From IMG/VR virus record IMGVR_UViG_3300013286_000627, positions 1-61,005 of that record: a stretch of 61,005 bases of DNA; one strand, 5' to 3'. This DNA comes from a virus (taxonomy: Duplodnaviria > Caudoviricetes). The translations under genes and the position numbers were made by a program. The notes beneath the pieces were generated by a model that worked only from the letters and a program-made list of their open reading frames with translations, made no database searches and had not been told where the DNA came from. Each line of letters opens with the position of its first letter. The first letter of the stretch is position 1. Of this stretch, positions 1-61,005 are shown one piece after another.

Positions 1-64
1 ACCCGACTGTAAAATTCAGTAAGCATTTAGGGAAGATCCACAGTAGTGTGTTTCAATAAAGTAT

Positions 65-140
65 GCGGGTGTAGCTCAGTTGGTAGAGCGTCAGATTTCC
101 AATCTGAATGTCGAGAGTTCGAGACTCTTCGCCCGCTCCA
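65..140 (+). tRNA. tRNA-Gly (TCC)
   Basis: Cloverleaf; anticodon arm TCAGA-TTTCCAA-TCTGA; TTCGA T-loop; encoded CCA. Confidence 0.95.
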
Positions 141-146
141 TATTTT

Positions 147-224
147 GCATCGTTAGCTCAGTCTGGTTAGAGCATCTGGTTTACATCCAGGGGGTCCGCG
201 GTTCGAGTCCGTGACGATGTACCA
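147..224 (+). tRNA. tRNA-Val (TAC)
   Basis: Acceptor GCATCGT/ACGATGT; anticodon loop TTTACAT; GGTTCGAGTCC; CCA end. Confidence 0.95.
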
Positions 225-232
225 AGTTTAAT

Positions 233-311
233 CTCCGGTTCGCCTAACCTGGTTATGGCACCTCGTTTGGGACGAGGAATAATGTGAGTTCGAATCCCAC
301 ACTGGAGACCA
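233..311 (+). tRNA. tRNA-Pro (TGG)
   Basis: Acceptor CTCCGGT/ACTGGAG; CCTCG-TTTGGGA-CGAGG anticodon arm; CCA end. Confidence 0.93.
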
Positions 312-317
312 AGTTAT

Positions 318-391
318 GGGGGATTAGTATAATGGTATTACGGCAGCTTTGCAAGCTGTTTATAACAGTTCGATTCTGTTATCCTCCACCA
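318..391 (+). tRNA. tRNA-Ala (TGC)
   Basis: GGGGGAT/ATCCTCC acceptor with G3:U70; GCAGC-TTTGCAA-GCTGT; CCA end. Confidence 0.95.
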
Positions 392-394
392 AGA

Positions 395-531
395 GCAGAG
401 GCGAGGTTACGTTCGCCAGTATGAGTCGCAAGGTACCGCGGTAAATCCTTGGGCAAGCAATAGTACAATCATGCAATGTAACAGGTGGTAGTGATCTACT
501 AACGGGCCGTCCTCAAAACTTGTGTCCACCA
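395..531 (+). ncRNA. Putative structured RNA in tRNA spacer
   Basis: GC-richer spacer with hairpins (GGCGAG/TTCGCC, AAGG/CCTT, GGTAG/CTACT), ends in CCACCA; no ORF. Confidence 0.35.
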
Positions 532-590
532 ATTTTAGAACTCTCCCTTACATACGGAGTACAATGAGATAAGTAGTATGTAACACATAT

Positions 591-665
591 CGCAGAGAGG
601 GTCTGGTCACCAGCGAGGTCTCATAAGCCTTTGCCATCCTTGGTTCGAATCCAAGCTCTGCAACC
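591..665 (+). tRNA. tRNA-Met (CAT), initiator-like
   Basis: C1:A72 mismatch, CTCATAA anticodon loop, GGTTCGAATCC; short D arm; terminal A of CCA not encoded. Confidence 0.85.
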
Positions 666-763
666 CTTGCGTAGATCGCTCAATGGAGATTCATATTGGT
701 GGATCAAAGAATCTGAATATATTTCAGAATATAAACGTATGATATCTTCTTTTAAAAAATAAA

Positions 764-1600
764 TTAGATATTGATAGTAAGGCGTTTTAATAACCTATCA
801 GGTTCATCTTCATCAAACGTAACAGCTTCTCTAGAATGTACTGTACCAAAATTATCATATATTAATAGATCGCCAGTTTCCCAATGATGTGTATAAAGTG
901 TATTAGATTTTGACATACATTGATTATATACATGTGGTATAAACTTGTGATTATATTCAAAGCTACCGGGAATACCATTATGTTCAATATGATGTATCCA
1001 GGCTCTTTCACTAACTGACGGATATACATAACAGTTAACTCTAGGGCTTACCTTTCCGGTTCTTGGATTTATTTTTAAAAATGGAAAAGTTTGTAATCTT
1101 GTATGCGGTACATATAAATTTTGTTGTACTACAGAAACATCTTGATATTCTAATTTCTCCTCTTCAGAGAATTGACTCCAAGCTAGTTCTAAATTTAACC
1201 AACTTGTCGAACCTGATTTGTTTCTAGTATGATTTACCATATATAATGATCTTGATGGGAAACTTATTTCATCCATGTGTGCCATATCACTATGCCACTC
1301 CATAAGATCTGCGCCCCATTTATTATTTCCTGTTTGAAAATAACTAACAGGAAAAGTATCAATATTTTTAACAGTCTTATCTCTCAATAATTTGTATGTA
1401 TCGGCTCCCCAATTTTTTCCAAACTTTTCGCCAAATGCATGATATTGTTCGTCAGTTAGATTAGGACCTAATCCTTTAAAAATTAACATTACTCTTTCAT
1501 TTAGTAACTGTTTACATAGTACATTGTCCCAAGACATTAATTCATCATAAGAAACATAACACTCGGTAATCCATTCTGGGTAAATATTTTTTAATTGCAT
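764..1600 (-). CDS. TauD/TfdA-family alpha-ketoglutarate-dependent dioxygenase
   Basis: WHSD (HxD) and WETGDLLIYDNFGTVHSR motifs. Confidence 0.85.
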   Translation of the reverse strand: MQLKNIYPEWITECYVSYDELMSWDNVLCKQLLNERVMLIFKGLGPNLTDEQYHAFGEKFGKNWGADTYKLLRDKTVKNIDTFPVSYFQTGNNKWGADLMEWHSDMAHMDEISFPSRSLYMVNHTRNKSGSTSWLNLELAWSQFSEEEKLEYQDVSVVQQNLYVPHTRLQTFPFLKINPRTGKVSPRVNCYVYPSVSERAWIHHIEHNGIPGSFEYNHKFIPHVYNQCMSKSNTLYTHHWETGDLLIYDNFGTVHSREAVTFDEDEPDRLLKRLTINI

Positions 1601-1646
1601 ATCAGTATTTAATATATCTATTAAATCAGTCTATAAATAAAACATC

Positions 1647-1720
1647 GCGGGTATGATGTAAAGGTAACCTGATTGCTTGCCAAGCAATACATCCGAGTTC
1701 GATTCTCGGTACCCGCTCCA
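1647..1720 (+). tRNA. tRNA-Gly (GCC)
   Basis: GCGGGTA/TACCCGC acceptor; ATTGC-TTGCCAA-GCAAT; CCA end. Confidence 0.93.
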
Positions 1721-1724
1721 AATT

Positions 1725-1825
1725 GGCCAGACCTGTATCCATATTCTGGCTCCGCTGGCGCGAAAACAGGATGGGCTGCGCTCACGGGGTTTGATAGTTT
1801 CCCGACACAACAATAACTATCACCA
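1725..1825 (+). ncRNA. Putative double-pseudoknot RNA downstream of tRNA-Gly
   Basis: GGCCAGA/TCTGGCT crossed by CCTGT/ACAGG; second pseudoknot CGGGG/TCCCG crossed by TGATAGTT/AACTATCA; ends in CCA. Confidence 0.5.
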
Positions 1826-1832
1826 ATAACAC

Positions 1833-1873
1833 GGCCTCACCCAATGGAACATAGTTCTACGGTGAGGTTTTCT
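1833..1873 (+). terminator. Rho-independent terminator closing the tRNA transcript
   Basis: CCTCACC...GGTGAGG hairpin followed by TTTTCTC. Confidence 0.65.
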
Positions 1874-1874
1874 C

Positions 1875-1903
1875 TTGACCAATTCACAAAAAGAAAGTAT
1901 AAT
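1875..1903 (+). promoter_or_regulatory. sigma70-type promoter
   Basis: TTGACC-N17-TATAAT; ATG 6 nt downstream. Confidence 0.8.
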
Positions 1904-1909
1904 AGATAC

Positions 1910-2143
1910 ATGTATAAGGTAATAAGCAAAATAGGACTTACACTGAATGTATGTCCGACACTAGACGAAGCAATGGCATTTGCCAAAACTGTGGGCATGT
2001 TTGTAACTATCAAGGGGCCAGACTTCGAAGTCTGTGGTATCTTTGGAGTGGACACTGTCAAGAACGGCCTATGCCCAGATGGTATTGCATACGATTGGAA
2101 TAAAGCCAGCCGTATTGGCCAAACAAAAAGAGTGAGAGTATAA
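1910..2143 (+). CDS. Hypothetical protein (start moved to ATG 1910)
   Basis: The upstream part of the called ORF overlaps the terminator and promoter; ATG follows the promoter. Confidence 0.7.
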   Translation: MYKVISKIGLTLNVCPTLDEAMAFAKTVGMFVTIKGPDFEVCGIFGVDTVKNGLCPDGIAYDWNKASRIGQTKRVRV

Positions 2144-2144
2144 T

Positions 2145-2249
2145 ATGCCATGGATTGAAAATGTGAGTTTGGGTGATATCCCAAAAGGTCGGCATCACAA
2201 TGCTGGCGAGAATAGTATGCTGATTCAGATTTTTGGAGTTGAAGAATGA
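2145..2249 (+). CDS. 34-aa ORF (MPWIENVSLG...), possibly a truncated gene
   Basis: Tightly packed between neighbours; ATGA overlap with the next ORF. Confidence 0.45.
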   Translation: MPWIENVSLGDIPKGRHHNAGENSMLIQIFGVEE

Positions 2250-2413
2250 AGATTAAATTTGATAAAGACACAATGCCCGATGCATTGTATAATGTACTAT
2301 TACAGCATTTTGTAAACGAAGCAGTTGGCCTAGGTGTAGAAGTAAACAAGTTTACCGAATTTAACAATTGGGTAATCGAGTGTGAAATCAATGTTAAGGA
2401 AGCGGTACATTAA
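2246..2413 (+). CDS. Small hypothetical protein (55 aa)
   Basis: GGAG SD; ATGA and TAATG translational coupling on the two sides. Confidence 0.65.
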   Translation: MKIKFDKDTMPDALYNVLLQHFVNEAVGLGVEVNKFTEFNNWVIECEINVKEAVH

Positions 2414-2877
2414 TGCCTAAATGTTATCAATTGGTCGGAGTGCCTGGTTCTGGTAAAAGTACCTGGGTAGCTAATCAAGATTGGGCAGGCGACTGTGCGT
2501 ATATCAGCACCGATGTCTATGTTGAAAAATTTGCCAAAGATATGGGCAAAACCTACAGTGAAGTTTTTACCGAGGTCATGCTTGAATGTGTTAATCTAAT
2601 GGCAGGCGATGTTGTCAAAGCTCGAGAAGCAGGTCGAGACATCATCTGGGATCAAACCAGTACCACCGTAACAAGTCGTCTGCGTAAATTTAACATGTTA
2701 CCTGACTATGAACATATTGCTGTGGTATTTGAAACACCGTCGAGGCTCGAATTAAAACGTCGATTAGCCAGCCGTCCAGGAAAAGAAATTCCGGATGCTG
2801 TAATAGAAGGAATGTTGGCTAGTTTTGAAATGCCCTCAGAAGAAGAAGGGTTTAAGGAAATTTGGAATGCCATTTGA
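2413..2877 (+). CDS. P-loop kinase, polynucleotide-kinase (AAA_33)-like
   Basis: GVPGSGKST Walker A, ISTD, IIWDQT, RLASR lid. Confidence 0.8.
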   Translation: MPKCYQLVGVPGSGKSTWVANQDWAGDCAYISTDVYVEKFAKDMGKTYSEVFTEVMLECVNLMAGDVVKAREAGRDIIWDQTSTTVTSRLRKFNMLPDYEHIAVVFETPSRLELKRRLASRPGKEIPDAVIEGMLASFEMPSEEEGFKEIWNAI

Positions 2878-2902
2878 CAAAATGGTAAAACCATGTTATA
2901 AT
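2874..2902 (+). promoter_or_regulatory. sigma70-type promoter
   Basis: TTGACA-N17-TATAAT. Confidence 0.85.
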
Positions 2903-2926
2903 TATTTTAAATGAAAGGAGAGATGT

Positions 2927-3529
2927 ATGCCTAGTGTATTTTTAGTCAGCGACACGCACTTCGGTCACATGGGGGTATGTCGCTTCACACGTAACGATGG
3001 CGTTACAAAACTTCGTCCATGGGACAGTTCAGAGGAAATGGACGAAGCTATGGTCAAGGCTTGGAACGAAAGAGTCAAGCCAACAGATAAGGTCTACCAT
3101 TTAGGTGACGTTGTTATTAACCGCAAGGCTTTAGGAATCATGCGCCGCTTAAACGGTGACAAGGTGTTAATCCGTGGTAACCATGATATCTTTAAGGACA
3201 CGGATTATCGTGAACACTTTAGAGAATTACGAGCATACCATGTTATGAATGGACTTATTTTAAGTCATATTCCTGTCCACGAAGCAAGCCTTGGCCGTTT
3301 TGGTTGTAACATACACGGACACTTACACGCCAACAGAGTTATGAAGGCGAGAGGTGTTGATGCCCGAACTGGAGAAATTTTATACAGCGATGAGATTGAT
3401 CCTAGGTATCACTGTGTTTGTGTTGAAACTACAGATTTTGCTCCAATACTCTTTGAAGATGTTATCAAACGGATTGAAGCAGAGGGAGGCACAGTGGGTT
3501 TCAAATCCGGGAACGGTCCAACAATGTAA
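2927..3529 (+). CDS. Calcineurin-like metallophosphoesterase
   Basis: DTHFGH, GD, GNHD, HGHLH motifs; AGGAG SD. Confidence 0.9.
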   Translation: MPSVFLVSDTHFGHMGVCRFTRNDGVTKLRPWDSSEEMDEAMVKAWNERVKPTDKVYHLGDVVINRKALGIMRRLNGDKVLIRGNHDIFKDTDYREHFRELRAYHVMNGLILSHIPVHEASLGRFGCNIHGHLHANRVMKARGVDARTGEILYSDEIDPRYHCVCVETTDFAPILFEDVIKRIEAEGGTVGFKSGNGPTM

Positions 3530-3536
3530 AAAACAG

Positions 3537-3565
3537 TTGACAGATCTGCAAAACTGTCGTATAAT
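3537..3565 (+). promoter_or_regulatory. sigma70-type promoter of the DUF2828/Ro-like operon
   Basis: TTGACA-N17-TATAAT. Confidence 0.9.
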
Positions 3566-3577
3566 AGTTACTTATTT

Positions 3578-3630
3578 AGGATGCTTCCAGCAATTTTTAT
3601 ACTTTTCTTATAGTAAAAAAAAGCATCCTG
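3578..3630 (+). promoter_or_regulatory. 5'-UTR RNA element A (stem + CAGCAA), copy of the downstream ncRNA motif
   Basis: AGGATGCTT-C-CAGCAA...AAGCATCCTG. Confidence 0.65.
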
Positions 3631-3654
3631 TCATTTTAACGAAAGGAGAAAGAG

Positions 3655-5046
3655 ATGACTACATTCGCTGAAGCAGTTAAGTCTACCCCAGAGGTAGCTC
3701 GTACCGAAAACGGTATGAAGGCAAAAGCTCATTCGGGCAATGCTCTTGTAGACCTGTTCTACAAGATTGGTGCCAGCCGCGGTAAGTCTGTAACCGCAGA
3801 CTTCGAAAAGGCTTTCCAAGAAGACAGTGACCTAGCAATGAAGATTGCATTTTGGTCACGTGATGTTCGTGGTGGTGCCGGTGAACGTCAGCTCTTTCGT
3901 GATGTCCTAGTGCATCTGGAAAAGTTGCATCCAGCAACACTGGAATCAGTTCTTCCTTTCGTGAGCGAGTTCGGCCGTTGGGACGACTTGCTGGTGTTCA
4001 AGACTGAAAAGTTCAAGCACATGGCATATACCTTAATCGGTAATGCACTGCGTGAGCGCAACGGTCTGTGTGCCAAGTGGATGCCTCGTCAAGGACCAAT
4101 TGCGGTTGAAATCCGCAACTTCTATGGTATGACTCCAAAGTTCTACCGTAAGAGTTTGGTTGCGTTGACTAATGTTGTTGAAAGCAAGATGTGTGCAAAG
4201 GACTGGGATTCTATCGAATTCGGTAAGTTGCCATCGCTGGCTTCGGCTCGTTACAACAAGGCATTTGCCAAGAACGCCAAGACATCATACGAAGCTTACA
4301 AGGCTCGGTTGACTGCTGGTACAGACAAGGTAAACGCCAGTGCTGTTTACCCATACGATGTCATCAAGACCTTGCGGCATGGTGGCGATGGTGTAGTTGC
4401 AGATGCTCAATGGGCAAGCCTGCCAAACTACATCGGCAATGCTAGTGTCATGCCTCTGGTTGACGTTAGCGGTTCGATGCAATGTGCAGTTGGTGGAAAC
4501 GCCAATTTGGAATGTATCGACATTGCCTTGTCGTTGGGTCTGTATTGTGCTGACAAGAACACAGGTGTATTCAAGGATACATTCTTGACTTTTAGTGCAA
4601 AGCCAAAGGCACAAGTTGTTAAGGGAACTTTGAGCCAGAAGATGGCACAAATGAACTCTAGTGACTGGGGCATGAACACCGACCTACATGCGGCGTTTGA
4701 AGAAATTCTACGTATCGCTGTTAAGGGTAGTGTGTCGGAAGACAACATGCCAAAGACTTTGCTGATCTTGTCTGACATGCAATTTGACGCTTGCGTCAAG
4801 CACGATGACTCTGCTATGCAGATGATCAAGCGTAAGTATAAGGATGCAGGATACGAAGTACCAAATGTGGTTTTCTGGAACTTAAACTCCAAGGACAATG
4901 TCCCTGTTAAGTTCGACAAGCAAGGTACCGCATTGGTTAGCGGGTTTAGTCCTGCAGTTATGAAAGGTGTCCTATCGGGTACTGACATGACTCCATATGG
5001 TATCATGCTGGCCACTGTTGATGTAGATCGCTACAGCGTTCTATAA
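3655..5046 (+). CDS. DUF2828-type helical + vWA protein (Ro60/TROVE-like)
   Basis: RDVRGGAGER, GRWDDL, AKWMPR N-terminal motifs; vWA MIDAS DVSGSM and LILSDMQFD; FWNL. Confidence 0.8.
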   Translation: MTTFAEAVKSTPEVARTENGMKAKAHSGNALVDLFYKIGASRGKSVTADFEKAFQEDSDLAMKIAFWSRDVRGGAGERQLFRDVLVHLEKLHPATLESVLPFVSEFGRWDDLLVFKTEKFKHMAYTLIGNALRERNGLCAKWMPRQGPIAVEIRNFYGMTPKFYRKSLVALTNVVESKMCAKDWDSIEFGKLPSLASARYNKAFAKNAKTSYEAYKARLTAGTDKVNASAVYPYDVIKTLRHGGDGVVADAQWASLPNYIGNASVMPLVDVSGSMQCAVGGNANLECIDIALSLGLYCADKNTGVFKDTFLTFSAKPKAQVVKGTLSQKMAQMNSSDWGMNTDLHAAFEEILRIAVKGSVSEDNMPKTLLILSDMQFDACVKHDDSAMQMIKRKYKDAGYEVPNVVFWNLNSKDNVPVKFDKQGTALVSGFSPAVMKGVLSGTDMTPYGIMLATVDVDRYSVL

Positions 5047-5049
5047 ATA
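5042..5049 (+). promoter_or_regulatory. T4-like late promoter upstream of the ncRNAs
   Basis: TATAAATA 8 nt before RNA element B. Confidence 0.55.
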
Positions 5050-5057
5050 GTGTTGTA

Positions 5058-5212
5058 AGGCTAGGTTCAGCAAAATTCAATAACATTAATTGCTTGTATC
5101 TATGTCAATAGCTGAAGCCGAAAGGCTTTGAAGGTTACGGGCATATATGGATATAAGATAGGTGTGTTTCGATATTGACACCGATATAAACTCAAAGTAG
5201 ACAACTAGCCTG
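5058..5212 (+). ncRNA. Y-RNA-like structured RNA B
   Basis: AGGCTAG/CTAGCCT closing stem + CAGCAA; 13-bp CTTGTATCTATGT/ATATGGATATAAG helix; AAGCC-GAAA-GGCTT hairpin. Confidence 0.7.
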
Positions 5213-5220
5213 TTATACAA

Positions 5221-5473
5221 AGGATGACTACAGCAGTATTAAACTACTCAAGCTAACGCTATAGAAAGTGGTTGTGAAACACAGTAGCAATACTGTACTG
5301 GGAAACCAGACGCAGAAGGAATAGATGACAGTATGGAAAGACATACTATGTTGCTAGTAGCAGACACAATTACTAGATAGGCAACGTGAATCGTTGATAG
5401 GGTCGCAGTAACTGAACCGGCATACAGGGGACAGGGCGACCAGAAAATAAAATATATGGTTACAATCATCCTG
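5221..5473 (+). ncRNA. Y-RNA-like multibranched structured RNA C
   Basis: AGGATGA/TCATCCT closing stem + CAGCAG; hairpins ACAGTA-GCAA-TACTGT, CTGG-GAAA-CCAG, AGTATG/CATACT, GGTCGC/GCGACC. Confidence 0.75.
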
Positions 5474-5477
5474 CTAG

Positions 5478-5504
5478 AATAGGACCTTCGGGTCCTATTT
5501 TTTT
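5478..5504 (+). terminator. Rho-independent terminator
   Basis: AATAGGACC-TTCG-GGTCCTATT followed by a T-tract. Confidence 0.92.
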
Positions 5505-5597
5505 GGCTGTGCCTTCAGATGACCCTATAAATATACATTGTACCAGTAAATTTAAAGGCGAAAAATTAGGAATCAGTTTGAGATTTAAAGAATAAAT

Positions 5598-5672
5598 CGG
5601 TCCTTATTTCAATGGATAGAATACAGGTTTCCGAAGCCTGTGATAGAGGTTCGATTCCTCTAGGACCGACCA
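5598..5672 (+). tRNA. tRNA-Arg (CCG)
   Basis: CGGTCCT/AGGACCG acceptor; CAGGT-TTCCGAA-GCCTG; GGTTCGATTCC; CCA. Confidence 0.92.
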
Positions 5673-5684
5673 TTTACTCAAGAC

Positions 5685-5713
5685 TTGATTTCTCTATACT
5701 AAAAAAGTATAAT
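5685..5713 (+). promoter_or_regulatory. sigma70-type promoter
   Basis: TTGATT-N17-TATAAT. Confidence 0.7.
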
Positions 5714-5722
5714 TACTGTTAT

Positions 5723-6742
5723 ATGACAACATTACACATTCTATCAAGTCCCTACAGCCCAGTACACGTAAAAAATAGAATGGATCCGTTTTCCATCTCT
5801 ACAATTAAGATGATTAACTACATGACCCAAATGGGGTGGGATTGTATTCATTACGATATTGTAGGCAGTGAGGTAAGTTGTCCCACTGTACGATGCTTGG
5901 CGGAAATAGATCCTGATAAAAATGTTAATATTAACAAATATAATCAACGTGCAGGACAGGCAATTGCATCACGTAAAAAACCCGGAGACATAATTTTATG
6001 TATGTACGGTATTGAGAATCAGGGGGCTGTCAACTGCAATAAAGATCTCAAAGCAATTGAACCAGGAATTGGTTATACAACTGCTGCTGTATTTTCTGAT
6101 TACAGAGTATTCACTTCATATGCACAGATGCATATGTTTTACGGTGAAAGAAAAATGGAACCAAATCCCAGTTGGTTTGATGCTGTTATACCTAATGGTA
6201 TTACTGCTAGCGAATTTGATTACACAGAAAATAAAGATGATTATTTTCTTTACTTTGGTAGAGTAGTTGCTGAAAAAGGATTGGATATTGCAATTCAGGC
6301 AACTAAAGTCGCTGGTAAAAAATTAATAATTGCGGGCAGTGGAGAATTATCTGATATCGGATATAAAACAATTCCCGAACATGTAGAAGTGGCGGGTCTG
6401 TGTAATGCAGATCAAAGACGTGAATTAATGTCCAAGGCTTGTGCTATCATAGGACCGACATACTATGTTGAACCGTTTGGCAATATGGTAGTAGAAGGTT
6501 ACTTCTCCGGCACTCCGGCAATTACAACGGACTGGGGCGGCTTTACAGAAACAGTAGTACAAGGCAAGACAGGTTTCCGTTGTAGAGAGTTTAGAGAGTT
6601 TGTTAATGCCATTAACAACATAGATTCAATCAATCCCAAAGATTGCTACGATTGGGCCATGACAAATTATGAAGATTCAGTAGTGCATAAAAAGCTGGAT
6701 CAATATTTCAAAAAAATTGCACAATCAAATTTTTATAGATAA
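5723..6742 (+). CDS. GT-B (GT4-like) glycosyltransferase
   Basis: YFGRVVAEKG and EPFGNMVVEG motifs; start moved past the tRNA-Arg. Confidence 0.9.
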   Translation: MTTLHILSSPYSPVHVKNRMDPFSISTIKMINYMTQMGWDCIHYDIVGSEVSCPTVRCLAEIDPDKNVNINKYNQRAGQAIASRKKPGDIILCMYGIENQGAVNCNKDLKAIEPGIGYTTAAVFSDYRVFTSYAQMHMFYGERKMEPNPSWFDAVIPNGITASEFDYTENKDDYFLYFGRVVAEKGLDIAIQATKVAGKKLIIAGSGELSDIGYKTIPEHVEVAGLCNADQRRELMSKACAIIGPTYYVEPFGNMVVEGYFSGTPAITTDWGGFTETVVQGKTGFRCREFREFVNAINNIDSINPKDCYDWAMTNYEDSVVHKKLDQYFKKIAQSNFYR

Positions 6743-7503
6743 TGAAAAAAGCATTTATAGTAACCAGCGCAATCGACGTGGATAACAACTATCCATTAAC
6801 GTATAATCCTGTAAGATCTTATTTTTCTAATGAAGAAAGATTGCGACAAACAATATCAACTGTTGCGGCCCTAGATTTAAGGTCAGATCCGGATACCACA
6901 ATCTATATTTTAGATATAAGTGAAAATTGGATCACATACAAAGTATTTTTCCTTTATCAAAAAAATCTAAAATTCATTAGTATTAGAGATCAATTTCCAG
7001 AGATTGTCGACACAGTAAACACACATCCTAATAAGAGCTATTGCGAATGTTTGATCATGTCTTCATTTTTAAGAAAATATAAAGAAGAATTAGATCAGTT
7101 TGACTACACAATCAAATTAAGTGGCCGTTATTTTATAGACAGAACATTCGATATTGATATTTTTAACAAATATAATACAGATAAAATATTTTATAAAGAG
7201 CCGCATGTATGGGATTGGGATGATTCTTGGAATTACAGCATAGTAGATAACAGAGAAAACCAAGGTGATAATACCTTAAGACAATACTGTTCTGTATTAT
7301 ATGGCTGGGGCCGAAAACATAATAATACATTTTTAGATATTCTAACTGCTGCATCTACTATGCTAGGACAATCTAACATGAGCCATATGGATATAGAAAC
7401 ATTGAGTTATTATTTTACAAGACCTTACGAAAAAGATATCATAGAAACTGACTGGATTGTCTATGGTTGGGACGGTGCTTCTGGTCATTTTAAGAGATAT
7501 TAA
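6742..7503 (+). CDS. Hypothetical protein, possibly glycosyltransferase-like
   Basis: 253-aa ORF coupled to the GT; KLSGRY motif. Confidence 0.6.
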   Translation: MKKAFIVTSAIDVDNNYPLTYNPVRSYFSNEERLRQTISTVAALDLRSDPDTTIYILDISENWITYKVFFLYQKNLKFISIRDQFPEIVDTVNTHPNKSYCECLIMSSFLRKYKEELDQFDYTIKLSGRYFIDRTFDIDIFNKYNTDKIFYKEPHVWDWDDSWNYSIVDNRENQGDNTLRQYCSVLYGWGRKHNNTFLDILTAASTMLGQSNMSHMDIETLSYYFTRPYEKDIIETDWIVYGWDGASGHFKRY

Positions 7504-7504
7504 T

Positions 7505-8062
7505 ATGAATGTAAGTTTAATAATTGTTGACAATTTTTATGCCAACCCTGATTCGGTTAGAAATTTTGCACTATCACAGGAATTTAGTGTTCGCGGAAAC
7601 TATCCCGGTACAAGAACACAGCCGTTTCTTACTGATGATGTTAAGGAAGCAATAGAGTTCAATATGCAGTTTGCAGGAAAAGTAACTGACTGGATGAACT
7701 ACGACACTGGTACATCATATACTGGAGCTTTTCAAATTGCCACAGCATCGGATAGAACATGGATCCATGCCGACCATAACAATATGTGGGCGGCAGTATG
7801 TTATCTAACTCCAGATGCCCCCCATACTGGTGGTACTGCATTGTATCGACATAAAGCTACCGGACTACATAATAGAGTAGACGATAGCTTTGAAGGATAT
7901 GATTATACCAAATGGGATAAATTTGATGTTGTTGGTAACAAATACAATAGGCTAGTTATATATCGTGGTGACCTATTCCACGCTAGTATTGATTACTTTG
8001 GTGATAATTTACAGAACGGAAGATTGTTCCAAACATTTTTCTTTAACACAGAACGATACTAA
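7505..8062 (+). CDS. 2OG-Fe(II) oxygenase-like protein (DUF6445-like)
   Basis: IIVDNFY, WIHAD (HxD), NRLVIYRGDLFH, RLFQTFF. Confidence 0.75.
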   Translation: MNVSLIIVDNFYANPDSVRNFALSQEFSVRGNYPGTRTQPFLTDDVKEAIEFNMQFAGKVTDWMNYDTGTSYTGAFQIATASDRTWIHADHNNMWAAVCYLTPDAPHTGGTALYRHKATGLHNRVDDSFEGYDYTKWDKFDVVGNKYNRLVIYRGDLFHASIDYFGDNLQNGRLFQTFFFNTERY

Positions 8063-8820
8063 TGATTTATAAGATTTGTCAAGTAATTTTTTCTACCAAT
8101 AGATTGCAATATCTAACCAAGACTCTAACCTCACAGACTAAATTAGATTTTGAAGGATGTGAAGTGGATAAGATTTTTATTGATGATTATCCGAAGGGCA
8201 GAAATGATATGCTAATTACTGCACTTGTTAAATCATTTGGTTACAATGAAACAATATTACACAAAGAAAATCAAGGCATTACAAAAACTTGGCAAGAATT
8301 TTATACACTAATTAAAGATAGGAATTACGATTATATATGGCAACAAGAAGATGATGCAGAAATTGTACATCCAATTAAAATTGTAGACCTAATTGATATA
8401 TTAAAACAAGATAGGACTTTATCTCAATTACAGTTAAAACGTAACAATTGGTATGCTTATGAAACTGAAGCTGTCATGTGTAAGGACGACGATCTTATCT
8501 TAAACAATTACAGATACGAAAAAGCAACTCCGTGGTTTTGGATGATGGCCGCATTATACCCTGCATGGATTTCTAGAGAGCCCATACTAGCGGCAACAGG
8601 AAACAACCCATCAGAATGTGTTGTTGCAAATTATCTGCAAGAACGTTATAATATAGGTTCAGGATTGTTAAAAACAATTGACGGTGATATTATGGTAAAT
8701 CACATAGGCGAGTTTAATAGAGGGCTACGAGTAGCCGAAGGCGAGCCAGGTTGGGAAGGATTTAAATTTATAGATCCGAATAAGAATTACAATTCTAGAA
8801 CAGGAGAAGAATATAAATGA
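8062..8820 (+). CDS. GT-A (GT2-like) glycosyltransferase
   Basis: IFIDD, ENQG, YIWQQEDD, HIG motifs. Confidence 0.75.
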   Translation: MIYKICQVIFSTNRLQYLTKTLTSQTKLDFEGCEVDKIFIDDYPKGRNDMLITALVKSFGYNETILHKENQGITKTWQEFYTLIKDRNYDYIWQQEDDAEIVHPIKIVDLIDILKQDRTLSQLQLKRNNWYAYETEAVMCKDDDLILNNYRYEKATPWFWMMAALYPAWISREPILAATGNNPSECVVANYLQERYNIGSGLLKTIDGDIMVNHIGEFNRGLRVAEGEPGWEGFKFIDPNKNYNSRTGEEYK

Positions 8821-9323
8821 AAGAAAAGTTCATAAACCTATACATGGACTGGGCAACCCGCACTGCCCAATTAAGTCATGCTAAACGATTACAAGTAGGT
8901 GCAGTCATTGTCAAAGACGACAGTGTTATTAGTTACGGCTATAACGGTATGCCTGCAGGGTGGGATAACAACTGTGAAGATAAGGTTTGGGATGCAGGTG
9001 CCGGTGGCTGGTTAGATCCAGACGAATTTGAAGCCAAATATCCTTATGAAGGATGGCATGAAGGTGCTCAACGTGAGGTCCGTTATGGACTGAAAACTAA
9101 ACCAGAAGTATTACATGCCGAATCAAATGCTATTGCGAAATTGGCAAAGTCTAACAACGGTGGTGCCGGGGCTGACCTATTTGTTACTCACATGCCTTGT
9201 CTCGACTGTGCCAAACTCATTTATCAGTCAGGTATTAGTCGTGTATGGTATGGTGCTAACTATCGAGATGATGCGGGGATCAATTTCCTCAAAAAATCCG
9301 GAGTAGAGATTAATCGGGTATGA
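8817..9323 (+). CDS. dCMP deaminase
   Basis: GYNG, HAESNAI, PCLDC Zn motifs. Confidence 0.92.
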   Translation: MKEKFINLYMDWATRTAQLSHAKRLQVGAVIVKDDSVISYGYNGMPAGWDNNCEDKVWDAGAGGWLDPDEFEAKYPYEGWHEGAQREVRYGLKTKPEVLHAESNAIAKLAKSNNGGAGADLFVTHMPCLDCAKLIYQSGISRVWYGANYRDDAGINFLKKSGVEINRV

Positions 9324-9880
9324 AAATAGCAATAACCGGTTACACATCTGGAATAGGAAAATCATTATCCAAAGGTTTTGAGAATCAAGGGCACAAGATA
9401 ATCGGATTTAATAGATCCACTTCTGCAAATATATCTTCAGATCTTGGAATTGATAAGATAGTAGATGCTGTTAAGGATTGTGATATATTCATCAACAATG
9501 CATACGACACTCAAAAAATTAGAACTACATTAGGATTTGCACAAACTGTATTACTGTACAAAATTTGGTATATGTGGCAAGGACAAGCCAAGATAATTAT
9601 TAATATAGGTAGCAGAACTTCAGATGTTAATCATAATAAAATCTGGCCATATGCTATTCATAAAATTTCTTTAGATGAAGCTGTTAAACAATTAAGAAAT
9701 CTTAATACAACACGCCCCCAAATTATAAATTTAAAACCTGGATATGTAGATACTAATCAAGTTTCAGATATCTCCGGAGTTACTAAAATGGACCCTAACT
9801 ATATATTTGATATCTGTAATTGGGCAATAAATCAGAAACATTTGATTTTTGATTTATCATTCGAACCTAGACCACAATAA
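9320..9880 (+). CDS. Short-chain dehydrogenase/reductase
   Basis: TGYTSGIG, NNA, YAIHK (YxxxK). Confidence 0.85.
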   Translation: MKIAITGYTSGIGKSLSKGFENQGHKIIGFNRSTSANISSDLGIDKIVDAVKDCDIFINNAYDTQKIRTTLGFAQTVLLYKIWYMWQGQAKIIINIGSRTSDVNHNKIWPYAIHKISLDEAVKQLRNLNTTRPQIINLKPGYVDTNQVSDISGVTKMDPNYIFDICNWAINQKHLIFDLSFEPRPQ

Positions 9881-9889
9881 GGAAATGCA

Positions 9890-10642
9890 ATGGCAATCAA
9901 GGGATTAGGTAGCAATAGGAAACCATTTTTCTATTTAGATGAATATGTAAAAGCACCAAACTGGGAACAATTACACGCAGATATATGTTATGGGTTAAGT
10001 CAAAGCCCGTGGGATAAAAAATTTGTATCTAGTGGAGTACATGTCGATTGGCTGAATAATGAAATTACTCCTTACATGGCAGAGATTGGTAAACATGTTA
10101 CTGAATATGAAAAAAGTTTATTTGACAAATGTGTAACTATTGCTGAAAAAATAAAATTTGTCCAAGCACTTCTACCAGTATCTCACCCATTTTGGACATT
10201 ATGTATACGAGACAATAAACGTGTAGAAATGACAGGAGTTATGAATAAGTCAGTAGGTGCAGATTGTTATTGGACTGAAGTTTCTAAATTTTTTCCTACA
10301 CTAGTTCAATTCATAGAAACATTACCGTTCGAACAAATAGGACGAGTTATTTTCTTTATAACAGAATCAAATAATCAAACTGTTCCGCATTATGATTATT
10401 ACGGAGATCCTAAAGATAAAACACACGACGACTTTATTTGGTTTACAACTAAATCTAATAGTAAATCAGTATATGTAATGGACGGAGGAACTAACGAAAA
10501 GTTCTATGCAGATCCTGATAAAAAGTTTGTATGGTTTAATGAAATGGATTTTCATGGTACTGATCCTGTTCCCCATTTTAGTTTTTCTATTAGAATAGAC
10601 GGAGTATTTAGATCTGATGTTCGAGATGAAGTTCGGGCTTGA
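9890..10642 (+). CDS. 2OG-Fe(II)/cupin oxygenase-like protein
   Basis: PHYD...FHG...SIRIDG pattern. Confidence 0.6.
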   Translation: MAIKGLGSNRKPFFYLDEYVKAPNWEQLHADICYGLSQSPWDKKFVSSGVHVDWLNNEITPYMAEIGKHVTEYEKSLFDKCVTIAEKIKFVQALLPVSHPFWTLCIRDNKRVEMTGVMNKSVGADCYWTEVSKFFPTLVQFIETLPFEQIGRVIFFITESNNQTVPHYDYYGDPKDKTHDDFIWFTTKSNSKSVYVMDGGTNEKFYADPDKKFVWFNEMDFHGTDPVPHFSFSIRIDGVFRSDVRDEVRA

Positions 10643-11201
10643 ATAAGGTATTGATTATGCAATTGTCTTTTGAAATTGCTCGTTGAACAAAGTGTTTATA
10701 ATAACTCATTGCCTGCGGACGAGAAATTGTTTGGTGAGGGACCCAATTTCTTACTACAAATCCAGTATCAAGAATTCCTTTGTCTAGATTAATTTTATTT
10801 TCTTTTGTCCATAATGAACCATCAGGCAAAACAGAATCAGCTTCATTAAGTAAAAAATAATCATCAACTATCTTTTGAGTTTTCCATATTTCTATGTAAT
10901 CAATACTTTGAGATACAGTGTTCAATGTTTTTACACGCCAAACTAAATCACCATTGTTTCCGCTGATATCAAATAGTTTATTATGTTGATACCAGTATTC
11001 TTGAATATGCGTAGTAGATTTTCTAATATTCATTCCGGGAATGTCTTTTCCCGTAAAGTAATTTTTTAGGAACGTATCATTATCTGTTAAATGTTGTATC
11101 CATACATATCTAACTGCCCAATAATTACCATTGTCTGGTTCAATTAATGGGGTCATCTCTGCATCATATTGAAATGTTTGATTAGTAGTTGCAATTATCA
11201 T
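10608..11201 (-). CDS. Hypothetical protein
   Basis: 197-aa ORF; TAAATA 5 nt before ATG. Confidence 0.7.
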   Translation of the reverse strand: MIIATTNQTFQYDAEMTPLIEPDNGNYWAVRYVWIQHLTDNDTFLKNYFTGKDIPGMNIRKSTTHIQEYWYQHNKLFDISGNNGDLVWRVKTLNTVSQSIDYIEIWKTQKIVDDYFLLNEADSVLPDGSLWTKENKINLDKGILDTGFVVRNWVPHQTISRPQAMSYYKHFVQRAISKDNCIINTLFKPELHLEHQI

Positions 11202-11225
11202 AAATATATTTATTAGGGAGTATAT

Positions 11226-11603
11226 ATGAAGGTTATAAAAATTGTTACAACTATATCCAACGAAGTGGTTAACCGTAGTATATCATATAACGACTATATA
11301 AAAAGTATGGTTGGTGAAAATTTATTGGCAAGATTTGTTCCAAATATCGAAGATAGATCAATAATAGCATTTAAACAAACATTAACAAATTCAAAAACTA
11401 ATCTAGAACATGTAATGATAATAACCGACGAGTCAATGGATCAAATTATGACTATAATAGACGGGATTAAAACTGCTGCTGGATCTGAAATCTTCTTGAG
11501 TTCGTCTACATTCGATATGTCTCATGAAGAAATTATAAATTTTTTAAATACCGAAACTTCGGACGATCATCGATTACAGATTTATGACTTCAGCATATTC
11601 TAA
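11226..11603 (+). CDS. Hypothetical protein
   Basis: GGAG SD; 125 aa. Confidence 0.7.
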   Translation: MKVIKIVTTISNEVVNRSISYNDYIKSMVGENLLARFVPNIEDRSIIAFKQTLTNSKTNLEHVMIITDESMDQIMTIIDGIKTAAGSEIFLSSSTFDMSHEEIINFLNTETSDDHRLQIYDFSIF

Positions 11604-12204
11604 TTTAACATCTAGAAACTTAACGATCAACGATATAGAGATAATAGAAAAATGTGTTAGGGCACATTCAACAATGTACAGTATTCTCATCGACCACGAT
11701 GTGTATATAGAAAGATTTAAAGATACATTAACCACAGGATATGTTATTGGCGCATTTAATTCAGATAATGTATGTGTCGGTATATGTACACAATCATTTT
11801 GGAAACGGATGCCAGTTTGGACATTCTCAAATGCCTTTATGCTAAACAGCCCAGAAAATAGACGATACGATAATAAGTGTATCGATACTGCTGGAATATT
11901 TTTAGAACAAATTGTAATTAACGGAGAAGCTCGAGATTGTGTCGAAGGGTATGCTATTATTCGAGATAACGCCAAACAAACAAGAATAAAACAATCTATT
12001 AAACGATACTACGGTTATAATAGTCCTGTATTAAACAAATACGATTTAATGATTATACAACATATTCAAAGCGTGGAAGATATAAAATGGGATTATGTTT
12101 TACCTATTATAGGAGACATAGGATTAAAGGCATTAAATCCTCCATACAATAAAACACTGTCTGTATATAGATTATCGATTAAACCTGAATATCGATTTGT
12201 TTAA
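11584..12204 (+). CDS. Hypothetical protein, possible GNAT fold
   Basis: RNLTINDIE...YVIGAFNSDNVCVG pattern typical of GNAT N-termini. Confidence 0.5.
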   Translation: MTSAYSNLTSRNLTINDIEIIEKCVRAHSTMYSILIDHDVYIERFKDTLTTGYVIGAFNSDNVCVGICTQSFWKRMPVWTFSNAFMLNSPENRRYDNKCIDTAGIFLEQIVINGEARDCVEGYAIIRDNAKQTRIKQSIKRYYGYNSPVLNKYDLMIIQHIQSVEDIKWDYVLPIIGDIGLKALNPPYNKTLSVYRLSIKPEYRFV

Positions 12205-12775
12205 TTAACTCTTTAAACGGTATATTGAATCCGTAGGTAATTAGATACCTCGGAATATTAATATCTCCAGAAACACTGTGCAATATATTGGTGTTTAGCA
12301 AGTAACCTACACCATCTTCCAATACATACTCTGTAGAGTCTGTATCAAATGTATTCCAATTGTTGTCATTACTAACTCTTGTTACTGCACTATTTGTATT
12401 TTTTAATCCAATATTAATACACGACAATCTTCCAGCTTCGTCTTTATGTTTATAAATGTTGCCGGTAGTTTTCATTAAATGTACCCTACGAGGATTTATT
12501 GTAATAACAGTTGACAATGCTAATACAATTTGTTCTGCCATTTCTTTTAATATTGGATTTTTCAAAGTGTTACGAGTAAAACTAATTGTACCTTCAAAAA
12601 AGTTTTCATCTCTAGGCCTACCTTGATATGATCTGTAATCCATCCAGCAGGTATAATCAGGTATATTAAACTCACTGCCATAAACATGAATTACTGTTTC
12701 TAATTTATCTGCTTCTGTAATATATTTTTCAAATTTAGCAGTATCAATTAATTTGCCAAGATTAATTAATGACAT
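12179..12775 (-). CDS. Asp/Asn beta-hydroxylase-like 2OG-Fe(II) oxygenase
   Basis: KHKD, LLNTNILHSV, RYLIT. Confidence 0.7.
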   Translation of the reverse strand: MSLINLGKLIDTAKFEKYITEADKLETVIHVYGSEFNIPDYTCWMDYRSYQGRPRDENFFEGTISFTRNTLKNPILKEMAEQIVLALSTVITINPRRVHLMKTTGNIYKHKDEAGRLSCINIGLKNTNSAVTRVSNDNNWNTFDTDSTEYVLEDGVGYLLNTNILHSVSGDINIPRYLITYGFNIPFKELIKQIDIQV

Positions 12776-13551
12776 TATAATAAAGGTAAAAATATTCTAC
12801 AGGGATCATATTCCCACCATTTAACTCCAAAGTTAAATGCAGAAGGATCATTATGATGATTATTATGCCAACCCTGTCCCCATCCTAGATAACCAAAGAA
12901 CATATTGTTGTACGAGTTATCTTTAGTTTCAAAGTTTCTATAACCTATAGTACCCTTTATATGACCAAACACATTGACTAGATTATCTTGTAGTAATGAT
13001 AAACAAACCGGAAGGCAAATTAACATTAAACTTACCTGCCAATCAATCAATGCAATCAATAAAGGAACTCCCCATAGTATGCGCATCTGATTATTATGAA
13101 ACCAAATATGATTAGACTTGCGTAATAAGTTACTTGCATATTTCAAATTAATTCCGGGATTATTTTCTGTTATTAGCGTAGCCCATCCAAAAAATGCATG
13201 ATACAATCCGCGGACAGGACTATGCAAATCTTTTTCAGTATCAGTATATCTGTGATGATATCCTCTATGTATTGCAGCCCATGTTATACTAGACCCCTGA
13301 CCACTCAATGCTCCAAAGAATAATATAATATTTTCTTTCCATGTTGGAAGATTAGGATGAGTATTATGCGAAAATACCCTATGATATCCTACTGCAACTC
13401 CTAGTCCTGCAATTAATACCCAACCAATTAATGTTAAAAATAGATAAGACACCGGTATAATTTCTAGTGCTAATAGACAGATAGTGGCCATTCCTATTAA
13501 TACAAAGGGAACAAAACTTAACCAAGAATATTTTGATATATTTTTAAACAT
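12775..13551 (-). CDS. Membrane fatty-acid (delta-9 type) desaturase
   Basis: His boxes HRVFSH, HRGYHH, GWHNNHH; TM segments. Confidence 0.92.
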   Translation of the reverse strand: MFKNISKYSWLSFVPFVLIGMATICLLALEIIPVSYLFLTLIGWVLIAGLGVAVGYHRVFSHNTHPNLPTWKENIILFFGALSGQGSSITWAAIHRGYHHRYTDTEKDLHSPVRGLYHAFFGWATLITENNPGINLKYASNLLRKSNHIWFHNNQMRILWGVPLLIALIDWQVSLMLICLPVCLSLLQDNLVNVFGHIKGTIGYRNFETKDNSYNNMFFGYLGWGQGWHNNHHNDPSAFNFGVKWWEYDPCRIFLPLL

Positions 13552-13566
13552 ATTACTATTTAATGG

Positions 13567-14166
13567 TTACAGGCGGCCACCATTAAAAAGTTCCGCTCGA
13601 TACTGTTGTTTTAAAAACGTGCATCGAACAATAGTATCTACAGGAACTAATGTGCGATTATATAATATTTGCCACGGCAAGGTAAACATGCATTGATGTC
13701 TTTCACTTACATAGAATTCATCAAAGTAATCATATCGTTCATTGCTAGTTTTACTAAATGCAAGTCTCCTGTAGATATGTTGGTACTTTAGTGGAAACAT
13801 ACTGTAGAACTTATATCTGCCCTGTTCTTCATTATGGGCTATTACCTGATCTAAAATAAGTTTAATTTCGGCAGGTTTATTGCCTGTAGTTCTTACATGA
13901 CTCCAATACCAACTTGCATCATCGTTTGATTCGTAAAATCCAATGAGAGAATTTATTTCGCCAGCGGCATTTTCTGCTCCGTATGCATGGTAATTTTTTA
14001 GCCCCGACATATATGTAGATATAAACGACTCGTGATAAAACTCTGAAAAGTCTTCTTCTGATCCAATAAAATAATTTTTAGAATGTTCAACACCCATAAA
14101 CTTCGGTAGTTTAAATAGATGTCTAATGGTGCTGGTATGTTTGTTAGTTAATTTAACTATTTTCAT
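13567..14166 (-). CDS. Hypothetical protein, possible GNAT fold
   Basis: 199-aa ORF in operon; KIVKLTNKH...AYGA pattern. Confidence 0.5.
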   Translation of the reverse strand: MKIVKLTNKHTSTIRHLFKLPKFMGVEHSKNYFIGSEEDFSEFYHESFISTYMSGLKNYHAYGAENAAGEINSLIGFYESNDDASWYWSHVRTTGNKPAEIKLILDQVIAHNEEQGRYKFYSMFPLKYQHIYRRLAFSKTSNERYDYFDEFYVSERHQCMFTLPWQILYNRTLVPVDTIVRCTFLKQQYRAELFNGGRL

Positions 14167-15080
14167 TTTTTACCTTTAAGTATTTTAATGATACTATGAT
14201 ATTCTATTCCGTCTAAACTAGGTTCTAACCTGATAATTTGTTCATTAGCCAATTGCCTATAACTTTCAAAATTAAACCCTAGTAATTTTTCAAATCCGTG
14301 TGTTTTTTTTCTTAATCTAATATCTGGTAATAGCTTTTTTAGAATATTATTTTTACTGCTTACTGATGATAGTTTATAATTGTACTTGTTTGAAACTAGG
14401 GATTTTATATCTGGATCTTCTAGATAATATAATAACAATTCAGGAGTGTAACTAAAGTATTCATTCACCAAAGGAATATTGTATAGGTTACTGAACCGCA
14501 TAGCACTGGCATCTTCATTTTCTCTAAAACAATAATACCATGTACTAGGATCAGTACCTATATTTCTTTTCAACATAGCTTCGCCGCCCATAATAGCAGG
14601 TAATCCCAATTTTAAAATACTGTAATAAACCATTAAGTAGGTAATTTGTGTACATTGTAATTGTTTTCCAAATTCACTAGCTTCTCCGCTATACATGAAT
14701 TCTTTAACATCAAAATCAATAATGTGTAATGGGAGATTTAATTCTTTCGATAAATCTATTGCTTCATTCACATCGTCTGCATTATAATCGCCATTAAACT
14801 TTATGGTATAACAGGTAGGAATAATTCCTATATCTAAAAAATTACGAGCTACTATCTCGCTATCGGTTCCGCCGCTGAGAAACAATGCAAAGTCTTTTCC
14901 GTAATCTTTGTAGATTAAATCAGCGGTCCTAATTAATTCATTTTTAAAGTTACTTTGCCTAAAATGATCCTTATCTATTTTGCCTACACTGATATTAAAC
15001 AATTCTTGAGAATTTGTTCTATGACCAAATTCATTATTGCCTATAATATAAGATAAATGATTGTTATAGGTAAAGTTCAT
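14163..15080 (-). CDS. PP-loop ATP pyrophosphatase (asparagine-synthase-like domain)
   Basis: LFLSGGTDSE PP-loop. Confidence 0.75.
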   Translation of the reverse strand: MNFTYNNHLSYIIGNNEFGHRTNSQELFNISVGKIDKDHFRQSNFKNELIRTADLIYKDYGKDFALFLSGGTDSEIVARNFLDIGIIPTCYTIKFNGDYNADDVNEAIDLSKELNLPLHIIDFDVKEFMYSGEASEFGKQLQCTQITYLMVYYSILKLGLPAIMGGEAMLKRNIGTDPSTWYYCFRENEDASAMRFSNLYNIPLVNEYFSYTPELLLYYLEDPDIKSLVSNKYNYKLSSVSSKNNILKKLLPDIRLRKKTHGFEKLLGFNFESYRQLANEQIIRLEPSLDGIEYHSIIKILKGKK

Positions 15081-15616
15081 TGTTGATATTCTACGACATA
15101 TTGATCTGTATAATATACAGTTTTCATTCCCACAGGTGTAAACCTCTTATAGATTTCCGGCCAATTATTATAAAGGGCCGGACGCTTACCAGTCGATGCT
15201 CTTAAAAACCAATTATAAATTGCTTTATTATGCTCATTGCAGGTAATCCAGATCTTTTTGTAATTACTTGCTTCTTGTATTGCTTTAGGCAATATATGAT
15301 TACCTATATGGTATCTTGCACGATGTTCTGGAACAATATACATTCTAGTCAATACCAATACAACAGTTGGATCTAACTCATATTCATTCCATCCTGCGCT
15401 ACAGATATACTTTCCATCTTCCTCTATAATAAAGTATTTTCCACGACCTTTTTGATAACGACCTTGTGACAATATATAAAATAAGTTACCAGGCTGGTCT
15501 GAAAAATCTGGATGATAATTTTTTATGTATTTAGAATCATTTATTGTATCCAAACCAGTCTTTAACAAATTAACCAACACTTGATCTGTTAAATCGTGTA
15601 TACTGTGTATTATCAT
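15077..15616 (-). CDS. GNAT-family acetyltransferase
   Basis: RMYIVPEHRARYHIG acetyl-CoA motif A; start at MIIHS after TATAAATA. Confidence 0.75.
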   Translation of the reverse strand: MIIHSIHDLTDQVLVNLLKTGLDTINDSKYIKNYHPDFSDQPGNLFYILSQGRYQKGRGKYFIIEEDGKYICSAGWNEYELDPTVVLVLTRMYIVPEHRARYHIGNHILPKAIQEASNYKKIWITCNEHNKAIYNWFLRASTGKRPALYNNWPEIYKRFTPVGMKTVYYTDQYVVEYQQ

Positions 15617-15671
15617 CCTATATTTATAGGGTAATTTATACCACACCATAATTTCAAGTTAAATAATTTAC

Positions 15672-16202
15672 ATGGCGTCATCTTCTATAATTTCATCATT
15701 TGATCACACAGAGATGTTATCAGAATATCAACGACTTGCTGATAAAATACAATGGTTAGACAGTCCAGAAAAAGGTCAGCAAACTGGAGTGCAATATGCA
15801 GATGGTGAGGATCCTTTTTTAAGTGCTGTAGGAAAACTACAACCTGGCAGAATAGAAACAGATTACAATGTAATAAATCCCCTATTTCAAAATACCATAT
15901 TTGAAGATGTTATAAAGAAATATAAGTTATACAGATCAAGGCTAATGTGGTCATCGGGTAAGTCTTGCTACAGTATACATAAAGATAAATCGCCAAGATT
16001 GCATATTCCGCTAATAACCAATCCAGATTGTATGTTTATTTTTCCGAATAATCCTCAACTAATTCATCTTCCGGCGGGTAATATATATGCAGTAAACACG
16101 TTAGAAAACCACAGTTTCTGCAATTTTTCCGATAGTTCTAGATTGCATTTTATGGGCTGTATATCTGTAAAAGACTACGGTATCCTTATAAAATCCTGCT
16201 AA
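15672..16202 (+). CDS. Asp/Asn beta-hydroxylase-like 2OG-Fe(II) oxygenase
   Basis: IHKD, RLHIPLITNP, HSFCN, RLH. Confidence 0.8.
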   Translation: MASSSIISSFDHTEMLSEYQRLADKIQWLDSPEKGQQTGVQYADGEDPFLSAVGKLQPGRIETDYNVINPLFQNTIFEDVIKKYKLYRSRLMWSSGKSCYSIHKDKSPRLHIPLITNPDCMFIFPNNPQLIHLPAGNIYAVNTLENHSFCNFSDSSRLHFMGCISVKDYGILIKSC

Positions 16203-16227
16203 ATATTTAGGTATACAGGAGATATAC

Positions 16228-16962
16228 ATGGCTAGAAATACTGGAAAGTTTGATTGGTCATTGTTAGACCGCCAGAGTCTAATAGACGCCCTTGCCTTAA
16301 TCGCTCCAAAAGTAGTCAATAAGCAGCTCAAAGTTGACACATATCATAGAATATTTTCCAAACATATCAAATCAATGCTGCCTGTAATAGTTGCCAAACG
16401 TTCTGATAAAGCAGTAGAATTTAACTGTTCATATCTAGGTGGCGCATACTACAGCGACAATGATAAAGCTCGACAGAAATGCATTGAAATAGTCCTAGTT
16501 TATAACCCGTTTGACAAATTTATAACCGTTTCTAGGTCAAAATTCAACAGATTATGCAGTTTATTTGCAGATACTATCCTCCACGAAGTTATACACATGC
16601 GTCAGCATCGAAGAAGAAAGTTCAAAGATTTACCAGATTATGCCAGCACTGCTGAAAAGGATGAGCAAAATCAGGAACAAAGTTATCTAGGTAAGAGTGA
16701 TGAAATAGATGCATATGGATTTAACATTGCCTGCGAACTCCTAACAAAGTTCAATAGCGATCATCAGCTAATTTACCAATACTTAAACGAAGATCAAAGT
16801 AAGAAGAAAAGAAGAAGCAACTGCTGGAGAGAATATCTCAATGCATTTGACCATGATCACAATCACATTATTATCAAACGATTAAAGTCAAAGGTCATAC
16901 GCTATCTACCTCACGCAGAAGCAGGTAGGCCATATCGTAACAAAGAGTGGATAGGTCGATAA
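16228..16962 (+). CDS. Hypothetical protein with HExxH zinc motif
   Basis: HEVIH...EIDAY; AGGAG SD. Confidence 0.7.
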   Translation: MARNTGKFDWSLLDRQSLIDALALIAPKVVNKQLKVDTYHRIFSKHIKSMLPVIVAKRSDKAVEFNCSYLGGAYYSDNDKARQKCIEIVLVYNPFDKFITVSRSKFNRLCSLFADTILHEVIHMRQHRRRKFKDLPDYASTAEKDEQNQEQSYLGKSDEIDAYGFNIACELLTKFNSDHQLIYQYLNEDQSKKKRRSNCWREYLNAFDHDHNHIIIKRLKSKVIRYLPHAEAGRPYRNKEWIGR

Positions 16963-16991
16963 TTGACTTAACTTAAAATTCATGCTATAAT
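16963..16991 (+). promoter_or_regulatory. sigma70-type promoter
   Basis: TTGACT-N17-TATAAT; ATG 6 nt downstream. Confidence 0.85.
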
Positions 16992-16997
16992 AGTAGC

Positions 16998-17225
16998 ATG
17001 ACATACACTGTTCACCAAAGCCAAATTCGCACTATCAAACCGGGCGATCCTAATTTTGTAATCATCGCTGGACTAGAGCAAGCACACCGAGCCGGGATTG
17101 AAATCAGTCAACGATGCCCAGAAAATTACAAAGATCTTATACTAGAGTGTATCCAGCACGGTTGGCTCAAACCTGTAGCCAATGTCACAGAGCGTGAACT
17201 TATTTTTATGGGGCTCACTAAATGA
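16998..17225 (+). CDS. Hypothetical protein
   Basis: 75-aa ORF directly after the promoter. Confidence 0.7.
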   Translation: MTYTVHQSQIRTIKPGDPNFVIIAGLEQAHRAGIEISQRCPENYKDLILECIQHGWLKPVANVTERELIFMGLTK

Positions 17226-18091
17226 CCTTAAATATGTCCATGCCCGGCACTATAGGTGGTGCAAAGGTAATTTTTAAAAATCAAACAATGATAGAAAAAG
17301 TCGGAATAGTAGGAATGGGTTTTGTGGGTGGCGCAATTGATCATGCTATGGGACAGGGTATTTGTAGAACAGTAGCAGTAGACCCTGCTAAAGGATACCT
17401 AAATACATATAAAGATTTAGTCGACTGCGAGGGTGTATTTGTATGTGTGCCAAGTCCACAAGGTGACGACGGGACGTGCGATACTAGTATATTAGAAGAT
17501 GTGCTAGATAATCTAAAGAAAATCAATTACCAAGGTGTAATCATTAGTAAATGCACAGCACCCCCAGATGTATATGAACGTTTAAATGATCTATATCCTA
17601 ATCTTGTTCATGCTCCGGAATTCCTAACTGCGGCAAATGCTGTGATAGATTATATGAATGGATCATTTGCTATCATTGGTGGACGAGTTTTAGCATACCA
17701 ACGTGAGGCAGAACGTCTTATTCGCATAGGACAACAAGTGCTAGGAGATAATGTCCGATATTGTAGCATAGGTGAAGCCAGTCTTGCCAAGTATGCTATC
17801 AATTGTTTCATGAGCACCAAAGTTGTCTTCATGAATGAACTGCATCAAGCGGCAAGTGCAATGGATCTAGACTTTGATAAGATTGCCCATATGATGAAGA
17901 TGGACAAGCGTATTGGCAATAGTCATATGCAAGTACCTGGCCCAGATGGAGCATTTGGTTTTGGTGGAGCATGTTTCCCAAAGGATACCAGTGCCATGTT
18001 AAAGTTTGCAGAAGAATACGGTGTTGGGTTAAATGTATTGGACGCAGCCGTTAAGAAAAATACGCTACTTAGGTTGACCGGACCTAAATAA
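17222..18091 (+). CDS. ugd: UDP-glucose 6-dehydrogenase
   Basis: GMGFVG, PEFL, GFGGACFPKD. Confidence 0.9.
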   Translation: MTLNMSMPGTIGGAKVIFKNQTMIEKVGIVGMGFVGGAIDHAMGQGICRTVAVDPAKGYLNTYKDLVDCEGVFVCVPSPQGDDGTCDTSILEDVLDNLKKINYQGVIISKCTAPPDVYERLNDLYPNLVHAPEFLTAANAVIDYMNGSFAIIGGRVLAYQREAERLIRIGQQVLGDNVRYCSIGEASLAKYAINCFMSTKVVFMNELHQAASAMDLDFDKIAHMMKMDKRIGNSHMQVPGPDGAFGFGGACFPKDTSAMLKFAEEYGVGLNVLDAAVKKNTLLRLTGPK

Positions 18092-18102
18092 TACTGTATT
18101 AT
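18074..18102 (+). promoter_or_regulatory. sigma70-type promoter for folE
   Basis: TTGACC-N17-TATTAT. Confidence 0.6.
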
Positions 18103-18110
18103 AAACAAAT

Positions 18111-18139
18111 AGGCAATCCTCTGCCTTAAAACATCGGAG
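18111..18139 (+). promoter_or_regulatory. Candidate SD-sequestering pseudoknot (preQ1-I-like architecture)
   Basis: AGGCA/TGCCT stem, loop TCC complementary to the GGA of the SD, A-rich linker. Confidence 0.4.
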
Positions 18140-18148
18140 AATAATAAA

Positions 18149-18892
18149 ATGAGTGAAAAACAAACAGGCCTAGATGCTATGCATGGTGATGGCGGATATT
18201 CAGAAGCATACTTAGGCGACCATCTTCGTTTTAAAATGAAACGTGAAGGTAAGAGATTTTGGGCAGGTGATAACATTAGTGAATACCTACACGACGGTGA
18301 CATAGAAAAACTAATTGACGAAGCAACACCAGCATTTGAACAAGTGCTAAATGCACTATTAATTGATCGTGAAAATGATCCTAACAGTAAAGGCACAGCA
18401 CGTAGACTGGCCAAAATGTATTTTAATGAAATAATGGCAGGTAGATATGATCCAGCTCCCGATGCAACCGCTTTTCCAAATGATTCGGAGGATCGTTACG
18501 AAGGTATGTTGGTGGTACGTAGTGAGTTGCGCTCTATGTGCAGTCATCATCATCAGCCCGTTAGCGGTGTCGCTTACATTGGCATCATCGCCGCACAAAA
18601 ACTTATTGGTCTTAGCAAGTATACTCGTATTGCTCAGTGGTGTGCTCGTCGAGGTACTTTGCAGGAGGAACTGTGTAACGACATTGCAAGAGAGATCGGC
18701 AAGGCAACAGGAGCAAAAGATCTAGGTGTGTATATTCAAATGATTCATGGATGCTGTGAGAATCGAGGCATTATGGCACATTCTAGTCTAACACAAACAA
18801 CAGTGTTAAAAGGTGCGTTTAAAGAAGATGGCAATACAAAAAAAGAGTTTTTTGATAACATTAAACTCCAACAAGAGTTTGCACCACGGTGA
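18149..18892 (+). CDS. folE: GTP cyclohydrolase I
   Basis: SMCSHH, IGLSK, LQE, HGCCENRG. Confidence 0.95.
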   Translation: MSEKQTGLDAMHGDGGYSEAYLGDHLRFKMKREGKRFWAGDNISEYLHDGDIEKLIDEATPAFEQVLNALLIDRENDPNSKGTARRLAKMYFNEIMAGRYDPAPDATAFPNDSEDRYEGMLVVRSELRSMCSHHHQPVSGVAYIGIIAAQKLIGLSKYTRIAQWCARRGTLQEELCNDIAREIGKATGAKDLGVYIQMIHGCCENRGIMAHSSLTQTTVLKGAFKEDGNTKKEFFDNIKLQQEFAPR

Positions 18893-18962
18893 ATACGAAT
18901 TTGGCAAAAATAGATTTGCAAAATATCGATAAATGTGTTACTATATATAACAAAGGAAACAA

Positions 18963-19691
18963 ATGAAAAACAAAGGTAAACTAAACATCCCGCAACGTCA
19001 GGTTCCAAATGCGGCTGCGTCCTTGCAACGCACAATGGGGCAACCTGCACAACAACCGGGTCAACGTCCTAGCATTATGATTGCTGTTCCAGCAATGGAA
19101 ATGGTCAATGCTGAATTTGCTCAACACTTGGCAATGGCAGCAGCCAACATGGTTGCTAACGGGATTAAGATCAACTGTGCATTCAACATTGGATCAGTTA
19201 TTACTATTGCTCGTCGTAACCTAGTTGACATCTTCTTGAAGTCAGATTTTGATTACATTTGGTGGGTCGATAGCGATATGAAGTTTCCAATTGATGCACC
19301 TATGCGTTTGTTGGCACGTAATAAAGATATTGTAGGTGCTAACTATCGTCGTCGCCGTTTCCCTAATCCTAACTTTACCGGTATGAGTGGTAAGGCAGGA
19401 TCGTTTACAGAGTTCCAAACAACAGATAATTCACCAGCAATGGAATTGATTGATGTTCTACCACATGGTATGGTTTTATGCAAACGTGAAGTTTATGAAA
19501 AAATTCCACAACCGCATTACCTACAAGAGTTTGTAAAAGAACTTAATCTTGAAATTGGTGAGGACATTTATTTTTGTCAACAGGCTCAAAAGACAGGATA
19601 TGAAGTTTGGTGTGATCAGGAACTTAGCCGCGAAGTAGCACATATCGGTATCTTCCACTTTAACTACAATTTGAGTGTTCCGCAACAATAA
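18963..19691 (+). CDS. GT-A fold glycosyltransferase
   Basis: WVDSD DxD motif, GEDIYFC, HIG. Confidence 0.75.
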   Translation: MKNKGKLNIPQRQVPNAAASLQRTMGQPAQQPGQRPSIMIAVPAMEMVNAEFAQHLAMAAANMVANGIKINCAFNIGSVITIARRNLVDIFLKSDFDYIWWVDSDMKFPIDAPMRLLARNKDIVGANYRRRRFPNPNFTGMSGKAGSFTEFQTTDNSPAMELIDVLPHGMVLCKREVYEKIPQPHYLQEFVKELNLEIGEDIYFCQQAQKTGYEVWCDQELSREVAHIGIFHFNYNLSVPQQ

Positions 19692-19705
19692 AAGAAAGGA
19701 TTCTC

Positions 19706-19870
19706 ATGTTTGAATCTATTGAAATACGCAAGGTTAAAAACGGTGTTATCGTCACTTTGCGTAGTGATGACGATGAAGATCAAGAATACGTGTATGATAC
19801 TGACCGCAAGGCTATCAAATTTGTCAAAGATCTTCTTGACGTTAAAAGCAGAGAACAAGCTCCGGCTTGA
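19706..19870 (+). CDS. Small hypothetical protein (54 aa)
   Basis: AAGGA SD; fills the gap between genes. Confidence 0.65.
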   Translation: MFESIEIRKVKNGVIVTLRSDDDEDQEYVYDTDRKAIKFVKDLLDVKSREQAPA

Positions 19871-19876
19871 TAAAAT

Positions 19877-20362
19877 ATGACAGTTAAGAAAAAATATAAT
19901 GTAGGCGATGTCGTTTGGATCTACGGTGTTCGTAGAGCTAATGATAAATCTACCCAAGGTACTGTAGTCAAATCATTTAACATTGAAGGTTATAATGATA
20001 TGCACTATGTTGTATCCATTCCTACAGAAATAGAACCTTTGCTCGAGATTCGAACATGGCAGACTATTAGTCAAACTAAAGACGGACATGTTGGTAGTTT
20101 GCGTGAAGCATTTAGTGATCCAGATGCGGCACATCGTATGTTAGCTAGGACTGGCGTAGCATTTATTTCAGATGCTGGAGAAGATTATACCGGTGATGGA
20201 CATGACGGAATGGGATCTTTTGCTGATGAGGACGATGACATTAGTACAGATGCTATCCATGCCGCTCTAGAAAAATCTCAACAGGATGCTAGCCACGGGC
20301 CGTTGGTAATTAAAGATGCCAAACCCAAGCGCCGCAATTATCCTAGAAAGAAAAAAGTTTGA
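19877..20362 (+). CDS. Hypothetical protein
   Basis: 161-aa ORF. Confidence 0.7.
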   Translation: MTVKKKYNVGDVVWIYGVRRANDKSTQGTVVKSFNIEGYNDMHYVVSIPTEIEPLLEIRTWQTISQTKDGHVGSLREAFSDPDAAHRMLARTGVAFISDAGEDYTGDGHDGMGSFADEDDDISTDAIHAALEKSQQDASHGPLVIKDAKPKRRNYPRKKKV

Positions 20363-20667
20363 ACTTAGATTTCGTCGAATTAGATAAAGTCCTCATAAAG
20401 TGGGCTTATGAGCAGCCTATGATTAAACCTACTCTACATCGAAGAGCAAATGGTCCAAATTATTGGTACCGATTGCAGTTTATAGAAGAAACTGATGGCG
20501 AGCAACGGTGGTATAATCAACATTTAACTGACTGTGTGGAATGGGCAGCTGAAAAATTAAAAGATTGGCCCGATGTTAGGCGTATGGCATTTGACATGTG
20601 GGATTTTAAATCTAAAAAAGATGCTGAAAAGTTTATAACTGTATTTCATCTATCATGGCAGCAGTAA
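20359..20667 (+). CDS. Hypothetical protein
   Basis: Overlapping operon-style ORF. Confidence 0.65.
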   Translation: MNLDFVELDKVLIKWAYEQPMIKPTLHRRANGPNYWYRLQFIEETDGEQRWYNQHLTDCVEWAAEKLKDWPDVRRMAFDMWDFKSKKDAEKFITVFHLSWQQ

Positions 20668-20975
20668 GATTTAAAGTTATTGAACGAGACGGACAAAAAC
20701 TTGTTCAGGAAATTCACAAAGTGGTTGTGCATAAATTCAGTGTTGGAGATGTTGACGATCCTGAAATTTATGCTGCAGGACCTATTTGGGATTGGCAACA
20801 AAGCGACGCTGGTCAGTTTATTATGAAAAATTCTGTAGTTAAGCCCGAATGGCGTAGACATATAGATCATTCGTTATATGGGTATCAATATGCCATAACA
20901 GCAGAACTTGAAGCAAAGAAGTTGAGTGAATTCTATTTAAGATGGGGCAAAGATGGAAGTGGTAAGATACGGTGA
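20655..20975 (+). CDS. Hypothetical protein
   Basis: 106-aa ORF. Confidence 0.7.
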   Translation: MAAVRFKVIERDGQKLVQEIHKVVVHKFSVGDVDDPEIYAAGPIWDWQQSDAGQFIMKNSVVKPEWRRHIDHSLYGYQYAITAELEAKKLSEFYLRWGKDGSGKIR

Positions 20976-21189
20976 GACCTGTACCGTTAAACAGGCAAAC
21001 TCAAGTAAAACAGTAGAAGCGGCTGTACACGAGTTTAAGGAACAAAAGAATCTAACTGTGGTCCTTAACAAAAGTGTAAAGTTGCCCATGACTTGGAATG
21101 GTAAAATGTATGAAGGTCGTATGGCCGGAATTGACTTTACCAGTGCAGGTCCTTCAATCAATAAAACAACAACAGGAATTAGAGGTTAA
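20953..21189 (+). CDS. Hypothetical protein
   Basis: 78-aa ORF. Confidence 0.65.
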   Translation: MEVVRYGETCTVKQANSSKTVEAAVHEFKEQKNLTVVLNKSVKLPMTWNGKMYEGRMAGIDFTSAGPSINKTTTGIRG

Positions 21190-21190
21190 T

Positions 21191-21370
21191 ATGAATTTTA
21201 AAATTGGCGATAAAGTGGAAAAGGTCAGTGGCTACAAGTGGCCTGGTATTGTAATAGCGGCATTTGATACACTGGCAGGTGAACGCAGAGTTGTTGTGGA
21301 ATGTACTACTCCCGAAGTAGCAGGTGCGTTACATATCTATAACGAAAAACAATTGATGCTGGTAGACTAA
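21191..21370 (+). CDS. Small SH3-like hypothetical protein
   Basis: FKIGDKVEKVSGYKWPG; GAGG SD. Confidence 0.65.
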   Translation: MNFKIGDKVEKVSGYKWPGIVIAAFDTLAGERRVVVECTTPEVAGALHIYNEKQLMLVD

Positions 21371-21371
21371 T

Positions 21372-21791
21372 ATGAAATTCTTTGAGCCGTTACGAGACAA
21401 CTTAATGGTACAGCAACAGATCGCCAATTCTTGGGAACACATGGTGGGTGTGATAATGCTGAATCAAACTAGCCGTAAACCAGTCAAAATGACTTTACCT
21501 GAATTTCTTTATTGGTTTCCTACTCCACAGGCTTTAATCAATGCCGATTCAGACTTTGTCAAAACTATACTAGCACCCCTAGGTATGACGAACGTTCGAT
21601 ATGAACGGCTAGTGCGTATGAGCCAAGATTATCTATCCTGGGACGGTGAAGATGCTAAAAAGTTATACGGCATTGGCAAATATGGTAGTGATAGTTATGA
21701 AATATTTTTCAAACAAAACTACGCAGTAGATCCTACAGATAAAGAATTAAAAAGATATTTACAAGAGGAAGTATATGAATCCATTTCGTGA
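21372..21791 (+). CDS. HhH-GPD DNA glycosylase, MBD4-like
   Basis: LNQTS, LYGIGKYGSDSYEIF, PTDKEL. Confidence 0.8.
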   Translation: MKFFEPLRDNLMVQQQIANSWEHMVGVIMLNQTSRKPVKMTLPEFLYWFPTPQALINADSDFVKTILAPLGMTNVRYERLVRMSQDYLSWDGEDAKKLYGIGKYGSDSYEIFFKQNYAVDPTDKELKRYLQEEVYESIS

Positions 21792-22143
21792 TCAAGAAAA
21801 ATTTATGAAGGCTTGCGATCAAAGTGTTGAAACTTTTAATCCCGGGCAATACGATATGTATCTCAATTTAATCGATGAAGAATTTAAAGAGCTACAAGAA
21901 GCAAGGGCGATGGGTAACGATGTCGAAGAGTTAGATGCTCTTATTGATATTCTAGTTGTTACTATTGGTGCTATTCATAGTGCTGGGTTTGATGCCGAGG
22001 GTGCTTGGAAAGAAGTTATGATGACTAACTTTGCCAAGATTGATAAAGAAACTGGCAAAGTTCGTAAACGCGAAGATGGTAAAGTATTAAAACCAGTTGG
22101 CTGGGTTCCGCCAAATTTACTACCATTTACTTCAAAAAAGTAA
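21775..22143 (+). CDS. MazG-like nucleotide pyrophosphohydrolase
   Basis: EEFKEL...ELDALID, NFAK, REDGKVLKP. Confidence 0.85.
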   Translation: MNPFRDQEKFMKACDQSVETFNPGQYDMYLNLIDEEFKELQEARAMGNDVEELDALIDILVVTIGAIHSAGFDAEGAWKEVMMTNFAKIDKETGKVRKREDGKVLKPVGWVPPNLLPFTSKK

Positions 22144-22172
22144 TTGACATCCAATCCTGTTTAGCGTATAAT
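22144..22172 (+). promoter_or_regulatory. sigma70-type promoter
   Basis: TTGACA-N17-TATAAT. Confidence 0.9.
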
Positions 22173-22197
22173 TAAATACATTAACAGGAGTTTTATT

Positions 22198-23040
22198 ATG
22201 GCACATCATACACATTATTGGAGTTGCAGTCCTTTTGCTGACTGGGTTCGTGGTACTAAAAAGCTCGGCGCTGGCACAGCAGAAGAATGGGATGAATGGA
22301 CTACTGCCGCACAAATGAAGCACAATTTTCGTTACTGGTTAGCTGAGGAAGCACTTGGACATATCCAAGATTTTGTCACCTGGCCTGTAAGGAAAATATA
22401 TGATATCAAATACTACATTAACAACCGTTGGGTTAGTCGCACTCATAGTCTTACCGCTCATGCCCGGGATATTAAACCGGGTCAATGGTGCGACGTGGGG
22501 AACCGCTTTCTGCCTTGCCTATTCAATGAGCTGGTTGATTTTGTTGAAGTAGAATCAGCATGGATGCACATTGCGTGGAGTGACGAAGGCAAAGCAAAAT
22601 ACAAAGCACCATTCTGGGCTAGTGGTTGGTTCCGTTGGAGAACTTGGCGTTGCCCGCAAGCAGGGCTGGATCACCTTGACTGGGCAATGTCTTTGACCTA
22701 TGGCAGCGACTATCCCGGTATGGTTGATGAAGATAAGCAAAACAAACCAACTCCGCAGGCAGAGCGCGCCAAGGAAATCAAAGAGCTCTACACATGGTGG
22801 ACTGTGACTTATCGTAATCGTCCTGATCCATATGATGCCAGTGGTTGGACTGATTACTGCGAAGCTGCTCGACTAGCCAACGGTGGCAAGTTGTTCTTTG
22901 GCACAGATAAAAGTCCCGAACTGAAGAAGGCCAGCGACAAGGCCCACAAACTGCTACAGAAGATGGAAGCAGCCTATGAGAAGGAAGATGAACAAATGAT
23001 GATCAGATTAATTAAGGTTCGTGGTAGTCTATGGACTTAA
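22198..23040 (+). CDS. Hypothetical Trp-rich protein
   Basis: 280 aa; AGGAG SD. Confidence 0.8.
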   Translation: MAHHTHYWSCSPFADWVRGTKKLGAGTAEEWDEWTTAAQMKHNFRYWLAEEALGHIQDFVTWPVRKIYDIKYYINNRWVSRTHSLTAHARDIKPGQWCDVGNRFLPCLFNELVDFVEVESAWMHIAWSDEGKAKYKAPFWASGWFRWRTWRCPQAGLDHLDWAMSLTYGSDYPGMVDEDKQNKPTPQAERAKEIKELYTWWTVTYRNRPDPYDASGWTDYCEAARLANGGKLFFGTDKSPELKKASDKAHKLLQKMEAAYEKEDEQMMIRLIKVRGSLWT

Positions 23041-23201
23041 TCTGCCGATGCAATGGTGAGGAGAAGTATTCGCAAGAGTACGACACCTACTATTGTGAAA
23101 CTTGTAATAAATGGTCGGAGTCCAAGTGCGATGACCCAACTTGTGAATATTGTGTCAATAGACCCGAAAGACCCCATGACCAAATTGAGCCAAAGCCATG
23201 A
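23031..23201 (+). CDS. Small Cys-rich putative zinc-binding protein (56 aa)
   Basis: CRC, CETC, CDDPTCEYC; not in the ORF track. Confidence 0.55.
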   Translation: MDLICRCNGEEKYSQEYDTYYCETCNKWSESKCDDPTCEYCVNRPERPHDQIEPKP

Positions 23202-23739
23202 ACGTAATACGTTCCAACGAGATAATTACGTAAAGCGACAAATGGAGGAAGGCAAAATACCCGATCCAGAATATATTAAGATGTATGAAAATATTAATTT
23301 CGATAAGATGATTAAAGAAGAAGATCCCAATTGGAAGAAAGATAATATGGAGTATGATCTCCGTAGCACCGATTGGATTTTAGCAAAAGTCCGTGAAAGT
23401 CGTATCTACGCTCAAAATCTCTATGCCGCAATCTGTAATAACGAATTTCAGAAATTAGATGTCATGCCCATCTTGAAGGATCAGCGTTGGGGAGCCAGTT
23501 GGAGATATGCTGGCGGTATCATTGCCGACATGCAGGAAAAGGGTGACTACATCGATTGGTATTGTAGTGGTATTCGAAACAATGATCCACTAGAACCCGG
23601 AGAATGGGAAGGTTGGACATTAGAACAACAGACCTGGTACAAAGAAGGTCAAGCATTTGTAGGCGAAAGTGTAGTCACTGATGAAATTCGAGAAGACCTT
23701 AAAAAACTAGGTTGGATTGTGATAGACAGCAATGACTAA
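23176..23739 (+). CDS. Hypothetical protein
   Basis: Likely start at MTKLSQ. Confidence 0.75.
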   Translation: MTKLSQSHERNTFQRDNYVKRQMEEGKIPDPEYIKMYENINFDKMIKEEDPNWKKDNMEYDLRSTDWILAKVRESRIYAQNLYAAICNNEFQKLDVMPILKDQRWGASWRYAGGIIADMQEKGDYIDWYCSGIRNNDPLEPGEWEGWTLEQQTWYKEGQAFVGESVVTDEIREDLKKLGWIVIDSND

Positions 23740-24037
23740 ACCTATAGTGTTATCCGAGGGAGCATGGCTTAAAATCTATAACCATATTGCCCGAACTCAT
23801 CCACCTAGCGTGTTGTTGATACGCGACAAGATGAGAGAGGTGTTGGGCTTTACTGCTAGACGACACGAAGCATGGTTGGATAGCGAAGTCGATACAAACG
23901 ATGCTAGCTACGGAACTAGATGGCGGGTGTTTAACATACATCTGGATTTCTACAATGAGCCAAAACGCACCATGTTCTTACTAAAATATAGCGAATATTT
24001 GGACAAATCTGGTAATTCCACTCTTGACATCAAGTGA
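23732..24037 (+). CDS. Hypothetical protein
   Basis: 101-aa ORF. Confidence 0.7.
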   Translation: MTKPIVLSEGAWLKIYNHIARTHPPSVLLIRDKMREVLGFTARRHEAWLDSEVDTNDASYGTRWRVFNIHLDFYNEPKRTMFLLKYSEYLDKSGNSTLDIK

Positions 24038-24052
24038 AAATGAGTGTATAAT
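24024..24052 (+). promoter_or_regulatory. sigma70-type promoter
   Basis: TTGACA-N17-TATAAT. Confidence 0.9.
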
Positions 24053-24083
24053 TGATACATACACTAGCAAATAGGAGAGAAAC

Positions 24084-25304
24084 ATGGCAGTTGTTGCAGG
24101 CATTAAGATCAAGCCCAAAGTTAAAAAAGAAAAAGTTACTAGCATTAGTATCCGTGAACACGCAAAACGCGATCACAGTCCAAAGTGGGATGGTGCAGAA
24201 ACTTGGACAGGCGAGCAGTTCCTGCGTCACTTCCAATTTGCCATGCGCTACTACCGTATGGAATCCAGCGCCAAAGAACTCAAACCCAAAGTCGTTGACT
24301 GGATGGGTCGCAATGGTTATGCCCGGGCAGATATTCAGGCTTTTAAAGATACTCGTGATGGTCGATGTGAGTTAACTACTGGTTCTGTTGCAGCCTGCCT
24401 AATCAAAGGTATGCCAGATGTGCATCCAGAGTTTAACGATGGTCGTAGCACCGTGGCTTGGCTCAAGGCAGAGATTGCCAAAGTTGTAACATCTGGTGAA
24501 TACGATGAAGTACCCGAGGAAGAAGTTAAGGCAGTTAAGACAACAACAGTAGTCTATGTTCCGACTATTCAAGATCGGCTGCGTGAAGCCGCAGGTGGTA
24601 TGAGTGAAGAACTAGATGCTGCCATTGACAGTTTTATTACCGACCCGGATGCATTTAATCCCAAAGACATCAAAGTTATTAACTTGTTAAAAGGCAAAGG
24701 TGCCAAGGCTGCGCACTCACGTATCATCAAAGGTTATTTCCAACGCGGCTACGATGAGTTGGTTGAGTTGAGCACAGGTAAAGGTGATGAACAGTTGAAA
24801 GAAGCGTTCAAACATCTGCCACGTAAGAATGTCAACAAGCTGATTGAGTTCTATGCGGCCATAATGGCCGCTTGTGAGCAGATCGCCGCAGAACAGAAAG
24901 TGTTGAAGAAGCCACGTACTGCCAAGGTCAAGCCCGCAGAAGAATTGGTTAAGAAGCTCAAGTTCATGTTGACTGACACCAAATTGGGTGTGACATCAGT
25001 GCCGCCGGCTACCATTATTGGTGCTCAAGGTGTTGTTGTGCTCAATGTCAAGACACGCAAGATCGGCGTCTACATTGCCAAGAGCAGTGAAGGCCTGGGT
25101 GTTAAGAACAGTAGTCTTACCAACTTCACTGAAAAGAGTATGCAAAAGACTCTGCGCAAGCCTCCAGAACAGGTCAAAGAAATCAAAGAGCAGAATACGC
25201 AGAAACGTTTTGAAACTTGGTTTGCCAAGAGTGTCAAGACTACAGAGACTGTGCTCAACGGAAGATTTAGTGAAGATACAATCATCTTGAAGGTGTATAA
25301 ATGA
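24084..25304 (+). CDS. Large basic hypothetical phage protein
   Basis: 406 aa; AGGAG SD. Confidence 0.85.
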   Translation: MAVVAGIKIKPKVKKEKVTSISIREHAKRDHSPKWDGAETWTGEQFLRHFQFAMRYYRMESSAKELKPKVVDWMGRNGYARADIQAFKDTRDGRCELTTGSVAACLIKGMPDVHPEFNDGRSTVAWLKAEIAKVVTSGEYDEVPEEEVKAVKTTTVVYVPTIQDRLREAAGGMSEELDAAIDSFITDPDAFNPKDIKVINLLKGKGAKAAHSRIIKGYFQRGYDELVELSTGKGDEQLKEAFKHLPRKNVNKLIEFYAAIMAACEQIAAEQKVLKKPRTAKVKPAEELVKKLKFMLTDTKLGVTSVPPATIIGAQGVVVLNVKTRKIGVYIAKSSEGLGVKNSSLTNFTEKSMQKTLRKPPEQVKEIKEQNTQKRFETWFAKSVKTTETVLNGRFSEDTIILKVYK

Positions 25305-25333
25305 TTGACTTTGCAGTAGAACCCCTGTATAAT
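25305..25333 (+). promoter_or_regulatory. sigma70-type promoter
   Basis: TTGACT-N17-TATAAT. Confidence 0.85.
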
Positions 25334-25360
25334 ATATTAAACAACTTTTAAGGAACTAAA

Positions 25361-25873
25361 ATGCTAACACTAAAAGAATGGATGGAACTTGTTGATTATC
25401 GCATCACTGAAGGTGGTGACTACAATCTATTCAGCGATAATGCCTATGCACTGACATCATGGAATGGTGATCACGATGGCTACAGTTTGGAAATCATCTT
25501 TGATACAAAGACCCAAGTGGTCTATTGTGTTGAAGCATGTGACTACAAACATCAACGTGCCTACCGATTGTTCCACGAAGATTACAAGAACGTAGATCAG
25601 ATTAAAGAAGCGTGGGACACGGTTGAGTGGTGTGACCTAGAAGTGGATGACGACTTCATACAAAAGGCATTGGCTATTGTAGCAGGTGAAGATTATGATA
25701 CTCGTGTCACTATTCCAATTGACCTGCCTGATCACGAACTGATGGCTATCTTTAAAATGGCACATGAAGCTGATATGACATTTAACGATTTTGTTGAAAA
25801 GATTCTGCGTGAGAAATTGGCAGATGAAGGTTTTGTTGCAGGGATGAAAGCAGCCCATGAAGCAGGAAAATGA
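25361..25873 (+). CDS. Hypothetical protein, possible C-terminal ribbon-helix-helix
   Basis: 170 aa; IPIDLPDHEL...MTFNDFVEKIL. Confidence 0.75.
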   Translation: MLTLKEWMELVDYRITEGGDYNLFSDNAYALTSWNGDHDGYSLEIIFDTKTQVVYCVEACDYKHQRAYRLFHEDYKNVDQIKEAWDTVEWCDLEVDDDFIQKALAIVAGEDYDTRVTIPIDLPDHELMAIFKMAHEADMTFNDFVEKILREKLADEGFVAGMKAAHEAGK

Positions 25874-26237
25874 AGACTACCTAAAACAGGTATATCCGCA
25901 GATGTTCTCGGAAGATTTCTGGGGCTTTGAGTGCAGTGACGGATGGTTTAATATCATCAATATGCTGTGTCGTAATATCCAAAGTCACCTCAAATGGAAG
26001 AAGGAAATTCCGCAGGTAGTTGTGACACAGGTCAAAGAAAAGTTTGGATCACTACGGTTCTACTATGATGGTGGTGATGAATACATTGCTGGACTTGTTA
26101 GCATGGCAGAAGCCATAAGTGAAGTCACTTGTGAAGTCTGTGGAACACCCGGCGAGACTCGTCAAGTTGGTTGGCACAAAGTATTGTGTGAAACGCATCA
26201 TCAAGAACGAGAAAAGGCTCGAAATGACACTCCCTGA
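25857..26237 (+). CDS. Hypothetical phage protein
   Basis: QVKEKFGSLRFY, CEVCG. Confidence 0.75.
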   Translation: MKQENEDYLKQVYPQMFSEDFWGFECSDGWFNIINMLCRNIQSHLKWKKEIPQVVVTQVKEKFGSLRFYYDGGDEYIAGLVSMAEAISEVTCEVCGTPGETRQVGWHKVLCETHHQEREKARNDTP

Positions 26238-26460
26238 CGAACGGTATCGTGCAGTAGTACAGACTCAAAGATTTTTATTACAGATCTTGACTACTCCTCG
26301 AGTTCCAAAAGCAATTAAAGATCAAGCAAGAAGTTGTTTGAGACATTATCCTAGCGATTGGGATATGCAAATAGTGGCTCGAGAAGTTCCGGGCGTGTTT
26401 CAAGAAAAGATGGAACCGTTGTATCGAATGGTTAAAAAATACGAACAGGATAAGGAATAG
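26224..26460 (+). CDS. Hypothetical phage protein
   Basis: MTLPDERYR...LRHYP. Confidence 0.7.
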   Translation: MTLPDERYRAVVQTQRFLLQILTTPRVPKAIKDQARSCLRHYPSDWDMQIVAREVPGVFQEKMEPLYRMVKKYEQDKE

Positions 26461-26462
26461 AT

Positions 26463-26870
26463 ATGCGTATAGGTTTGAGCTATAGTCGCTGTGTTAGAGA
26501 CATTGTAGACGGTGTTGTAGATATGCGTGATGTGTTGGTTGTTATTAGCCGCACCGACTTCGATCCACGAGACGATGCACAATGGAAGGGCATTTGGGAA
26601 GGGTATCATTACGATAATCCCGAATGGTATAACTACACCGATGAGGACGAAGCTCGTTTCCGTCAAGTTAGCATTGATTTATGGGAACAGGGCAAACTGC
26701 ACCAGCCTCGTAAGTTTGGAGCACACCCTCGCCGTATGAACTACTACTGGATGGAGGCCGGTCTATCATCACACGATATTGACAGTAATCCCGCAGTGAA
26801 GCGAGCGTGGGAACAATTTCAAATAGTTGCAGGTCTTGCAGATACAAATACAATAAAGGATAATTTTTAA
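26463..26870 (+). CDS. Hypothetical protein
   Basis: 135 aa; AAGGA SD. Confidence 0.75.
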
Positions 26871-26871
26871 T

Positions 26872-27495
26872 ATGATTTCACAACTAGTACCAATGGTGGT
26901 CGAAAAGACCGGTCAAGGCGAACGAGCGTTCGATATTTTTTCCAGACTCTTGAACGAGAGAATAGTGTTCCTTAACGGACCAGTTGATGATCACAGTGCA
27001 AATCTTGTGGTAGCACAATTGCTACATTTAGAGAGTGCCGATTCAGAGAAAGATATTCATCTTTACATCAACAGCCCAGGTGGCGGTGTGACTGCTGGCT
27101 TGAGTATCTATGATGTTATGCAATTTATCAAACCTGATGTTGCAACCTATGTCATGGGGCAGGCTTGTTCAATGGGTAGTTTCCTTGCACAGGCAGGTGC
27201 AAAAGGCAAGCGATATGTATTGCCAGAAAGCCGCACAATGATTCATCGTGTTAGTTCGGGCACACCGGGTACTCGGGGTTCAGTTCATGTACAAGAACTA
27301 CAGTTCGAAGATGCAAAACGCAGCTATGATGAAAGTCAGCGTATCAATCAGCGTTTGACAGAACTGTATGTCCGTCACAATACTGCTGGCAAGACATATG
27401 AGGAATTGTTTGAGATCATGAAGTTTGACACATTCCTTTCTGCACAGGAAGCAGTTGCATATGGTCTGGCCGACAAGGTTGTTGAGAGTCGATAA
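26872..27495 (+). CDS. clpP: ATP-dependent Clp protease proteolytic subunit
   Basis: [20 protein letters not shown] (catalytic Ser), MIH. Confidence 0.95.
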
Positions 27496-27554
27496 GTCGT
27501 AAGTAAATTCTCCTGTAAGTGCGAGTAAATATTGACACTTATGAGAGAAAAATT

Positions 27555-27728
27555 ATGGAACAACATTTAATATTGGCATTTTTAATAGTAGGCGGAATCG
27601 TAGGTTGGGGTTTGTTTGCCTTTACCTTATTGCAATTGATTTGCAATCGTCAAAAAGAAATCTCAATGATCAATGAAATCAAAGAAGATTTAAAAATTGT
27701 TCAGCAAGAAATTAAATTACTTAAATAA
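27555..27728 (+). CDS. Small membrane protein
   Basis: Hydrophobic N-terminus plus coiled-coil tail. Confidence 0.55.
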   Translation: MEQHLILAFLIVGGIVGWGLFAFTLLQLICNRQKEISMINEIKEDLKIVQQEIKLLK

Positions 27729-27732
27729 CACT

Positions 27733-27798
27733 ACAGCGGTCTTGACATCATTTCCCGCTATACAAACTCTGCTGTCTATGCTATAATTAACATAGGAG
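27733..27798 (+). promoter_or_regulatory. Candidate riboswitch-like leader of queD
   Basis: Mutually exclusive AGCGG/CCGCT vs ACAGCGG/CTGCTGT; TCTATG/CATAGG hairpin covers the SD; TAAATA at 27722. Confidence 0.45.
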
Positions 27799-27804
27799 AT
27801 AAAG

Positions 27805-28332
27805 ATGGCAAAATATCTATCAACAAAAACATACGGTAATGACCGCGGCCTTTCATGCTGTTTTAGACAATGGCGTGCCACTCACAGCCACTGCTCACTA
27901 CTGCACGGATACTCAATTGGCATCAAATTAATCTTTGAATGCGATACATTAGACGAAAAGAACTGGGGCATGGACTTTGGTGGTCTTAAAGAATTCAAAG
28001 CATGGGCTGATTGGATGTTCGACCACACCACTGTGATTGCCGAAGATGATCCATTATTGGACCGTTTTAAACTGATGTCAGGTTGGAGCTCAAATCCAGA
28101 GCATGACGGCAACCCAGATCGTGTACAAGTAGAACCATACCGTAGATTGGGTATATGCGATCTACGCATTGTACCAGGTGTAGGTTGCGAACTGTTTGCC
28201 AAAATGTGCTATAACAAAATGGATTGGTTGCTAACGAATGGTGATCACCGGTATCCACTAAACCCATCAGTGAGAATTAAATCAGTTGAAGTATTTGAAC
28301 ATGCAGGTAACTCGGCTACGTACGAAGGCTAA
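27805..28332 (+). CDS. queD: 6-carboxy-tetrahydropterin synthase (PTPS/QueD family)
   Basis: CSLLHGY, MDFGGLK, FDH, VEVFEH..NSA. Confidence 0.85.
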   Translation: MAKYLSTKTYGNDRGLSCCFRQWRATHSHCSLLHGYSIGIKLIFECDTLDEKNWGMDFGGLKEFKAWADWMFDHTTVIAEDDPLLDRFKLMSGWSSNPEHDGNPDRVQVEPYRRLGICDLRIVPGVGCELFAKMCYNKMDWLLTNGDHRYPLNPSVRIKSVEVFEHAGNSATYEG

Positions 28333-28486
28333 AAATTATTGGCGCCTTTGGGCCAAAGCATTGGGAGAAAAATCAGGCAATAACAATCAAGAGGCCGATC
28401 GTGTTGCCTTAATTCGCACCCTAGTGGTTCTTTGCTACATAATTACTAATGCATTTATTGTAGCAGGGGTAGTGCGTCACTGGTAA
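28301..28486 (+). CDS. Small membrane protein
   Basis: WRLWAKALGEK...hydrophobic C-terminus. Confidence 0.55.
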   Translation: MQVTRLRTKAKNYWRLWAKALGEKSGNNNQEADRVALIRTLVVLCYIITNAFIVAGVVRHW

Positions 28487-28512
28487 TCATTGCAGGTGTA
28501 AAAGGAATTAGA

Positions 28513-28656
28513 ATGAAAGATAAAGATTGGTTAGAGAAAGTAAGTATTGCATACAAAGTATATTCAGATCAAGTAGGTCCAAAATTGCCTATTGAACACT
28601 TTATTGCCTGGATGTATCGACAATATGGCATTGTAGAACCTACAGATAAAAAATGA
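28513..28656 (+). CDS. Small hypothetical protein (47 aa)
   Basis: AAGGA SD; ATGA overlap with the next gene. Confidence 0.55.
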
Positions 28657-29579
28657 AAAAAATATTAGTAACCGGGGGTGCTGGATTTCTTGGTAGTCAC
28701 CTTTGCGATAGACTAGTGGCACAAGGACATCATGTCTTATGTGTTGACAATTACTTCACCGGCAGTAAAAAGAATATTGAGCACTTGCTCGACTATAAAA
28801 ACTTTGAAGTTATCCGTCAAGATATCTACATTCCATTATATGTAGAAGTAGACGAGATATATAATCTGGCCTGTCCTGCAAGTCCCTACTACTATCAGTT
28901 AGATCCTATTCAAACAATGAAAACATCAGTAATTGGTGCGTTCAATATGTTAGGACTTGCTAAACGCACGGGTGCTAAAATCCTGCAGGCTTCGACAAGT
29001 GAATGTTATGGTGATCCTGAAGTGCATCCGCAACCCGAAGAATATTGGGGCAATGTAAATCCTATTGGTATCCGCAGTTGTTATGATGAGGGGAAACGAT
29101 CAGCTGAAACATTGTTTATGGATTACTATCGTAAGCACAATGTTGATACAAAGATTATGCGCATCTTTAACACCTACGGTCCCAGAATGAATACCAATGA
29201 CGGTCGGGTTGTCAGTAACTTTATTGTTCAAGCCCTACGCGGTGAAGATATTACCATCTACGGTGATGGCAGTCAAACTCGAAGTTTCTGCTACTTTGAA
29301 GACAACCTAGACGGCATGGTAAAACTTATGGATACCGAATATCATTTGCCAATAAACATTGGTAATCCCGGAGAGTTTAGTATGCTAGAATTAGCAGAAA
29401 AAGTTATTCAATTAACTGGAACTATAAGTAAAATTGTTTATATGCCGTTGCCAAAAGATGATCCAAAACAACGAAAACCTAATATCGAACGTGCTAAAGA
29501 TATTTTAAATTGGGCGCCGAAGATCAATTTAGAACAAGGGTTGATTAAAACTATTGACTATTTTCGTAAGGTAATATAA
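28653..29579 (+). CDS. uxs: UDP-glucuronate decarboxylase (UDP-xylose synthase)
   Basis: [40 protein letters not shown]. Confidence 0.9.
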
Positions 29580-30172
29580 TGGAAGATTTTATTAGAACAT
29601 GGCCGGGAAAAGTAACACCCAACGATTGTCAGGAAACAATTGATGCGTTTGAGGAAATAGTTAATAACCCAGAACTTGCAGAGCATGTATCTAATAATGC
29701 AACCCAATTTTCTAATTCAAATCTAGGAAGAAAAGATCTAGCAATTTTTTTAGAAAACCATGTATTCAATAAATCAGATCTTTGTTCAAAATATTTGTAT
29801 TATCTAAATGATTGTGTAACTGAATACGTTGAAGAATTTGGTCAGTTAAAAGAAGTAGCATTAAGTAATAATTATTGCTTAAAACTGCAAAGAACTTTGC
29901 CAATGGGTGGATATCATGTATGGCATTACGAAAACGGAGACCTCCCAAGGCATTTTAATCGAGAGCTAGTTTGGATGATTTATCTTAATGATATGCCCGA
30001 AGGTGAAGCAGAAACTGAATTTCTTTATCAAAAAAGGCGTATTCGTCCAACTCAAGGGACTGTAGTGATCTGGCCTGCAGGTATGACACACCCACATCGA
30101 GGATTAACTGTTTATTCTCAGCCAAAATATATATTAACAGGTTGGTATGTAAAAAGTCGAACGCATGATTGA
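29579..30172 (+). CDS. 2OG-Fe(II) oxygenase, prolyl-hydroxylase-like
   Basis: GGYHVWHYE, WMIYLND, THPHRG, KYILTGW. Confidence 0.85.
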   Translation: MEDFIRTWPGKVTPNDCQETIDAFEEIVNNPELAEHVSNNATQFSNSNLGRKDLAIFLENHVFNKSDLCSKYLYYLNDCVTEYVEEFGQLKEVALSNNYCLKLQRTLPMGGYHVWHYENGDLPRHFNRELVWMIYLNDMPEGEAETEFLYQKRRIRPTQGTVVIWPAGMTHPHRGLTVYSQPKYILTGWYVKSRTHD

Positions 30173-30197
30173 TCTTTTTCTTGAGATAGTGTATAAT
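30169..30197 (+). promoter_or_regulatory. sigma70-type promoter
   Basis: TTGATC-N17-TATAAT. Confidence 0.7.
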
Positions 30198-30219
30198 AGT
30201 ATTTTACAAGGAGCGTATT

Positions 30220-30396
30220 ATGGGTCAGTTTAGAAATTGGTATGTTCGCAACCAAGATGCGATAACATGGTTCCTTATTGGTTGGTGTACATTTGCAGGT
30301 CTTGATGACTTGATTAATGGAAAGTATGTTTGGGCGGCACTTAATTTTGCAATCGCATACATCAACTACAAAACAAACGATTTTAAAATGCAATGA
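30220..30396 (+). CDS. Small membrane protein (58 aa)
   Basis: AGGAG SD; two hydrophobic segments. Confidence 0.65.
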   Translation: MGQFRNWYVRNQDAITWFLIGWCTFAGLDDLINGKYVWAALNFAIAYINYKTNDFKMQ

Positions 30397-30563
30397 CACA
30401 ATGGACAGTGAATATTGAAGAAGCCGATGACGGCACCGGTGATCTTGTATTACCGTTGCCTCAAGAATTACTCAATCTGCAAGGTTGGGTAGAAGGTGAC
30501 ACATTAGAATGGATCGATAATAAGGACGGCACATGGTCTATCCAGAAAGTTCAAAATGGGTAG
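30393..30563 (+). CDS. AbrB/MazE/SpoVT-like small DNA-binding protein
   Basis: GDLVLPLPQELL..GWVEGDTLEW pattern. Confidence 0.65.
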   Translation: MTQWTVNIEEADDGTGDLVLPLPQELLNLQGWVEGDTLEWIDNKDGTWSIQKVQNG

Positions 30564-30653
30564 TGATAAAATATTCTACGGTACTATTCTCGCTTTGTTT
30601 GCCTTTACTATAGGGCATCCATATATTGCTTTATTCATTTTTATTTTAAGTAT

Positions 30654-31682
30654 ATGACTAAGAAAATCGGATTCGCCTGCAAGTGGATTGATACTCCTGC
30701 ACAAGTTAATGGTATCAAGCCCAATGACGATGCCAAGCAATATAATACCGGCAGTACCACTGTTGCATGGTTAAATAGACAGAGCAAAGAAGTTGCGGAA
30801 CAAAAACTATGGGACCTAATGGTAGGTAATATCGAAGCTGTTCGCAAGCTCGTCAACCGTGTGGGAGCACTTGATGAAAATCTTAGAATGGTACGACTCG
30901 GCAGCGATATACTACCTGTGTATACTCAGCAGGATTGGAGCTGGTTTTGGCGGCTTCCCGCTACCAGAGAATATTGCGAAAGAGCATTTAGAGAAGTGGG
31001 AGATGTGGCTCGCAAGAATGGTGTTAGGCTCTCTTTTCATCCTGGTCAGTTCACTGTGTTGGCAAGTGATAATCCAGATATCGTTAATCGTAGTATAGAG
31101 GAGTTTGAATATCATGCAGATATGGCCAGGTACATGGGCTACGGTAAATCGTTCCAAGACTTTAAGATCAACGTCCATATCTCCGGTCGCGCCGGTCCAG
31201 AAGGTATCCGACAAGCCTACAAAAGACTCAGCCCCGAAGCCCGCAACACCATTACAATCGAAAACGAAGAAAATGCGTGGGGACTAGATGATTGCATTAG
31301 CATATCTGATCTTGTTCCAATTGTTTTGGATCTACATCATAATTGGGTGCGAGAAGGAGAATACTTGGCGCCATCCTCGGAGCAGGTTCAGCGGGTTGTT
31401 GATTCTTGGCGCGGTGTTCGCCCTACTTTACATTACAGTGTTTCACGTGAAGATTGGCTTGTTGGTCACGACCCGTTAGTTGCCCCAGATTATAAACTGT
31501 TGTTAGAAAACGGATACCGTAAGCAAAAACTTCGGGCCCATAGTGATTTCTACTGGAATACAGCAGTAAATGAATGGGCTTTGAGCTTTTTAGATCAGTT
31601 CGACATCATGGCGGAGAGTAAGGGCAAGAACCTTGCGAGCTTTGCCCTTGCTGATCAAGCTAAAAAGTTAAGCCTTCTTTGA
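30654..31682 (+). CDS. uvsE: UV damage endonuclease
   Basis: IGFACK, RLGSD, RLSFHPGQF, TIENEE, DLHH, AHSD, ESKGK. Confidence 0.92.
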   Translation: MTKKIGFACKWIDTPAQVNGIKPNDDAKQYNTGSTTVAWLNRQSKEVAEQKLWDLMVGNIEAVRKLVNRVGALDENLRMVRLGSDILPVYTQQDWSWFWRLPATREYCERAFREVGDVARKNGVRLSFHPGQFTVLASDNPDIVNRSIEEFEYHADMARYMGYGKSFQDFKINVHISGRAGPEGIRQAYKRLSPEARNTITIENEENAWGLDDCISISDLVPIVLDLHHNWVREGEYLAPSSEQVQRVVDSWRGVRPTLHYSVSREDWLVGHDPLVAPDYKLLLENGYRKQKLRAHSDFYWNTAVNEWALSFLDQFDIMAESKGKNLASFALADQAKKLSLL

Positions 31683-32012
31683 ATTAGCTTTTGGAGCAGC
31701 TTTAATAGCAGCAGCCTTCTTTACAGGGGCTGCTTTTTTTGCGGCTGGCTTTTCTGCAGGAGCAGCTTTAGGAGCACGTGGTTTACGTGGCTTCTTGGCA
31801 GGTATCTCAATAGCTACAGGAGCTTCTACCGCAGGAGTAACTTCAACAACAGCTTCTACAACCGGAGCAGGTGTTTCAACCTTAACTTCTTCAACAACTG
31901 GTGCAGGTGCTACAGGAGTTGCAAGTGCAGGAGTTTCTACTTTGTAAGCTACTTCGGCTACAGGAGCTGGAGCAGGCTTTCCGACGAAGAACTCTTTAAT
32001 TTTTTTAAACAT
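31668..32012 (-). CDS. Pro/Ala/Lys-rich low-complexity protein with histone-H1-like tail
   Basis: AAGGA SD; PAAKKAAP repeats. Confidence 0.75.
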   Translation of the reverse strand: MFKKIKEFFVGKPAPAPVAEVAYKVETPALATPVAPAPVVEEVKVETPAPVVEAVVEVTPAVEAPVAIEIPAKKPRKPRAPKAAPAEKPAAKKAAPVKKAAAIKAAPKANSKKA

Positions 32013-32152
32013 GACAATTTCCTTTAAGAATTATGTACGTTTATTTAACCACTGATAAATATCATTGTGAATAAACTGATATGGAGGGCAACCAGATCCG
32101 AATACGATGATAGATTCGTTCTATCAACCCCATGTTTTATATTGGAATAAAA

Positions 32153-32377
32153 ATGCCTAACAATGTCGCAGCAATGTCTGTGGAAATAGAAGAAATTGAA
32201 GATAACGATGATTTCGGTCGTGATGATTTTGGATTTATCATCGGACCAGATGGGAACTTAAAAACCTTTATGATTCCCGAACACCTAATGTCAGACCCGC
32301 CCGAAGAGGTGCTAGCCATATTAGAAATGTTTGGTATTGACGATATACACGAGATAGAGCACAAACTGCTACATTAA
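32153..32377 (+). CDS. Small acidic hypothetical protein
   Basis: 74-aa ORF. Confidence 0.65.
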   Translation: MPNNVAAMSVEIEEIEDNDDFGRDDFGFIIGPDGNLKTFMIPEHLMSDPPEEVLAILEMFGIDDIHEIEHKLLH

Positions 32378-32452
32378 TTTTAGTTAAAGCTGTACATAAA
32401 CAGCTAAACTGGTAAGGGCTAAATATGTTTAAAGAGAAAACTCTACCTAAAC

Positions 32453-35400
32453 ATGCCTACCAATAACTATACTTTTAAAAAAATAGCAGGAAGCGCACAT
32501 CCGCAACCTGATAACATAGTATCATCTGTTCCGCTAGATCTTAACGAAACTATTACCATTACAATAGTAGTTCGTAGACCCACTACAGAGATTACCTTAA
32601 AAGATTATGCTCAAGGTGTGATGGATGGAGTTTATACAACTTTATCTCATGACGAGTTCAAGGCTAAATTTGGTACCGATGCCGAAGATTTTGCCGCCGT
32701 TAGAGAATTTATAGAATCATTTGGCATTACAGTAGTTGATCAATATCGTAGTAGTAGTCAAATAAAATTAACAGGAACCGCTGATCAATTCAATCAAGCA
32801 TTTCAAATAACTTTGTTGTCTGTCGAAACTGACCAACAAACCCATATCAGTCACATAGATGATATTAGTATACCCGATAGCCTTGAAAATATTATTGATC
32901 ATGTTATTGGATTTGATACATCTTGGAGATTAAAACCGTTATATCATGTTGTTCCGGAAAATGGAGTTTTTCCGGCTGCTGTAAGTGGGTTAACACCGTC
33001 TCAAGTCGCTACTGCTTATAAAATGCCAAACAACACAGGTTCAGGACAATGCATTGGTATTCTAGAATTTGGTGGCGGATGGACACAGGATAACCTGAAT
33101 AGCACGTTTGCTAATTACGGACAAACTCCGCCTACCGTGGTAGATGTGTTTGTTAATGGTGGTTATAATTATCCAGGCGACCCTAGTGGCGCTAGTGTAG
33201 AAGTTATGCTAGATATTGCAGTAGCAGGTGGTGTTGCGCCCGGAGCAAAACAAGTTATATACTTTGCTCCAAATACATTTGGAGACTTTGCAACTTGCTT
33301 CAGTGCTGCAATTAATGATAATACTAACAATCCGTCTATATTATCATTAAGTTGGGGAGCAGGTGAATCTGCGTGGAGTGGTTATTTCACTGCAATGGAT
33401 AGTGTACTCCAAACATCAGTCGCAAAAGGCATAACAATATTTGCTGCGGCAGGCGACTGGGGTTCTGCTGCGCCGGGTGGTAACAGTTTTGATCCGTTGT
33501 TCCCTGCTACTAATCCTTACATAATTGCCTGCGGCGGAACAACTTTAGAATTAAACCCGGATGGTTCCATTGCTAGCGAAGTAGTTTGGAATAACACAAA
33601 TCAAGGATATGCCACTGGAGGGGGATTAAGTGTTCAGTACGGGGCACCTTCATATCAAACTGGAAAAGGATTAAGGTATAGCCAACATTCATCATCAGGA
33701 GATATTGGACCAGCTGCGTTTTCTACTAGAGGTATACCAGATTGGGGCGGAAATGCAGACGGAGCTAGCGGATACCAATTTTATTATGGATCCGGTAATC
33801 AACTTATTGTCGGAGTCGGCGGTACAAGTGCAACTGCACCGCTCTTTGCCGGGTGTGTTGCTAGATTAAACAATGCAATAAGCCCATCCAAAGTTGGATT
33901 TGTACACACATTAAGTTACAATAACCCAGGTGCTTTTAGAGATGTTACTTCTGGTAACAATTCAGGTCCTAACAATTTTTGGTATAATGCTACTATAGGA
34001 TGGGATGCTGTTACTGGATTAGGAAGCCCTATAGGTATTTCATTAATATCAGTTTTGAACGGAATATCTGTCGATGCTACTTTATCTAATTTAAGTATAT
34101 CTGGTGGGGGATTAAATCCAACATTTACTTCAAGTATAACATCATATACAGATACAGTAGATTATGGTACAACATCGGTCACAATTACAGCAACTTGTAA
34201 CGAATCACATGCAACAATAACTGTTAACGGAACCACTGTAACATCCGGATCTGCTTCCGGTGCTATCAGTTTAAATGTTGGGGCAAATATTATTAATGTG
34301 GTAGTTACTGCTCAAGATGGCATAACCATAAAGACCTATACTATTACTGTAACTAGAAGGACAGGTAGTGTTGCTACTTTGGCTGCATTATCAATTTCAA
34401 GTGGAACATTAATTCCAACATTTAATGCCAATACAATATCGTACACTGATACTGTATTAAATGCTGTTACATCAGTTACAGTTACACCAGTGCGTAGTGA
34501 TCCACATGCTACTATAACTGTCAACGGAACTCCAGTATCATCGGGATCCCCATCTGGTACTATTAGTTTAAGTGTTGGTTCAAATACTATCACCATAATT
34601 GTTACTGGTCAAGATGGCGTAACTACAAAAACATATACCATTACTGTAACTAGATTAAGTAATGATGCTACGTTATCTGCATTAACAATTTCAAACGGAA
34701 CATTGAGCCCTTCATTTAGTTCGGGCACGACAGCATACACAAATTCAGTAGGAAATCTTGTAAGTTCAGTCACTATTACACCTACTAGTAACGAGTCACA
34801 TGCTACAATAACAGTAAACGGCGCTCCTGTAATATCTGGATATGCTTCCAGTGCTGTTAGTTTAAGTGTTGGATCAAATACTATTACTGTGATTGTTACT
34901 GCACAAGACGGTACCACAAAAACATACACTATTACTGTAACTAGAGCAATAAGTAGTGATGCCACATTATCTGCATTAACAATTTCAGATGGCACATTAA
35001 GTCCAACATTTAATTCTAATACAATATTGTACACAGATTCTGTGGGTAATTTAACCACTGCTGTTACAGTTAGACCTACTACTAACGAATCACACGCCAC
35101 AGTTACAGTTAACGGAACACCGGTAATCTCTAGATCTTCGTCCAACGCTGTTAATTTAACGGTTGGTTCAAATACCATTACCATAGTTGTTACAGGTCAA
35201 GATGGTATAGCTACAAAAACATACACTATTACTGTAACTAGAGCATCTAGCAGTGATGCTACATTATCCTCATTGATATTATCAAAGGGGGAATTGAATC
35301 CGTTGTTTATTCCGGGTAGAACTTCTTATACATCTTCTGTACTAAATGAAATACGTTCAGTTACTGTTACTCCCACAGTACATGAGTCAAACGCCAGTAT

Positions 35401-37108
35401 AGTAATTAATGGTAATTCTGTAATTTCCGGAGCCAGTTCCAAGGCTATTAATTTAAATGTAGGAGAAAATTCAATTACTTTAGTAGTTACTGCCCAAGAT
35501 GGTACAATAAATTCTTATAGTATTGTTGTAACCAGAGAAATAAGTAACGATGCTACATTGTCTTTATTAAATATATCTTCCAATTCGTTATCTCCAAAGT
35601 TTAATCCTTCAGTAGTTTTTTATAATGCCTATTCTGTATTTCACAGTTCAATTACAGTTACTCCTGTCCATAATGAATCACATGCTACAATAACTGTCAA
35701 AGGTGATACGGTATTGTCAGGAGCCACTTCTGATCCAATTAATTTAAATTTTGGTTCAAATATAATTACAATAGAAGTTACTGCTGCAAACGGAACAACC
35801 AAAAAATCATATACTTTACTAGTAACTAGAACTACTTCTACCGGAATGGTAGATTTAGGAACAGTTCGTGCTAGTAATAATCAAGTTATAAATGCAACGG
35901 CTAATAATTTATCACCCACCAAAGAAGGTAAATTTACCTATACATTTGCAGACGGGCAATTACCAGAAGGATTGTCCCTAGATCCTATTGCAGGTTATAT
36001 TTACGGATTTATTCCATATCAACCTGCATACGTATTAAACTACAAGATTGCAATTCTAACAACTAAAACTATTACAACATCTAGCCAGGTGCTTGTTGAA
36101 ACAAAAACGTTTAATTTAAATGTTAGAGGTGAAGTTGAAAGCAGTATAGAATGGATCACTGGTAGTAATCTAGGAACTATAGAAACTGGAATAATAAGTG
36201 AATTAGCAGTGGTTGCTAAACATATATTATCTAACTATACAATAAAATATACTTTAAAAAGTGGTAGTTTGCCACTAGGATTAACTTTAGAACGTGATGG
36301 AAATATATCTGGAAAAGTTAATCATAACAGTACAGGTGTATATACATTCATAGTATCAGCCAGTGATGTATATCAACTCAGTGTTATAGATCGCACATTT
36401 ACTATTACTGCTGTGCAAAGAGATTCTAAAAAATATACAGAAATGTATTTTAAACCATTGTTTTCTAAACAACAAAGAGCAAGTTATAAAGAATTTATAT
36501 CTAATGAATTTACATTTGATCCTAAACTTATGTACAGATATTTTGACTCAAACTTTGGTGTACAACATGATATAAAATTAGTATTAGAATTTGGAATTGA
36601 GCAATTAAATATCGATGATTATTTGCCTGCATTACAAAATAATTTTGATAGAAAACGATTCTATTTCGGAGATATTAAAAAGGCCATTGCTATAGATAGC
36701 ACGGGATCTGTAATCTATGAAGTTGTATACATAGATCCAATAGATGACCTAGTTAATAACAACGGAATTAGTGTTAGCAATGCAGTATATTTTGGCAATA
36801 ATATTCTTGTTTATCCTAATAGCATCGATAACATGCGTTATAATTTAGAAGATAACTTATTCATTAGTGTAAATGAATACAATAAACCTAGGTATATGCG
36901 TACACCACAATTGGGAGATTATAAACCCCCTGCTTATATGCGAGTAATTCCGTTGTGTTATGCATTGCCCGGACAAGGTGACAAGATTATTAGTCGTATT
37001 AAATTAAGTGGATTTGATTTTAAATTGTTAAATTTTGAAGTTGATAGATTAATTGTGCAAGAGAGCATAGGTAATACTACAGCTAAATATCTAATGTTGA
37101 GAGGATAA
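32453..37108 (+). CDS. Sedolisin (S53) protease + six cadherin-like beta-sandwich repeats + Ig-like/structural C-terminus
   Basis: Prodomain; EVMLD, AGDWG, GGTSATAP, GWDAVTGLGSP; repeats DATLS..YTITVTR; LPxGLxL Ig-type motifs. Confidence 0.9.
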   Translation: MPTNNYTFKKIAGSAHPQPDNIVSSVPLDLNETITITIVVRRPTTEITLKDYAQGVMDGVYTTLSHDEFKAKFGTDAEDFAAVREFIESFGITVVDQYRSSSQIKLTGTADQFNQAFQITLLSVETDQQTHISHIDDISIPDSLENIIDHVIGFDTSWRLKPLYHVVPENGVFPAAVSGLTPSQVATAYKMPNNTGSGQCIGILEFGGGWTQDNLNSTFANYGQTPPTVVDVFVNGGYNYPGDPSGASVEVMLDIAVAGGVAPGAKQVIYFAPNTFGDFATCFSAAINDNTNNPSILSLSWGAGESAWSGYFTAMDSVLQTSVAKGITIFAAAGDWGSAAPGGNSFDPLFPATNPYIIACGGTTLELNPDGSIASEVVWNNTNQGYATGGGLSVQYGAPSYQTGKGLRYSQHSSSGDIGPAAFSTRGIPDWGGNADGASGYQFYYGSGNQLIVGVGGTSATAPLFAGCVARLNNAISPSKVGFVHTLSYNNPGAFRDVTSGNNSGPNNFWYNATIGWDAVTGLGSPIGISLISVLNGISVDATLSNLSISGGGLNPTFTSSITSYTDTVDYGTTSVTITATCNESHATITVNGTTVTSGSASGAISLNVGANIINVVVTAQDGITIKTYTITVTRRTGSVATLAALSISSGTLIPTFNANTISYTDTVLNAVTSVTVTPVRSDPHATITVNGTPVSSGSPSGTISLSVGSNTITIIVTGQDGVTTKTYTITVTRLSNDATLSALTISNGTLSPSFSSGTTAYTNSVGNLVSSVTITPTSNESHATITVNGAPVISGYASSAVSLSVGSNTITVIVTAQDGTTKTYTITVTRAISSDATLSALTISDGTLSPTFNSNTILYTDSVGNLTTAVTVRPTTNESHATVTVNGTPVISRSSSNAVNLTVGSNTITIVVTGQDGIATKTYTITVTRASSSDATLSSLILSKGELNPLFIPGRTSYTSSVLNEIRSVTVTPTVHESNASIVINGNSVISGASSKAINLNVGENSITLVVTAQDGTINSYSIVVTREISNDATLSLLNISSNSLSPKFNPSVVFYNAYSVFHSSITVTPVHNESHATITVKGDTVLSGATSDPINLNFGSNIITIEVTAANGTTKKSYTLLVTRTTSTGMVDLGTVRASNNQVINATANNLSPTKEGKFTYTFADGQLPEGLSLDPIAGYIYGFIPYQPAYVLNYKIAILTTKTITTSSQVLVETKTFNLNVRGEVESSIEWITGSNLGTIETGIISELAVVAKHILSNYTIKYTLKSGSLPLGLTLERDGNISGKVNHNSTGVYTFIVSASDVYQLSVIDRTFTITAVQRDSKKYTEMYFKPLFSKQQRASYKEFISNEFTFDPKLMYRYFDSNFGVQHDIKLVLEFGIEQLNIDDYLPALQNNFDRKRFYFGDIKKAIAIDSTGSVIYEVVYIDPIDDLVNNNGISVSNAVYFGNNILVYPNSIDNMRYNLEDNLFISVNEYNKPRYMRTPQLGDYKPPAYMRVIPLCYALPGQGDKIISRIKLSGFDFKLLNFEVDRLIVQESIGNTTAKYLMLRG
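34070..35830 (+). repeat. Six tandem ~295-bp cadherin-like domain repeats
   Basis: Recurring GATGCTACATTATC...ATTACTGTAACTAGA units. Confidence 0.85.
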
Positions 37109-37163
37109 GCCCTCAATTAATAATAAATACGCTTATCGAGTAAAATGATAGGTAATAAAACAC

Positions 37164-40100
37164 ATGACCAATAGATCGCCACTGTCCCAAGTATTACAAC
37201 CTCCTGGTTTAACTACCCCTACACCGGGCGAAACCAAGTTTATTGTAGCAGATTCTTCCGTAGAACAGTACCTTACTGTAGCACAAACTGCGGAATTATT
37301 AGGAACTAAAGGTGATACTGGTAATCAAGGCCCACAGGGCCCTCAAGGTATTCAGGGACCACAAGGCCCTCAAGGCAATCAGGGACCGCAAGGACCACAA
37401 GGGAATCAAGGACCACAAGGACCATCGGGCCCGCAGGGACCACAGGGCAATCAAGGTCCACAGGGCAATCAGGGACCAAGTGGGCCACAAGGTATTAGAG
37501 GCAATCAAGGACCGCAAGGAAATCAAGGACCGCAGGGACCAAGTGGACCAAGTGGGCCAAGCGGACCTAGAGGGAATCAAGGACCAACTGGTCCAGTATC
37601 AACTGATTTGACAAATCTTGTAGGTGGCGCTATAGGTAGCATACCTTATCAAATTGCCCCAAGCACTACAAAATTTATTCCAATTGGTCCACAAGGATAT
37701 CTATTACAAAGTAATGGAACTACTGCAACCTGGGTAAGTACATCTACTATTATTCCAGGGCAAGCTGGAAAAGTATTAATTGAAAATATAACCAATTCGT
37801 CAACTGTACATTATCCCACATTGGCAATCGGGCCTGGAGAATATCTAACTCCAGGCGTTGATAGTCATTTAAGTTATACAGGCGATACTGGAGTTTTATC
37901 AACTCCTAAATTAGTTACAACTAGTACAGTTAATGCAACATCTACCCAAACAGGCGCCGCAGTAGTTGCCGGTGGGCTAGGTGTTGGAAAAGACATTTAT
38001 TTTGGTGGAAATCTTTATCAAAACGGTGTATTGTTTAATCCAGGCGGACCGCAAGGACCTAGCGGACCACAGGGACCTAGTGGACCTCAAGGAAATCAAG
38101 GACCGCAAGGAGTATCTGGGCCAACTGGACCAAGCGGACCAAGCGGACCTAGAGGACCACAAGGATCATCGGGCCCTCAAGGACCACAAGGGAATCAAGG
38201 ACCACAAGGCCCACAAGGGAATCAAGGCGCTTCAATTAATATAAAAGGGCATGTACCATTTTTTAATAATTTGCCCCTAACTGGAAACACAGTTAACGAT
38301 GCATATGTTGTCGACGGTGGCGGAACTGCGGGACATCTTTATGTTTCAAATGGTACCGACGGTGTAGGGCAATGGATTGATGTTGGACAGTTTGTAGGTC
38401 CAAGCGGACCACAAGGACCAAGTGGACCACGCGGTAACCAGGGACCACAAGGACCACAGGGTGTGTCGGGGCCACAAGGACCTAGCGGACCACAGGGCAA
38501 TCAGGGTGATCAGGGAAATGCAAGCACAGTGTCTGGACCACAAGGACCAAGTGGACCGCAAGGACCACAAGGACCACAAGGACCACAGGGTGTGTCGGGG
38601 CCACAAGGACCTAGCGGACCACAGGGCAATCGGGGTGATCAGGGAAATGCAAGCACAGTGTCTGGACCGCAAGGACCAAGCGGACCACAAGGACCGAGCG
38701 GACCGCAAGGACCAACTGGGCCACAGGGACCAACTGGACCAACTGGGCCACAGGGACCTGCAGGTCAATTTATTAAAGTTGTAGGCACAATCACTACCAG
38801 CACAGAGTTAAGTGGTATTTTAGGGCCAGTAATTGGTGATTCTTATGAAGATACTACTAATAACAATATTTGGTATTGGAACGGAACTACCTGGATAAAT
38901 TTAGGACATGTCACAGGGCCAACTGGCCCGCAGGGACCATCGGGCCCACAAGGACCACAAGGTAATCAAGGCCCACAAGGCCCACAAGGCCCACAAGGAA
39001 ATGCCAGTACAGTATCTGGGCCACAAGGACCAACTGGTCCGCAGGGACCAACAGGTCCACAAGGCAATCAAGGACCACAGGGACCAACTAGCGATGTGTC
39101 CGGGCCGCAAGGACCAACTGGGCCACAGGGACCAACTGGACCAACTGGACCACAGGGACCTCAAGGAAATGCTAGTAATGTAGCCGGACCTCAAGGTAAC
39201 AGAGGACCGCAAGGACCACAAGGTAATCCAAGTAATGTTAGCGGGCCACAAGGCCCTCAAGGTAATCAAGGTATTCAGGGACCACAAGGCCCTCAAGGCA
39301 ATCAGGGACCGCAAGGAAATCAAGGACCACAAGGACCACAAGGGAATCAAGGTAATCCAAGTAATGTTAGCGGGCCACAAGGACCAAGTGGACCACAAGG
39401 TATTGGTAATCAAGGCCCACAGGGACCGCAAGGACCAACTGGACCGCAAGGTAATCCAAGTAATGTTAGCGGGCCACAAGGCCCTCAAGGTAATCCAAGT
39501 AATGTGTCTGGTCCACCGGGTAATCAAGGACCGCAGGGACCACAGGGCAATCAAGGTAATCCAAGTAATGTGTCTGGTCCACCGGGTAATCAGGGACCAC
39601 AGGGCAATCAAGGTAATCCAGGATCTGTTTCATTGTCAGATGGATATATAGCATTTGGTACAGGTACCGGACTTACTGGCAGTAGTAAGCTAAGGTGGGA
39701 CGGTGCTAGTCTTATTCTTGACGCATCTATTAGTGGCGAAAAACGTGTTTGGTTTGGAAACGAATCTAGCGGTGCTGCTGTGTATCTAGTAGGAACTGCA
39801 GGCGGTGCATGTTCTTTATATAATGCTAGTAACGGCGGCGGTACTAGTGCTCGATGGACAACCGATTCAACAGGCAACTTTACAGCATTGGGTAACGTTA
39901 CTGCATATTCCGATGAAAGATTAAAAGAGAATATCGAAGTTATTACGGATGCGTTGGGAAAAGTTTGCGCTATTAGGGGTGTAACTTATAATAGAACAGA
40001 TACCGGTATTAGGCAAGTAGGTGTGATTGCGCAAGAAGTCCAAAAAGTATTACCAGAAGCTATATTAACAGCAGACGACGAAATGGGCACTTTATCAGTA

Positions 40101-40187
40101 GCTTACGGAAACATGATAGGTTTGTTAATCGAAGCTATTAAAGAACTAAAAGCAGAAGTCGACGACTTAAAGAAAAAAGTATCATAA
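37164..40187 (+). CDS. Collagen-like tail fibre with C-terminal intramolecular chaperone (peptidase S74)
   Basis: Three GPQ/GNQ/GPS collagen blocks; [10 protein letters not shown]...GVIAQEVQ...coiled coil. Confidence 0.9.
37310..39620 (+). repeat. Gly-X-Y collagen coding repeats (three blocks)
   Basis: GGACCACAA-type 9-bp repeats. Confidence 0.9.
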
Positions 40188-40202
40188 ACACGGAGTTATA
40201 TA

Positions 40203-41615
40203 GTGTCCAGTACAGCTACAACATATTTGTCAAAAATAAAACAGAACTATCCCCTAAAAGGACAGAATAATGACTCGCAGGGGTTTCGTGATAATTTCCA
40301 TAATATCTACGGAGCAGTTACTGCGGTTAATACACAAGTTGAAGACCTTGACAAGTACACTATTAAAACTAGAGGAACTGGAACGTTCTACGGTAATACT
40401 ATAAAAGATGTTAATTTAGAAAATACATCAAACACACTGTACGAATACGAATTACAAACTGCCGATATTAGCATAGACTATACCTTGGGCAATTATCAAG
40501 TAATGACTGTTACTCCGGGATTGCATAATTTAACTGTATCAAATTGGCCTGGGCTGGGAAAGTCCGGTCGCTTAACATTGGCAATAACTCCGTCAGATAC
40601 GGTATATACTGGTATTAATTTTAATGCAGATGAATTTCGTTCGTTGGAAACAACTGCATCAACTGTAACACTGTATGACTTATTTCCAGGAACTAACTTA
40701 TTTGAATTGTGGAGTGAAGAAGGATTAAATCACCGAGATTCATTATACTATGTTAAACAAGTAGGTCGCACAGCATCAACTGCAACCAATTGGAACAAAA
40801 TAGGAACCAATACCTATAGTACATCAACTCGCGGTGAAAACGTTATATCTGGAAATAATAAGTTTGGCACTATAGGATTATTACATAATTTCAACACTGC
40901 TACAGTTAGTAGTGTTAATCATGTTAGTGCAAACACTACAACAATTACTGTATCTTCTGTTGCAGGAATTGCAGCAGGTGCTAAATTCTATGCTAAAAAT
41001 AAAGATATTAATACTACTTCATCTTACAGTGTTTATACTGTTACCAGCATAACTACTGTATCAAATACAATTTCAACGCAAGGTAGTGCAGATCCGGTCG
41101 GTGGATCAGTACTGTATTTTACAAATCCAAGATTTGATCAACCCGCAGTATTGAATCTAATATCTACTAATCCAAATACTGCAACTTCTTTAGCTAACGA
41201 AATCAAAGGGCAAGTATATGCAGACAGCAGCACCGTATATGTTGTCTATGCTGACGCTGATTTTAGCACAAGCAATGTAGTTAACAAGATTCAGATAAGT
41301 GGAGATCGGTCTGGTAACCCACTATGGTTAGGAACTGCTACCACAGCAACTACCTCATTGCTTGCTGGTTCAACAGCATCTACCGTTGTTGCCACAAATC
41401 AATTTGTATGGAACGTGATAAATGATTCTACTACAACAGTAGCCTACGCATATACAGCAACCTATGTCATGACTGCTACAACGGCAATCACAGCAACCTA
41501 CGCAACAACTGCCACTTCGATGATTCCCGGCGCAAATGGATTTGGAACTAGGACAGTTTCCTATAGCGCACCCTCTGGAGGTATTGATGGCGACATTTGG
41601 TATCAAATCATATAA
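40203..41615 (+). CDS. Putative virion structural protein
   Basis: YPLKGQNNDSQGFRDNF N-terminus; Thr-rich; GDIWYQ C-terminus typical of fibres. Confidence 0.7.
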   Translation: MSSTATTYLSKIKQNYPLKGQNNDSQGFRDNFHNIYGAVTAVNTQVEDLDKYTIKTRGTGTFYGNTIKDVNLENTSNTLYEYELQTADISIDYTLGNYQVMTVTPGLHNLTVSNWPGLGKSGRLTLAITPSDTVYTGINFNADEFRSLETTASTVTLYDLFPGTNLFELWSEEGLNHRDSLYYVKQVGRTASTATNWNKIGTNTYSTSTRGENVISGNNKFGTIGLLHNFNTATVSSVNHVSANTTTITVSSVAGIAAGAKFYAKNKDINTTSSYSVYTVTSITTVSNTISTQGSADPVGGSVLYFTNPRFDQPAVLNLISTNPNTATSLANEIKGQVYADSSTVYVVYADADFSTSNVVNKIQISGDRSGNPLWLGTATTATTSLLAGSTASTVVATNQFVWNVINDSTTTVAYAYTATYVMTATTAITATYATTATSMIPGANGFGTRTVSYSAPSGGIDGDIWYQII

Positions 41616-43231
41616 TGCAAAATTCATATGTTCATAGTGCAGGACAATGGCATTTAGTTAATAATGCATATGCTCATACTGCAGGACAATGGCATTTAGT
41701 TAATAATGCATATGTTCATTATAATGGCAGTTGGCACCTAGCAAAATCAGCAGGGTCGAATCTTGATGAAATATATGACAATCCGGGGGCATACACCTAT
41801 GTTGTTCCAGACGGAGTGTACAATGTGCAAGTTCAATATCCCACTCCTTCGGGAAAACAATCATTAAATCTATACAAGGTTATCCCGGGACAAGAGATCA
41901 AGGTAAATGTCGGTATATATGCTAGTACAAGTTCAATTGTTGTAAACACATCAACATATGTATTACCAGCGTTTGATACACTAGTAGCAACAATAAACAC
42001 AGAAATTCCCAGTCAATTAGATGTAGAATTTTCAGCAGCCACTCCTACAGGAGCAGCAGTTTCAATAAGTTCCACCAATGCTGGTGCAAAGGACATTGCG
42101 GCTGCGTCTGGGGCAATATACAATGTGTTGTATTATTCAACTTATCAAGATCAAACTTATAATGCAACCATAAACCTAACTCCAGTAAAATCTGAATTAA
42201 TAAATTGGCCCAACGCACGAATTGTTCGAACAGCTTGGTCGGGTAGGAACAGGGTATCAACAACAATACCATTAGATTTAAAAACTGGTAATTTTTATAC
42301 AGCTGGATTTACACAAAATGACGATGGCCCAGGTAGTGGGTCAGCGCCTTATAGTTTTGTTTTTAATGTACAGCAAATTTTAAAAATAGTTATTACTCCA
42401 ATTGCACCCGACTTGGCAGTGTCTAGTATGTCAATTCCCACAGTTCTTAATAATGCCATTGCAGGGGTTGTATTCAATACACAGTTTAACGTGATTGGGG
42501 GACAAGCTCCGTTTACATGGACTTCCACTCCTAGCACATACGGCAGCGGAGTTACATTAATTACTTCAGGCGGTTTGTTCAGCTATACTACTTCATCTGC
42601 AGGGACATATTCTTTTAGTGTTAGAGTTACAGATAGCACAGGTGCATATGTTAGTAAATCATATAACTTATCTATCACAGGTGTAAGTGCTCAACCTAGC
42701 ACAACTCCTGTAATTAGCAGTATTACACCGACATCTGGATCGGTAGACGGCGGAACAAGTATAACTATTAATGGAAGTAACTTTACAGGGGCAACCGGTG
42801 CTACATTTGGCGGCGCCGCTGGAACAGGATTTAATGTACTAAGTGATACTGTAATTTCTGTTACAACACCGGCTGGCAGTGCAGGAACCGCAGATGTTAG
42901 AGTATATAACGATATCACATATGGCGACGGTGGAAACATATTTACATATGTGGCGACAGGTCCAACACTAACTATCTTCCCAGGATTTACGGTCAGCCCA
43001 GGCAACTACCCTATACCATTTACTCCAATTATTACATTATCTTCAGGCAGCGGTAATTTAACTTGGCAACTAAGCAACGGAACTTATACATACAGTGGTA
43101 GCCAAAGTATTACTGCTGGTACATCTGTAACACTAAGTATAAATGCACATACAGGAACAAACTATACACTAACTGCAAACGTAGGAAGTATTGTAGCAAC
43201 TCCTGCAACAGGCATGCCGATAGGAAGTTAA
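41615..43231 (+). CDS. Putative tail fibre/adhesin with Ig and IPT/TIG domains
   Basis: AYxH.GQW repeats; ISSITPTSGSVDGGTSITINGSNF IPT motif. Confidence 0.75.
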   Translation: MQNSYVHSAGQWHLVNNAYAHTAGQWHLVNNAYVHYNGSWHLAKSAGSNLDEIYDNPGAYTYVVPDGVYNVQVQYPTPSGKQSLNLYKVIPGQEIKVNVGIYASTSSIVVNTSTYVLPAFDTLVATINTEIPSQLDVEFSAATPTGAAVSISSTNAGAKDIAAASGAIYNVLYYSTYQDQTYNATINLTPVKSELINWPNARIVRTAWSGRNRVSTTIPLDLKTGNFYTAGFTQNDDGPGSGSAPYSFVFNVQQILKIVITPIAPDLAVSSMSIPTVLNNAIAGVVFNTQFNVIGGQAPFTWTSTPSTYGSGVTLITSGGLFSYTTSSAGTYSFSVRVTDSTGAYVSKSYNLSITGVSAQPSTTPVISSITPTSGSVDGGTSITINGSNFTGATGATFGGAAGTGFNVLSDTVISVTTPAGSAGTADVRVYNDITYGDGGNIFTYVATGPTLTIFPGFTVSPGNYPIPFTPIITLSSGSGNLTWQLSNGTYTYSGSQSITAGTSVTLSINAHTGTNYTLTANVGSIVATPATGMPIGS

Positions 43232-43234
43232 TTT

Positions 43235-43477
43235 ATGTATCATCCACTGCTAAACGATCCCAGTAAATTAAAAGATCAAGATTTAGAAAATAAAATTCTA
43301 GACCTTAGTCGCAAATATGGCATTGCTGCCAGAATGGGATCAGGTGGAGTAGCTAATCAAATTATTGTAGCATTGGATATGTATCGTTCGGAACAATCAC
43401 GCAGACAAATGGAACAATCTAGAAATACCATGACGAAACAAAACAAAGGCCTGGACGATTTAATCAATGTTGACTGA
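43235..43477 (+). CDS. Hypothetical protein
   Basis: 80-aa ORF. Confidence 0.7.
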   Translation: MYHPLLNDPSKLKDQDLENKILDLSRKYGIAARMGSGGVANQIIVALDMYRSEQSRRQMEQSRNTMTKQNKGLDDLINVD

Positions 43478-44021
43478 AGTAGAAGAAGTTGTCTGGCCCA
43501 CAGACTTTAGCTGTACGCTAATTACCGATAAATTAATTTTATCAAATCTCTATTCCATTACTATTAGTGTTGAACCAATTGGCAACACTATGGGTAACAT
43601 AGGTTTAGGATTTAGGAAGATGCGCCACTTTGTGGACTACTGCCTAAACAACAGTGTAATAATTAGTGCCGATAATCCAATATTAGATGTATTGGGATCA
43701 ATGGATACCAATATAGTTGTATTGCCATCCGAACCATATGACTACTATGTGGGTGCAATCCTATATTCCAAATTCCTTAAAATAACCGAAAAATATTTTC
43801 ACATAAATCATTTTACCATTGACAGCCTTGTAGGAGATCGTGTACAGTATAGTATATTAGATCCGGAAGAGAGCGGATTAGAACTACAAGGCGATCATTG
43901 GTGGAATATGGATTCAGTAAACACAGGTTCGGGCGAACACACAACCTGGGAAGATCTAAACATCAGCGATGGTCCTCGTTTCGAACCGAGAATTATCAAA
44001 GGTGGATTGAGTGAAAAGTAA
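43467..44021 (+). CDS. Hypothetical protein
   Basis: 184-aa ORF. Confidence 0.75.
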   Translation: MLTEVEEVVWPTDFSCTLITDKLILSNLYSITISVEPIGNTMGNIGLGFRKMRHFVDYCLNNSVIISADNPILDVLGSMDTNIVVLPSEPYDYYVGAILYSKFLKITEKYFHINHFTIDSLVGDRVQYSILDPEESGLELQGDHWWNMDSVNTGSGEHTTWEDLNISDGPRFEPRIIKGGLSEK

Positions 44022-44529
44022 CAGCTACAGTCAAGCAGAGATATCAGAACAAGAAGCGTTTACCGCATTATATACCAACAAGATACAATCTCTAGATGGT
44101 ATATACATAGACAACATCGATGTCATTGATCAATACAATCGAGCAAAACATACAAACGCAGACAGAATTGCCCTATTAGAACAACTAATAGACCCTGCTG
44201 TTTCTTTAAGTGAGTTTGATGCAACTAACCAAGAAAATTGGTTTATGTCAGATGAATATAAAAATATGGACATCGAAGAGTTTTTAGTCGATGCTTGTCC
44301 TAAACAAAACTATGAACGATTAGTTGATGAATTAGTATTGTTCCGCCAACATAATATGATGGACTTATTAAAATACCTTAAATACTTGGTAGACACACTA
44401 CGTGAAAATAAAGTCATGTGGGGTGTAGGTCGTGGAAGTTCAGTTGCAAGTTACTGTCTATATTTGATAGGCGTGCATAAAGTAGACTCTATTAAATACG
44501 ATCTAGACATACATGAATTTTTAAAATAG
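44011..44529 (+). CDS. DNA polymerase III alpha (DnaE)-like fragment
   Basis: GVGRGSSVASYCLYLIGVHKVDSIKYDL matches the DnaE GRGS motif; only 172 aa. Confidence 0.8.
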   Translation: MKSNSYSQAEISEQEAFTALYTNKIQSLDGIYIDNIDVIDQYNRAKHTNADRIALLEQLIDPAVSLSEFDATNQENWFMSDEYKNMDIEEFLVDACPKQNYERLVDELVLFRQHNMMDLLKYLKYLVDTLRENKVMWGVGRGSSVASYCLYLIGVHKVDSIKYDLDIHEFLK

Positions 44530-44538
44530 GAGAATATA

Positions 44539-44853
44539 ATGTCATACAGAACAATGCAAGGCAAAGTAATTGACTTGGAAAAGTTAATGAACCAACATGA
44601 ATTAATGCCAGCGATTGGCAATATGAAAGTTAATGCCAGAGGTGACGAATTAGGACCCGGTGGAAGGATTATTAAGAAGCGCGAAGATATTGTTGCTGCT
44701 TATTATGAAGATAATCCAAATGCTCAAATTAAAGTACAGGCTGCTCCGGTAGTAGAGGATACTCCGGTGGTAGAAGATAAACCAATTGTAGAAGAAAAAA
44801 CTGCACCAGTTGTATCTACCACAACAAAACAATCAAAGAAATTAGAGGAATAA
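44539..44853 (+). CDS. Hypothetical protein
   Basis: AGGAG SD; NARGDELGPGG. Confidence 0.75.
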   Translation: MSYRTMQGKVIDLEKLMNQHELMPAIGNMKVNARGDELGPGGRIIKKREDIVAAYYEDNPNAQIKVQAAPVVEDTPVVEDKPIVEEKTAPVVSTTTKQSKKLEE

Positions 44854-45234
44854 ATGAAACCAATAGAAGGCAATCTACGTCCATTGGACAAAAAAGTTCT
44901 TGTTACTGACATGGAATTTGGTATGGAAACGTCCAAGGGCGGAATTGTTCTACCCTCCGACGATGGCAAAAGTGCAGGCATCCATCCTCGCTGGGCCAAA
45001 GTTTACGCAATTGGTCCAAATCAAAATGAGGTGAAAACAGGCGAATGGGTATTACTTGAACACGGACGATGGAGTCGAGGCATTAACTATCGCACACCAG
45101 AAGGTGATGATATTGTTATTCGACTAGCAGATAACAATGCAATCCTAATGTCTGCTGATGAAAAACCAAGTGGTGCGCAACGCGAGATTGCAGTTGGTGC
45201 CGGTTCAAACTTTAATTTTAATATACCAGGTTGA
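44854..45234 (+). CDS. groES: Co-chaperonin GroES
   Basis: LRPLDKKVLV, TSKGGIVLP, VYAIGP, VKTGEWV. Confidence 0.85.
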   Translation: MKPIEGNLRPLDKKVLVTDMEFGMETSKGGIVLPSDDGKSAGIHPRWAKVYAIGPNQNEVKTGEWVLLEHGRWSRGINYRTPEGDDIVIRLADNNAILMSADEKPSGAQREIAVGAGSNFNFNIPG

Positions 45235-45250
45235 TTATAACTTGGAGAAT

Positions 45251-45275
45251 AAGGGCCTTGACTGGCCCTTTTTTT
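45251..45275 (+). terminator. Rho-independent terminator overlapping a promoter -35
   Basis: AAGGGCC-TTGACT-GGCCCTT + T-tract. Confidence 0.8.
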
Positions 45276-45286
45276 ACGTCTATAAT
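45258..45286 (+). promoter_or_regulatory. sigma70-type promoter
   Basis: TTGACT-N17-TATAAT; ATG 6 nt downstream. Confidence 0.8.
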
Positions 45287-45292
45287 AGTTAC

Positions 45293-45757
45293 ATGATCTT
45301 CAACAAAATAAAACAACTAAAACAAGATGGATTGACTATTGGCATTGTATTCAGCAGTTTTGATCTATTCCACGCAGGGCATGTAGCCATGTTAGCAGAG
45401 GCCAAAAATCATTGTGATTACCTTATTGCCGCACTGCAAACTGATCCAACTATTGATCGGCCTGATAGTAAAAATCCTCCAATCCAAAGTATTGTAGAAC
45501 GACAAATACAGGTCAGCACTAATCGCAATGTGGACGAAGTTGTTGTCTATCAAACAGAAAAAGACCTAGAAGATCTATTGCTAATCCTGCCTGTAGATGT
45601 TAGAATATTAGGTGTAGAATACGCAGACAAAGACTTTACAGGTAAAGACATCTGTAGAGCACGGGGTATCGAAATCGTGTACAACGGTAGAGATCATAGT
45701 TTTAGTTCATCAAGCCTACGAAAACGCGTGGCAGAAGCAGAAAGGAATAAGAAATGA
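45293..45757 (+). CDS. Cytidylyltransferase (TagD-like, HxGH family)
   Basis: FDLFHAGH, RDHSFSSSSLR. Confidence 0.88.
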   Translation: MIFNKIKQLKQDGLTIGIVFSSFDLFHAGHVAMLAEAKNHCDYLIAALQTDPTIDRPDSKNPPIQSIVERQIQVSTNRNVDEVVVYQTEKDLEDLLLILPVDVRILGVEYADKDFTGKDICRARGIEIVYNGRDHSFSSSSLRKRVAEAERNKK

Positions 45758-46107
45758 ATTTGGGTACAGCATATGCAACAGAGTCAGATAGTCGTCAATC
45801 GGTAAAGCCTAAGAAACGTCAAGGTTGGATTAAAAGAATGTTATCACGCAGCAGAGATGTCGAAGCCGACTCTGCTATGAGTAATGTAATCATGAGTTCT
45901 AGAGCAGAGCGCGGAGATCCACAGATTGATCAACCAGAACGTGCTATTCAATTTACTGTGTATAATGCCAACGGTGGCCGAGTTGTCGAAACACGCCGCT
46001 ATGATCGTCAGAAGGATCGTAGCCAAACTGGACTGTATATCATTACCAGTGATCAAGATTTTGGTCACGAGATTGACAAGATTATTACTATGGAAGCACT
46101 ACGATGA
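45754..46107 (+). CDS. Hypothetical protein
   Basis: 117-aa ORF. Confidence 0.7.
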   Translation: MNLGTAYATESDSRQSVKPKKRQGWIKRMLSRSRDVEADSAMSNVIMSSRAERGDPQIDQPERAIQFTVYNANGGRVVETRRYDRQKDRSQTGLYIITSDQDFGHEIDKIITMEALR

Positions 46108-46352
46108 AATGTAATACCTGCAATAAGGAATATACGGCAGAATGTGATTACAACCAAGGAAGGTGTCCGCATCATCCTCCGTTATTAAACATACAGCCAA
46201 AAGATACAAGTAAGGGGCATTTCTATGTCAGCATTGTAAAGAGCGCTGTACGTATTGTAGCAGGCGGTTGTTTGATTACAGGTAACTTGCTAATGGCAGG
46301 TATTTGTTTTATACTTGCTGAAGTGTTGGGAATTGTTGAGGAACTAGTATGA
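46104..46352 (+). CDS. Small membrane protein with N-terminal Cys motif
   Basis: CNTC...CPHH; two TM helices. Confidence 0.65.
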   Translation: MKCNTCNKEYTAECDYNQGRCPHHPPLLNIQPKDTSKGHFYVSIVKSAVRIVAGGCLITGNLLMAGICFILAEVLGIVEELV

Positions 46353-47272
46353 AAGAATTATGGACTGAAAAATACCGTCCGAAAACTATTGAAGATTATG
46401 TCTTCAAAGATGAGGCACAGAAACGACAAGTCAAATCTTGGATTAAAGAAGGCAGCATTCCGCATCTGTTGTTCAGCGGCAGTGCAGGCATCGGTAAGAC
46501 CACACTGGCCAAGGTATTGATTAATGAATTAGGTATTGAAGATTTTGATGTTTTAGAAATTAACGCATCACGTACTAATTCCGTAGACGACGTTAGGGAC
46601 ACAATCACTAGTTTTATTCAAATGATCCCGTTTGGTCCATTTAAGGTTGTGCTGTTAGACGAAGCTGATTATTTGACAATTAATGGACAGGCAGTGCTAC
46701 GGGGTCTAATGGAAACATATTCTGCTCATAGCAGGTTCATCCTAACCTGTAATTATAAAAATAAAATTATTCCGGCAATACATAGTCGTTGCCAAGGTTT
46801 CCATGTTGAGAAAACTGATCAGGTCGAATTTACTGCTCGTGTTGCAACTATTCTACTAACTGAAAATATCGACTTTGATATGGATACGCTCGACACCTAT
46901 GTCAAACTTACATATCCAGATTTACGTAAGTGTATCAATGCTGTGCAACAAAATGTTACTGAAAATAACGGACTTGCTAGCCCAACAGCAGGTAATAGCG
47001 ATTCAGCTGATTACAAGATTGAGATGGTCGAACTGTTCAAACGTGGCAAGATTAGGGAGGCTCGGACCTTACTATGCGGTCGTTCTCGTCCAGAAGAAAT
47101 GGAAGACATCTATACGTGGATGTATCAGAACTTAGATCTGTTTGGAAAGAGTGAAGAACAGAAAGATGCGGCTTTGTTGATTATCAAACAAGGTTTAGTT
47201 GATCATACACTGATTGCAGATCCCGAGATCAACCTTGCTGCTACGCTTGTGAAATTAGCTCGCATACAATAA
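46349..47272 (+). CDS. Clamp loader ATPase subunit (RFC small / T4 gp44-like)
   Basis: WTEKYRP, GSAGIGKTT, DEAD, SRC. Confidence 0.92.
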   Translation: MKELWTEKYRPKTIEDYVFKDEAQKRQVKSWIKEGSIPHLLFSGSAGIGKTTLAKVLINELGIEDFDVLEINASRTNSVDDVRDTITSFIQMIPFGPFKVVLLDEADYLTINGQAVLRGLMETYSAHSRFILTCNYKNKIIPAIHSRCQGFHVEKTDQVEFTARVATILLTENIDFDMDTLDTYVKLTYPDLRKCINAVQQNVTENNGLASPTAGNSDSADYKIEMVELFKRGKIREARTLLCGRSRPEEMEDIYTWMYQNLDLFGKSEEQKDAALLIIKQGLVDHTLIADPEINLAATLVKLARIQ

Positions 47273-47274
47273 TT

Positions 47275-47323
47275 AAAAAACCGCATAGTCGATTGCAGGT
47301 CGGTACTATGCGGTTTCTTTTTT
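47275..47323. terminator. Bidirectional terminator between convergent genes
   Basis: A-tract, AACCGCATAGT/ACTATGCGGTT stem, T-tract. Confidence 0.85.
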
Positions 47324-47339
47324 AAGTTAAGTAGTTGGA

Positions 47340-48095
47340 TTACTCGTCGTCATCTTCCTTATAGATTCTTAAAATTTCTTTGACTACTGGATGACGTTCA
47401 ACGTCTCTAGTTTCAAACCATGCCATAGCAATCATACGATAATCACCCCCTTGTCCGTATAGGTTGCAAAATTCTAGCAGTCCATTCTCTCTAGGACGAT
47501 CAGCTTGATTTAAGTCTCCGGTCACTACCATTCTAGAATTATCTCCCAGTCTAGTCAGCAACATCTTCATTTGTGATGGCGTTGCGTTCTGCATTTCGTC
47601 AGCAATAACAAAAGCATTCTTAAAAGTCCTCCCCCTCATGTAGGCTAATGGGCTGATTTCAATCACTCCATCTTCTAGCATCTCTGCGATTTCTTTTGGA
47701 TGGTAATATTCTTCAAATACATCCATAATGGGTCTTGTCCATGGAGCCATCTTAGCATTAAGATCTCCTGGTAAGAACCCATGGTCTTCATCTACACTAA
47801 CAGCTGGCCTTGTGATAATAATTTTGTTAATCACCCCCTCTTTGTACAGTTTAATGGCCATCTGAACACCAAGCATAGTTTTACCCGTACCGGCTGGTCC
47901 GATGGCAAATACTATAAATTTCTTGGGGTTTTTCAACAGTTCCAAGTAAGTTTCTTGCGCTAAATTGCGCGGAACTATTGTTACCTGTTGTTTTCTCTTT
48001 AGGTATGGCTTGATAGCAATCAAGTTACCTGCATCAGTAGCGAATCGTGGGTCTCGCTGAACCTGATTTTTTTCGTGTCTTCTAGCTCTAGGCAA
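47340..48095 (-). CDS. phoH: PhoH-family ATPase
   Basis: GPAGTGKT, RGRTF, DEMQN, GDLNQAD; TTG start after GGAGG. Confidence 0.92.
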   Translation of the reverse strand: MPRARRHEKNQVQRDPRFATDAGNLIAIKPYLKRKQQVTIVPRNLAQETYLELLKNPKKFIVFAIGPAGTGKTMLGVQMAIKLYKEGVINKIIITRPAVSVDEDHGFLPGDLNAKMAPWTRPIMDVFEEYYHPKEIAEMLEDGVIEISPLAYMRGRTFKNAFVIADEMQNATPSQMKMLLTRLGDNSRMVVTGDLNQADRPRENGLLEFCNLYGQGGDYRMIAMAWFETRDVERHPVVKEILRIYKEDDDE

Positions 48096-48242
48096 TTGTA
48101 CCTCCCTATGAATGAAGATCGACCTGCATAGATATTTACATCCAATATCCAAAACTGGGCTCAAACAGCCCAAAAACGGAACCAGGCAATTACTGCATTT
48201 TAGAAGTTATATCAGTATAAATATATTATAACGGAAACCACC

Positions 48243-48767
48243 ATGCACGATATTGTTGATGTAATTAAGAACCTACAAACGCTAGGCGAAAATAACACTG
48301 CATTTAAAGTACTCAAAGACTTCGAAAGAGTCCTAGATGAATTAGATGTCTATGTGTTTAAGAACTGGGAAGAAGGCGAATTAGTCGCTGGTCCAGATGT
48401 GTCTAGATATGGCGTTAAATGTACATTTATGTGGGACGAAAAAGAGATGCCTGATCCAGAAGGTGCAAAACGTTTGTACGATTATGGATGCCAAGTTGTC
48501 TATACTAAAGAGAATATTCTGATTCCTCGCAAGATTAAAGATCCTAGCGATTATCGTCCGGGAACAAAGAAGGGCAAGATTGATGCACATCCTATTTGGA
48601 CTGTGGAAATTACCATGCCAAAGAAATTGATGCAAGATGTCTATACAGGCAAAGAGAATCAAGAACACAACCAACATGCTGAAATGATGCGTCATCAAAA
48701 TATTGAAATGAGCGCAGACGAAGCAGCACAGGAGACACCACAAGATGCCGAACAACCAGCACAATAA
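48243..48767 (+). CDS. Hypothetical phage protein
   Basis: TATAAATA upstream; 174 aa. Confidence 0.8.
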   Translation: MHDIVDVIKNLQTLGENNTAFKVLKDFERVLDELDVYVFKNWEEGELVAGPDVSRYGVKCTFMWDEKEMPDPEGAKRLYDYGCQVVYTKENILIPRKIKDPSDYRPGTKKGKIDAHPIWTVEITMPKKLMQDVYTGKENQEHNQHAEMMRHQNIEMSADEAAQETPQDAEQPAQ

Positions 48768-48768
48768 T

Positions 48769-49503
48769 ATGATTACAGAAAGCCTACGATACGGTGACCT
48801 AAAAGAATATGTCAGCGATCTATTCACTGTAGATCAATACCGCAGCAAGATGGGCGAGGATGCCGATATTGTAGTATTAGGATTCCGTGTTAAAGAAAAG
48901 CACCCTGCTACTGACCTAGTAGAGTTTATCGAAAAAGGCTACAAGTTTATTCTAGATGCTGATATGAGTGCAGGCGAAGAAGCCGACGGACAATATCAAG
49001 TGTTTGTAGAAATGGAAAGAACTCCAGAACTACCTAGACAAATGAAAGACCTGTTGAACGGTGTTGGACATTTATGCGCCTGCAGAGATTGGCGATTCCG
49101 TTATCAGAAAAGTCCTAACAGTATAGAGTTTGACGAGTCTAGTGTTATGGAACATATTCCAACAACACCTGCAGAATACGCTGCCAAAATTACAGAAATT
49201 AAAAATGCAGATGTAAATGATTTCTTTGACCAGGGCGCTGTAGCAGTGGCATTAGAGTCCAACAATAACATTACATTTAGCCGCCCTTATTCAGGTGACA
49301 TCACTGCAAAATTTATTGCAATTGGTGATTATGAGAACGTTAAAAACACATTGCCAGGTGCATTGAGTTTAGATGAATCTAGTCAAAGTCAAGTATTGTT
49401 TCTAAACAAATATATTGGCAACTACGATATAAATAAAATTGGGAATAAGTTCCTAATTAGAAACGGGAAACGTGCAGTAGTCATCGAAAAAGATAGGTGG
49501 TAA
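48769..49503 (+). CDS. Hypothetical phage protein
   Basis: About 244-aa ORF. Confidence 0.8.
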   Translation: MITESLRYGDLKEYVSDLFTVDQYRSKMGEDADIVVLGFRVKEKHPATDLVEFIEKGYKFILDADMSAGEEADGQYQVFVEMERTPELPRQMKDLLNGVGHLCACRDWRFRYQKSPNSIEFDESSVMEHIPTTPAEYAAKITEIKNADVNDFFDQGAVAVALESNNNITFSRPYSGDITAKFIAIGDYENVKNTLPGALSLDESSQSQVLFLNKYIGNYDINKIGNKFLIRNGKRAVVIEKDRW

Positions 49504-49504
49504 T

Positions 49505-50014
49505 ATGTGGCAGATCCAATGGGCATTGAGTTTAATTCCGGATAGTGTTTTAATTTATATATATCATACTTTTATTCTCATAGGATTACTGTGCTACACA
49601 GGCAGTAAACTTGCCAGCAAGTTCCCATTTAAATACATCCCCATTCTAGGTCAGTATAGATTCATAAGTGAAATCGTTGGAGTTATTTTATTAACACTAG
49701 GTGCTTGGTGCATAGGCGGCTATGATGTTGAAATGGCATGGCGTGATAAGGTCAAACAAGTTGAGGCCAAAATAGAAACTGCCAAAGAAGAAAGTAAAGA
49801 AGCCAACGTTCAAATACAAACTAAAATTGTAAAACAAAAAGAAATTGTTCACGATGTTCAAATTCAGGTGCAGAAAGAGATCCAAGTAGTTGAAAAACAA
49901 ATCGATGCTGAATGTAAATTAGATCCTGTTGTTCCTACAATACACAACAAGGCTGCTAAAAATCCATTTAATCCTGTTTATCTAGATCCAAGAGATGCGG
50001 GAGGTAAACGATGA
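49505..50014 (+). CDS. Putative inner-membrane spanin
   Basis: N-terminal TM helices plus coiled coil; adjacent to a lipoprotein. Confidence 0.6.
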   Translation: MWQIQWALSLIPDSVLIYIYHTFILIGLLCYTGSKLASKFPFKYIPILGQYRFISEIVGVILLTLGAWCIGGYDVEMAWRDKVKQVEAKIETAKEESKEANVQIQTKIVKQKEIVHDVQIQVQKEIQVVEKQIDAECKLDPVVPTIHNKAAKNPFNPVYLDPRDAGGKR

Positions 50015-50289
50015 AAAAATTATTATTAGTATCATTATTGCTTCTTATGCTAGCAGGTTGTGAGAAGGATGAAATTCCTGTTGTAATACCGTTCCCGGAG
50101 GTGCCTGCTGATCTAATGATAGCATGTCCAGACCTAGGACAATTAGATCCTAGTTCAGAAAAGATTAGCGAACTGCTAACAGTGGTTACTAAAAATTACG
50201 GCGAATACTACGATTGTAAAGTTAAAGTAGATAACTGGATCGAATGGTATACAACACAAAAGAAAATTTTTGATAAGGTAGGACGATGA
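50011..50289 (+). CDS. Putative outer-membrane spanin lipoprotein
   Basis: LAGC lipobox; Pro-rich; two further Cys. Confidence 0.7.
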   Translation: MKKLLLVSLLLLMLAGCEKDEIPVVIPFPEVPADLMIACPDLGQLDPSSEKISELLTVVTKNYGEYYDCKVKVDNWIEWYTTQKKIFDKVGR

Positions 50290-50690
50290 AAAAATTACTT
50301 ACAGCTCTAGCAATAACCATGTTGTCGGGTTGCAGTGTATTAGATGCATATCTAATGACTCACTACGATCCTAACGAATACAGTTTAATTACCAGCATAC
50401 GAGCAGAAGCACAGCAGTTTAAAGCACAATGCGATGATGCTGTGGCCAGTAAAACCAATGCTGTTAAACTGGCAACTGATACACAATTGTTTGTCCTATA
50501 TAGCGAACACGTTCCGCGTAATGCCGAAGTTATCAGTGCCAGCAAAGACCTACATACCCTGGCACAGGGGCTTGTTGATCAGTATGCCAAGAACGATAAA
50601 GTAAGTCCAGGATTTTGTAAGATCAAATTTAACAATGTAGAAACAAGTGCAGACAAAATGCAACAGGTTATCGCAAGGAGACCACGATGA
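50286..50690 (+). CDS. Lipoprotein
   Basis: LSGC lipobox. Confidence 0.75.
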   Translation: MKKLLTALAITMLSGCSVLDAYLMTHYDPNEYSLITSIRAEAQQFKAQCDDAVASKTNAVKLATDTQLFVLYSEHVPRNAEVISASKDLHTLAQGLVDQYAKNDKVSPGFCKIKFNNVETSADKMQQVIARRPR

Positions 50691-50944
50691 GCGTAGAAAC
50701 ATTCCAAGGGCAACTAGGACAGGCTTTTACTAGCCCAGATCCTGCTATTCAACAGGCAGCTACAGAAGCCAATCAATATACAGAAATGTTTAAAGAAGGG
50801 CAACTTAACAAAGACGAGTATCAGCAGGCAATGGCAGATATCTCTACCAAGGCAAGAATTAATCAAAGTATGAACGATTTAGCCAGTTTAGAAATGTTAA
50901 ATACTGCTATAAACGGGTTAATAAACCTTGCAACATTAGTATAA
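50687..50944 (+). CDS. Hypothetical protein
   Basis: 85 aa; AGGAG SD. Confidence 0.7.
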   Translation: MSVETFQGQLGQAFTSPDPAIQQAATEANQYTEMFKEGQLNKDEYQQAMADISTKARINQSMNDLASLEMLNTAINGLINLATLV

Positions 50945-50953
50945 GGAAATTAC

Positions 50954-51577
50954 ATGTCAGATTTTATTTTATCAAGAGAGCAACTAGATCAACTACTACC
51001 AGGTAATCCATATTTGGATCATTGGTATCACGCACTAGAGCAAGCATTGCCAGACTATGATATCAATACACCTCAACGTGTCGCATCCTTTATGGCACAA
51101 TGCGCTCACGAGTCGGGTGGTTTTCGTGCGTTAAAAGAAAACTTAAACTATCGTGCTGTGACACTACGCAAAGTATTTCCTAAATATTTCCCTAATGATG
51201 AATTAGCAAATGCATATGCAGGCAAACAAGAAATGATTGCCAATCGTGTATACGGTGGACGCATGGGCAACGGTGACGAACATAGCGGCGACGGATATCG
51301 CTATTGCGGCCGTGGACTAATTCAATTGACAGGTAAGAGTAATTATCAATCATTTGCAGATAGTATCGAAACACCTATTGAAGACTTGCCAGAATACCTA
51401 GCAACATTTGAAGGTGCAGTTCAATCTGCCTGCTGGTTCTGGGAATCAAATAACCTAAACCAATTTGCCGATAAAGGTGATATTTTAACAATGACCAAAC
51501 GTATCAATGGTGGTACAATTGGACTTTCGGATCGAGAATCGCATTATAGCCATGCCCTTCATGTGTTAGGTGTATAA
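50954..51577 (+). CDS. GH19 (chitinase-like) endolysin
   Basis: FMAQCAHESG, ENLNY, GRGLIQLTG, TKRINGG. Confidence 0.92.
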   Translation: MSDFILSREQLDQLLPGNPYLDHWYHALEQALPDYDINTPQRVASFMAQCAHESGGFRALKENLNYRAVTLRKVFPKYFPNDELANAYAGKQEMIANRVYGGRMGNGDEHSGDGYRYCGRGLIQLTGKSNYQSFADSIETPIEDLPEYLATFEGAVQSACWFWESNNLNQFADKGDILTMTKRINGGTIGLSDRESHYSHALHVLGV

Positions 51578-51578
51578 T

Positions 51579-52163
51579 ATGTCGTTAATAGATTCAGTAT
51601 TGGGGTTAGTAAATAAAACTCCAAAAGATCCGGATGCGCCAAAGCCTCCAGTTGGTTCACGTTCAGAACGTGAAGCAAAGATCAAAGACAAAGCAGGTAT
51701 GGTTATTAATATCTTTGCTCTTTGTCTAGCAGTTAATTCTTGGTATGGCGGTAAATTAGGCAGCACAATATTAAACAATACTATCAAAGCCAACGATACT
51801 TATGGCTTTTATCAAGCTAAATCTATTAAACAAAGTCTAGCAGAACAAAACCTATACGAAGCACAGCATAACGGTGATAAGAAACGTGCCGAGGAAATGG
51901 CTGCTAAAATTGACAAATACGAAAACGAACCTAAAGATGGTAAAAAAGATTTGTTAGTAAAAGCTCGTGCATTAGAAGCAGAACGCGATGATGCTAAACA
52001 GCGTAGCCCATGGATTGGATATGCATCAACAGCATATCAACTGGCTATTGTATTGCTATCTGCAAGTATTTTAGCTGTTAGTATGCCCCTGTTTTGGGGT
52101 AGTTTTGTAGTAGCAGGATTGGGTTTATTATTAAGCCTACAGGGTGCATTACTCTGTTTCTAA
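51579..52163 (+). CDS. DUF4337-like membrane protein
   Basis: YQAKSIK, QLAIVLLS; three TM segments. Confidence 0.7.
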   Translation: MSLIDSVLGLVNKTPKDPDAPKPPVGSRSEREAKIKDKAGMVINIFALCLAVNSWYGGKLGSTILNNTIKANDTYGFYQAKSIKQSLAEQNLYEAQHNGDKKRAEEMAAKIDKYENEPKDGKKDLLVKARALEAERDDAKQRSPWIGYASTAYQLAIVLLSASILAVSMPLFWGSFVVAGLGLLLSLQGALLCF

Positions 52164-52196
52164 ATAAATAAAAGTACATTATAATTGGAGCAAGCA

Positions 52197-52706
52197 ATGG
52201 CAAACGAAGTAACAAGCGAACAGAAAAAAGAAGATTGGATGAATTCGAAATGGCGTCCAATGATGGGTTGGATGTACATGCTAATCTGTACAATGGACAT
52301 GGTAGTATTTCCAATCTTATGGAGCTTATTACAAGCCATGGTTCACGGTGCAGTTAACACACAATGGCAACCACTAACACTTCAAGGTGCTGGATTATTC
52401 CATATTGCAATGGGCGGTGTATTGGGATTAGCCGCATACGGCCGTACACAAGAAAAACTAGCAGGAGCAAATAATGGCGGAGCAACGACCCCAGCAACAG
52501 GATCACCGAGCGGAACAACAGCACCTAGCGCACCTTCGACAGGAGGCTTCGGCTCTACCGGCGGTTTTAGTTCACCAGCGCCAGCACCAGCCGCAAGTAG
52601 TTTTGGCGGAGGCGGCTTTGGAGGCACATCTTCAACAGGGCCAGCGGTTGTAGCAGGATTTGGCGGCAAGCCAGCGCCTGCTCCAGCAGCACAACCTGCA
52701 ATTTAA
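52197..52706 (+). CDS. Putative holin (3TM, GTA-type) with Gly/Ser/Pro tail
   Basis: KWRPMMGW...GLAAYGRTQEK. Confidence 0.7.
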   Translation: MANEVTSEQKKEDWMNSKWRPMMGWMYMLICTMDMVVFPILWSLLQAMVHGAVNTQWQPLTLQGAGLFHIAMGGVLGLAAYGRTQEKLAGANNGGATTPATGSPSGTTAPSAPSTGGFGSTGGFSSPAPAPAASSFGGGGFGGTSSTGPAVVAGFGGKPAPAPAAQPAI

Positions 52707-52717
52707 AGGAAATTAAA

Positions 52718-52924
52718 ATGAAAAAATTATTAGTAACACTATTGGCAACAGCATTTGTTGGACTGGCATTTGCCGAAGCAGAAAAGAAAGAAGTATGTCA
52801 TGACAAAATGGACAAAGCAGGCAAGCCTGTAATGGACAAGAAAACTGGCAAAGCAGCACAAGAATGCAAAATGATCAAAGTGCATAAAAAATTAGAGGGA
52901 ACAGAAGTTCCAGTTAAGAAATAA
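52718..52924 (+). CDS. Small secreted protein
   Basis: Signal peptide (AFA), Lys-rich, two Cys. Confidence 0.7.
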   Translation: MKKLLVTLLATAFVGLAFAEAEKKEVCHDKMDKAGKPVMDKKTGKAAQECKMIKVHKKLEGTEVPVKK

Positions 52925-52941
52925 AACTCTTTACATCTATC

Positions 52942-52975
52942 AAAAGGTATAGTATAATTTACTATACCTTTTTTC
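52942..52975 (+). terminator. 13-bp inverted repeat/terminator containing a -10 box
   Basis: AAAAGGTATAGTA-TAATT-TACTATACCTTTT; TTTACA-N17-TATAAT at 52930-52958. Confidence 0.7.
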
Positions 52976-52979
52976 AATT

Positions 52980-53807
52980 ATGGACCACTATTCAACATTA
53001 GGCGTAGATCGCGGCGCAAGCCCCGATGATATTAAACGTGCATACCGCAAGGCGGCGGCTCAACATCACCCAGACCGTGGAGGGGATACTGCCAAGTTCC
53101 AAGAAGTTCAGGCAGCATACGAGACTCTAAGCGATCCGGGCAAACGACAACAATACGACAATCCGCAACCACAATTTGGCGGTGGTGGATTCCACTTTGG
53201 AGGAGGTGTTCCTCCAGGCTTTGAAGATATCTTTAATGCCTTTGGTGGGGGACCATTTGGAGATATATTCGGTCGTAGGCAACAGCCACAACGTAACAGA
53301 ACTCTAAACATGCAGACTACCATTACATTGGAAGAAGCATTTAGCGGTAAAGATATGATGACCACAGTGGTATTGCCCAGTGGTCGTGAGCAACTACTGG
53401 ATATTAGAATTCCTGCAGGTATTAACGAAGGAACTACACTGCGACTATCCAGTCTAGGTGATGATACTATTCCAAATATACCACGCGGTGATATCCACCT
53501 CACTGTTCATGTTCAACCACATCCTGTATTCCAACGACAGGGTGATGATTTGGTCAAAACAGTAGATGTTAGTTGCATAGATGCTATGTTAGGAAAAACT
53601 ATTAACGTAGAAACTATCGACAAACGAATGTTAGAGATTGCTATCAAACCTGGAACACAGCCGGGTTCAACTCTAGCAGCCGCGGGTTATGGTATGCCCA
53701 ACGTCAATGACAATAGGTTCAAGGGTCGTATGCTGATACAGATCAATATAACAATCCCTACTGTAACGGATTACCAAGCAGATATTATCCGATCACTCTT
53801 TCCTTAA
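52980..53807 (+). CDS. dnaJ: DnaJ class B (CbpA-like) chaperone
   Basis: J domain HHPD, G/F region, C-terminal domain; no Zn finger. Confidence 0.92.
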   Translation: MDHYSTLGVDRGASPDDIKRAYRKAAAQHHPDRGGDTAKFQEVQAAYETLSDPGKRQQYDNPQPQFGGGGFHFGGGVPPGFEDIFNAFGGGPFGDIFGRRQQPQRNRTLNMQTTITLEEAFSGKDMMTTVVLPSGREQLLDIRIPAGINEGTTLRLSSLGDDTIPNIPRGDIHLTVHVQPHPVFQRQGDDLVKTVDVSCIDAMLGKTINVETIDKRMLEIAIKPGTQPGSTLAAAGYGMPNVNDNRFKGRMLIQINITIPTVTDYQADIIRSLFP

Positions 53808-53815
53808 ATATTAAT

Positions 53816-54316
53816 ATGTTAGATATAGTTAAATTCCCCTCCACTATACTTCGAGAAAAACTTCCAGAGTTTGATTTTGCAAATCCCACAATGGATCCAG
53901 TTGAACTAGAACGATCAATGATCGAAACCATGATGGCACACGACGGTATCGGGCTAGCTGCTAATCAAGTTGGCATAGCTGCTCGTATGTTTGTCATGGG
54001 ACACAGAGACAATCCAGAATCAGCACAGGCTTTCTTTAATCCAATTGTGGTCGCTAATGTAGATACCGTAGCAGATATGGAAGAAGGATGTTTGAGTTTC
54101 CCCGAGATTTATGTTACAATTAAACGTCCTATAAAGATACTAGCTCGCTGGCAGAACTCTAAAGGTGAATGGCAAGAAAGTGAATTTGATGGATATAACT
54201 GCAAGTGTTTTCTACATGAGTTAGATCATTTAGAAGGCATTGTATTCCAAGATCGTGTCAGCACTCTTAAATGGGCGCTGGCTGTCAAGAAAACCAAGAA
54301 AAGGAAATATCGGTAA
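53816..54316 (+). CDS. def: Peptide deformylase
   Basis: GIGLAANQ, EGCLS, HELDH. Confidence 0.95.
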   Translation: MLDIVKFPSTILREKLPEFDFANPTMDPVELERSMIETMMAHDGIGLAANQVGIAARMFVMGHRDNPESAQAFFNPIVVANVDTVADMEEGCLSFPEIYVTIKRPIKILARWQNSKGEWQESEFDGYNCKCFLHELDHLEGIVFQDRVSTLKWALAVKKTKKRKYR

Positions 54317-56589
54317 TGTTGGAACCAAATAAAGATCTAGAAGAAATCTTCGAGAAAGCTGTTCAAGTAGCAAGCGTAAATAGTCACGAATATGTTACAC
54401 TCGAGCATTTTTTATTCAGTATGTTGAACAATGATGCATTTTCAAAATTACTGACTGCATTTGGAACGGATGTAAAAGTCTTAAAAGATGAAGTAGAGAA
54501 TTATATCTCTAATGAACTAAAAGAAATTGTCAATCCCGATATCGAAAAACCCAAGAAGACTTCGGCTGTAGATAGAATGTTGAATCGTGCATTCACACAT
54601 GTTCTATTTGGTGGTCGACAGGTTATCGAACCCGCTGATTGTTTTATCAGTATGTTTGCAGAAAAGAAAAGCCATGCACATTTCTTTGTTCGCAAGGCCA
54701 ATATTGATAAAGATCAGTTTATCAACTTCATCAAGAAGGATACTGTAAAGGATGAAGAACTTACCGACGAAGGCATGACTCGTCAACAGGCACAATTAGA
54801 AAAGATGATTGTGCAGTTCTGCACAAACCTCACTACTAAAGCCAAGAACAAGAAAATTGATCCTGTCATCGGTCGTGAAAAAGAGATCGAGGACATTCAG
54901 TTGGTATTGGCACGCCGTACCAAAGCCAATGCTATTATGATCGGTGATCCGGGTGTGGGTAAGACTGCTATTGCAGAAGGACTAGCACGTAAGATTGTAG
55001 AAGGCAATGTTCCAAAGTTCATCCAAGACCATACAGTTTATAGCCTAGACATTAGTGCTATGCTGGCTGGTAGCAAGTATCGCGGTGACTTTGAAGAACG
55101 TCTGAAGTCTGTTATTGGTGCTATTGAAAAACGCGGCAAATGTATCCTGTTCATTGACGAAGCACACATGATGAATGGTGCAGGTGCTAGCAGTGGTGGC
55201 AGTAATGACATGGCCAATATGCTAAAATCAGCATTAGGCAAGGGTACAATCAAAGTTGTAGCAAGCACTACATGGGATGAATACCGTAAACACTTCGAAA
55301 AGGATCGTGCCCTAATGCGCCGATTCCAACGTGTTACTATTGATGAGCCAGATGAGGCTACTGCTATTAAGATTATCAAAGGTCTTAAAAAGTATTACGA
55401 AAAGCATCATAATGTTAAGATCACTAATCAAGCTGTTATTGACAGCGTCAAGTATAGTGTCAAGTATATGACTGATAAAAAGTTGCCCGATAAGGCAATT
55501 GACTTGATTGACTGCGCCTGCGCTCGCTTTAAGATCAAAGACGAAGACGGTGGTGTTGTTGATCACGAAGAAATCTTATTTGAAGTCAGCAAGATTGCAA
55601 ACTTGCCAGTAGAACAGGTCAGCAACAAAGAAAATGCTAACCTAGCTACGCTGGAAAAGAACATGAAGGCCAAAGTGTATGGGCAAGAAAAAGCCATTGA
55701 TACATTGTTGGACAAAGTGTTTATTGCACAGGCAGGATTGAAGTCACCTAATAAACCAATTGGTAGTTTCTTATTTGTTGGTCCAACAGGTGTAGGTAAG
55801 ACAGAAGCCGCTAAACAATTGGCTGCTAACTTAAACACCAAATTGATCCGCTTTGATATGAGCGAATTCCAAGAAAAGCATAGTGTTGCCAAGTTTATCG
55901 GTGCACCTCCGGGCTATATCGGATTTGATGACAATGCAGGTCAGTTGATTACCAGCTTGCAGGAAAATCCAACCTGCGTATTGTTGTTGGATGAAGTGGA
56001 AAAAGCTCACCCAGACGTGCTGACTGTTATGTTGCAGTTGATGGACAATGGCTTTATCACTGGATCTAATGGTAAGAAAGCCGATGGTCGCAATGCTATT
56101 ATCATCATGACCAGCAATTTAGGTGCTAGCGATGCCGAAAAGAACAGTGTGGGCTTTGGTAGTTTAGAACGTGATAGTGATCCCAAAGATGCTGTCAACA
56201 AGTTCTTTGCACCAGAATTCCGCAATCGTTTAGATGGTATGATCCGCTTTGGTAAGTTGGACCATGTTACTATGGTTAAAGTTGTTAAGAAGTTTATCGA
56301 CGAATTAAACGCATTGGTAAAAGACAAGAACATCCATATCAAGCCAAGTGTAGAAGCTGTTGAGTATTTAATTGCCAAGGGCTTTGATGCTAAAATGGGT
56401 GCTCGTCCGTTGCAACGCACTATCGATGAAATGATCAAGAAGCCCATGAGTAAGGAAATCTTGTTTGGACAGTTGGTCAATGGCGGTGTAGTGGAAGTAA
56501 CTGTAGAAGAAGATAAATTAAAACTCAACATTGTTGATATCCTACCAGTAAAGGTTAAAAATGAACCTGCTCAAACAGAAGACCAGTAA
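54316..56589 (+). CDS. clpA: ClpA-type Clp protease ATPase subunit
   Basis: Clp N domain; two AAA+ modules ([16 protein letters not shown]); VGF ClpP-docking loop; no middle domain. Confidence 0.93.
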
Positions 56590-57247
56590 GCTCTACTACG
56601 GTAAGTGGCCTTATAAAATTGCCTGTTACCTGCCCAAGAGCTGTATGATTGTTAGGATCGGTCCCTCCAAGTTTCGCACCTGGATCGACGCTACTGACAA
56701 TTACAGACACTGGAGTGCAAATCAAAATATAACTAACGAGATGAAGGAAAGTCTCGTTAGATTTATGGATCATGTAGAACCTTTCCTAGAAAAGGATATA
56801 CAGATTAGGGCAGAAGGTTCGCATTTTAATATATTCTGCCGTGATACACTGTTGCGGGATCGGATGATAAAAGCTCTAAACGAGTGGATTACTGATGTAT
56901 ATGGGCCGGAAAGTGACGAAGAACTGGCCTTTATGATGTCGAATAGTAGCAAAAAAGTAGTCTGCAATAAACTACCCTACGAACAGTATAGATATAAAGT
57001 CTATTTAAAATCATCTATGCCCATGGACAGCAGAAATCAGTTCCTGTCTTGGGTATTAAAATATCCCGATACAACTCGTGTATCTGACACCAGTCAATAT
57101 TGGTTAAACAGTAGGAAGTTTTGGATGCAATCACCTTTTATGTATGTAGAAGATGATAAAACTTTGGCCATGATTGGACTGTTTCTAGGCCACAACATTA
57201 AAAAAGTCGAAGAATTTATCCTGCGTTCCAGTATAAGTTCTGCATAG
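56561..57247 (+). CDS. Hypothetical protein
   Basis: 228-aa ORF. Confidence 0.75.
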   Translation: MNLLKQKTSKLYYGKWPYKIACYLPKSCMIVRIGPSKFRTWIDATDNYRHWSANQNITNEMKESLVRFMDHVEPFLEKDIQIRAEGSHFNIFCRDTLLRDRMIKALNEWITDVYGPESDEELAFMMSNSSKKVVCNKLPYEQYRYKVYLKSSMPMDSRNQFLSWVLKYPDTTRVSDTSQYWLNSRKFWMQSPFMYVEDDKTLAMIGLFLGHNIKKVEEFILRSSISSA

Positions 57248-57281
57248 TTTATAACTTAATGGATGGCATAAATACTAAATT

Positions 57282-57749
57282 ATGCCAGCATTAAGTCAAA
57301 ACTTCACATTTACAGTCAATTCTACATCGACTGTTCAAATAGCCTACCCTGTCAATACAGCAACAGGCGCATTAGTCTACACAAGTAACAACCTAAAAGG
57401 GGATGGTTACTTCAGCAACAGCGATGGCTTCCATACTGTTCAAGTCAACCTAACAGAATTCACAGGTGCTGTAGATATCTACGGCACACTTGCAACTGAA
57501 CCTACAGAAGGTGACTGGATTTCAATTCCGTTAGAAGCACCTGGTTCGTTGGCATCAAACAGATATGTAATGGATACTACTGGACTTATTAGTCTAGCTG
57601 GATCTTCGCCAACATCAAATATAAACTATTCAATAACAGCCACTACAATCTCGAGCACTTTTAACTTCGTGGGCAACTATGTTTGGTTAAGAGCAAAGAT
57701 TAGTAATTGGACCGGCGGTGCTGTTACAAGTATAGAACTAAATCGTTAA
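57282..57749 (+). CDS. Putative virion beta-sandwich protein
   Basis: KGDGYF, GNYVWLRA; TAAATA upstream. Confidence 0.65.
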   Translation: MPALSQNFTFTVNSTSTVQIAYPVNTATGALVYTSNNLKGDGYFSNSDGFHTVQVNLTEFTGAVDIYGTLATEPTEGDWISIPLEAPGSLASNRYVMDTTGLISLAGSSPTSNINYSITATTISSTFNFVGNYVWLRAKISNWTGGAVTSIELNR

Positions 57750-57758
57750 GGGATAGGC

Positions 57759-60695
57759 ATGACAAAACAGAATATCAATGTAGGATCAGGTGAATTATCA
57801 GGGGATGGTGAAAGTCTTCGTAGTGCCTTTGTAAAAACCAACAGCAATTTTAACGAAGTATATACTGCAATAGATGCAATACCAACAAACATAAGTGCAT
57901 TTAACAACGATGTCGGATACATAACAACTTCGTCCGAGGGACATCCAAAAAATACATTAAGCAGTGGCACCGTAGAATTAGTATATACCAGCGATAATAA
58001 ACTAACAGTTCCAGATGGGTTTAATATATCATCCGTAGGTGATATAAACTTGGAGTCGTTTAGCACCAACTCGGTTAATGTATTTGCTGAATTTCATGTT
58101 CACAGTGCATCTGCTCCGCTAACAGACCCTATCCTTCGTGTATTAGATAGCGGATCAATTCGTATGCTGGTGCCATCGGCAGATAATTTATCCGCTGCTG
58201 TTATGATCATTGGATCAACTACTACAAACTTTGTGGCTCCGCAAAACACCGGAGTCCTGTTACATTTAACTGGTCAACAATCTAATCCGTCTAGAATATA
58301 TAATGACGGAGATGGTTCATATGCAGCCTATGTTGGTCGTAGATATAACGGTACATCAAGTAATCCTCAAGCAGTAACAACTACTTCAGGCAATGCAGGG
58401 TTAATATCTCGTGTAGGTGCTACCCCTTACGTTGGAGCAGTAACTAACGGCGGGTGGCCTCAACTAACTACATCAAGAATAGAATTTAGAGCCACCGAAG
58501 ATCAAACTCCTACCAATCAAGGTAATCAAATAGAATTTTGGACAACACCGATTGGTACATCAACAATACATCAAGATATTAGCATTAGCAGTCAGGGTAT
58601 TGGATTCCGTAATGGATCATATCAAGATACCGCTGCTATTCCATTAACAGAAAAGGGTGTTGCTTACGGTGTTGCTACACTAGGGGCAGATGCCAAAGTT
58701 ACGCCTGCTCAACTACCAACAGGTGCTATTTTTTACAAAGGCGCGTGGGATGCCGGCACTAACACTCCATACTTATTTGCCAATTCTGGAACTTATGTAG
58801 TAGGTTGGGAATACAGTGTATCCAATACAGGCACGCAATCTATCGATGGCGGTGGCCCTATTGATTTTTTCCCCGGCGATTATATTATATACAATGGCAC
58901 AGGATGGGATCGTATCCCCGGAAACAAAGGAGTTGTAATAACATTTAACAGTCGTACCGGTGATGTAGTAATGAATACTACCGATGTGACTAGTGTTTTA
59001 ACTACAGGAAGTGTTAATGTTAATGCATTGAATACTCCTTATGTTACAATTAACCCCGGTGCTGGTTTAAGTGGTGGTGGGAGAGTTAATTTAGGTGCAA
59101 CTGTTAATATTAATAACGTTGGTGTAACCAGTATCATTGCAGGCACAAACATAACAGTAAGTGCAAACACTGGATCTGTTACAATTGGAACAAGTATTCC
59201 TATTGGTTATACTGGTAGTCGAGGTAGTGACGGTGTTGTAGGTTATAACGGATCAATTGGCTATACTGGTAGCAAAGGTAATACAGGCACAGGCTATACT
59301 GGATCGGCAGGAACATCCGGATCAATTGGTAATACTGGTTATACTGGATCAGCAGGAACTAATGGATCGCAAGGTAATCAAGGTCTAAATGGATTTGTAG
59401 GCAGTGCAGGAACTAACGGTACTAATGGTACAAATGGATTTACTGGATCAGCAGGTGTTCAAGGTGCTAACGGATTCACAGGTAGTATTGGTAACACAGG
59501 AACAACTGGTGCTACTGGTTATACTGGTAGTAAAGGTGATCAAGGTTCAATTGGCGGCACTGGTTATACAGGTAGCCTAGGCGGATTAGGATATACTGGA
59601 TCACAAGGTGTTGGTTATACTGGTAGTGCAAGTACTGCAAGTGGATATACAGGATCATTAGGCGGATTAGGTTATACAGGTAGTGCAGGAACAAATGGAA
59701 CTAACGGAGCCACAGGCTATACCGGTAGCCAAGGTAATACTGGAACAACTGGAGCTACTGGATACACTGGATCAGTTGGCGGTCAAGGTCAAACTGGTTC
59801 TACAGGTTATACAGGTAGCAAGGGCGATGCCGGAACTAATGGCTCTACTGGATTTACAGGCAGTCAAGGAACTCAAGGAATAACTGGTACTACTGGCTAC
59901 ACTGGTTCATTAGGCAACACCGGCTATACTGGATCAGTAGGCACAAACGGAACTACTGGTTATACTGGATCAGCAGGCGTACAAGGTAATCAAGGAACTA
60001 ATGGATATACTGGATCGGCGGGCACTAACGGAACTAATGGCGCTACTGGGTATACAGGAAGTGCAGGTACCAACGGAACTAACGGATATACTGGATCGGC
60101 GGGCACCAACGGAACTAATGGTTATACCGGTAGCCTAGGAGGTGTAGGGTATTCTGGATCACAGGGCATCCAAGGTATAACAGGTAACACAGGATACACC
60201 GGTTCATTAGGCTACACCGGTAGTGCCGGTTATATAGGTAGTACTGGTTACACAGGTAGTGCCGGTTATATAGGTAGTACTGGTTATACTGGTAGTAAAG
60301 GTGTTGCAGATGTTTATGTATCTAGTATATCAACTGGTACTGGTATAACTATCACCACATCAACCGGTGCAGTGACTATTAGTCTTAATACTGCTACGGT
60401 GATGAAACAGGCTGTAACTCTTTCTGCAATGAGTTCTATATTAGCTGGAACATTGTCCATGGACCCAACTACTATTAGTAAAGGAATAGCAGTGGTACAA
60501 ACATTTACGATAACAGGACTAACTACAAGTCACAAGGTTATTATTACTCCAGCTGCACAAATGCCAGATAAAGATTACTTTATTAAAGGTGCATGGGCAA
60601 GTGCCACCAACACATTAAGCGTAGAAATCTATAATGGTAGTAACGGCAACATTGATGCTGCTGCATTCAACGTCAGTTATATTGCCTTTGTATAA
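57759..60695 (+). CDS. Baseplate-anchored collagen-like fibre with GYTGS repeats
   Basis: N-terminal KQNINVG..GDGESLRSAFVKTNSNF (T4 gp9/gp10-like anchor); about 1.1-kb Gly-X-Y block. Confidence 0.85.
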   Translation: MTKQNINVGSGELSGDGESLRSAFVKTNSNFNEVYTAIDAIPTNISAFNNDVGYITTSSEGHPKNTLSSGTVELVYTSDNKLTVPDGFNISSVGDINLESFSTNSVNVFAEFHVHSASAPLTDPILRVLDSGSIRMLVPSADNLSAAVMIIGSTTTNFVAPQNTGVLLHLTGQQSNPSRIYNDGDGSYAAYVGRRYNGTSSNPQAVTTTSGNAGLISRVGATPYVGAVTNGGWPQLTTSRIEFRATEDQTPTNQGNQIEFWTTPIGTSTIHQDISISSQGIGFRNGSYQDTAAIPLTEKGVAYGVATLGADAKVTPAQLPTGAIFYKGAWDAGTNTPYLFANSGTYVVGWEYSVSNTGTQSIDGGGPIDFFPGDYIIYNGTGWDRIPGNKGVVITFNSRTGDVVMNTTDVTSVLTTGSVNVNALNTPYVTINPGAGLSGGGRVNLGATVNINNVGVTSIIAGTNITVSANTGSVTIGTSIPIGYTGSRGSDGVVGYNGSIGYTGSKGNTGTGYTGSAGTSGSIGNTGYTGSAGTNGSQGNQGLNGFVGSAGTNGTNGTNGFTGSAGVQGANGFTGSIGNTGTTGATGYTGSKGDQGSIGGTGYTGSLGGLGYTGSQGVGYTGSASTASGYTGSLGGLGYTGSAGTNGTNGATGYTGSQGNTGTTGATGYTGSVGGQGQTGSTGYTGSKGDAGTNGSTGFTGSQGTQGITGTTGYTGSLGNTGYTGSVGTNGTTGYTGSAGVQGNQGTNGYTGSAGTNGTNGATGYTGSAGTNGTNGYTGSAGTNGTNGYTGSLGGVGYSGSQGIQGITGNTGYTGSLGYTGSAGYIGSTGYTGSAGYIGSTGYTGSKGVADVYVSSISTGTGITITTSTGAVTISLNTATVMKQAVTLSAMSSILAGTLSMDPTTISKGIAVVQTFTITGLTTSHKVIITPAAQMPDKDYFIKGAWASATNTLSVEIYNGSNGNIDAAAFNVSYIAFV
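59205..60302 (+). repeat. GYTGS-type Gly-X-Y coding repeats
   Basis: GGTTATACTGGA/GGT repeats. Confidence 0.9.
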
Positions 60696-60964
60696 TGAGT
60701 AAAGCTATCTGGATTAACCCTGTCGTAAAAGGTTCTTGTGATCCCTTTGGAGATTGCGGTGGAAGTTGCTGTAAGGTTAAAGTTTTTAAGCCAGGGAATG
60801 CAGAATATACTGTACAGTGGTGTGAACATTTTGATGAAATTTTTCGCAGATGTAAGATATATGAAACCAGACCCAACGGATGTAGAACATATCCAACAGT
60901 AAAAAATCTAATATTACAACCAACATATCCTGGTTGCGGATATTACCTGGAAGAATTAAATTAA
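60695..60964 (+). CDS. YkgJ-like CxxCxxCC putative Fe-S/zinc protein
   Basis: CGGSCC...C...CKIYETRPNGCRTYP. Confidence 0.75.
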   Translation: MSKAIWINPVVKGSCDPFGDCGGSCCKVKVFKPGNAEYTVQWCEHFDEIFRRCKIYETRPNGCRTYPTVKNLILQPTYPGCGYYLEELN

Positions 60965-61005
60965 ATAAATATCACTATGCTACTAAATGAATTTTTCGGA
61001 AAACC

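Follow-up and report, generated by a model that had tools for sequence, protein, structure and literature searches.

What is the compact, hairpin-rich stretch of 253 nucleotides that follows a predicted Ro60-like gene in the virus record IMGVR_UViG_3300013286_000627? The stretch, hereafter RNA C, lies at positions 5221–5473 (+) of a 61,005-nucleotide window, the whole stretch of DNA analysed, which is a fragment of an uncultivated virus record with a CheckV completeness of 17%. It lies in the 550-nt gap between an open reading frame at 3655–5046 (+) and a tRNA-Arg gene at 5598–5672 (+). A preliminary description made from the sequence alone had listed a dense set of stable hairpins here, judged them unlikely to arise by chance in an AT-rich genome, and suggested tertiary folding and an insert unrelated to that of a neighbouring RNA B. 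We find that this observation holds, and that RNA C resembles an oversized relative of Y RNAs, with a handle shared with its neighbours and a pseudoknotted domain at the place where known bacterial Y RNAs have a tRNA-like part.

A conserved pseudoknotted RNA fold

Every listed element is present: ACAGTA-GCAA-TACTGT at 5281–5296, CTGG-GAAA-CCAG at 5298–5309, AGTATG-GAAAGA-CATACT at 5330–5347, GTTGC/GCAAC at 5350–5354/5381–5385 with an inner TAGTA/TACTA helix at 5355–5359/5371–5375, and GGTCGC/GCGACC at 5401–5406/5436–5441. The ends of the stretch also pair. The minimum free energy is −66.2 kcal/mol, compared with −49.3 ± 4.3 kcal/mol for dinucleotide shuffles (z = −3.96), with 0 of 200 shuffles folding as well, whereas the minus strand of 5205–5480 gives a weaker z of −2.27. 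The elements of the fold, all on the plus strand, are as follows, with pairing statistics from an alignment of 22 homologues described below.

5221–5227, 5′ strand of the terminal stem P1 (AGGATGA), pairing with TCATCCT at 5466–5472; 97% of cells paired, 4 of 7 pairs with double changes
5230–5236, conserved 5′ bulge wCAGCAr (here ACAGCAG), a proposed protein-recognition motif
5235–5248, hairpin P2, AGTA/TACT; the weakest helix, with 63% of cells paired and 3 of 4 pairs with double changes
5259–5324, P4 (CTAT 5259–5262/ATAG 5321–5324) and P5 (GTG 5268–5270/CGC 5311–5313), both paired in 100% of cells, P4 with CTAT/ATAG, CCAT/ATGG and CAGT/ACTG variants, enclosing a variable array of GNRA-capped hairpins (P5b 5283–5294, P5c 5298–5309)
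5330–5347, hairpin P6, AGTATG/CATACT with conserved loop GAAAGA; 4 of 5 modelled pairs with double changes
5355–5375, hairpin P7a, TAGTA/TACTA with a conserved loop containing CAGA; 5 of 5 pairs with double changes
5382–5396, hairpin P8, CAACG/CGTTG with loop TGAAT
5401–5441, P9, GGTCGC/GCGACC, whose loop donates a pseudoknot strand; 99% of cells paired, 5 of 6 pairs with double changes
5408–5412, pseudoknot 5′ strand GTAAC in the P9 loop, pairing with GTTAC at 5459–5463, 2 nt before the P1 3′ strand
5442–5450, conserved A-rich strand AGAAAATAA between P9 and the pseudoknot 3′ strand, near-invariant in two of the alignments (A2 and A3)

The neighbouring protein retrieved 55 related loci from viral contigs and 80 from metagenome contigs, some of them the same contigs in both collections (individual loci are given L numbers below), and 11 close relatives carry a homologue of RNA C at 68–90% DNA identity. 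On a plain MAFFT alignment of these 11, a structure of 11 nested helices plus one pseudoknot is paired in 84.5% of cells, compared with 29–45% when the 3′ partners are slid by 1–3 columns; 28 of 54 pairs show changes on both sides and none of 500 shuffles reaches the observed covariation score. A covariance model built from this alignment and run over 75 sources gave 27 rows at 44.5–250 bits, all on the strand of the gene, with the next best hit at 26.6 bits. After removal of duplicate contigs, 22 sequences were aligned, with 90.1% of cells paired compared with 29–43% in slid controls and 38 of 51 pairs showing compensatory change; that alignment is fitted to the model, which favours the nested helices. 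The pseudoknot, which the preliminary description had missed, was not part of the model and is still paired in 86% of cells, with the variants GTAAC/GTTAC, GTATC/GATAC, GGAGA/TCTCC, GAGGC/GCCTC, GGAAC/GTTCC, GGATAC/GTATCC and GAAACTG/CAGTTTC. The number of hairpins between P4 and P5 differs among homologues, L062 and L065 carrying a further insertion there, whereas the loops of P6, P7a and P8 are near-invariant.

One listed helix needs correction. The outer GTTGC/GCAAC helix is poorly supported, being paired in 67 of 94 cells, mismatched in 12 of the 20 sequences with letters at position 131–164 (A-A in 11) and showing few compensatory types, and it competes with the better-supported hairpin P8, paired in 82 of 95 cells with several pair types. 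The claim that the insert is unrelated to that of RNA B holds: the RNA C model scores RNA B at only 21.6 bits, against 240.5 bits for RNA C itself.

Absence of covariation, or coding by a 73-aa minus-strand ORF, had been named in advance as grounds for rejecting the RNA; the covariation is as given above, and the ORF (5248–5469), although ATG-initiated and open in the window, has no Pfam match and is not conserved. In the 22 homologues the longest stop-free stretch changes strand and frame, and the closest relative, L007 (90% identical DNA), has 3–5 stops in every minus frame and at most 34 stop-free codons.

Searches for other identities gave little. A blastn search with 5040–5600 against 50,697 phage records returned no match, and no Rfam ribozyme or riboswitch family matched at E up to 10. 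A weak match to poplar-1 RNA (RF03041) spans the junction of RNAs B and C (5112–5291) at 18.3 bits, against a gathering score of 110.5 (E = 0.13); no match was found at E up to 5 in 10 homologous loci, and we treat it as chance. The covariance model run on the four whole isolate genomes ekra, Ci1, A511 and Snenia found no C-type RNA, the single hit scoring 10.3 bits, and a search of the window for a complement of the conserved P7a loop found only the loop itself.

The surrounding unit and its predicted Ro60-like protein

RNA C is the last of three RNAs in one promoter-to-terminator unit. The features of the unit and its neighbours, all on the plus strand, are as follows.

2413–3529, upstream neighbours, an AAA_33 P-loop kinase (2413–2877) and a calcineurin-like phosphoesterase (2927–3529)
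3537–3565, sigma-70-type promoter TTGACA-17-TATAAT, with 12 of 12 consensus matches, the best of 7 promoter-like sites in 3400–5800
3578–3630, RNA A, a minimal 53-nt handle RNA in the 5′ leader, 24 nt before the start codon, with homologous copies upstream of the gene in most close relatives
3655–5046, the Ro60-like gene (463 aa; Pfam DUF2828 and DUF7788; PHROG 850 ‘RNA-binding protein’)
5058–5212, RNA B, a handle RNA with a different insert, present without RNA C in L002, L005 and L006
5221–5473, RNA C
5480–5504, intrinsic terminator TAGGACC-TTCG-GGTCCTA plus seven T, read from the sequence and kept by homologues with changed stems, although a consensus scan did not list it
5598–5672, tRNA-Arg(CCG), the next gene, one of seven tRNA genes within the first 6 kb

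The protein has no Pfam TROVE hit at E up to 0.01, a phmmer search against PDB sequences at E up to 10 gave only weak integrin vWA hits and no Ro60, and NCBIfam gave nothing, so that the likeness to Ro60 is by predicted fold only. An AlphaFold2 model from 22 homologues (pLDDT 77.4, pTM 0.70) has as its top 13 PDB matches in Foldseek exclusively Ro60 proteins over the full length (E = 8e-9 to 1.4e-4, TM 0.41–0.58), including Thermus phage phiLo Ro60 (E = 8e-9, TM 0.58), D. radiodurans Rsr, and Xenopus and human Ro60, followed only by isolated vWA domains. The predicted model thus has the HEAT-repeat ring plus vWA domain of Ro60, and the MIDAS residues D270, S272 and S274 are invariant in 22 homologues. 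Homologues occur in 711 of 50,697 phage records, including Felixounavirus coliphages, Listeria A511/P100, Campylobacter, Vibrio, Staphylococcus and Enterococcus phages, and mycobacteriophages; they are usually annotated ‘hypothetical’ or ‘RNA-binding protein’ and, in the mycobacteriophages, ‘Ro-like RNA binding protein’.

A handle shared with other phage RNAs

RNAs A, B and C begin AGGnTnnnTnCAGCAr and end with the complement of the first seven bases followed by G, a 5′ pattern that occurs three times in the 61-kb window, only in this unit, compared with 0.09 expected. We searched for this handle as a 7-bp stem, two bases, N-C-[ACG]-GCA-[AG], an insert, the complementary strand and G. Within 1.2 kb of the homologous gene the pattern occurs 156 times on the gene strand, 7 times on the other strand and 7 times in shuffled sequence, and 78 of 84 distinct loci have at least one copy. 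Over all loci there are 174 distinct elements with 67 different stems, whose first five pairs are nearly fixed (A-U, G-C, G-C, W-W, U-A) and whose 3′ side before the stem is A-rich. The three bulge positions left free by the pattern are A in 88% after the first C, A in 93% at the last position, and A in 47% or T in 40% just before the motif, giving the consensus wCAGCAA. Because the elements were picked by a pattern that demands a 7-bp stem, their family-wide pairing and covariation are partly by construction, and the independent controls are the strand and shuffle counts. Element lengths cluster at about 50–65 nt (minimal hairpins such as RNA A), 87–137 nt, 153–170 nt (B-type) and 185–315 nt (C-type and others).

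The same handle lies beside the homologous gene in three isolate phages: coliphage ekra has four copies between tRNA genes, at 4716–4783, 4883–4938, 5362–5432 and 5452–5577, Listeria phage A511 three copies just upstream of the gene and mycobacteriophage Snenia three copies just downstream, none of them annotated in those records. Some handle RNAs enclose tRNA-like inserts, with Rfam tRNA hits inside the handles of L023, L029 and L049. The ekra element at 5452–5577 has a T arm before a D arm, the YrlA order, and the Snenia element at 4545–4672 overlaps an Rfam YrlA match of 39.3 bits (E = 1.4e-5), the best in the handle family but below the gathering score of 69, which aligns the T, acceptor-like and D arms.

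RNA C is dispensable at the level of the locus, as close relatives have B and C, B only (L002, L005, L006) or neither (L018). In more distant phages with 54–58% protein identity, a C-type RNA lies upstream of the gene (L070 at 134.7 bits, L037 at 100.8, L021 at 45.5 and L069 at 44.5).

Relation to Y RNAs and alternative readings

With fair confidence, we read RNA C as a Y-RNA-like non-coding RNA of a freshwater phage, transcribed with RNA A, the Ro60-like gene and RNA B from one promoter and ending at one terminator. In this view, P1 and the adjacent 5′ bulge would dock on the Ro60-like ring encoded between the RNAs, as the terminal stem of a Y RNA docks on Ro60, and the remaining ~230 nt, nine further helices and a pseudoknot that brings a helix next to P1, would form the module specific to this RNA. 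In minimal members the upper helix follows the bulge and runs directly into the 3′ strand of P1, whereas in RNA C the helix next to P1 is made by the pseudoknot, so that the P1–bulge–helix geometry looks preserved, a reading that is itself inference. By analogy with Ro60–Y RNA–PNPase complexes (PMC4201824, PMC12135203), the module most likely tethers the ring to, or gates it against, another RNA-processing factor of host or phage, and different modules (A, B, C, tRNA-like) would give the same protein different partners. The analysis establishes the RNA fold, the handle family, the linkage to the gene and the Ro60-like predicted fold of the protein; that the protein binds the handle, that RNA C is processed into a separate RNA and that it acts as a tether or gate are inferences. 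The kinase and phosphoesterase, which may be an RNA end-healing pair, and the tRNA cluster suggest RNA repair or surveillance during infection, again by inference.

The interpretation offered in the preliminary description is thus partly supported. RNA C is a real, multibranched, conserved structured RNA, and RNAs B and C are the same scaffold, for which no identity had been given, with unrelated inserts, making ‘adaptors with different effector modules’ a reasonable analogy to known Y RNA tethers (PMC4201824). Tertiary contacts of the GNRA loops, binding to a host RNase and a decoy role were not shown.

Like bacterial Y RNAs YrlA/YrlB (RF02553, ‘Y RNA-like’; Chen et al. 2014, PMC4201824), often two or more per locus and co-transcribed, RNA C is encoded near and on the strand of a Ro60-type gene by predicted fold, 175 nt downstream of it; its ends pair into a stem next to a conserved single-stranded motif, and a variable module sits in the middle. 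RNA C nonetheless lacks four of the six YrlA features examined, and we do not class it as a member of YrlA. The bacterial motif GNCGAAN0-1G, which defines the Ro60 site in known Y RNAs, is absent, as are the CGAA motif (PMC12135203) and the animal GGUCCGA; there is no T or D arm, with no tRNA match at E up to 10 and none found by ARAGORN; Rfam YrlA and Y_RNA give no hit at E up to 10; and its length is about twice the stated 80–130 nt. The proposed partner belongs to the DUF2828/DUF7788 branch rather than to Pfam TROVE proteins, and the 2014 survey, which covered 22 phages, started from TROVE-annotated genomes.

Thermus phage phiLo encodes a Ro60-type ring with two adjacent Y-like RNAs, Yrl1 and Yrl2, and a complex with host PNPase is reported (PMC12135203; PDB 9KOP, 9L5Y). 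Its Ro60 is the best structural match to the protein of the window, at 16–17% sequence identity in the fold alignment, but Yrl1/2 were identified by a CGAA motif and are small stem–bulge–stem RNAs. In metazoan Y RNAs the terminal stem made by the 5′ and 3′ ends likewise carries the Ro60 site and a variable loop or module recruits other proteins, but there is no sequence relation, a GGUCCGA-type bulged helix standing against the CAGCAA bulge.

In Felixounavirus Bas63, the Ro60-like gene gp130 lies directly upstream of a tRNA array, the layout seen in Felixounavirus ekra, whose homologue is 38.7% identical to the protein of the window; that gp130 is this orthologue is inferred from genus and synteny. 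In the PhageMaP preprint (PMC11482910), gp130 alone, expressed from a plasmid, countered the Ppl defence for T7, so at least that activity may not need phage Y-like RNAs. The authors identified no RNA and guessed that some ‘tRNA genes’ are Y RNAs, whereas in ekra the four handle RNAs lie between the tRNA genes and not among them.

Among the alternatives, the best surviving, though unlikely, is an autonomous structured RNA (protein scaffold, aptamer or ribozyme) whose terminal stem and CAGCAA motif serve processing or closure or bind some other protein, the linkage to the gene being functional but not through direct binding. The module is large, pseudoknotted and rich in GNRA loops, with several near-invariant loops and junctions, like independently folding RNAs; handle RNAs also sit among tRNA genes that are processed from long precursors, and gp130 alone had anti-defence activity. 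However, the handle is kept beside the gene and on its strand, and its first five pairs and bulge are conserved in sequence across phages of three bacterial phyla, which fits a protein site better than a mere closing stem. Slightly less likely is a cis-acting 3′ UTR element of the Ro60-like mRNA, a stabiliser against 3′ exonucleases or an autoregulatory operator, as RNA C directly precedes the terminator of the same unit and RNA A sits where an operator would sit. Against this, C-type RNAs lie upstream of the gene in L070, L037, L021 and L069, handle RNAs occur up to about 1 kb away between tRNA genes, close relatives lack RNA C or both B and C without losing the gene, and a 250-nt, ten-helix pseudoknotted fold is far more than a stabiliser needs. 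Protein coding and chance hairpins, the latter favoured by nothing beyond the low G+C context, are contradicted by the conservation, folding and covariation results above.

A bolder and doubtful possibility is that phages with DUF2828-type Ro60-like proteins run a plug-in RNA system, in which one conserved handle docks on the ring and interchangeable modules (minimal hairpins, tRNA mimics, B-type and the 230-nt pseudoknotted C-type) are swapped between phages to aim the ring at different host RNA-decay or defence factors. The module of RNA C would then be a new autonomous fold that binds a specific host or phage protein, or a small ligand, and the family would be a major class of phage anti-defence or RNA-repair ribonucleoproteins. 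We found no description of such a class, of RNAs for DUF2828-type proteins or of the CAGCAA handle in the part of the literature searched. Ro60–Y RNA particles are known in animals and some bacteria, and this locus gives the phage Ro60-like proteins candidate RNA partners with a simple, searchable signature, unannotated in the isolate genomes of ekra, A511 and Snenia. It also suggests that the Y RNA idea of one handle with variable modules extends to a 253-nt pseudoknotted RNA, and the occurrence of the handle in tractable phages, with a reported anti-defence phenotype for a Felixounavirus Ro60-like gene, makes its function accessible to direct test.

Of 24 sequencing runs listed, contigs of four RNA-library runs from four studies cover relatives of the unit, including RNA C, at 88% likeness or more. 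As contigs cannot show transcription, ends, strand or level, and DNA can be present in such libraries, this shows presence in those libraries only, and a higher word depth over 5280–5419 in three runs is not taken as evidence. Examples are one contig across 4135–5505 and one across 5221–5454.

Features flanking the Ro60-like gene

Beyond the RNA of interest, RNA C, five stretches of the window were noted, as follows.
3578–3630: RNA A, a minimal hairpin carrying the shared handle (terminal stem plus 5′ bulge)
5058–5212: RNA B, a handle RNA with a different insert
2413–3529: AAA_33 P-loop kinase and calcineurin-like phosphoesterase
392–589 and 1721–1880: a gap between tRNA-Ala and tRNA-Met, and an unannotated stretch after tRNA-Gly

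RNA A begins a few bases after the promoter, which matches the consensus at 12 of 12 positions, and lies 24 nt before the start codon of the Ro60-like gene, a placement in which it could double as an autoregulatory operator for the protein. The kinase and the phosphoesterase, located directly upstream of the promoter of the unit, are a possible RNA end-healing pair. The stretch after tRNA-Gly (1721–1880) folds moderately well, with a z-score of −2.39 and 4 of 200 shuffles as good, and ends in a strong hairpin, whereas the 198-nt gap between tRNA-Ala and tRNA-Met (392–589) does not (z +1.55).

Shared sub-modules and further handle RNAs

RNA B carries a hairpin with a conserved, T-loop-like loop, TTTCGATATT, whose stem covaries between relatives, as well as a GAAA-capped element, CTGrAGCC-GAAA-GGCTTTGAAGG. 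A near-identical element appears as an insertion inside the RNA C homologues of two related loci, L062 and L065, which suggests that sub-modules are shuffled between handle RNAs.

Additional handle RNAs lie 1–2 kb from the Ro60-like gene, within tRNA clusters, in four related loci.
L008: 202–258
L010: 254–310
L046: five copies
L037: 1851–2419

Several of these gave weak matches to the Rfam family Dicty_Class_I_RNA (24.8–30.5 bits, below the gathering score of 41.5), which we take as a chance likeness of short stem RNAs.

Loci of isolate phages

The loci of the homologous gene in four isolate phages contain the following features.
Escherichia phage ekra, 4716–4783, 4883–4938, 5362–5432 and 5452–5577: four unannotated handle RNAs
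Mycobacterium phage Snenia, 4484–4741: three handle RNAs
Citrobacter phage Ci1, about 4880–5125: two long tRNA-like sequences
Listeria phage A511, 1507–2058: a sub-threshold match to ROOL RNA

In ekra, the four handle RNAs lie between annotated tRNA genes downstream of the Ro60-like gene, and the last of them has a T arm before a D arm, as in YrlA. In Snenia, the three handle RNAs fill the unannotated gap after the gene annotated as ‘Ro-like RNA binding protein’, and the middle one gives an Rfam YrlA match that is below threshold. In Ci1, the two tRNA-like sequences follow the homologous gene, and one is annotated ‘tRNA-Pseudo’; one has a large insertion containing CTACAGCAAAAC where the anticodon arm would be, but a search of this locus for the 7-bp handle pattern itself found no copy. 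In A511, the ROOL match scores 87.5 bits against a gathering score of 99.1 (E = 1.2e-16) and lies approximately 1 kb upstream of the Ro60-like gene, with an RtcB-type ‘tRNA splicing ligase’ annotated 1.3 kb downstream.
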